From: Candidatus Micrarchaeota archaeon
GTDB lineage: Archaea > Micrarchaeota > Micrarchaeia > Anstonellales > Bilamarchaeaceae
Assembly: GCA_037440825.1 (NCBI GenBank)
Contig: JBBITJ010000005.1
Coordinates: 13,980 to 38,346 of the forward strand
Reading direction: 5' to 3'
DNA length: 24,367 nucleotides
Shown piece after piece: positions 1 to 24,367 of this stretch. A program made the position numbers and the translations under genes. How positions within the stretch are numbered: the stretch's first letter is position 1; every line of letters begins with the position of its first letter. The notes beneath the pieces are model-generated. The model saw only the letters and a program-made list of their open reading frames with translations, was not told the DNA's origin and did not search any database.

Positions 1-1
1 C

Positions 2-2614
2 CACGTAATAACTCACCTCGAACCTCGCGGCCTTGCCCTTCTTCAGTCCGTACACACGCACCACATATCCGTCTGCGGTTTCCATAGCCTCGACTTTTTC
101 CCCAGTTACTGTTATCACTTGCTTTTCCCGCACCTCGTCCTGTGGCGGCACTTCCGCGAAAGTTTCAAGATATACCATATCCACATTTGGAACCAGCTCG
201 ATCTGGTACCTCTGGTACGTTCGTTCCCCTATCTTGGTACTCAGGTTCTTGGCGAACTTCCTTTCATACGCGTCTTGCATGGTGTATTGCGCTTCGAACG
301 TGTGCAGCCCCTCCTCAAGTTTCCTTGAAACCATTCCCCCTTCCCCAATCGCGGCAGGCACTCCATCTATGTAAAGCCCGTCCCACGTTTCCGCCACAGC
401 GAAGCGCCAGACATCCCCTATCGTGCGCACATCTCTTGACTCGGTGATCATTGCCGAATAATTCTGGAACCCGATCGCGTCCACACTAACCTTCTCCGTT
501 TTCATCACTACTTCCCGCTTTTCAAACAAATACCTCTGCCTTTCGTAGCCGCCTATCGCCTTCAGATAGAGCCTGATTTTCCCGTCATAGTAAGCCACGC
601 CCCGCAGCAAGTCTGCGCCTATCACGACGTCATCCTGGCTGAATTCCACTTTCGAGCCCGCTTCCACCACCAGATTCTTGCCTGCGTAAGGTGCCGCATT
701 GACCACTATGATCTCGAGGCTGGATTCAGATTCGCCGTCCAGCACCGCATCCTCGGAATAGAGCGAAGCGCTGGCCAGCAGCCTGCCTGCACCCAGATTC
801 ACCATGCTTTCGTGCGCATCCTTCAAAATCTCCCCATACTTTTTCCGTAGTTCAGCGAGCGAGCCGACCGCTTCAGGGTACGAAATCGTCCCGGCAGACA
901 CAAGCCCTGCTTCGGCTTGTTCAACCATGAGTGCGAGGTCCGTGCAACCCTCCCCGCATTCTTCTATCGCAGCAATCACCTCCCCTCTCAACCTGGGAAG
1001 GTCCGAATACCGTTCCATCGCGCTTTCACCCACGCTGGCGATTATCGCCGAACACCCTGCCAGCAGCGCGGAAGCGTTGTCCCCATTTTCCAGCACCGAA
1101 AGGTACGCTCTCTCGAATTCCACCTGGATGCCGTCAGTTTCCGCCCGTGCGAGCAGCGCCTCCGCTTCCGCGCACGTTCCAATCGCGCTCCAGTTCGTAT
1201 CAGCTTCAGCCTCGCTCGAGACCGCGAGCGCAGCCTCGGCATCAGCGATCGCCCTCGCATAATACTCTAGCCTCCTTCCCTGAATTTCCTCATCCAGCCC
1301 TGCCTGGAATTCAGCTTCTGCATCATCGTAAAGCGCCTTTGCCCTGGAAGGCCAGGCAGAGCTCGCGAATTTCCTCTCCACGTCAGAAATCCTCACCCTG
1401 GCTTCGCCTTCATACTCCTGCACGACCGTTTCAACCACGTCCAGCGCAGCCGAGAACTCGTCTTCCGCCTGCTTCGCAAGCTCCCTTGCCGCAGTCGCGT
1501 TTGCGAGCGCATTCTTCAGATAGCCGCTTCCGCGGTGGGCTGCAGCTGTCTCGGCATATTCCAGCCTTCTTTTCGCCTCCGCGACGTGCCTCTTACCGCT
1601 TTCAGCCAATTCGTCCACTGCAGCGAGTCCGTCCCCTATGTTTTCCCCGAATACCGCGCTTCCCCCTACCCTCCACAATTCGGCATCGTCCGCTGCCTGC
1701 TCCATCAGCTCCGCAGCGGCAATCTCCGCAACAGCTTCCGCGCGCACGCTTTCGTAATTTGCCGCGCTTCCGCTTACCTGTGCATCCACCTGCGCTGCAG
1801 CCGCATTTACCTTATTCACAGCGCCGAAGTAATCGTCGCCTATGATATTCATGGGCCAGCCGAACTCTATCAGGGGCACGTCGTCATAAACCCGCAGGGT
1901 GTTGTTCTCCAGCATGCTCCTCACCAGCGCGAAATCCCCGCTTCCACCTTTTCCAGCAGCAGCGAGCAACGCCTCCGCTTCCGCGCACGCTTCGTGCCCT
2001 GCGACGTCCTGTCCGCAAACCCCTGCGTATTCAGCTTCAATCAGCGCAGCCTCCAATCCAACAAGCGCTCCATTCAGCCTCTTGACCCGCGCTTCGAGCG
2101 CATCTAGGGCATTGTTCATCGTCCCTCTCCATGCCTTCGCGTAATCTTCCGAGAACCACCTCTTCGCGATGAAATACCTGAAATCCCGGCCGAAGTTGAG
2201 ATTGCAATTAATCGCCCTGTCCACAACGAAGCACGCGCAGTTCGCGTCTCCGGAAGCGGCGCATATGTCCTTCACGTTATATATGTAAGGCAATATCCAG
2301 TAATTGGTGAAGTCGTCGACCTGCGTCCAGATGTTTCTCGCCAGCGAATAGTTCCCTTGTGCCTCGCGCACAGTGGGTGCGTCCCTATACTCCCCTTCCA
2401 CGGAATTCACCGCGAGCCGGTCCAGGCTCGCCTGCGTTTGGTATATATCCCACTCCGGCGAGAGCGGCGGCACGAGGGTGTAATCCACTACATCAGAATT
2501 CCCTGGCCACTGGACCTCATAATTCCACGGCCTCGCGAACGTCTGTGGAAAAGGGTCTATCGCAAACGAAACTAGAACTAGCGCAAGGAGCCCAAAACCT
2601 TCCTTTTTGAGCAT
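2..2614 (-). CDS. Large predicted secreted/surface protein, >870 aa, Ala/Glu-rich helical region followed by a likely beta-rich region; 3' end runs off the window
   Basis: Absent from the ORF track because there is no stop in the window. ATG at 2614 gives MLKKEGFGLLALVLVSFAIDPFPQTFARPW (signal-peptide-like). The frame reads open wherever I translated it, including the last codons (...AARFEVSYYV). The many + strand ORFs here are antisense shadows. Confidence 0.85.
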   Translation of the reverse strand, partial: MLKKEGFGLLALVLVSFAIDPFPQTFARPWNYEVQWPGNSDVVDYTLVPPLSPEWDIYQTQASLDRLAVNSVEGEYRDAPTVREAQGNYSLARNIWTQVDDFTNYWILPYIYNVKDICAASGDANCACFVVDRAINCNLNFGRDFRYFIAKRWFSEDYAKAWRGTMNNALDALEARVKRLNGALVGLEAALIEAEYAGVCGQDVAGHEACAEAEALLAAAGKGGSGDFALVRSMLENNTLRVYDDVPLIEFGWPMNIIGDDYFGAVNKVNAAAAQVDAQVSGSAANYESVRAEAVAEIAAAELMEQAADDAELWRVGGSAVFGENIGDGLAAVDELAESGKRHVAEAKRRLEYAETAAAHRGSGYLKNALANATAARELAKQAEDEFSAALDVVETVVQEYEGEARVRISDVERKFASSAWPSRAKALYDDAEAEFQAGLDEEIQGRRLEYYARAIADAEAALAVSSEAEADTNWSAIGTCAEAEALLARAETDGIQVEFERAYLSVLENGDNASALLAGCSAIIASVGESAMERYSDLPRLRGEVIAAIEECGEGCTDLALMVEQAEAGLVSAGTISYPEAVGSLAELRKKYGEILKDAHESMVNLGAGRLLASASLYSEDAVLDGESESSLEIIVVNAAPYAGKNLVVEAGSKVEFSQDDVVIGADLLRGVAYYDGKIRLYLKAIGGYERQRYLFEKREVVMKTEKVSVDAIGFQNYSAMITESRDVRTIGDVWRFAVAETWDGLYIDGVPAAIGEGGMVSRKLEEGLHTFEAQYTMQDAYERKFAKNLSTKIGERTYQRYQIELVPNVDMVYLETFAEVPPQDEVREKQVITVTGEKVEAMETADGYVVRVYGLKKGKAARFEVSYYV

Positions 2615-2715
2615 GTTTTTCTATTACAAGCAACATATATAAACTAAAAGGGTATATAAGCAGCGAAAGTTTCTTGCCCCTTTTGGACCCCTTTGTTCTA
2701 TTCACCCAAACTGCG

Positions 2716-2743
2716 TATGCGTGCACGCTTTAGCGTCACGCAT
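2716..2743. terminator. Imperfect inverted repeat just downstream of purN
   Basis: tatgcgtg(c)acgct-tt-agcgt-cacgcata forms a hairpin about 15 nt past the purN stop. Confidence 0.35.
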
Positions 2744-2757
2744 ATGCATCAAATCCA

Positions 2758-3393
2758 CTATTTGCTCATTTTACCAAATTCAATATAAGACGTTCTCTTT
2801 CCTTCCACAACAAATTTCCCGACAGAAAGCATGCGTGCGACTTCTTTGACGCACTCGTGCTCCAGCGGCCTCATTAACTCATACACCTCTTCCTTGCTCC
2901 TGCAATTCGAGATGTCTGCACACTTCTGATACAATATCGGTCCGGCATCCAACTCAGGCGTCACAAAATGAATGGTGACTCCGCTCACTTTGCACCCGTG
3001 ATTGTAAGCCTGCCCCTGCGCGTCTAATCCAGGAAACGAGGGAAGGAGCGCAGGATGGAGGTTGATTATTTTGTTCTCGTATCTTTTGAAGAATTCCGGC
3101 GCCTTCAGGAGCAGCATGTATCCCAGCAGATAGACGTAATCCACCTTGTAGCTTTCCAATATCCTCAAAATCTCGCGGTCCATGTCCTCCCTTGTCTTGA
3201 ATTTCTCCCTCAAGACGACCTGCACAGGAATCCCGGCCTTCTTCGCCCTCTCTATCGCCCCGGCTTCAGCGCGATTCGTTATCAGCACCTTTATCTCCGC
3301 GCCCTTTATTTCGCCTGATTTAATTCCGTCTATGAGCGCCTGGAAGTTCGTCCCGTTTCCGCTTGCAAGAACTCCGAAAGAAACCATATTCAT
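2758..3393 (-). CDS. purN: Phosphoribosylglycinamide formyltransferase (folate-dependent GAR transformylase)
   Basis: Motifs VLASGNGTNFQAL, INLHPALLPSFPG, SGVTIHFV and LDAGPI. Start placed at the ATG overlapping the upstream stop (ATGA). Confidence 0.95.
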   Translation of the reverse strand: MNMVSFGVLASGNGTNFQALIDGIKSGEIKGAEIKVLITNRAEAGAIERAKKAGIPVQVVLREKFKTREDMDREILRILESYKVDYVYLLGYMLLLKAPEFFKRYENKIINLHPALLPSFPGLDAQGQAYNHGCKVSGVTIHFVTPELDAGPILYQKCADISNCRSKEEVYELMRPLEHECVKEVARMLSVGKFVVEGKRTSYIEFGKMSK

Positions 3394-3932
3394 CCCTCCA
3401 GTACCCAATCCTCGGCAATTATTTTATCCATTCGCATGTCGTGCTTCTCGCGCGGCAGCTTCGGGACGACCTGCCACTCGTAACATACCCCTATCGAATA
3501 AACGTCATGCTTGGCCAGGTACTTGTCGTAATACCCTTTTCCGAATCCAAGCCTGTACATCTCCAGATCAAAAGCGAGTCCAGGCACCACGAGCAGCTCA
3601 GGAACCTCTTCGGTTTCGCCGAGCGGCTCCATTATGCCCAGCTGGCCAGCAGCAAGGCTCTCAAAACCTTCGAATTCGCAGAATGCGATCTCGCCCGTCC
3701 TGATCCTAGGCAGATATATTGTCTTCCCGAATTTCAGAGTTCGCTCTATCATCTCCTTCGTGCTTATCTCGCCCTTCATGGAATAGTAGAAACCGACGCT
3801 CTCGACTTTCAGGAATTCCTCGTCTGAGAAAAGGTTCCTCATAACCTTCGCGCCCGCTTCGGAAACATCATCGTCGCTGAGTGAAGCCCTCCTCAGGGTC
3901 ATCTCCTCCCTTATCTGCTGCTTACTGTTCAT
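3390..3932 (-). CDS. 5-formyltetrahydrofolate cyclo-ligase
   Basis: N-terminal KQQIREEM and the signature LLVVPGLAFD..RLGFGKGYYDKYL; C-terminal HDMRMDKII. Confidence 0.95.
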   Translation of the reverse strand: MNSKQQIREEMTLRRASLSDDDVSEAGAKVMRNLFSDEEFLKVESVGFYYSMKGEISTKEMIERTLKFGKTIYLPRIRTGEIAFCEFEGFESLAAGQLGIMEPLGETEEVPELLVVPGLAFDLEMYRLGFGKGYYDKYLAKHDVYSIGVCYEWQVVPKLPREKHDMRMDKIIAEDWVLEG

Positions 3933-4953
3933 CGATCCTGAACCTCAAAAGCGCGGCAATGCCGCCCAATCCCTTCAATTCCTGTCCAGGTTCGGCCTCG
4001 GAAGAAAAAACCACGACGACCGCGCTTTTCTCAGCCTCCTCGGCGAGCTTCTCCGCGCGCTTGTCCGCCCTCAGCAATTCGTCAAGCACCAGCACGGTCT
4101 CCGCAGCCCCCAGTCCAAGCGCTTTCTCCACTTCCGCAGCCCCGTATGTGGAAAGCCCGTCCTCCTTGTTTATATGCATCATCACTTTCCCCATGAGCTC
4201 GGCTTCCTTCTCTATCCTCGCTTCTCCTATGAGCTTGCCCACTATCCCGCGCTTGAGCAATTCGCTCACTCCATTCCGCTCCGCATAGCTCACATTCTCG
4301 AAGCTTGAGCGTTTAAGCAGCGCCGCGTTCTTCTTCTCCAGATATTTCCTGAAATTGTCCTTCTCGAACCCGGGCCCAGCTATTATGTAGCGTTCTTCGT
4401 GCATCTCCATTTCCCGGGCGATCTCAGCGTAGTATGCGGTTTTCTTCTCCTCGAACTTCTCATCTCTCTTTCTCGCCTCGCTGTAAATCTCGGGTCCGAA
4501 CTCCACTCCGTAGCCCATCACGAGCGCAGTGAGCGCCTTCTCGTCATCCATCACTATTATGCGCACCTTCGGCCTCTTCGCCTCCTTCTCCGCCTCCTTC
4601 AACCTCTTTATATGGTGCGCCTTCCACTCCTTTATGATAGTTATTTTCTCACCCTTCTCCGCGTCTATCGTATGGTACTTCCCCCGCTGCACGAACTCCT
4701 CGGGAGTTCCCTGAACGATCTTCCCGCTCAGCCGGAGTTTGTTCGCGTATTTCGCGAACTCCACCTTCTCGATCTCGATTCGCACGAAAACCGGCTTCTT
4801 CACTTCCTCGCTTCCCAGCTTCACGCTCCTGAAAGTCCTGGCTTCCGCGAAATCCCCTGGTTCCACTATCCTCTCCAGATGCCAGAGGTCGTCAAGCGTT
4901 TCCGGAACGAGCTTCGCCTCGCCGGTTTTCTTGTCTATCCCAAGGATTCGCAT
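3922..4953 (-). CDS. pelA: mRNA surveillance / ribosome rescue protein Pelota (Dom34)
   Basis: PETLDDLWHL, LRLSGKI, GKYHT, IIAGPGFEK and LKGLGGIAALLRF motifs. Confidence 0.96.
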   Translation of the reverse strand: MRILGIDKKTGEAKLVPETLDDLWHLERIVEPGDFAEARTFRSVKLGSEEVKKPVFVRIEIEKVEFAKYANKLRLSGKIVQGTPEEFVQRGKYHTIDAEKGEKITIIKEWKAHHIKRLKEAEKEAKRPKVRIIVMDDEKALTALVMGYGVEFGPEIYSEARKRDEKFEEKKTAYYAEIAREMEMHEERYIIAGPGFEKDNFRKYLEKKNAALLKRSSFENVSYAERNGVSELLKRGIVGKLIGEARIEKEAELMGKVMMHINKEDGLSTYGAAEVEKALGLGAAETVLVLDELLRADKRAEKLAEEAEKSAVVVVFSSEAEPGQELKGLGGIAALLRFRIDEQ

Positions 4954-5132
4954 GCAGAAATTATGGGGGCTTTTTTTATAAACAGAGCTATCTGCCTTCC
5001 TTATTTTTCCCGCAGCCAGTGCTTTCTTCTGGGCGAATTCCTGCCTGGAAATGCCCGGACGTGCCGATCATGATCTGCGCCATGCGCATATGTGCCCGCC
5101 AACATTAAAATCATTCTCCATGAAATAGGCGC

Positions 5133-6116
5133 ATGAAGTGCATATTGGGCGGAACATTCAACATCCTGCACAAAGGGCACCGCAAATTGCTGGAAGCCGC
5201 GCTCGCGTTCGACGAATTGGAAATAGGGCTCACGAGCGACAGGTTCGCCAGAGAAATCAAGAGCTATCCGTCAGTCCCTTATGGGAAAAGGAAATCCAAT
5301 CTAACTGCGTTCCTGGAGTCCGTGCTCAAAAAATCAAAAATCGAATTCTCGATAAAGCAAATAGACGACAAATACGGCTTCGCGCACAAGAGCGACGCAG
5401 ACGCGATAATCGTCTCGCAGGAAACCGAAGCTGCGGCGCAGGAGATAAATGCTTTGCGTCTGCGCCTCAGGCGCAAGCCGCTGAAAATAATTTCCGTTCC
5501 AATCTCCTACGCAGAAGATTACCTGAAAATCTCCTCGCAGCGCATCCACGAAAAGAAGATAAATGCGGAAGGCAAACGCCTCAAGCCCGTGCTCTTCGCT
5601 CTCGGCACAGTCAATCCGAGCAAGAAGGAAGGCGTGGAGAACGCAGCGAAAAAGCTCTTCAAGAAATTCAAGGTGCAGGCCCTGAAGGTGAAGAGCGGCA
5701 TAAGCGAGCAGCCGTTCGACGAGGAAACCGTGGAGGGCGCGATGAACCGCGCGAAAGCAGCCTATTACACCACTGGCGCTGATTTCGGAATCGGGATAGA
5801 GAGCGGCATATTCAAACTAGGCGAATTCCTTCACGATATTGCAATCTGCGCCATTTTCGACGGCGAACGCACCACTCTTGGAAACAGCATGGGCTTCCAG
5901 ATGCCGCCTCAGACGCTCCAATTGCTCTCGCAGCACAAGGATTTGGGCGCTGTGATGGAGGGGCTTTCCGGAATAGAAAAGATAGGGTACAAGAAAGGCG
6001 CGATCCACTATCTGTCCGCAGGCCTCCTCGACCGCCAGATGATGAACGAACAGGCATTTTTGTGCGCGATGATCCCTCGCATCTCCGAAGCGAAAGGGGT
6101 TTTCAGGTACTTCTAA
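5133..6116 (+). CDS. coaD: Fusion of archaeal phosphopantetheine adenylyltransferase and YjjX-type inosine/xanthosine triphosphatase
   Basis: N-half: GGTFNILHKGH, IVSQET, ISSQRI. C-half: GTVNPSK, SGISEQPF, GAMNRA, GIGIESG, GAIHYLS. Confidence 0.9.
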   Translation: MKCILGGTFNILHKGHRKLLEAALAFDELEIGLTSDRFAREIKSYPSVPYGKRKSNLTAFLESVLKKSKIEFSIKQIDDKYGFAHKSDADAIIVSQETEAAAQEINALRLRLRRKPLKIISVPISYAEDYLKISSQRIHEKKINAEGKRLKPVLFALGTVNPSKKEGVENAAKKLFKKFKVQALKVKSGISEQPFDEETVEGAMNRAKAAYYTTGADFGIGIESGIFKLGEFLHDIAICAIFDGERTTLGNSMGFQMPPQTLQLLSQHKDLGAVMEGLSGIEKIGYKKGAIHYLSAGLLDRQMMNEQAFLCAMIPRISEAKGVFRYF

Positions 6117-6625
6117 TCCTCTACTCTTTCCATAGGGCTGTAGCACCCGTTCTGCTGGCAGTCAGTCATCTTCTCTTCCAGCTCGTTCTTTATGGAATCT
6201 ATTCCCCAGCCGTACCAGTCGCCCACGTACACCATGGGCACGTAGAACTGGTCCTTCGGAACACCGTAAGCGTCAGCGAATCTTTCATACATCAACCAGC
6301 CTTCGCCAGTGCTTATATCGTACTCTATCCAAGCGGAACTTTCGTTGTACGTGGATTTGAGCTGGAGCACCCATTTCCTCAGCTCCACGCACGCCGAGCA
6401 CCCTTCCTCGTAAAAATAAACAACTGTCACATTCCCTTTCTCCAATTCGAGATTGTCGAAAATGGAATCAGCGCCGCTTTCATCCACGTCCGCGAAATCC
6501 CCCCAATCTCCGGAAGGGTTCTCCATGTTCAGCACATCTGAAAAGTCAGGACCTTTGGCCTGCTGTTGGCTGGCGCATCCGAAAAGCGCAATCAGAGCGA
6601 GAAATGCCGCGAACGTGAATCGCAT
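6113..6625 (-). CDS. Thioredoxin/glutaredoxin-fold lipoprotein
   Basis: Signal with lipobox (MRFTFAAFLALIALFGC), YFYEEGCSAC active-site motif, cis-Pro motif YVPMVYVG. Start moved to ATG 6625. Confidence 0.8.
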   Translation of the reverse strand: MRFTFAAFLALIALFGCASQQQAKGPDFSDVLNMENPSGDWGDFADVDESGADSIFDNLELEKGNVTVVYFYEEGCSACVELRKWVLQLKSTYNESSAWIEYDISTGEGWLMYERFADAYGVPKDQFYVPMVYVGDWYGWGIDSIKNELEEKMTDCQQNGCYSPMERVED

Positions 6626-6812
6626 AATCCAACATAGCGTCCAAAATTTTAAGATGCTTGCCAAAACCCCAAATAGCGTATTTGACGATGGTGTGCGCGA
6701 GTGCTCTATGCATCGCGCGCACTCGGTTTGGGTGCGTAAAACAAAGTTCCCAGAAGGAGCAAGAATATTCGTGCTTTATTGCCTCTTCTAACCCACTGGA
6801 AAGCACCCCTTC

Positions 6813-6848
6813 CTTTATTATTATATATAGTATATCTTATATAAGAAA
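6813..6848 (+). promoter_or_regulatory. AT-rich TATA-box region upstream of the small gene-radA unit
   Basis: tttattattatatatagtatatcttatataag in otherwise GC-rich DNA. GGTGA Shine-Dalgarno at 6879-6883. Confidence 0.6.
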
Positions 6849-6888
6849 AGAACGGAACCTCTTTCGGGCTCCAAAAACGGTGAATAAA

Positions 6889-7134
6889 ATGGTAGACGAG
6901 GACTTTGAAGAAGTAAGCGGAAGCGAACAGCAGCAGGAAACCCAGGGCGGAGGAAAGCGCCCGGAGCTGCGCGTGGTCCAGCCCGTGACCGACCGCGACG
7001 GGAAAACTATTTTCAAGAGCGTGGGCGGGATGTGGAAGAACGTAAGCAAGAACGGCAACGAGTTCTACACCCTGAAAATAGGCGAGCTCAAGCTCCTAGT
7101 GTTCCCCAACACCCCCCGAGACCAGTCGTTCTAA
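6889..7134 (+). CDS. Small hypothetical protein (81 aa), DUF736-like beta motif, directly upstream of radA
   Basis: GGTGA RBS then ATG at 6889. VGGMWKNVSKNGNEFYTLKI resembles the GxxW..SK.G..Y.S.K pattern of DUF736-type proteins (recalled, not searched). Confidence 0.75.
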   Translation: MVDEDFEEVSGSEQQQETQGGGKRPELRVVQPVTDRDGKTIFKSVGGMWKNVSKNGNEFYTLKIGELKLLVFPNTPRDQSF

Positions 7135-7157
7135 TGAAAATATGAAAGGCGATCAGC

Positions 7158-8138
7158 ATGGCAGAGAAAAAAGAAAAAGACGAAAAGGAATCGAAGTATG
7201 TGAAGTACGAAGACCTTGAGGACCTTCCGGGAATAGGTCCCGCGACAGCGGAAAGGCTGAAAGCCGCAGGATACAAGGACATCGCGAGCATAGCTTCCGG
7301 AACACCGCACGAGCTTGCCGAAGTCGGCGATTTCGGCGTGGAAGCCGCGAAAAAAGCGATAGAGGCGGCGAAATCCTCCCTTGAAATAGGGTTCGAGACC
7401 GCTGACCAGGTGTTCGAAAGGAGGAAGAACATCGGCAGGATAAAGACCGGCTCCCAAGAGCTCGACGAGCTGCTCGGAGGAGGGGTGGAAACCCAGTCCA
7501 TAACCGAATTCTTCGGCAGGTTCGGCTCAGGAAAATCCCAGGTTGGATTCCAGCTCGCGGTGAACGTGCAGAAGCCTGTCGAACAGGGCGGGCTCGGAGG
7601 TAAGACGATATTCATAGATACAGAAAGCACATTCAGGCCAGACAGGATAATGCAGCTTGCCGAAGCCCAGGGGCTCGACCCGCAGGAGGCGCTGAGGAAC
7701 ATATACATCCAGCGTGCAGAAAATTCCGACCACCAGATGCTTCTCGCTGAAAGGGCGGAATCCCTGATAAAGGAGAACAACGTGAAGCTCATGATAGTGG
7801 ATTCGCTCACTTCGCACTTCCGCGCGGATTACGTTGGAAGAGGCGCGCTTGGAGACAGGCAGCAGAAGCTCAACAAGCACATCCACCTGCTCCAGAAGCT
7901 CGCGGACAAGTACAACATCGCAATCTACATCACGAACCAGGTTATGGACAATCCTGCGATAATGTTCGGCGATCCAACTACTCCCATAGGAGGGCACGTG
8001 CTCGCGCACGCCGCAACCTACCGCGTCTACGTGAGGAAGAGCAAGGAAGAAAAGAGGATTGCAAGGCTCATAGACTCCCCCAACCTTCCTGAAGGCGAGC
8101 GCGTGTTCAAGGTCACCCCTGAAGGGATAAAGGACTAG
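7158..8138 (+). CDS. radA: DNA repair and recombination protein RadA (no intein)
   Basis: Hh[16 protein letters not shown], Walker [39 protein letters not shown]. Confidence 0.98.
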
Positions 8139-8190
8139 TTTTCTTTCCGTTTTGTTTTCGCCCTTCGTTCTTTGGGGCGGGCTCTCACTT

Positions 8191-8454
8191 CTAAATATTG
8201 GCGAAATCCTTAGGTCCCTTTCCCCTGGGGAATATCTTCTGCCCCGCGCTCTTAACAGGAAGCTGGTTCTCCTCAGCCACCCTTACCATCTCGTTTATCG
8301 GAAGGCTCCTAGCGCAGGAAAGGTAAGGTATTTTTCCAACCGGCCCATCTTCCCTCTCGACAACAAAATCCTGCCTCTGCCTTATCCCGGCTATGGTGAC
8401 ATTCAGCGTCACTTTCCCGATTTGCAGAATCTGTTCCCTATCCATGTCAAACAT
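8191..8454 (-). CDS. Hypothetical protein (87 aa)
   Basis: Overlaps the NAD kinase stop, operon-like arrangement, plausible composition. No recognised motif. Confidence 0.7.
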   Translation of the reverse strand: MFDMDREQILQIGKVTLNVTIAGIRQRQDFVVEREDGPVGKIPYLSCARSLPINEMVRVAEENQLPVKSAGQKIFPRGKGPKDFANI

Positions 8455-9145
8455 CCACGAAATTTATTACTCTGTCTCCAATCGCGCTCACAACTTCGCC
8501 TTCCGCGAGCTCGATCACCTGCTGGCCGTCCAGTATCAGGTCCGCCGCCCCCCTGGTCCTCACAGTTATCTCTGAAGCCACTGGCGCGAGCCTGGGCTTG
8601 AAGCTCCTCAGGTACGGGCATATCGCAACCACTTCGACGAGGAAATTCGATTTCTCTATCGTGAATCCGCCTGCTGAATAAGCGTATCCGCTCGCCCCTG
8701 TGGGAGTGGATATTATCACCCCGTCCCCTCCGAACCTGAACGTCTCCTTCCCGATAACCACTTCATTCTCTATGAAGTTGTGCTTCCTCGAATGCACTAC
8801 TGCGTCATTGAGCGCCCATCCAACATCCTTCCCGTCTATTTTCACTGAAAGCGCAGTCCGTTCCTCCACTTCCAGCTTCTTCATCTTCATTATCTTCTCG
8901 ATTGCGGGCTTCCAGTTGCCTGAGTTCGCCTGGCACACCTTGCTCCTCTCGCTCCCGATAGCGAAAACAGCTCCGTGTACGTTTCCCTTGTTGTAGAATA
9001 TCGTCCCGTCTCCCCCTATGAGCACGCACACGTCCTCCCTGGCGGAAACGAGCTCCTGCTTCCTGGATTTGAGCAGCTGCTCAGCCTCCTTCGCGACCTT
9101 TGCAGCCCATTCTTTGGCAGGATTGAAAATTATCCTGAATCTCAT
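8447..9145 (-). CDS. nadK: NAD(+)/NADH kinase
   Basis: GGDGT, ALNDAVV, GDGVIISTPTGASGYAYSAGG, LDGQ motifs. Start moved to MRFRIIFNP. Confidence 0.93.
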   Translation of the reverse strand: MRFRIIFNPAKEWAAKVAKEAEQLLKSRKQELVSAREDVCVLIGGDGTIFYNKGNVHGAVFAIGSERSKVCQANSGNWKPAIEKIMKMKKLEVEERTALSVKIDGKDVGWALNDAVVHSRKHNFIENEVVIGKETFRFGGDGVIISTPTGASGYAYSAGGFTIEKSNFLVEVVAICPYLRSFKPRLAPVASEITVRTRGAADLILDGQQVIELAEGEVVSAIGDRVINFVDV

Positions 9146-9149
9146 GCTA

Positions 9150-9536
9150 TCATTGGAGTGCTTGCACGTAGACCTTCCGGTTCCTGGGTCCGTCGCCTTC
9201 CACAAGCAGTATGCGCTGCCAGCTCCCCAGCGCTAGTTTGCCGTTATGCACGGGGACCACCACGCTCGTGCTTATGAGCGCGGAAAGCAAGTGCGCTTCG
9301 GCATTACCGTCAACCTTGTTGTGCCTGTAATCCGCCTTAGGGGCTATCCTGTTGAAAAAGTCCTTGTAATCCTCCTTTATGTTCGGCTCGTACTCGTTTA
9401 TCGTGACTGCTGCGGTGGTGTGCGGAACGAAGACAAGGCACGCGCTGCCCTCCTCGTCCTTCATCGCCTCCTTGACGAAATGCGTGATGTCCAGCACTTC
9501 GGTCTTTGCCCTGGTCTTCACCATGAACTCCTCCAT
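9150..9536 (-). CDS. yjbQ: YjbQ/UPF0047 family protein
   Basis: FVPHTTAAVTINE, YRHN..DGNAEAHL, LGSWQRILLVEGDGPR. Confidence 0.93.
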   Translation of the reverse strand: MEEFMVKTRAKTEVLDITHFVKEAMKDEEGSACLVFVPHTTAAVTINEYEPNIKEDYKDFFNRIAPKADYRHNKVDGNAEAHLLSALISTSVVVPVHNGKLALGSWQRILLVEGDGPRNRKVYVQALQ

Positions 9537-10046
9537 CTAATCCCCTTTTTTCTTCTTTATCATTCCCATCACAGGGTGGCTGCCGAAGATCCTGGTGTAG
9601 TTCTTTATGAATGCGAGGAACGCCTTGGGCCTTCCTATGACCATCTTCCCATCCATTTTCCTCGTGGGGAACCCGAGCCGCATGAACAGCAGCTCGTCCG
9701 AGCTTCCGAACCTCTCCAGGTACACGATACCCTGCTCGCTTATCCCTCCAACCGCGTCGAACACGCCCGCGAGGTAGTTCGCCGAATACTCGTTTATGTA
9801 CTTGTACCTTTCCAGCTTGCCGTCCTCTATCTCCTGGAAGAATTTCCTGTACTTGCTGTGGTAGAAATAGATTTTCCATTCGTCGGAGAGCAGCTTGTCC
9901 GATTCGGTGAGCTTCTGCTCCAGCACCTGCTGCGCGAAAATCTCCTGCATCTTCTTGTTCCCCTCTATGCCCACTCCTTCCTTGCTGCGCCTCTTCGACC
10001 ACAGCCCTATGAGGTATGAGAGTTCCGGGGTGAGCTTTATCTTCAT
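9537..10046 (-). CDS. Stand-alone LAGLIDADG-fold protein with degenerate catalytic motifs
   Basis: LTPELSYLIGLWSKR and NYLAGVFDAVGG match the two LAGLIDADG helices. The start could alternatively be GTG at 10055. Confidence 0.7.
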   Translation of the reverse strand: MKIKLTPELSYLIGLWSKRRSKEGVGIEGNKKMQEIFAQQVLEQKLTESDKLLSDEWKIYFYHSKYRKFFQEIEDGKLERYKYINEYSANYLAGVFDAVGGISEQGIVYLERFGSSDELLFMRLGFPTRKMDGKMVIGRPKAFLAFIKNYTRIFGSHPVMGMIKKKKGD

Positions 10047-10061
10047 CAATATCACACTTGC

Positions 10062-10523
10062 TCAATGAACAAGCTTTTCCTTCTCTTTCTCCTGCTGCTT
10101 CTGCTCAGGCAGGACTTCCTCCTTCTTCGGAACCACAGCCGCCTTGCTCATCTGTGCCTTGAGCTCCATCGTGAGCAGCTCGTCAACGCTCATCGCGAAC
10201 TTCCTTGCCGCCTTCGCGGAGAGCGAATGCCTTGCGAATATTCCTTCTAGTTCTTTCTTCTCCTCGGCGGAGAATGGCTCCTTGCCTTCCCCTGCACGCC
10301 TGTCCGCGGATTCCAGCAGCGCCGCGAACCTCTTCACATCCGACTCGCTCTGCTCTCCTCCTGCAAGAGTGGAGAGTATGGCCCTTGAGATGATAATATT
10401 CCTCTTTTCTGTCCTGAGAAGCAGCCTTTCCACAGCCCTGGTGTCCTTTTCACCCAGCTTGCCCATGCGCAGCGCGTGCACAACGCGATTCGCAAAAGCC
10501 ACGAACGAATCGTTGACGTTCAT
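10062..10523 (-). CDS. Hypothetical helical protein (153 aa)
   Basis: ATG start, first gene of a tightly packed minus-strand unit, TTTA-rich upstream region. Confidence 0.7.
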   Translation of the reverse strand: MNVNDSFVAFANRVVHALRMGKLGEKDTRAVERLLLRTEKRNIIISRAILSTLAGGEQSESDVKRFAALLESADRRAGEGKEPFSAEEKKELEGIFARHSLSAKAARKFAMSVDELLTMELKAQMSKAAVVPKKEEVLPEQKQQEKEKEKLVH

Positions 10524-10598
10524 TTATATCGGAATAGTGATGTTCTAAATCCTTTAAAACCCTTTTCTACCTAAATATCCTTAGTGGACCCAGGTGAG

Positions 10599-10661
10599 CC
10601 CCGGGTCCCGGGTTTCGAGTTTTGCATTCCAAACTGAAAACCGCAGGCTGGAAACCGCAAA
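10599..10661. repeat. 7-nt-period repeat array upstream of tRNA-Ile
   Basis: ccccggg tcccggg tttcgag ttttgca ttccaaa ctgaaaa ccgcagg ctggaaa ccgcaaa. Confidence 0.7.
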
Positions 10662-10696
10662 TGAAACCCGTTCAACCCAAAAAGCGCCTGCTTTCT

Positions 10697-10927
10697 GGGC
10701 CCGTAGCTCATCCAGGTTAGAGCGATGGTCTTATATGGCGTCCTCTAATACATGTTATTAGATGACTGTCTGAGCTAGCCATAGGTTCGGAGTTCAAATG
10801 TCAGCCCAAGGGGGCAAGCCCCCTTAGTCCGACACCACCCAAACCCCCAAATTTGAGTGGTATCACGTTTCTCGTTTCCGGCAAACCGGAAACTCGAGAC
10901 AGGAAACTGAAATTCTCCGCGGGCCCA
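10697..10927 (+). tRNA. tRNA-Ile(UAU) with two introns: 37/38 (10736-10776, 41 nt) and 59/60 (10799-10913, 115 nt)
   Basis: Acceptor GGGCCCG/CGGGCCC-A, D-stem GCTC/GAGC, anticodon stem ATGGT/GCCAT with loop CT-TAT-A|A, T-stem CGGAG/CTCCG with loop TTCAAA|T. Both junctions form bulge-helix-bulge motifs (central helices CTTA/TGAG and TTCA/TGAA). Confidence 0.93.
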
Positions 10928-10931
10928 ATTT

Positions 10932-10966
10932 TCTTCTGTTTCCAGTCTTCAGTCTCCAGTTTCGCA
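10932..10966. repeat. 7-nt-period repeat array downstream of tRNA-Ile
   Basis: tcttctg tttccag tcttcag tctccag tttcgca. Confidence 0.7.
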
Positions 10967-11013
10967 TGGGGAAAACAGGGGGCGCAGCCAGCAGGAGACA
11001 ACTCCAATTTTTC

Positions 11014-11787
11014 CTACTTGTTTCCCGTTCCGGGTTTCGAGTCCCCGGCTTTCTCCTTCGGCTCCTGCTCCTTGATTATGCCAGCTATGATGTCCTGGTT
11101 GGGCACCTTCTCCACCTGCCTGGGCGCAGGCGGCTGGACCTGAGGAGCGAAAGGCGCCGCAGGCTTCTGCTGCACCTTGGCCGCCTCCTGCCTCTTCCTC
11201 ACGATATAGAATCCATACGCTTGGAGCGCAACTGTGGCGATTCCGAGCCCCACCATCGCTATTTCCGAGATGTTCACGAACGTCTGCCTGCCCACTTTGG
11301 TGAAAAGTCCATTTGCCTGCATTACGAAATGGTAGAACGCGAATATGAACGCCACGTAAGCGAGCCGCTGCACGTTCTTCCAGTTCGGCACGTTTTTCAC
11401 AGCCCAGTCCATGGAAGTCGCAGCTAGAACCACGAATATCACAAGCGCCAGGAGAGCGTAAATTCCGGACTCTATGGCGAGCACGGATTGGAGCTGCCCT
11501 CCATACGTGATCAAGAAAGATATCGCGAAATGCCCGAGCACGAATGCGAACGAGGCGATTCCGACCGCCCTCCTGTGCGCAAGCAGGATCGCGAACTCCT
11601 TGGGCGCGATTATCGCCAGCGGCCCAATCATTAGCGAAGCGCAGAGCAGCAGGAACCCGCCGAGCCCCAGGAACCTCGCGACAGCCGTGGATGGAGGCAC
11701 GTCGAAGAGCGCGTTGTACGCCGCGAGCGCAGCCAATGCGGCAACCATGACCATCCAGAGAAAGCTTCCCTTGTCCATAGATATCAA
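11014..11787 (-). CDS. Ferric reductase-like transmembrane protein (MsrQ/YedZ-STEAP superfamily)
   Basis: About 6 TM helices, HRRAVG, LGHF, LAATS..W, WKNVQRLAY, FYHF. Start either TTG 11787 (overlapping the upstream stop) or ATG 11778. Confidence 0.85.
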   Translation of the reverse strand: MISMDKGSFLWMVMVAALAALAAYNALFDVPPSTAVARFLGLGGFLLLCASLMIGPLAIIAPKEFAILLAHRRAVGIASFAFVLGHFAISFLITYGGQLQSVLAIESGIYALLALVIFVVLAATSMDWAVKNVPNWKNVQRLAYVAFIFAFYHFVMQANGLFTKVGRQTFVNISEIAMVGLGIATVALQAYGFYIVRKRQEAAKVQQKPAAPFAPQVQPPAPRQVEKVPNQDIIAGIIKEQEPKEKAGDSKPGTGNK

Positions 11788-12215
11788 CCTTCACGCCCTG
11801 CCGCATCGAGGGGCTGGCCGAGCTTCCCGATGATGTACGAGTCGAGCACGCTGTCAGCATACCTAGAATGCCTGTGGCTTCTGTTCGCGCCGTGGTATAT
11901 TTCGCTGGCGTCGGTTCCGCAATAGTTCTTGAACTCGTCTCCAGCGGGATGCGTGACGTATGACGTAAGGTCTGCCACATTGCCGTCTATGACCATCCAG
12001 CAGTCCGAACTGGAGTTGTGCCTCGCTACCTCCTCAAGGGTTAGGATGCTGGGCTGTGCAGCGCTTCCGCCTTCGCTTCCCCTGAGCCCTTCTGCGGCGG
12101 GCAGCCCTGCGCTCGGCCTGATCTGCGCAAGATCCACGGGGTTGGCAGTGCAGCCGGCAAGCAGCAGCCCCGCAAGCACAGCAGAAATTACCATGAACAT
12201 TGAATGTGCGCCCAT
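11784..12215 (-). CDS. Cytochrome b5-like heme-binding lipoprotein
   Basis: Lipobox LLAGC, then TLEEVARHNSSSDCWMVIDGNVADLTSYVTHPAG...GTDASEIY...HS..A..L..YIIG, the cytochrome b5 pattern. Start at 12215 or 12200. Confidence 0.88.
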   Translation of the reverse strand: MGAHSMFMVISAVLAGLLLAGCTANPVDLAQIRPSAGLPAAEGLRGSEGGSAAQPSILTLEEVARHNSSSDCWMVIDGNVADLTSYVTHPAGDEFKNYCGTDASEIYHGANRSHRHSRYADSVLDSYIIGKLGQPLDAAGREG

Positions 12216-12263
12216 GCGCTGATTTACCGCTCCCAATTTAAATTAGTTTTCCCAAATTCCATC

Positions 12264-13187
12264 ATGGACGAAAAGCAGTTCAGGGACTACCTCTCGCAGT
12301 TCGCCGACGCGGACAAGATTCTCTCTGCGGAAGTGCGCGACACAATTCGCATAAACACCCTGAAAATCGCGAAGGAGGAATTCTTCGCGACAACCGAAAT
12401 CGAAACAAAACCCACGTTCTACGAATACGGGTTCTATGCAGAAGCGAAGCCCATGGAGCAGAACCCTGAGCCAGACGCCGCAAACGCTGAACCCTTAACC
12501 AGGAGCCGGAAGCCCCGCCTAGGCGCCACGTGGGAATACTTCCTAGGTTACATGCACACCCAGTCCCTCTCATCCATGATACCCTCGCTGGTCCTCAACC
12601 CAGGAGAGCGCGACCTCGTGCTGGACGCAGCTGCATCCCCCGGTTCCAAGACCACGCACATGGCGATGATGATGGGGAACAAGGGCGCGATACTCGCCAA
12701 CGACGTGAACTGGGTGCGCGGCTCTGCCCTGTTCGCCAACCTCGCGCGCCTGGGGGTGCTGAACGTGAAGCTCACCGTCCGCGACGCAACGCGGCTGGGC
12801 ATAAACTCGTATTTCACAAAAGCGCTGGTGGACGTGCCGTGCTCTTCCCTGTCCCAGCCGTTCGCATACAAGAAATTCACCCCCGACCTTTCCTACGAGA
12901 TATCCAAGACGCAGATAAAGATGCTCTTCTCCGCGTACGACGCTCTCGCGGACGGCGGAGAGCTGGTGTATTCCACCTGCACATACGAGAAAGGCGAGAA
13001 CGAGGAAGTCCTGAAGCTCCTGCTGGAAAAGAGGCAGGACGCGAAGCTCGCCGGGCTGGGCGTGGAGTTCCCGCACGATTCCGGGCTCTCGGAATACGGG
13101 AACGAGTTCCGCAAGGTTGCAAGGATTTACCCCTATCACTTCAGCAGCGAGGGCTTCTTCATAGCCAAGGTCAAGAAAGGAGGTTAG
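12264..13187 (+). CDS. RsmB/NOL1/NOP2 family RNA cytosine-C5 methyltransferase
   Basis: IRINTLK, QSLSSMIP, VLDAAASPGSKT, LVDVPCS, LVYSTCT, EGFFIA. Start moved to ATG 12264. Confidence 0.93.
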   Translation: MDEKQFRDYLSQFADADKILSAEVRDTIRINTLKIAKEEFFATTEIETKPTFYEYGFYAEAKPMEQNPEPDAANAEPLTRSRKPRLGATWEYFLGYMHTQSLSSMIPSLVLNPGERDLVLDAAASPGSKTTHMAMMMGNKGAILANDVNWVRGSALFANLARLGVLNVKLTVRDATRLGINSYFTKALVDVPCSSLSQPFAYKKFTPDLSYEISKTQIKMLFSAYDALADGGELVYSTCTYEKGENEEVLKLLLEKRQDAKLAGLGVEFPHDSGLSEYGNEFRKVARIYPYHFSSEGFFIAKVKKGG

Positions 13188-13188
13188 C

Positions 13189-13617
13189 ATGTCCCACGTA
13201 ACTACGTTCCGTGACTATCTTCAACGCCAATTCGGCATCGCCATCCCCAAGGAGGTCGTGCTCAACGAGCAGGAGGGCGTGATACGCGCATATTCCAAAA
13301 CCGTGATGATGATGAAGCCCTCCGGCTACATGGGCTTCGTGGCAGGGAAGGTGAGCACTAAAGGGATCGAGGTCAAGGGGGAGTTCGTCCAGCTTTTCGG
13401 AAAAAGCGCGAGCCGCAACATTCTCGCCCTGGACGAAGCGCAGGCGAAGGATTTCGTGGAAGCGGAATTCGTGCAGGCCGGGGAAGCGGGGGAAGGGTAC
13501 AGGATCGCGAAATTCGGGAGGCACGTGCTGGGCGTGGGCAAGCTGCGCGAAGGAAAGTTCTACCCGGACTTCATCGGGAAGGGCAGGAAGCGCGTGGAGA
13601 ATTCCATGAAGCCTTGA
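13189..13617 (+). CDS. PUA/Nip7-like RNA-binding protein, probable partner of the m5C methyltransferase
   Basis: Starts 1 nt after the methyltransferase stop. FVQLFGKSASRNILALDEAQAKDFV..GYRIAKF....LGVGK resembles RsmF C-terminal/Nip7-type domains. Confidence 0.65.
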   Translation: MSHVTTFRDYLQRQFGIAIPKEVVLNEQEGVIRAYSKTVMMMKPSGYMGFVAGKVSTKGIEVKGEFVQLFGKSASRNILALDEAQAKDFVEAEFVQAGEAGEGYRIAKFGRHVLGVGKLREGKFYPDFIGKGRKRVENSMKP

Positions 13618-13663
13618 TTCCCGGAATCCAAAAACTTAAATTCACTGCTGCAGGTGCAATCCT

Positions 13664-14293
13664 ATGCGCATGCACGTTTTCATAATCGCAATCGCCTCAC
13701 TGCTGCTCGCCTTCGGCTGCGTTTCAGCCCCTGCAGGAGGGAAGAACGAAAGCGGAAGCGAAACCCCGCCCCAACTTCCTGATTTCGAGGTTTCGGTTTC
13801 CCGCGGACGCGGGTTGTCGCCTGTCGCGTGGAGCGATACGATAATCATCAGCTCGAACGGCACAGTGCGGCGCATGCACGCAGTGGGCGGATTCGTTGTA
13901 AACCGGACCATGGCACTCGGCGCGGCAGAGCTGGAAGAGGTGCGCAAGCAGCTCTCGGAGGCGGACCTTTCGGAGCTCGACGTGGAATACTCGTGCAGGC
14001 AGAACTGCCCTGCAGACCTTCCCGGCACGCGCATCAATATCACATACGGCGCAACAGCGAAGTCAGTCTACATCTACATGCCTGAAAGCGTGCCTACAAT
14101 AATAATGCAGCTGGACAGGAAAGCCTACGAGCTCAGCCTGCGCTTCGGCGCGGAGCAGGGCGAATTCTGCGGAGGCATAGCCGCGTTCCAGTGCGCCGAG
14201 GGCCTGGAATGCGTGCTTGACGGCGCGTTCCCCGACGCAGGCGGGATTTGCTCAGCGCCCGGCGGAAACCTGTCCGCGCTCTCTAATATTTAA
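13664..14293 (+). CDS. Lipoprotein with small Cys-rich C-terminal module
   Basis: Lipobox LAFGC, internal CRQNCPADLP, C-terminal CGGIAAFQCAEGLECVLDGAFPDAGGIC. Confidence 0.75.
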   Translation: MRMHVFIIAIASLLLAFGCVSAPAGGKNESGSETPPQLPDFEVSVSRGRGLSPVAWSDTIIISSNGTVRRMHAVGGFVVNRTMALGAAELEEVRKQLSEADLSELDVEYSCRQNCPADLPGTRINITYGATAKSVYIYMPESVPTIIMQLDRKAYELSLRFGAEQGEFCGGIAAFQCAEGLECVLDGAFPDAGGICSAPGGNLSALSNI

Positions 14294-14318
14294 AACACCA
14301 ACCAGCCAATCTATTCCC

Positions 14319-15212
14319 ATGCTTTCAGGAGAAGACAGGGAGGATTTTATCGAGAGCGGCAGGATTGCCGCAAAGGTGCGCGAGGAATCCAGGAAGCTCA
14401 TAATGGTGGACGAATCGCTCCTTGACATAGCCGAAACAGTGGAGCAGATGATCCTGGAGGAAGGCGCCAAGCCCGCATTCCCGCTCAACATTTCAGTGAA
14501 CGAGGAGGCGGCGCATTTCAGCCCGGAATCCGGCTGCGAGCGCACGCTCGGCGAGAGCGACGTGGTCAAGGTGGACATCGGCGTTTCAGTGGACGGCGCG
14601 CTAACAGACACCGCATACACCACGGACCTTTCAGGCAGGTACGGAAAGCTAGTGGAGGCGAGCGAAATGGCGCTCGAAGCAGCCATAAAATTGATGGTCC
14701 CGGGCACGAAAATATCGGAAATTTCCGCCACGATAGAGGAGACGATAAAATCGTACGGCTTCCTTCCCATCTCCAACCTGACAGGGCACATGATACAGAA
14801 AGGTTTGCTTCACGCAGGAGTGGAAGTGCCGAACGTGCGCAGCAGCGTTCCCTACTCGCTCAAGGAAGGGGACGTTTTCGCAATCGAGCCGTTCGCCAGC
14901 ACAGGCAGCGGTTTCGTGCAGGACACGGACCAGGTGGAGATCTTTTCGCTGATAAATCCCAAGCCGCTCAGGCTTCCTCAGGCGCGGAAGATACAGGAAT
15001 TCATAATGAGGGAATACCGCGCGCTCCCGTTCGCGCAGCGCTGGCTGGATGCAAAGCACTCGCGCATAATGGTCAACTCCGCGCTCAAGGAGATGATTTC
15101 CCAGAAAATAGCGGCCGCTTACCCTGTGCTCAAGGATTCCGGCGACGGGCTGGTGAGCCAGGCGGAGCATACCATACTGGTCGAAGAGAAGCCGACGGTG
15201 CTCACAAGATGA
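14319..15212 (+). CDS. map: Type II methionine aminopeptidase
   Basis: AFPLNISVNEEAAHFSP, KVDIGVSVDG..DTA, NLTGH, FAIEPF, SQAEHT. Start moved to ATG 14319. Confidence 0.96.
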   Translation: MLSGEDREDFIESGRIAAKVREESRKLIMVDESLLDIAETVEQMILEEGAKPAFPLNISVNEEAAHFSPESGCERTLGESDVVKVDIGVSVDGALTDTAYTTDLSGRYGKLVEASEMALEAAIKLMVPGTKISEISATIEETIKSYGFLPISNLTGHMIQKGLLHAGVEVPNVRSSVPYSLKEGDVFAIEPFASTGSGFVQDTDQVEIFSLINPKPLRLPQARKIQEFIMREYRALPFAQRWLDAKHSRIMVNSALKEMISQKIAAAYPVLKDSGDGLVSQAEHTILVEEKPTVLTR

Positions 15213-15306
15213 GGTTTCCTGTTCCCATTTCGCCGACATTTCGGCGAAAGGGCCGTAAAGAGCCAGGCTCTTTCCGGTCGGGTTTCCGGTTTCGAACTGT
15301 GATGCG

Positions 15307-16053
15307 ATGACCGACACCAAGCGCAAGTACTATTCCCAGCTCGTCGAATTGCTCAGGAAAGCCGACGTCGCGGTGGAAGTCGTCGATTCCCGCTTCACAG
15401 AGGAGACGAGGATAAAGAAGCTGGAGAATCGGTTCGGCAAAAAACTCCTCATAGCCGCGTCCAAATCCGACCTCATACCGAAGGAGCGCCGCAAGCCGGG
15501 CTACATCTATTTCAGCAGTAGGACGCGCGAAGGGATAAACGAGATACTGGCCAAGGCGTCCGAAATAGGGCGCAACAACCCCTACCGCAGGACCAAGGAA
15601 ACGAAGATGGTCATATTCGGAATGCCGAACGTCGGCAAATCATCCCTCATAAACGCGATACTGAAGAAATATGCGGCAGTCACAGGATTCAGGGCCGGGC
15701 TCACGCATGGCCCGCAGTGGATACGGCTTTCGGAGGATATGATGCTCTGCGACACCGCCGGAGTTGTGGATCTGCGCGAGAACGAGGAATCCATGGCATT
15801 GAAGAGCGCGCTCGACGTCACGGAATTGAAGAGGCCGGAGCAGATCGCAGCCAAGCTCATTTCAAAATCCATGGAGGGCAGCAAGAACCTCCTGTTCATG
15901 TTCTACGGCATCACGAGCGCAGAGGACGCTGAAGACGTTCTCATTCAAATTGCGAAGAAGCGCGGGCTCCTCGGAAAAGGCGGCGTCCCGCTCGTGAACG
16001 AGGCCGCCAAGATGCTTCTGCGCGATTATCAGAAAGGAAAATTCGTGCTCTAG
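15307..16053 (+). CDS. YlqF/RbgA-family circularly permuted GTPase
   Basis: EVVDSR, SKSD (G4 position), GMPNVGKSSLIN (G1), DTAG (G3), IAKKRGLL.KGG.P. Confidence 0.9.
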   Translation: MTDTKRKYYSQLVELLRKADVAVEVVDSRFTEETRIKKLENRFGKKLLIAASKSDLIPKERRKPGYIYFSSRTREGINEILAKASEIGRNNPYRRTKETKMVIFGMPNVGKSSLINAILKKYAAVTGFRAGLTHGPQWIRLSEDMMLCDTAGVVDLRENEESMALKSALDVTELKRPEQIAAKLISKSMEGSKNLLFMFYGITSAEDAEDVLIQIAKKRGLLGKGGVPLVNEAAKMLLRDYQKGKFVL

Positions 16054-16061
16054 GTGGTGCG

Positions 16062-16988
16062 ATGGGTTTGAAACTGCATTCGAAAGGAAGCGGCTTCGAG
16101 CTCTATTCCCTGGAAGCCGACGGCTTTCCTGCGAACAGCTACATCCTATGTTCCGAAGCCGCGCGTTCCATACTCTACCACCCCTACCTTGCAGGAAAGG
16201 AACTGCAGGACACGATGGAAGCTGTGGGAGAGATATTCGCGAAGGCCGCGTCAGCCACAGCGCTCAAAGGAGTGAAGAAATGCGAGCTCGCGGAACTCGT
16301 CTATCTGGCCGGAGGGCTCTTCTACGGCGTGAACGAAGGATTCAAGCGCGTCTGGAATTTCGCGATTCCCCAATGCTTCATCGGGATAGGGCGTGTAAAG
16401 GTTCCGGGAACCGAGGGCGATTTCATCGCCGAGATTGGATACGAAAATTTCGAGGCTCTTCCGGACAACGCGGCCCTCATAATCGGAGACACGATGGCTA
16501 CAGGAGCCACGATGGCCGAGGGCATCCGTTCGCTCGGCAAGGCGCTCAGGAAAAGCGGCAAGAGGATACGGAAGCTGGTGGTTTTCACGCTCGCAGGCGC
16601 CCCCAAGGCTGCGCGGGCCCTGAAGGCGGCAGCGGACGAGCTCTCGAAATCCAATCCCGGGATGGAAACCTGGTTTTTCGCGTGCGAGCAGCTCTTCACA
16701 TTGATGCCGGACGGGACGGATTTGAGGTTTTTTGGTTCGGATTCAATAATTCCCGAACCCACGCGCGCATATACGCTGAAAACGTACGGCGAGTGGCTTG
16801 GCAAGAACATGAAATGCGCCGTATTCGATTGGGGCACGAGGTGCAAGAACCCGGCTGCGCATTACCGCGAATTCATAGAATATGCGGAGCATGCGGCAAA
16901 AGGCGCGCCTCCGGAAGCCAGGGAAAAATTAGAGGGAATGGCGGCATACGCCAAGGCGAAGCTCGGTGAATTATCTGAAAAAATATAG
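16062..16988 (+). CDS. Phosphoribosyltransferase-fold protein of unknown specificity
   Basis: PRPP-binding loop ALIIGDTMATGATM; YLAGGL strand-loop upstream. Confidence 0.7.
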   Translation: MGLKLHSKGSGFELYSLEADGFPANSYILCSEAARSILYHPYLAGKELQDTMEAVGEIFAKAASATALKGVKKCELAELVYLAGGLFYGVNEGFKRVWNFAIPQCFIGIGRVKVPGTEGDFIAEIGYENFEALPDNAALIIGDTMATGATMAEGIRSLGKALRKSGKRIRKLVVFTLAGAPKAARALKAAADELSKSNPGMETWFFACEQLFTLMPDGTDLRFFGSDSIIPEPTRAYTLKTYGEWLGKNMKCAVFDWGTRCKNPAAHYREFIEYAEHAAKGAPPEAREKLEGMAAYAKAKLGELSEKI

Positions 16989-17016
16989 TCCGCAGCCTTG
17001 CAATCAGACTTCAGCC

Positions 17017-17039
17017 TTTATTTTTTGCGAAAAAATAAA
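17017..17039. terminator. AT-rich palindrome at the convergent end of tRNA-Arg
   Basis: tttatttttt-gcg-aaaaaataaa gives a T-tract on both strands directly after the tRNA discriminator base. Confidence 0.55.
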
Positions 17040-17256
17040 CGGGCTCGGCAGGATTCTTAGGCGGTATCGCCTCAAAAATAGAGGAAATGCCTGAACCCAC
17101 AACCGCCCGGTTCCCACCAGAGTTGCCAGTTTTCCGTTTCGGGTTTCGCGTACGAGCCTCGAAACACAGGGCTGGAAACCGCTTTGAGAACCATCAAGCC
17201 ACAATTAGCTTGAGGCTGTCCGAAGCCGGGCGCGCTATCCGTTGCGCCACGAGCCC
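17040..17256 (-). tRNA. tRNA-Arg(UCG) with two introns: 37/38 (17112-17219, 108 nt) and 56/57 (17057-17092, 36 nt)
   Basis: Acceptor GGGCTCG/CGAGCCC-G, D-stem GCGC/GCGC, anticodon stem CCCGG/CCGGG with loop CT-TCG-G|A, T-stem GTGGG/CCTGC with spliced loop TTC|GAAT. BHB-like junctions. TTTAAAAA box at 17287-17280. Confidence 0.92.
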
Positions 17257-17364
17257 ACACATCCACTTCTCTTGCTTACTTTTTAAAGAATAATGAGGAA
17301 TAGGAGATGAAAGGGAAATCAAGGAAAAACCGCTAGGGGGCGCAGCCCCCTATGAGGTTTGTCT

Positions 17365-17625
17365 ATGGAAGAAAAAGAGCGTTCGGAAAAGGACCTCGAG
17401 AAGCTGAAGGCGATAATCGCGTATTTCCGCACCCAGCCGTTCGCAAAATCATACTCTGCGCAGCTCGACTTCTCTGAAACCTACTGGAAGGACGCCGAGC
17501 ATTACCACGAAAAAGGCGACTATTTCACGTCGTTCGGGTGCGCGAACTACGCCTACGGCATACTGGAAGGCGTGCTGCTGAAGGAGAAAGGCAAGACGTT
17601 CCACGAGCTCGAGGAGGAAAAATAA
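17365..17625 (+). CDS. DUF357 family protein
   Basis: YWKDAEHYHEKGDYFTSFGCANYAYGILEG matches the archaeal DUF357 pattern. Confidence 0.85.
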   Translation: MEEKERSEKDLEKLKAIIAYFRTQPFAKSYSAQLDFSETYWKDAEHYHEKGDYFTSFGCANYAYGILEGVLLKEKGKTFHELEEEK

Positions 17626-18362
17626 TGCAATTGAAGAAATCCCTTGGCCAGAATTTCCTCAGGGACAAGAACATCCTCGAGAAGGAGGCCCGCCTCCTCG
17701 GCGTAGCCGGCAAGACGGCGCTGGAAATCGGGCCGGGCGACGGCCGCCTTACTGAGCAGCTGCTTCTCGCCGGAGCTAAGGAAGTCATAGCAGTTGAGAA
17801 AGACGCCCGCATGGTAGAAATGCTGAAGAACCGCTTCGCAGGCAAGCCCGTGGAAGTCGTCTACGGCGATTTCCTCGAAATCAATCCTAAAGAATACAAA
17901 ATAGACAAGATAGCGGGCAACATCCCCTACTACATCTCCAGCCCCATAATTTTCAAATTGAAGGAATTCGATTTCGAGGACGCGATAATTATGGTGCAGG
18001 ACGAGTTCGCGAAAAAGATGGTGTGCAAGCCCGGAGATGCGAATTACGGCCGCCTGAGCGTGACCTCCAACCTTTTCTACGAAGTCAAATACATCCAGAA
18101 GGTGCCTGCGCACCTCTTCGACCCCCCTCCTAAGGTGAATTCCGCGATAATCGTGCTTAGGAAGCGTGGTCTGTCCGTCAGCATAGGCGCTGAAAACGTG
18201 ATACGCGCGCTCTTCCAGCACAAGAACAAAACCGTGCGCAACGCCCTGCTGGATGCGGGCTACCTTGAAAGCAAGGTCAAAGCCCTCGGCGCATTGCTGA
18301 AGCTGAGGCCCAGGGAACTCACAGAAGAAAAGATCCTTGAAATCTGCGGAAAATTGGAATGA
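17625..18362 (+). CDS. ksgA: 16S rRNA adenine dimethyltransferase KsgA/Dim1
   Basis: KKSLGQNFL, LEIGPGDG, AGNIPYYISSPI, MVQDEFA, YGRLSV, FDPPPKVNS. Start at the TAATG overlap. Confidence 0.96.
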   Translation: MQLKKSLGQNFLRDKNILEKEARLLGVAGKTALEIGPGDGRLTEQLLLAGAKEVIAVEKDARMVEMLKNRFAGKPVEVVYGDFLEINPKEYKIDKIAGNIPYYISSPIIFKLKEFDFEDAIIMVQDEFAKKMVCKPGDANYGRLSVTSNLFYEVKYIQKVPAHLFDPPPKVNSAIIVLRKRGLSVSIGAENVIRALFQHKNKTVRNALLDAGYLESKVKALGALLKLRPRELTEEKILEICGKLE

Positions 18363-18442
18363 AATAAAAACAAGATAAGAAAAGAAGGCCTTCGCCGTTT
18401 GGGGCGGCGAAGTCAGCTTCGTCGGTTAGTAGAAGAATCTAC

Positions 18443-18604
18443 TTAGAACCTGCTCGGCTTGTGCTTCTTGTAGCAGTCCCTGCAGTACACAGGCCTGCCT
18501 TCCTTCGGCTCGAAGGGAACTTCGCAAGCTGCTCCGCAGTCGGAACAAGTCGCAGGATACATTTTCCTGTCTCCGCCAAATCCTCCTCCGCTTCCGTATG
18601 CCAT
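18443..18604 (-). CDS. CxxC-x17-CxxC zinc-ribbon protein (53 aa)
   Basis: Below the ORF-track cutoff: MAYGSGGGFGGDRKMYPATCSDCGAACEVPFEPKEGRPVYCRDCYKKHKPSRF, with GGTGA RBS. Confidence 0.93.
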   Translation of the reverse strand: MAYGSGGGFGGDRKMYPATCSDCGAACEVPFEPKEGRPVYCRDCYKKHKPSRF

Positions 18605-18622
18605 ATATTCACCTATTTTTTT

Positions 18623-18717
18623 CTACCTGTTTAGAAACCTGCTTCAGAATTAGGAGATTTTACTCTACTACTCTGCTCTCGGCGCACCCCTTTGGGGCGC
18701 TTATCTAAACCAAGTAG
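18623..18717 (-). promoter_or_regulatory. Candidate structured 5' leader of the zinc-ribbon gene
   Basis: Closing stem CUACUU(G)GUUUAGA/UCUAAAC-AGGUAG with two inner hairpins. TTTATATA box at about 18740-18733. Confidence 0.55.
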
Positions 18718-18766
18718 CATATGGGATCCGTGGTATATAAACCTATGTATTTGCACGAAAATACAC

Positions 18767-19153
18767 TTATGCCCAGAAAATCTTGGTCCTTGTGCGCATG
18801 ACTATGATCCGGCTGTGGGTTTCCGCCTTGAGCCGCGTCCTGATGCCTATATCGTTGGTGCAAACTATCGTCCTGGGGTTCGCCTTGCAGTATTCCACTA
18901 TCCAGTCGTCTGCGGCCCTGATATTGGACTCTATTATGCGGAGCTTGTTCCGCTCTATTATCTCCAGCGCCACCCGCGCCGCAATGCTTTCCTTCTTCCT
19001 TCCCTTGGAAAGTCTCTTGAGCTCGGCGAGCACCGGCTCGCCCACCGCCAGTTCGTGCGCACTCTCCACGAGCTTGTCCAGCGCTGCCATGATGTTTATC
19101 TTGAATTGATAGGGGATGAGGAGGAAATTCGTGTCCAGTATTATCGTTTTCAT
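18767..19153 (-). CDS. PIN-domain nuclease (archaeal Fcf1/Utp24-like)
   Basis: IILDTNFLLIP, VLAELKRL, ADDWI, VCTND. Confidence 0.9.
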   Translation of the reverse strand: MKTIILDTNFLLIPYQFKINIMAALDKLVESAHELAVGEPVLAELKRLSKGRKKESIAARVALEIIERNKLRIIESNIRAADDWIVEYCKANPRTIVCTNDIGIRTRLKAETHSRIIVMRTRTKIFWA

Positions 19154-19159
19154 GTGCAA

Positions 19160-20584
19160 TCAGCCTGCGATGTTGTGCGCGATCCTGTCCGCGTCGAATT
19201 CCTCTATGTCTTCGTAGCCCTGCCCCACGGTCACGTAGAGCACGGGGACCTTAGTCACCTTGGATATGGAAATGACCGTCCCGCCCTTGGCGTCGCAGTC
19301 CAGCTTGGTGAGTATCACTCCGTCCAGCCCGAGCTCGCGGTTGAACGTATCGACTTGCTCTATCACTGAGTTCCCGGCAATGCTTTCGCCCACATAAACC
19401 TTTATTTCCGGCGCTAGCACGCGCACCATCTTCTTCAGCTCGTTGAGAAGGTTGAGGTTGGTCTCCTGCCTTCCCGCGGTGTCTATGAGCACGACGTCCA
19501 TGTTGTGCGCCTTGGCGTGGCTCACCGCATCAAAAGCGACGGAAGTCGGATCTGCGCCGTATTTCCCCTTCACGACCTTTATCCCCAGCCTGCTGCCGTG
19601 GATCTCCATCTGCTCTATCGCAGCCGCCCTGAACGTGTCCGCAGCAGCGATCACCACCGTGTAGCCGTTCTTTTTCAGCAAATTGGCTATCTTCGCGATC
19701 GTGGTGGTCTTGCCGCTTCCGTTCGGGCCGGTGAACATTATCTTAACTGGTCGCGCTTCAATCCTCTTCACCTGCTCCAATATGGGCATGCCGGTGTTTT
19801 CCGACATTATCTCCTTTATCGAATTGAAAAATGCCGATTCTATCTTCTGCTGGAGCTCGCTCTTCTTCATCTTGCTGCCCACGAGCTCGTTGCGCAATTC
19901 ATCCTTTATCTGCTCCGCGACCTCGAAAGCCACGTCTCCCTCGAGCAGCTCCATCTCGAAATCGTCCAGCGCGGAAGATATATCCTTTTCGCTCAGCTCG
20001 ACCTCGCTGCTGAATATGGACTTCACTTGCGTGGCGAGGCTGAGCTTGACCTTTTCTTCCTTCTTCTCCCCGGGCTTCTTCCCGCCGCCTTTCATTATCG
20101 TTGCGAGGAATCCGCCCGTCTCGGTTTCGCATTTTGCCTCGGCCTTAGTCCCCTTCGCAGGCTCGACCGTCGCATTCTGCTCTTTCCACTGCGAAGGAAC
20201 CTCTGACTTGGCCTGGCCAGAAACCGCAATGGCGACTGCCCCCTCTATTTTTTCATTTTTCTCTCCGCCTGCAGCCGGTCCGTACTCCGCCTTTTTCTCC
20301 GCAGCGTGCTGAGGGAACGGCTTCGGCTTCTTTTCCGCGTGCGCAGCCGCGGCATGCGCATGGTGTTTGGAGTATTCATGCTCCTTCTCAATCTTCGCCG
20401 GCTTGGACTGCACCTTCTTCTCGTGCTCCTCCACTGCCTTCTTCGCCTCGGGAATGGCCGCAGCGACCTTTTCCTCTATGCGCTCTATTTGTGCCTCAGC
20501 TTTTTTCTCTGCCGCCTTCTCCTCCTGCCTGCTAGCTATCTTGTCCACAAATTCGGAAATCTTCTTCTTGAGAAAGTCGAACAT
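19160..20584 (-). CDS. ftsY: Signal recognition particle receptor FtsY
   Basis: GPNGSGKTTTIAK, AADTFRAAA, DTAGR, TKLD, KGG, GQGYED. Long low-complexity N-terminal region. Confidence 0.97.
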   Translation of the reverse strand: MFDFLKKKISEFVDKIASRQEEKAAEKKAEAQIERIEEKVAAAIPEAKKAVEEHEKKVQSKPAKIEKEHEYSKHHAHAAAAHAEKKPKPFPQHAAEKKAEYGPAAGGEKNEKIEGAVAIAVSGQAKSEVPSQWKEQNATVEPAKGTKAEAKCETETGGFLATIMKGGGKKPGEKKEEKVKLSLATQVKSIFSSEVELSEKDISSALDDFEMELLEGDVAFEVAEQIKDELRNELVGSKMKKSELQQKIESAFFNSIKEIMSENTGMPILEQVKRIEARPVKIMFTGPNGSGKTTTIAKIANLLKKNGYTVVIAAADTFRAAAIEQMEIHGSRLGIKVVKGKYGADPTSVAFDAVSHAKAHNMDVVLIDTAGRQETNLNLLNELKKMVRVLAPEIKVYVGESIAGNSVIEQVDTFNRELGLDGVILTKLDCDAKGGTVISISKVTKVPVLYVTVGQGYEDIEEFDADRIAHNIAG

Positions 20585-20589
20585 GGCAT

Positions 20590-20997
20590 CTACTGCCTGT
20601 CAGCGCTCAGCTTTACGTTCAGTTCCTGGAGCTTCTGGTTGATCGCGCCGAGTTTTGCAGCTATCTTCTGGAACTCCGCCTTGAGCCGCTCAGCTGCCTT
20701 CTCGGTCGAAGCTATTCTCTTCTTGACCTCGTCTATCGCTTCGTGCTTCTTGAGGCTCACCAGGTATCCGCCGCCTATGGGCACCAGCACCTCCGTGGAC
20801 GAGACTTTTGCGTTGACCATAGCCCCGCCTCCGATAGGGACGAAGACTGAGTCTTCCTTGAGCGTCTCCACCGATCTGAGCGAATTCTGCAGCTCCGCAG
20901 TAGTCATGGACACGCGCTCAATTTCGCCTTCGAGCAGCCTTAGCTGCTCCCTGTAAAGCCTCGCCTCGTAAGCCAGCCTCTGGTACTCGTCTGCCAT
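20590..20997 (-). CDS. pfdA: Prefoldin subunit alpha
   Basis: Coiled coils flanking VPIGGG...VLVPIGGGY; conserved position upstream of ftsY. Confidence 0.95.
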   Translation of the reverse strand: MADEYQRLAYEARLYREQLRLLEGEIERVSMTTAELQNSLRSVETLKEDSVFVPIGGGAMVNAKVSSTEVLVPIGGGYLVSLKKHEAIDEVKKRIASTEKAAERLKAEFQKIAAKLGAINQKLQELNVKLSADRQ

Positions 20998-21174
20998 CTA
21001 CTGCACCTTGGCGACGCTCTCTATCTTCACCTTCTTCCTGTTAACGCCGTTGACCGACCCTATGAGCGCGTACGTCACGTCTTTCGCGTGCTTCTCGCTC
21101 TTCGCTTCGACCTCCTTGCTGAACTTTCTCTTCCCGTTAGGGATGTCCACGGTTCCGTTTACAGTAAATTTCAT
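20998..21174 (-). CDS. rpl18a: 50S ribosomal protein L18Ae/LX (eL20), 58 aa
   Basis: Not in the ORF track: MKFTVNGTVDIPNGKRKFSKEVEAKSEKHAKDVTYALIGSVNGVNRKKVKIESVAKVQ. GGTGA RBS and expected operon position. Confidence 0.92.
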   Translation of the reverse strand: MKFTVNGTVDIPNGKRKFSKEVEAKSEKHAKDVTYALIGSVNGVNRKKVKIESVAKVQ

Positions 21175-21190
21175 TCAAATCACCTTATAT

Positions 21191-21508
21191 TTATCCTACT
21201 CTGGTTCCAGGCGCAACGCTCTTTTCCGTAGTCAGGAGCACGACCTCCTTTTCCCCCGCAGCGAGCAGCATTCCCTGCGACTCCAGCCCGGCGATCTTCT
21301 TGTAATCCATGTTCGCTACGATGATTATATTCTTTCCTACTAGTTCTTCAGGCTTGTAGAACTTCGCGATTCCGGCAACAATCTGCCTTTTCTCGCTGCC
21401 CAGGTCCACCTGGAGCTTCAGGAGCTTGTTCGAGCCCTCCACCGCAACGGCCTCGAGCACGCGCGCAACGCGCAGCTCTGTTTTGGAGAAATCCTCGTAG
21501 CTCACCAT
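21191..21508 (-). CDS. Stand-alone tRNA-binding OB-fold protein (MetRS C-terminal/Trbp111/CsaA-like)
   Basis: ELRVARVL, KLLKLQVDLG..RQIVAGI, VANM...GLESQGMLLAA. Confidence 0.92.
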   Translation of the reverse strand: MVSYEDFSKTELRVARVLEAVAVEGSNKLLKLQVDLGSEKRQIVAGIAKFYKPEELVGKNIIIVANMDYKKIAGLESQGMLLAAGEKEVVLLTTEKSVAPGTRVG

Positions 21509-21513
21509 GCGAA

Positions 21514-22173
21514 TCACAGATACCCTAACGCTGCCTCCATCTTCCCTATCTCGAATCCGGTGCTCGCCTCGCCCACGACGAATCCTTTCGAATTCGCGAC
21601 CATGCCTATGCCCACGAATCCGGTCCCCATATTCACAGTCCCCTTGTCCCCAGGCACCTTGAGCGCATCCTCAAGCGATTTCATCTCTTCCTCGCTCGCG
21701 GCGTAATGCGCAAGGAATCCCTTGTTTGTCGCAGTGCACGCGCTTCCAACCGTGGAATAGTTGGCGATTGTCAGCGGAACCAGCTCCACTCCGAGCGCGT
21801 CCTCCATCCTCTTTCTCTCTCCGGAGTCCACGTGCGGGTTCACTACTCCTCCCTTGCCGTTCGCGCAGATGTTGTTCCCGTGCGCGTTGTTGAGCTCCTT
21901 GGAAACGAGCACGTTGAGCCCCTCCTTCTTCAGGAGTGCGAGCTCACGCTCCTCTATCACGTTCGGAAGCACCACACCGTTGTTGTTCATCGCGGTGTAT
22001 ATCCCGACGAGGTTGGAGCTCGCCATCGTGAGCTGCACCACTTTAGTGCCGAGCTCCTGCTCCAACGCGAGCACGTTCTTGTGCTGCGCATCAACCGGAG
22101 CGAGGGCTATGCTGTCGTTCGCCTTGAAGAAAAGCCCCAGGAAAGGGTTCCCGTAATACGCGGTCCTGTGCAT
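21514..22173 (-). CDS. eif6: Translation initiation factor aIF6
   Basis: GNPFLGLF, NNNG, GN.ICAN, TVGS, GTVNMG..FVG, ANSKG, TGFE repeats of IF6. Confidence 0.95.
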   Translation of the reverse strand: MHRTAYYGNPFLGLFFKANDSIALAPVDAQHKNVLALEQELGTKVVQLTMASSNLVGIYTAMNNNGVVLPNVIEERELALLKKEGLNVLVSKELNNAHGNNICANGKGGVVNPHVDSGERKRMEDALGVELVPLTIANYSTVGSACTATNKGFLAHYAASEEEMKSLEDALKVPGDKGTVNMGTGFVGIGMVANSKGFVVGEASTGFEIGKMEAALGYL

Positions 22174-22553
22174 TACTTCTTCTCCTCTTTCTTCTCGTGC
22201 TTGTGCGCATGCTCCTCCTTCTTCGCAGGAGCAGCCTTCGTCTCAGCCTTCGGAGCATCTTTCTTCTCTTCTTTCTTGGGCTCCGGCTTCGTTATTTTCT
22301 CTTCCACGAGGTACGCCTTCGCAACGTCGGTCTCCTTCACGACCTTTATCTTGACCTTGCGCGGAGGCTTCTGTATGCTCTGTGCCCAGAGCACCGCGTT
22401 GAGCGCGTTGGACACCTTCACCGCGTCCAGTGCGACCTTGCTGTGCCTGGACACGAACTGCTTGAGCAGCGAAACCGCCCTCCTGGCCCTCCTGGTCCTC
22501 ACGTAGTCGTACGCCTTCGCAAGCGGGACTGTGTAGATCTTCTCATCTGCCAT
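22173..22553 (-). CDS. rpl31e: 50S ribosomal protein L31e
   Basis: IYTVPL, RARRAV..LKQFVSRH, LNAVLW, KPPRKVKI; charged C-terminal tail. Confidence 0.95.
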   Translation of the reverse strand: MADEKIYTVPLAKAYDYVRTRRARRAVSLLKQFVSRHSKVALDAVKVSNALNAVLWAQSIQKPPRKVKIKVVKETDVAKAYLVEEKITKPEPKKEEKKDAPKAETKAAPAKKEEHAHKHEKKEEKK

Positions 22554-22558
22554 CGCAA

Positions 22559-22723
22559 TCACCATTTCCTGGCTCCGAGCTTCTGCGTCCTCCAGGCCCT
22601 CTTCTTGAAGTTCTGGGTGACCTTCCTCTTGGTCCTGATCGCGACGAAAACAGGGAGCCTCCTGTTCTGCCGCGTGGCTTTCGCAAGCCTCTTTTTCTTG
22701 TCATGCGTCTTCTTGGTCATCAT
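22559..22723 (-). CDS. rpl39e: 50S ribosomal protein L39e (54 aa)
   Basis: Not in the ORF track: MMTKKTHDKKKRLAKATRQNRRLPVFVAIRTKRKVTQNFKKRAWRTQKLGARKW. Confidence 0.95.
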   Translation of the reverse strand: MMTKKTHDKKKRLAKATRQNRRLPVFVAIRTKRKVTQNFKKRAWRTQKLGARKW

Positions 22724-22729
22724 AGCCAC

Positions 22730-23029
22730 CTATTTCCTTTCGAATGTTATTTCGGGTTCGCGTTCCTCGCCCTTGAGCCTTCGCAGTATCATGAGGACCT
22801 CCTTGTTGCCCAGCTTCCTTCCGAGCCTCTGGAAGATCGCCACGCATCCCTGCACCGCGTTCGCGTACAGTTCCGGGTTCGCGACCTTCACGTTCATCAT
22901 CCGCTCATAGGCCTCGTCGTCGAGCACTTTCCTGAGCGTCGATTTTATCTGCTCTTCCGCGTCCTGGCTTTTCTGGAGCTGTTCGAGCTTCTTCTTCCTA
23001 ATCTGCTCGAGCTCATCGGACAATTTCAT
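22730..23029 (-). CDS. PDCD5/TFAR19-related DNA-binding protein
   Basis: ELEQIRKKKLEQL, LRKVLDDEAYERMMNVKVANPE; conserved position after S19e. Confidence 0.92.
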   Translation of the reverse strand: MKLSDELEQIRKKKLEQLQKSQDAEEQIKSTLRKVLDDEAYERMMNVKVANPELYANAVQGCVAIFQRLGRKLGNKEVLMILRRLKGEEREPEITFERK

Positions 23030-23454
23030 GCACCCTTTTTGACCTCCTTGGCCGAGCTGTCAAGCAGCTTTCTGCCCTTGGCGGTGAGTCTCCTTCCCTT
23101 CTTCGGACCCTTCTCCACCTTCTCCATGAGGCCCGCCTTCTCGAGCGCCTGGAAAGCCTTCCTTATCGTCGAGCCTCCTGCTCTCCTGTGCCTGTTCGGC
23201 CGGACACCGCGGTTCTTCTTCCCGCCGTAGTGGATCCTCAGCTTCTGCACCCCTATGATGTTGCGCAGGTACGCCTGCCTCATTATGGACGCGCAGCGCA
23301 CGAAGAAGAAATTCTCCTGCTCCGGCGGCCTCTGGTTGTGGGCGCCGCTCTTCACTATGCCCACGAACGCCGGCTGCTGGATGCCCATTTCCATGAGCTT
23401 CTCGGCGACCTTCGCGTTCAGCTTGTTCGCATCTACATCTATCGCACTTGCCAT
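23026..23454 (-). CDS. rps19e: 30S ribosomal protein S19e
   Basis: VKSGAHNQRPP, RCASIMR, YGG, GSTIRKAFQALE, GRRLT.KG. Confidence 0.97.
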   Translation of the reverse strand: MASAIDVDANKLNAKVAEKLMEMGIQQPAFVGIVKSGAHNQRPPEQENFFFVRCASIMRQAYLRNIIGVQKLRIHYGGKKNRGVRPNRHRRAGGSTIRKAFQALEKAGLMEKVEKGPKKGRRLTAKGRKLLDSSAKEVKKGA

Positions 23455-23492
23455 TATATCACTCTGCACACTCTCTGCGTGTTTTTAGTATG

Positions 23493-23638
23493 TGGTTGCC
23501 AGTCGCGCGTTCCGCGTTTGGAAGCGCAGCGCAACCTCTACCCATGCCTTTCCTTTCGTCGTGGAATTAAAATCAGCGGCACGTTACAACTCGTTCCGCC
23601 TAATGGCGCGGACCTTGGAAATCCGCATCCAGGTTGGA
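23493..23638 (-). ncRNA. Candidate structured leader/ncRNA upstream of rps19e
   Basis: Series of stems, with G-U pairs favouring the minus strand. TTTATAA box at about 23671-23665. Confidence 0.4.
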
Positions 23639-23661
23639 GTTCTAATATTAATGAGAAATGA

Positions 23662-24177
23662 TTATAAAGACTTGGTTAGTGGGGCTTTCTGGATTTCCGG
23701 GACAATCTCGCCCCCGCTTTCCCGCTCTTCCACTGCTTCGAGCGCCTTGCATACGTTCCGAAGCGTGCCTTCCCCATCCAAACTCACAAGCATTGTGGCT
23801 GTCCCCCTGCCGTCCTTCCCGGTCTCGAATTCAATGACCGTGATCTTTCCGCACACCTTCGTATCCTCCTTCACTTCCACCTTGCCTGCGCACACATCCG
23901 CGAAAAACGAATACGCTTCGCCCACAAGCTCCTCTGCCATGCCCTTCGCGACCTGCGCCTGCTCCAACGAACCTCTGTTGCCTTCCTTCTCCACCAGCAC
24001 AGCGGTGTCCAGGGTGTTTTCGCACTTCTTGCCTTCTCTCAATTCCAACCTCCCAACATAAGTCTTGGCCTTTGGCGTGTCCGCCACATTGGACGAACAG
24101 CTGATGAGAAAAAATGCTCCGAAAGCCGCTGCTGCTGTTACGAGCCTTCCCCTGCCGGAACCGCCTGTTTTCGCCAT
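23662..24177 (-). CDS. Hypothetical lipoprotein
   Basis: Basic N-terminus, hydrophobic stretch and FLISC lipobox. TTTAAA box upstream. Confidence 0.7.
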   Translation of the reverse strand: MAKTGGSGRGRLVTAAAAFGAFFLISCSSNVADTPKAKTYVGRLELREGKKCENTLDTAVLVEKEGNRGSLEQAQVAKGMAEELVGEAYSFFADVCAGKVEVKEDTKVCGKITVIEFETGKDGRGTATMLVSLDGEGTLRNVCKALEAVEERESGGEIVPEIQKAPLTKSL

Positions 24178-24254
24178 GTGCATAATAAACATATCTGCTA
24201 CTCATACAAACATTTAAACCTCATCTTTTTAATTCCAGCCCGGCACTATCCTGC

Positions 24255-24365
24255 ATGGCAGAACTGGAAGCGTTCCTGGAAGTGGCGTTCAGCCGCCTCA
24301 TAGAGCTGCTGACCGCCCCGCTCCTCTACCCAGACATGCTCTGGATCGTCTTCCCTCTTTTCGGG
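24255..24365 (+). CDS. Membrane protein, N-terminal fragment
   Basis: MAELEAFLEVAFSRLIELLTAPLLYPDMLWIVFPLFG..., open to the window edge. Confidence 0.65.
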   Translation, partial: MAELEAFLEVAFSRLIELLTAPLLYPDMLWIVFPLFG

Positions 24366-24367
24366 AC

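Follow-up and report, generated by a model that had tools for sequence, protein, structure and literature searches.

Related repeat systems

Rickettsia palindromic elements (RPE) are small DNA palindromes for which no transposase is known. In a reduced genome, they are dispersed over intergenic regions and RNA genes and also lie in frame within essential protein genes, to which they add tolerated peptide segments. They are ~100-150 bp in length and fall into recognizable sequence families. REP/BIME sequences, which are associated with RAYT (Y1) transposases, and MITEs are short imperfect palindromes with many intergenic copies and inverted ends in a single orientation. A different type of system is represented by the omega repressor of inc18 plasmids (pSM19035), which is an RHH protein that uses contiguous 7-bp heptads, one per dimer. 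Direct and convergent heptads are functional while divergent ones are poor, and the operators are limited to a few sites at promoters of one plasmid. Finally, STRR are dispersed heptanucleotide repeats of heterocystous cyanobacteria.

Other dispersed heptanucleotide repeats include TAACTGA in marine Beggiatoaceae and cyanobacteria (PMC4679880) and GGGAATC in Xanthomonas/Nostoc (PMC4692102). The TAACTGA repeats of 'Maribeggiatoa' form 169 direct sets vs. one indirect set, with 2-6 copies per set (PMC4679880). For over-represented bacterial heptanucleotide repeats, slippage was proposed (Mrazek, 2007; cited in PMC4679880 and PMC4692102).

In this work, we analyzed a stretch of 24,367 nt from Candidatus Micrarchaeota archaeon (hereafter, the window) together with its assembly (G000; 875 kb, 95.6% complete), in which ~140 elements of a heptamer repeat family were counted, with a 28-nt module as the building block. 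A literature search found no published description of this family, which is undescribed as far as searchable papers go. Similar to the bacterial heptanucleotide families, the repeats have a 7-nt period, many short and mostly intergenic sets, and a patchy spread, and neither a mechanism nor a function is known for them. However, those bacterial sets are exact direct repeats of strain-variable length, whereas the Micrarchaeota units are degenerate and fixed at four, 27-30 of the 140 loci are convergent pairs, and many elements are located in genes or tRNA introns.

The likeness to RPE may be one of analogy: the Micrarchaeota modules also occur in intergenic DNA and RNA genes, as well as in frame within conserved protein genes. 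In contrast to RPE, the Micrarchaeota family is based on a 28-nt module of four degenerate heptamers, mostly solo, in an archaeal host, and the arms of the paired form are not specifically complementary; because the host domain and size differ, homology is not expected. The elements share with REP/BIME and MITEs a high copy number, enrichment between genes, and pairs that are imperfect palindromes in a single orientation. Unlike the REP/RAYT system, G000 has no Y1 transposase and no element-flanked transposase gene, and Y1 presence did not track the repeats in 18 genomes. By analogy, the arrays may also resemble omega operators in having contiguous 7-bp units in direct and convergent but not divergent arrangements; they differ in having ~140 chromosomal sites and no promoter association.

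Repeat arrays and tRNA genes in the window

An earlier note, made from the sequence of the window, listed a series of 7-nt-period arrays. Most of these were found where it had placed them, but those at 12464..12512 and 15271..15297 fell below our strict detector. The arrays and the tRNA genes are as follows (z compares the fold with shuffles).

10605..10667, convergent pair upstream of tRNA-Ile; forward units at 10605-10625 (GTCCCGG GTTTCGA GTTTTGC), inverted units at ~10635-10667, partly decayed; z -1.45
10697..10927, plus strand, tRNA-Ile(UAU) gene with two introns, one in the anticodon loop (10736-10776) and one in the T-loop (10800-10914, 115 nt)
10867..10913, convergent pair near the 3' end of the tRNA-Ile T-loop intron; two forward and three inverted units, loop GCAAA; RNA fold -18.1 kcal/mol, z -3.17
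10938..10965, plus strand, solo four-unit module (GTTTCCA GTCTTCA GTCTCCA GTTTCGC), 11 nt past the tRNA-Ile 3' end
11020..11047, plus strand, solo four-unit module that makes up the final codons of a ferric-reductase-like membrane protein gene (11014-11787, minus strand), read ...KPGTGNK*
12464..12512, plus strand, decayed inverted-type array in a length-variable loop of an RsmB/F-like methyltransferase gene (12204-13187); below the strict detector
15271..15297, plus strand, weak array, two to three units long, in the spacer preceding a GTPase gene; read from the sequence, below the detector threshold
17040..17256, minus strand, tRNA-Arg(UCG) gene with introns in the anticodon loop (17113-17220, 108 nt) and in the T-loop (~17057-17093, ~36 nt)
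17129..17179, convergent pair in the tRNA-Arg anticodon intron; GTTTTCC GTTTCGG GTTTCGC, loop, TCGAAAC ACAGGGC TGGAAAC; z -1.45

The unspliced window yielded no tRNA call by ARAGORN or by Rfam at gathering score, and no Rfam family was found in it. The placement of arrays in a tRNA-Ile T-loop intron and a tRNA-Arg anticodon intron was upheld by in silico splicing: ARAGORN calls a 75-nt tRNA-Ile(tat) in the joined segments 10697-10735, 10777-10799, and 10915-10927, and a tRNA-Arg(tcg) in the spliced minus strand from 17256 to 17040, for which several adjacent boundaries of intron 2 work equally well. The tRNA-Ile exons are kept in 31 of the 60 other family genomes searched, and the T-loop intron is present in the majority of loci retrieved from these genomes.

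The three-unit pattern GTYYYNNGTYYYNNGTYYY has seven matches in the window (starts at 10605, 10889 on the minus strand, 10938, 10945, 11020, 11027, and 17129) vs. 0.01 expected, and none of 100 dinucleotide shuffles reached seven. TRF also calls a period-7/14 array at 10932-10960. Two exact 13-mers that had been reported as shared, one at 10646 and 17170 and another at 10608 and 11030, are at those places, with exactly two occurrences each and 0 expected. The weak array at 15271..15297 could be a chance occurrence.

Genome-wide periodicity and module structure

The period-7 excess is borne out in the window against shuffles and genome-wide against other spacings. There are 146 runs of at least three GTYYY units at period 7, 16 at the harmonic period 14, and at most three at each of the other periods of 5-13 and 15. 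Likewise, GTTTC-GTTTC distances of 7, 14, and 21 nt occur 29, 26, and 17 times in the whole assembly, and other distances 0-4 times each. The periodic heptamer family is confirmed to be real and holds genome-wide.

The strict, open-ended 7-mer arrays proposed in the earlier note gave way to modules with a constant length of 28 nt, each made up of four degenerate units, roughly GTTTCCN GTYYYSN GTYYYSN GTTTCGN. The unit is best given as GTYYYSN, which corresponds to TTTCNNG in another register and is not strict, with T/C variation at positions 3-5. Among 43 GTTTC pairs spaced 21 nt apart, the middle two units have G and T at 0.88-0.91 each and pyrimidines at positions 3-5, and the heptamer signal ends at the borders of the 28 nt. 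There are 75 runs of three units, 66 of four, and five of five, with no longer run. Modules are polar, since C-N ends unit 1 in 46 of 66 and G-N ends unit 4 in 57 of 66. Units differ within each array, and even the commonest, GTTTCGG, makes up 37 of 514.

These features make it highly improbable that the heptamers are simple-sequence repeats that arise and change by polymerase slippage, even though period 7 is reported as the most abundant class among long bacterial repeats (PMC4679880) and some arrays are in register with a native word that resembles the unit. The units within an array are non-identical, lengths stop at 4-5 units with no tail, and pairs occur in a single orientation only. Indel lengths divisible by 7 or 21, which had been suggested as a signature in alignments, were not what we found: orthologues differ by insertions or replacements of 36-96 nt, and no 7-nt indel was present in two strain-variant contig sets (Logan contigs, ~8 kb, 97-99% identity), where arrays are few. 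The arrays do not fit a slippage-type heptanucleotide SSR, as neither near-perfect iteration nor open-ended copy number was observed.

Among 65 four-unit modules, no two were identical or one base different, so there is no trace of recent copy-and-paste. Module pairs with three mismatches are in excess (15 vs. 6.2 ± 2.6 in position-wise shuffles), which points to module subfamilies, and six 21-mers are common to modules vs. 0.77 ± 0.91. Degeneracy takes the form of T/C variation confined to positions 3-5, with G1 and T2 held near 0.9; such a pattern is not predicted by plain decay from a single master copy.

Solo modules and convergent pairs

Approximately 95 of the 140 elements are solo modules, i.e., single arms. 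Their solo status is genuine, since only nine of the 95 have at least two inverted units downstream. The paired form consists of two independent modules placed head-to-head, giving imperfect palindromes of 52-66 nt with junctions that vary from a 4-nt overlap (GTTTCGAAAC) up to a 28-nt loop. All 30 pairs in G000 are convergent, with a GTTTC arm followed by a GAAAC arm; none is divergent. The same rule is seen in G004, G005, G061, G055, and G034, with 13, 9, 8, 15, and 3 convergent matches per strand (sum 48), respectively, and 0 divergent in each.

The earlier note described three hairpins in the window. That of the tRNA-Ile intron (10862-10915) folds clearly better than shuffles, but the other two reach only the z of -1.45 listed above. 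The idea of a selected or copied stem did not survive comparison of the two arms, whose complementarity does not exceed that between arms from different elements: variable positions match between arms of one pair in 209 of 370 cases (0.565), vs. 0.565 ± 0.022 for arms of different elements. Because arm matching is at the shuffled level, the pair was not born as a perfect palindrome, unlike MITEs or REPs. Arm mismatches show no strand bias (C/T 41, T/C 40). A functional RNA hairpin is not supported, with no compensatory or wobble-biased change seen, arm identity at its shuffled value, and no strand bias. REP/BIME was rejected because ~95 of 140 elements are single arms, 56 are in genes, and arm complementarity equals the shuffled value. 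The features of MITEs were not found either, with no target-site duplication in 25 pairs and 0 matches in G000 for DDE_Tnp_1, DDE_3, and rve, the DDE families searched. In those 25 pairs, the best flank repeats conformed to the shuffled expectation (length 0, 11 vs. 10.2; length 3, 5 vs. 3.0; length 4, 1 vs. 1.1).

The main rival explanation, which we consider possible though unlikely, is that the arrays are written de novo, in the manner of the templated repeat-addition process raised in the earlier note. A polymerase would extend 3' ends at breaks or stalled forks by ~4 GTYYYSN units, either templated internally or made by reiterative copying, and the ends would then be rejoined. Extension of both ends of a break would give a forward arm, a junction, and an inverted arm, and extension of one end a solo module. 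Such writing would account for the convergent-only pairs (30:0 in G000, and 48 per strand vs. 0 in the five other genomes), the independence of the two arms, and the variable junctions, from the 4-nt overlap to the 28-nt loop. It would also fit the absent target duplication, the built-in T/C degeneracy, and the lack of identical copies. However, the four-unit length, the unit-1/unit-4 polarity, and the subfamilies better fit copying of 28-nt templates than stepwise addition of 7-nt units.

Genomic location and decay

Among the 140 elements, 77 are intergenic (17.1 expected) and 56 are inside genes. The in-gene elements use all three codon phases, with GAAAC on the sense strand in 38 and GTTTC in eight; the GAAAC strand translates to hydrophilic K/E-T-G-N peptides. 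Six of the eight distinct tRNA genes longer than 110 nt have an intron module, and in proteins the modules occupy flexible loops.

In-frame insertions that are absent from sister-species orthologues were found in conserved protein genes, namely, those for a class I aminoacyl-tRNA synthetase, TruD, and the RsmB-like methyltransferase (in a loop). In the synthetase gene, a pair stands in place of a five-residue loop (15 nt of target), and the site is filled only in G000 and G004 of eight genus genomes. In seven genomes compared for TruD, site 1 is filled only in G000 and G005 and site 2 only in G000. For the methyltransferase loop at 12464..12512, the orthologue L002 lacks 19 residues and L003 lacks 23, while L001 has an equally long, unrelated stretch. 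Replacement of the 15 nt in the synthetase gene would fit de novo writing, as would native unit-like words in phase with the arrays (TCGGAAC in TruD, TGGAAAT at an intron 3' end), although chance may explain both of these in-phase 'seeds'. The inverted units of TruD site 1 are next to the left flank, and not next to the right one as predicted by the simple model of such writing.

The position of the module in tRNA-Ile introns differs between lineages. A same-place copy of the T-loop intron pair was found in G004 only, and the orthologous introns of other genus members have none there; G005 has a module in the anticodon intron, not the T-loop intron. Diverged four-unit arrays are present in G005 and G004 at a place similar to 10938..10965. 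Judged from these comparisons of sequence, the tRNA introns predate the arrays inside them. The description in the earlier note of a dispersed non-coding repeat that accumulates where insertions are tolerated is consistent with the use of all three codon phases, the empty orthologous sites, and introns older than their arrays.

Between G004 and G000, the synthetase arm differs at 5 of 28 positions and the pattern is lost in two G004 units. Orthologous arms were shown, at the sequence level, to change about as fast as neutral sequence, as expected of copies that decay neutrally. This decay is among the observations that make it improbable that the arrays are selected binding sites, i.e., heptad operators or nucleoid sites with one heptad per protein dimer, as for the omega repressor. 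Promoter-bearing spacers are not preferred (per kb, tandem spacers have 0.75 elements, divergent ones 0.50, and convergent ones 0.45), and solo modules are oriented 14:14 relative to transcription. Furthermore, 56 of 140 elements are inside genes, six of the eight longest tRNA genes carry an intronic one, congeners differ 25-fold in number, and the cold-shock domain, the one protein family tested, is absent in G000, G005, and G034 but present in repeat-poor genomes. Binding sites would nevertheless suit the 7-bp spacing, the fixed unit number, the conservation of the pattern GTYYY instead of sequence, the presence of direct and convergent but not divergent arrangements, and the persistence of same-place arrays in G000, G004, and G005.

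Phylogenetic distribution and candidate enzymes

The repeats are confined to one family and one outlier genome (33 of 74 genomes vs. 0 of 76). Three-unit matches number 222 in G000, 181 in G004, and 158 in G005, compared to 8-30 in five congeners; repeat number differs 25-fold within the genus. The three high-count members form a clade (support 95/95), to which the expansion is restricted.

The absence of transposase and Cas genes noted previously for the window extends to the whole assembly: Y1_Tnp (PF01797), TnpB, RVT_1, DDE_Tnp_1, DDE_3, rve, and Cas1 have 0 matches each in G000 (95.6% complete). However, MAG assemblies often lose IS elements, so transposase absence is weak evidence either way. 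The search for an enzyme that co-occurs with the arrays gave a negative answer for Y1_Tnp and TnpB, the presence of which does not track repeat abundance in an 18-genome panel; the richest genomes, G061 and G055, are without Y1_Tnp, and the repeat-poor G003, G060, G063, and G024 have it. Nine genes have an element on both sides; these are housekeeping or of unknown function, and none is transposase-like. A CRISPR array was rejected, as no regularly spaced repeats and no Cas1 match were found in G000.

Possible origin of the modules

Given the observed module anatomy, strict orientation rule, and insertion status, we tentatively favor, at somewhat short of an even chance, a family of small non-coding DNA insertions that is specific to this lineage and has no evident role in the cell, with modules inserted in trans. 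An orientation-specific activity acting in trans would place modules into DNA, recognizing GTYYY heptads and preferentially adding another module at the inner end of one already present. This activity may no longer be encoded in G000, or not recognizably so. The copies then decay neutrally and survive only where harmless, i.e., in spacers, in tRNA introns, together with which they are removed by splicing, and in protein surface loops. The modules look like selfish or neutral insertions.

With regard to de novo writing, RVT_1 is absent from G000 and no candidate polymerase was identified. The specific proposal that the modules are not mutual copies, but are written by an undescribed end-extending activity, telomerase-like in logic, with the ends rejoined afterward, seems to us quite doubtful. 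If true, it would represent a new kind of archaeal break healing, with a signature that could be read in essential genes and tRNA introns.

Module and pair structure

The evidence is firm that these repeats are an insertion family that exists at the DNA level, is restricted to a clade, is largely neutral, and combines a fixed module with strictly oriented pairing. The 7-nt-period arrays that the earlier note had reported in the window were recovered: the three-unit pattern GTYYYNNGTYYYNNGTYYY matches seven times (0.01 expected), and both 13-mers claimed to be shared occur exactly twice each (0 expected). The periodicity is also present across the host genome (G000, 875,410 bp in 45 contigs, 54% G+C), in which GTTTC words follow one another at 7, 14, and 21 nt in 29, 26, and 17 cases, compared to 0-4 at other distances from 4 to 35 nt. 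For GAAAC words, the corresponding counts are 31, 28, and 26. At period 7, there are 146 runs of at least three GTYYY units, compared to 16 at the harmonic period 14 and no more than three at the other periods among 5-13 and 15. Two of the arrays (12464-12512 and 15271-15297) proved weak. Among the three hairpins that had been proposed, only the one in the tRNA-Ile T-loop intron clearly beats shuffled sequences in folding (z -3.17), and the other two reach only z -1.45.

The unit consensus is G-T-(T>C)-(T>C)-(C>T)-(C/G)-N. The anatomy of the repeat was examined by anchoring on two perfect GTTTC words located 21 nt apart (n = 43), such that the middle two units are unbiased. In these middle units, G and T have frequencies of 0.88-0.91 each and pyrimidines occupy positions 3-5 (transversions at most 0.09), and the signal is gone directly outside the 28 nt. 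Because the middle units are patterned and the signal is confined in this way, the building block is a four-unit module rather than an open array. The module is polar, with unit 1 ending in C-N in 46/66 cases and unit 4 ending in G-N in 57/66. Loose subtypes exist (15 pairs of modules at three mismatches, compared to 6.2 +/- 2.6 expected), and no identical or one-base-different modules were found among 65.

A strict detector found 140 loci in G000, which account for 4,503 nt (0.51% of the genome).

Locus types among the 140 loci in G000 (strict detector; forward units read GTTTC and inverted units GAAAC)
Forward only: 57
Inverted only: 40
Forward then inverted (convergent pair): 27
Compound: 3
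Tandem: 13

The divergent arrangement (inverted then forward) was found in 0/140 loci. Five other genomes (G004, G005, G061, G055, and G034) have 13, 9, 8, 15, and 3 convergent pairs per strand, respectively, and a mirror pattern of equal stringency matched none in any of them. Solo modules are truly solo, as the 9/95 that have at least two inverted units within 50 nt downstream correspond to the background density. Pair length is 38-78 nt, in most cases 52-66 nt, and the junction between the arms varies from a 4-nt overlap (GTTTCGAAAC) to a 28-nt loop.

Within a pair, the arms match at 209/370 variable cells (0.565), and arms taken from different pairs match equally well (0.565 +/- 0.022). 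Disagreements between arms are 41 C/T and 40 T/C; these counts are equal, so neither strand acts as a wobble-tolerant RNA. The hairpin is neither the selected nor the copied feature.

Genomic placement

Placement was scored against a gene set that we called ourselves (874 genes, 86% coding). By these calls, 77 of the 140 elements are intergenic, 56 lie within genes, and seven are at gene edges, compared to random expectations of 17.1, 116.2, and 6.7. Start-codon miscalls probably explain some of the "inside" elements close to predicted N-termini. The in-gene elements occur in all three phases, with the sense strand reading GAAAC in 38 and GTTTC in eight, which gives K/E-T-G/R-N-like peptides.

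Element density per kb of spacer is 0.75 in tandem, 0.50 in divergent, and 0.45 in convergent spacers, and solo modules are split 14:14 relative to the direction of transcription. With neither spacer type nor orientation preferred, a terminator or promoter role was rejected. A replication-strand bias was also rejected (neighboring solos co-oriented in 45/79 cases, compared to 40.1 +/- 4.3; p 0.15). Separately, three modules flank the Orc1/Cdc6 gene (G000:C14 21617-23041) on its two sides, and a pair of these modules is located in its 321-nt divergent upstream spacer; this spacer may hold a replication origin.

tRNA genes and introns

An element lies inside or within 30 nt of 13/37 tRNA genes, and in six of the eight distinct tRNA genes that exceed 110 nt, the length is due to an intron-borne module. 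Two tRNA genes with modules in their introns are in the window:

10697-10927: tRNA-Ile, with two introns
17040-17256: tRNA-Arg, with two introns

The earlier placement of both genes was confirmed, as ARAGORN calls tRNA-Ile(tat) and tRNA-Arg(tcg) once the introns are cut out by coordinates. When unspliced, neither gene was detected by ARAGORN, or by Rfam at the gathering score, and the Rfam tRNA score on tRNA-Ile is just 18.9 bits. The modules stretch tRNA introns, so standard tRNA finders miss these genes, and counts of tRNA genes in such genomes will be too low.

The exon pattern of tRNA-Ile was matched in 31/60 other genomes of the family. Most loci fetched from these 31 genomes have the T-loop intron of tRNA-Ile(UAU), with varying sequence; this intron is old. 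Pairs within it were found only in G000 and its relative G004 (at the same place) and in G059, G062, and G017 (at other places). In G005, a pair is located in the anticodon intron of tRNA-Ile, not in the T-loop intron. A candidate 7-nt indel between paralogous tRNA trailers on contig C3 was rejected, as the trailers align without gaps.

Other small motifs were observed in these introns. In seven loci from other genera (L009, L018-L021, L025, and L030), the tRNA-Ile T-loop intron has a recurrent perfect hairpin of the CTTTT..AAAAG type followed by CCAAAAAC, which could be either a further small repeat carried by introns or a structural element of this intron. A second hairpin motif, GGGGG-N4-CCCCC, has six loci genome-wide, compared to none for its mirror CCCCC..GGGGG. 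Two near-identical 39-mers (GAAAAACCGCTAGGGGGC..GCCCCCTA.GAGGTTTGT) lie right upstream of genes (window 17325-17362 and G000:C28 ~6420-6458), and relatives of this motif are found in the tRNA-Ile T-loop intron (window 10810-10826) and in another tRNA intron (G000:C13 ~96-133).

Insertions in protein-coding genes

In a class I aminoacyl-tRNA synthetase of G000, a pair takes the place of a five-residue loop. G004 has a larger, nested version, and the short loop is kept in six relatives (G005, G006, G007, G001, G002, and G003). Two sites in TruD were compared among seven genomes. Only G000 and G005 have a filled site 1, and site 2 (G000:C2 ~28300-28400; locus L042) has a 96-nt in-frame insertion in G000 only, which contains two heptamer units and two other short inverted repeats. 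The presence of these other repeats indicates that palindromic insertions beyond the heptamer family also enter genes. In the RsmB-like methyltransferase of the window, a decayed array corresponds to a loop that is shorter by 19 and 23 residues in the orthologous loci L002 and L003, respectively.

The elements are insertions of mixed age. Between G000 and G004, the synthetase arm differs at 5/28 positions and two units no longer show the pattern, and between G000 and G005, the module after tRNA-Ile differs at 9/28 positions. Orthologous arms diverge at about the rate of the surrounding DNA, which is neutral decay and not conservation.

Strain mixture in the assembly

Three small contigs (C39, C40, and C41) duplicate parts of contig C1 at 97-99% identity; therefore, this metagenome-assembled genome is a mix of two strains. 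Source-run contigs placed on the window contain two SNP haplotypes at ~60:40 depth. Across the ~8 kb of strain-variant contigs, no 7-nt polymorphism was found between C39-C41 and C1, the sole gaps being scaffold Ns, and the modules have the same sequence except for one substitution. One source-run contig has a joint between 10932 and 11067 that skips 134 nt, a stretch containing both solo modules near tRNA-Ile along with the final 17 codons of the reductase-like gene, at a depth of 8.1 compared to 13.5 for the full form. The shorter side of this joint is just 30 letters long and the letters in between are not known, such that the joint hints at a strain difference but does not establish one.

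The gene content of the window (G000:C5:13980-38346) is archaeal (RadA, eIF6, L31e, S19e, prefoldin, and FtsY). Three contigs have atypical composition compared to the genome-wide 54% G+C, namely, C43 (35%), C44 (66.5%), and C42 (58.7%). These may be contamination or mobile DNA, and none of the detected heptamer loci is on them.

Distribution among relatives

Three-unit matches number 222 in G000 (two for the reversed control), 181 in G004, and 158 in G005, compared to 8-30 in five other members of the genus. Elsewhere, the counts are 1-160 in other genera of the host's family (f1) and 0-4 in 15/16 genomes from other families of the order, the remaining one being G034 with 157. The stricter four-unit pattern was found in 32/73 other f1 genomes and in G034 (the 1/1 genome of family f11), and in 0/76 genomes of ten other families; the control was zero everywhere. 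G061 alone has 43 perfect four-unit matches.

The clade of G000, G004, and G005 is supported at 95/95 in the synthetase tree and less strongly in the TruD tree; neither tree resolves the branching order within it. These patterns fit an expansion around the common ancestor of the three genomes. Lineage sorting, parallel gain, or loss are possible explanations for the incongruent fillings (G000 and G004 at one site, G000 and G005 at another).

Candidate agents and mechanism

Profile searches of G000 for Y1 transposase, TnpB, reverse transcriptase, DDE_Tnp_1, DDE_3, rve, and Cas1 found none of them. IS200/IS605 machinery was rejected as the agent, as Y1_Tnp and TnpB are unrelated to repeat abundance in an 18-genome panel. 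G034, the sole module-rich genome outside f1, has an IS200/IS605 bloom (14 Y1_Tnp and eight TnpB matches); a link between this bloom and its modules is not supported, as other module-rich genomes lack Y1_Tnp. A bracketed mobile gene was likewise rejected: nine genes are flanked by elements on both sides, including SMC, Orc1/Cdc6, RuBisCO-like, and agmatine-deiminase-like genes, and none looks mobile.

The cold-shock protein CspB prefers a GTCTTTG-like heptamer, with one protein bound per heptamer. A role of such a protein was rejected: G000, G005, and G034 lack PF00313, repeat-poor genomes have it, and its occurrence in 20/41 genomes is unrelated to repeat counts. More generally, selection for heptad binding sites fits the family poorly and is improbable.

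We tentatively favor a trans-acting, orientation-specific activity that would insert 28-nt modules, because of the polarity, fixed size, subtypes, and clade-specific expansions of the modules. The main rival, which we consider rather unlikely, is de novo extension of ends at breaks. No target-site duplication was found, and end extension would better explain these missing duplications, along with the convergent-only rule, the independent arms, the replacement of the target, and the built-in T/C degeneracy, but it fits the fixed length and the module subtypes less well.

Comparison with known repeats and implications

Two papers (PMC4679880; PMC4692102) describe the bacterial heptamer families TAACTGA and GGGAATC, which, unlike the modules found here, consist of identical units repeated in direct orientation and in varying number, and cite an excess of heptanucleotide repeats with a proposal of slippage (Mrazek, 2007, as cited therein). 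As an origin of the present family, plain slippage is a poor fit and very improbable. No literature on heptamer repeats in Micrarchaeota was found by a search with subscription journals and ~1.7 million PMC articles outside its reach.

RPEs are dispersed small repeats that invade essential genes in a few bacteria, and heptamer repeats occur in several bacteria; to our knowledge, the origin of both has gone without explanation for decades. The four-unit modules, the single pairing orientation seen in six genomes, the independent arms, and the lack of duplication constrain the mechanism far more tightly than the bacterial cases do. Furthermore, the patchy spread (one family, and one clade within the genus) permits phyletic profiling for the responsible gene. 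The added K/E-T-G-N-type peptides in conserved proteins affect how these genomes are annotated and aligned. DPANN archaea have tiny, streamlined genomes, and a patterned insertion family that makes up ~0.5% of the DNA of such an archaeon means that reduced genomes are not static.

Follow-up and report, generated by a model that had tools for sequence, protein, structure and literature searches.

A structured cassette at the splice site of a T-loop intron in tRNA-Ile(UAU) of a Micrarchaeota archaeon, and its relation to an apparently mobile family of archaeal tRNA introns

How protein-spliced tRNA introns enter archaeal genes is an unsolved question, and a 2026 census of Asgard tRNA introns is reported to have identified no general route by which they arrive (bioRxiv 10.64898/2026.10.13.758758). 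The closest described counterparts of the intron considered here come from the ARMAN lineage. According to the published account of ARMAN-2, pre-tRNA-Cys(GCA) carries a 13-nt intron of the hBH type at position 59/60, and pre-tRNA-Pro(GGG) carries introns at both 53/54 and 59/60 (Fujishima et al. 2011, PMC3239211). The 59/60 intron is reported to be cut in vitro by the ARMAN-2 epsilon2 splicing endonuclease, EndA (PMC3239211), a three-unit enzyme whose structure is available as PDB 4fz2 (PMC3488258). The same account describes ARMAN genomes as using tRNA-Ile(UAU) and lacking TiaS (PMC3239211). Two further precedents bear on how such introns are gained. In the Thermoproteales, closely similar introns are reported from tRNA genes of different isotypes, a pattern described as 'intron transposition' by an unknown mechanism (PMC4090602; bioRxiv 10.64898/2026.10.13.758758), and in Caldiarchaeum subterraneum a mobile element has been proposed as the source of the intron in tRNA-Thr(GGU) (Sugahara et al. 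2012, PMC3293823). We found no literature on repeated intron families or MITEs in Micrarchaeota, the supplements of PMC3239211 aside.

The window analysed here, a stretch of 24,367 nucleotides from a Candidatus Micrarchaeota assembly (G000; 875 kb in 45 contigs, 95.6% complete), contains a tRNA-Ile(UAU) gene with two introns, the second of them in the T-loop (Table 1). This second intron resembles the 59/60 introns of ARMAN-2 in position, lineage type and relaxed bulge-helix-bulge (BHB) logic; tRNA-Ile(UAU) is present in both, and the EndA of G000 matches 4fz2. The intron type, the 59/60 position, the enzyme and the unusual tRNA-Ile(UAU) are all already known for the ARMAN lineage, for which the intron is, in this respect, an ordinary further member of the known 59/60 class. 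However, it is 115 nt long vs 13 nt in the tRNA-Cys of ARMAN-2, and it resides in a gene whose ARMAN-2 counterpart is described with only a canonical 25-nt intron (PMC3239211). Additionally, it begins with a 51-nt cassette shared with other introns, an element of a kind that the passages of PMC3239211 on ARMAN-2 introns do not mention.

Table 1. Features of the tRNA-Ile(UAU) locus in window coordinates; arrows mark splice sites.
Feature	Position	Strand	Basis or remark
tRNA-Ile(UAU) gene, two introns	10697-10927	+	cloverleaf from in-silico spliced sequence, anticodon TAT
Exon 1: acceptor 5' strand, D-arm, anticodon stem and loop to A37	10697-10735	+	sequence reading, ARAGORN
Intron 1, canonical 37/38, 41 nt	10736-10776	+	ARAGORN intron call
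Intron 1 BHB: H = CTTA/TGAG; bulges TA↓T and CT↓A		+	pairing from sequence reading
Exon 2: A38, anticodon stem 3' strand, variable loop, T-stem 5' strand, T-loop 54-59 TTCAAA	10777-10798	+	
Intron 2, non-canonical 59/60 T-loop, 115 nt	10799-10913	+	ARAGORN after removal, folding, orthologues
Cassette (module A), about 50-51 nt, first 50 bases of intron 2	10799-10848	+	covariance model R1, 75.4 bits at G000:C5:24778-24827
Module A parts: T (third bulge nucleotide), basal stem P1, internal loop CCC/AGT	P1: 10800-10804 with 10829-10833		
Module A parts, continued: invariant 7-bp stem AAGGGGG/CCCCCTT, variable loop, then ACC(G/A)CCCAAACCCC			
Hairpin 1, AAGGGGG/CCCCCTT	10808-10825	+	
Hairpin 2, 10831-10843 with 10852-10864	10831-10864	+	cassette 3' part pairs with TTTGAGTGGTATC
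Hairpin 3, inverted heptamer-type units, 10870-10881 with 10886-10899	10870-10899	+	2x2 internal loop
Heptamer array CAAACCG GAAACTC GAGACAG GAAACTG at 10882-10909, then AAAT	10882-10913	+	end carries H 3' strand and 3' bulge
Exon 3: T60, T-stem 3' strand CTCCG, acceptor 3' strand CGGGCCC, discriminator A	10914-10927	+	
Acceptor half CGGGCCC and discriminator A	10920-10927	+	sequence reading
Upstream heptamer array	10603-10623	-	
Upstream heptamer array	10631-10672	+	read by eye
Downstream heptamer array GAAACTG GAGACTG AAGACTG GAAACAG	10936-10963	-	
Predicted exon 2-exon 3 junction: ...GAGTTCAAA joined to TCTCCGCGG...			
Junction that circular intron 2 would have: ...CTGAAAT joined to TGTCAGCCC...			

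In the raw window, no tRNA is called by ARAGORN or by Rfam at the gathering threshold, and an essential tRNA-Ile(UAU) would in this way be missed altogether by standard tRNA finders. The coordinates that the preliminary description had given for the T-loop intron are correct, in that its deletion in silico restores for ARAGORN a perfect tRNA-Ile(TAT) with the canonical 41-nt intron; when both introns are deleted, a flawless cloverleaf of 7/4/5/5 bp results, without an encoded CCA. ATA is the commonest Ile codon in six open reading frames of the window (86 of 148 Ile codons), and tRNA-Ile(UAU) must therefore be made. No second copy of the gene was found in the 95.6% complete G000 assembly, and codon usage and single copy together imply that the transcript presumably has to be spliced. 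The surrounding genes have housekeeping functions (RadA, FtsY, a Pelota-like protein, an RsmB-like methyltransferase and methionine aminopeptidase), and no mobile-element gene, integrase genes included, was found among the neighbours of the tRNA in the window.

The splice motif of the T-loop intron can be read directly from the sequence. The T-stem strands CGGAG (10788-10792) and CTCCG (10915-10919) provide a 5-bp outer helix h, and TTCA (10793-10796, T54-A57) pairs with TGAA (10908-10911) as the central helix H. These are flanked by a 5' bulge at 10797-10799 (A10797 A10798↓T10799) and a 3' bulge at 10912-10914 (A10912 T10913↓T10914), so that the TTCA/TGAA helix with its bulges AA↓T and AT↓T is present as first described. 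The earlier comparison of this motif with the BHB of 37/38 introns also holds, with a qualification: in the register used there, the inner helix h' is contiguous over only 2 bp (G10800-C10907 and T10801-A10906), and the motif is therefore classed as relaxed, that is, as BHB-like. Moreover, because the basal stem of the cassette pairs inside the cassette, what results is a three-way junction and not the textbook form of hBHBh'. All three hairpins previously noted in the intron were found, the third with an internal loop. On its own the intron folds at -43.2 kcal/mol (z = -4.76; none of 200 shuffles is equally stable), and constraining the fold to the bulge-helix-bulge frame costs only 0.4 kcal/mol (-49.2 vs an MFE of -49.6 kcal/mol), by which measure the motif is within easy energetic reach. 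Hairpin 2 has a counterpart in relatives, where CCGCCCAAACCC pairs with GGGTTTGCGG; hairpin 3 is missing from the minimal introns of relatives.

The enzymes expected for processing of such introns are encoded in the same genome. EndA of G000, a protein of 392 aa with Pfam EndA domains encoded on the minus strand at L036:1207-2385, matches PDB 4fz2 over its full length (residues 3-392, E 2.8e-145), an epsilon2 type that cuts introns of this kind; a second EndA-like open reading frame of 159 aa is also present, as is RtcB (484 bits). The restored cloverleaf, the relaxed BHB and the presence of epsilon2 EndA and RtcB are what an EndA-dependent 59/60 intron calls for. A genome-wide scan of G000 for further T-loop introns, which requires perfect stems and a TTCRA or TCCRA loop and can miss others, returned only tRNA-Ile(UAU) as a clean case and one candidate on contig C28.

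The 5' part of intron 2 is not private to this gene. The segment 10792-10850 recurs at many other places in relatives with 88-98% identity, and 19 cassette copies align to the form TGTCAGCCCAAGGGGG-loop-CCCCCTTAGTCCGACACCGCCCAAACCCCC, in which the loop ranges from 4 to 22 nt. Among these copies, 8 cells of the basal stem have changes on both sides vs 1.0 in shuffles, a value reached by 0 of 500 shuffles, and the swaps next to the splice site convert GC to CG or AU, and UA to AU or CG. In an alignment of 56 hits that takes in diverged copies of other orders, compensatory changes are seen in all five basal pairs (one basal A.C position becomes A-U or G-C in diverged copies), and the 7-bp upper stem, the internal loop CCC/AGT and CCCAAACCCC are invariant. 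A reading of the cassette as a tRNA-minihelix mimic, suggested by a stem followed by ACC, was discarded: the stem has about 15 layers, not 12, and the CC pairs within hairpin 2. As judged by sequence comparison, the cassette is a new, well-supported structured repeat and a promising system for studying intron gain.

The distribution of the cassette is patchy. Within the order, the covariance model locates it in 33 of 151 genomes, 13 of 45 genera and three of twelve families, at 1-10 copies per genome, G000 having one. In a phylum-wide sample it is present in 18 of 151 genomes, among them members of five families of other orders, and in none of 71 genomes of two large families. Sixteen of 44 distinct copies count as T-loop introns, because ARAGORN calls a tRNA that spans the junction once the element, beginning with its first T, is deleted. 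ARAGORN assigns the hosts of these 16 to Ile, Arg, Glu, Gly, Tyr, Phe, Pro, Cys and Ala, an assignment that is uncertain for genes with several introns; a seventeenth junction hit (L048) is doubtful, and one more copy (L020) fits by hand. The 4-bp H helix and the 3' end TGAA-NN↓T are found in 12 of 13 cassette-bearing T-loop introns examined. In every cassette T-loop intron the third position of the 5' bulge is taken by the invariant T, and at the base after it the covarying stem starts, in the place of the inner helix; in one genome (G009) the cassette occupies the same register within a canonical 37/38 intron of tRNA-Val. The simplest members belong to another family (f6), in which the whole intron, of about 72-80 nt, consists of cassette, second hairpin (CCGCCCAAACCC/GGGTTTGCGG) and a tail CTTTGAAAA↓T (...TTGAAAA↓T), with no heptamers.

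Other copies lie outside introns. One follows tRNA-Ala directly, in its 3' trailer (L049), another lies in a tRNA leader (L048), further copies are found upstream of tRNAs and others in plain intergenic DNA, and in G101 a repeat of about 317 nt has the cassette at its left end. None of the non-tRNA copies has a full BHB frame, whereas 14 of 280 shifted controls do, and the proposal that every cassette copy is an EndA-excised insert is not supported. Four of the 44 copies have the form [X][element][X], with direct duplications of 20-40 nt of upstream flank that are mostly pieces of tRNA genes; in at least three (L018, L026, L055) the duplicated flank derives from parts of a tRNA gene. Target duplications were not found in the remaining 40, and no systematic terminal inverted repeats of the element were found, a single 9/10 match falling in a coding region.

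Comparison of close relatives suggests that these introns come and go. The tRNA-Arg(GCG) and tRNA-Glu(CTC) genes of G000 are intronless, and their orthologues in two genomes of the same genus, G007 and G003, carry 59/60 cassette introns. Within G003, the 59/60 introns of tRNA-Glu(CTC) and another tRNA are identical at 235 of 251 positions (first 250 nt) vs 32 of 68 for the upstream exons, and the intron of a third tRNA shares 167 of 181 positions. Similar introns thus occupy different isotypes, and presence or absence differs between orthologues of close relatives, as in a cross-isotype intron family. A filled and empty pair was not found outside tRNA genes (searched in the genus of G101, where relatives are too divergent), and no transposase, reverse transcriptase or integrase is linked to the family. 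From the patchy distribution, the presence and absence among congeners and the near-identical introns, the cassette introns look like a mobile intron family.

Among known cases, this family is closest to the cross-isotype introns of the Thermoproteales, with which it shares similar introns across isotypes at BHB-compatible sites. As those are described, the present family differs in belonging to a different phylum and in being served by an epsilon2 rather than an alpha-beta endonuclease; in that the shared part is a covarying structured cassette starting exactly at the 5' splice site; and in a strong 59/60 bias, copies that also occur outside introns and, rarely, long flank duplications. The duplicated tRNA fragment that flanks an inserted element by an intron-bearing tRNA in Caldiarchaeum is reminiscent of the [X][element][X] copies, but the Caldiarchaeum element is reported as 1.8 kb with a recombinase gene, whereas the present one is about 100-130 nt and non-coding.

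Taken together, these features probably have a joint explanation, in which a tRNA-Ile(UAU) with two EndA-cut introns harbours a composite 59/60 intron that belongs to a mobile cassette family. In this scheme, the primary transcript would carry both introns, each cut by an epsilon2-type EndA at a BHB motif, and the exons would be joined by RtcB, as homology and the published ARMAN-2 work in vitro suggest. The excised intron might persist as a circular small RNA, as the preliminary description suggested; the 20 sequencing runs listed as covering part of the stretch included none of RNA. The 59/60 motif would have the T-stem as outer helix, bulges of AA↓T and AT↓T, and T54-A57 paired with the TGAA that precedes the 3' bulge. 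The intron itself would be composite: the cassette would start exactly at the splice site and give the third bulge nucleotide, its covarying basal stem would sit at the h' place of the motif, and hairpin 2 would close the 3' part of the cassette. The heptamer hairpin and tail may have been added later in the G000 lineage and would now carry the TGAA strand. The cassette introns would form a multi-copy, patchy family at position 59/60 of many tRNAs across the class, with some members outside introns.

A stronger proposal, which we advance tentatively and rate at somewhat below even chances, is that Micrarchaeia harbour a mobile, non-coding 'splice-ready' element of which the cassette is the working part. 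Such an element would bring its own half of the BHB signal and, with a short tail complementary to TTCR, would make the T-loop a site of removal by the host endonuclease. If so, it could enter essential single-copy tRNA genes harmlessly and displace the introns that occupied the same site before, and it would constitute a sequence-defined agent for the arrival of archaeal tRNA introns, a question that recent work calls open. The family combines a sharply defined, constrained sequence at the splice site with recent gain or loss within one genus, and near-identical copies in different tRNAs of one genome with copies outside introns, some of them flank-duplicated. With this combination, intron arrival becomes open to tests in population metagenomes and in the few cultivated Micrarchaeota, and through cleavage in vitro by an enzyme of solved structure.

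The constraint on the cassette can also be read as function without mobility. C/D box sRNAs include intron-encoded kinds that are expressed and processed from introns, and the cassette might likewise be a small RNA with a function, or a motif that binds protein, for which tRNA transcripts serve as the platform of expression and processing, to be released by EndA, RNase P or RNase Z, possibly as a circle. An invariant core, a basal stem that covaries even in the diverged copies of other orders, an intron far more structured than shuffles, and the association of most copies with tRNA genes, whether as introns, trailer or leader, all agree with such a role, and strong selection on a functional RNA, instead of transfer, could account for the near-identity between orders. 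However, the element is missing from 118 of the 151 genomes of the order, close congeners included, which would be odd for a needed RNA, and its copy number ranges from 0 to 10. An Rfam scan of 10550-11100 with E up to 10 gave no match on the cassette, only a tRNA hit below threshold (18.9 bits) and chance matches, and no conserved C/D or H/ACA boxes were seen in the 56-hit alignment. We consider this explanation unlikely.

A different source of a constrained hairpin is a transposon end. The ends of IS200/IS605 elements and their small derivatives have a sequence-invariant hairpin with a variable foot, and these elements insert strand-specifically after a short motif, usually without target duplication. 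The cassette could accordingly be the end hairpin of a single-stranded DNA transposon of this type (with a Y1 HUH transposase) or of a non-autonomous derivative, inserting without target duplication on the 3' side of a short sequence such as TTCRAA, its T-loop copies surviving as spliceable ones. The likeness extends to the invariant loop and stem sequence and covarying foot, to an orientation that does not vary and a 5' boundary sharply placed after ..AA (A at -1 in 36 of 43 copies and at -2 in 35 of 43), and to the 40 copies without duplication; yet T-loop copies dominate the upstream logo, in which selection and target choice are therefore inseparable. One copy lies 150 nt upstream of a gene for a 146-aa Y1 transposase (G017:C9), but four other tnpA loci have no cassette nearby, and the other tnpA copies share no DNA similarity with the G017 locus that would mark the ends of its insertion sequence. 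Y1_Tnp occurs in 14 of 33 cassette-positive vs 27 of 118 cassette-negative genomes, counts in which kin are not independent and for which the two genome samples appear identical. Against a carrier transposase, PF01797 is absent from G000 and at least 18 other cassette-positive genomes (G005, G007, G012, G031 and G039 likewise carry the cassette with no Y1_Tnp match). Unlike in IS200/IS605, neither a second end nor a matching right-end hairpin was found for the cassette, nor a transposase linked to it, and the four copies with 20-40-nt flank duplications are not a product of such a mechanism. We regard an IS200/IS605 origin as distinctly improbable.

The same four duplicated copies are an argument for a third possibility, that cassettes are scars left where an integrase inserted plasmids or viruses into tRNA genes, and that att duplication was followed by internal deletion. 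This would parallel the intron-gain model proposed for Caldiarchaeum (PMC3293823), and tRNA gene parts are indeed involved in at least three of the four. The duplicated X, however, differs in every case and encloses an element of only about 100-130 nt, most copies are without duplication, no integrase gene lies nearby in the window, and a search of viral_contigs gave 0 matches to the cassette pattern. Integrase scars are a very improbable source of the family.

The preliminary description had offered yet another route, in which the terminal heptamer repeat, being complementary to the universal TTCR of the T-loop, created by its insertion the 3' splice signal and hence the intron. Several of its premises stand. 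The array is real, and in G000 its last unit contains the TGAA strand and the 3' bulge, as had been stated. Arrays of at least three RRAACYS units number 83 in G000 vs 0-1 in shuffles, which marks a genuine dispersed repeat, and 15 of these are found no more than 100 nt from a tRNA gene, vs 1.2 expected. Heptamer tails also end the orthologous introns of G004 and G020 and the intron of a tRNA-Arg in G007.

The orthologues of tRNA-Ile(UAU) speak otherwise on the origin of the intron. An insert at the identical boundary, TTCAAA↓...↓TCTCNG, is present in 11 of 15 orthologues, covering all 8 genomes of the genus and three further genera, and four genera have an orthologue without a 59/60 insert. 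The inserts range from 38 to 421 nt, and only that of G004 has sequence in common with the G000 intron, over the first 50 nt only (92%). When the H strand is taken as the 4 nt before the last two intron bases, the 4-bp helix with TTCA is kept in 8 of the 11 by otherwise unrelated sequence (TGAA in two, TGGA in four, TGAG in two); the remaining three (L005, L007, L008) have at most 3 pairs, two having 3 and L005 being poor. Heptamers are found at the 3' end of only three of the 11 (G000, G004, G020), and among the eight introns without them a full 4-bp strand (TGGA, TGAG or TGAA) is still present in six. Relatives with the same boundary and no repeat array, the finding that had been named in advance as telling against the heptamer route, were looked for among the orthologues and are thus what was found. 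With the heptamer-free ...CTTTGAAAA↓T ends of the f6 introns and a 5' boundary at which a different conserved element, the cassette, begins, the creation of the intron by heptamer insertion is scarcely credible. Because heptamer-less orthologues and minimal introns exist, the heptamer hairpin of G000 is instead an addition to an older intron design. A dispersed repeat may nonetheless have brought in a splice signal, in which case it would be the 5' cassette of 51 nt and not the heptamer.

The arrays that flank the tRNA gene were also considered as a leader-trailer processing stem, and this was dropped: the duplex, at -40.0 kcal/mol vs -34.1 +/- 4.5 kcal/mol in shuffles, is not significant.

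Finally, within the genus the Ile(UAU) site has two unrelated occupants, the cassette in G000 and G004 and other content in six genomes. A tree of FtsY, with key nodes at 68/86, does not resolve the order of intron types in the genus, nor whether G000 and G004, with their cassette introns, are sisters. Since both occupants begin exactly at the splice site, whole-intron replacement is indicated rather than nested insertion. The occupant in the other six is a second dispersed element, CCATATCC-CTTTTCTTTT..., of which G000 holds about six copies, again at tRNA genes.

Of the eight genomes in the genus, six have the 59/60 T-loop intron of tRNA-Ile(UAU) occupied by a second structured dispersed element, which consists of CCATATCC, followed by CTTTTCTTTT-loop-AAAAGAAAAGG, together with additional parts. 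Several further tRNA genes of G000, the genome from which the window derives, hold or adjoin this element (see table), among them a candidate tRNA gene at C28:6460-6673 (C denotes a contig) with an 84-nt T-loop intron. Orthologous tRNA-Ile(UAU) genes of relatives vary in other respects as well: that of G005 (locus L010) has a canonical intron enlarged to ~160 nt, with heptamer arrays inside, and that of G021 (L013) is without a T-loop intron, its variable region containing a 19-nt hairpin insert. In the ARAGORN list for G000 many tRNA species are absent or oddly called; tRNAs for Thr, Trp and Lys(UUU) were not found there by this program, and some of its calls carry introns of 1.4-2.7 kb, which together suggest that standard finders overlook additional tRNA genes of G000 whose introns are non-canonical or multiple.

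The heptamer arrays, of the form RRAACYS (for example GAAACTG, GAGACTG and GAAACCG), number 83 in G000 when at least three heptamers are required, while shuffles give 0-1. Of these arrays, 15 have a tRNA gene at most 100 nt away, the random expectation being 1.2, and some arrays form inverted pairs. Comparable arrays are also seen in congeners.

Coordinates of the second dispersed element, the heptamer arrays of the window and the smaller endonuclease-like frame
Feature	Location	Strand	Remark
Second dispersed element	L003-L007 and L010 introns		
Second dispersed element	G000 C28:6579-6639		
Second dispersed element	G000 C28:2268-2320		
Second dispersed element	G000 C6:1000-1061		
Second dispersed element	G000 C9:11472-11534		
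Second dispersed element	G000 C2:20472-20529		
Second dispersed element	G000 C12:13970-14042		
Heptamer array	window 10603-10623	-	
Heptamer array	window 10631-10672	+	
Heptamer array	window 10882-10909	+	
Heptamer array	window 10936-10963	-	
159-aa EndA-like ORF	G000 C6:36246-36497 (L037:1468-1947)	-	tRNA-intron-endonuclease domains

Four copies of the cassette, the 51-nt structured element in the 5' part of the window's T-loop intron, are arranged as [X][element][X], where X is a directly duplicated stretch of the upstream flank, 20-40 nt long (loci L018, L026/L047, L033 and L055). At L055, X is the 5' half of a tRNA-Arg, whose upstream copy perfectly matches the 3' acceptor strand and whose downstream copy has two changes; at both L047 and L055, TATA-like boxes lie ~26 nt ahead of the downstream X copies. 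In G101 the cassette forms the left end of a ~317-nt non-coding repeat (L061 1494-1811, on G101:C73, and other copies in that genome), the right-hand 95 nt of which are another, strongly paired conserved unit; several copies retain only one of the two ends. A cassette copy in G017 (C9, L058, 1501-1549) lies 150 nt upstream of the gene (1701-2141) for a 146-aa, IS200-type Y1 transposase, the sole case of such adjacency seen; a strong hairpin comes after the transposase gene.

Besides its 392-aa epsilon-type splicing endonuclease, G000 has a second, smaller EndA-like ORF (see table). Its RNA ligase RtcB lies within a 983-aa open frame (C12:21585-24377; L085, L086), with the Pfam match in two pieces (positions 1-50 and 46-426). 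Split matches likewise occur in RadA of G005 (C5) and G001 (C16), in frames of 831 and 807 aa, respectively (L081-L084), and all three look like intein-bearing genes.
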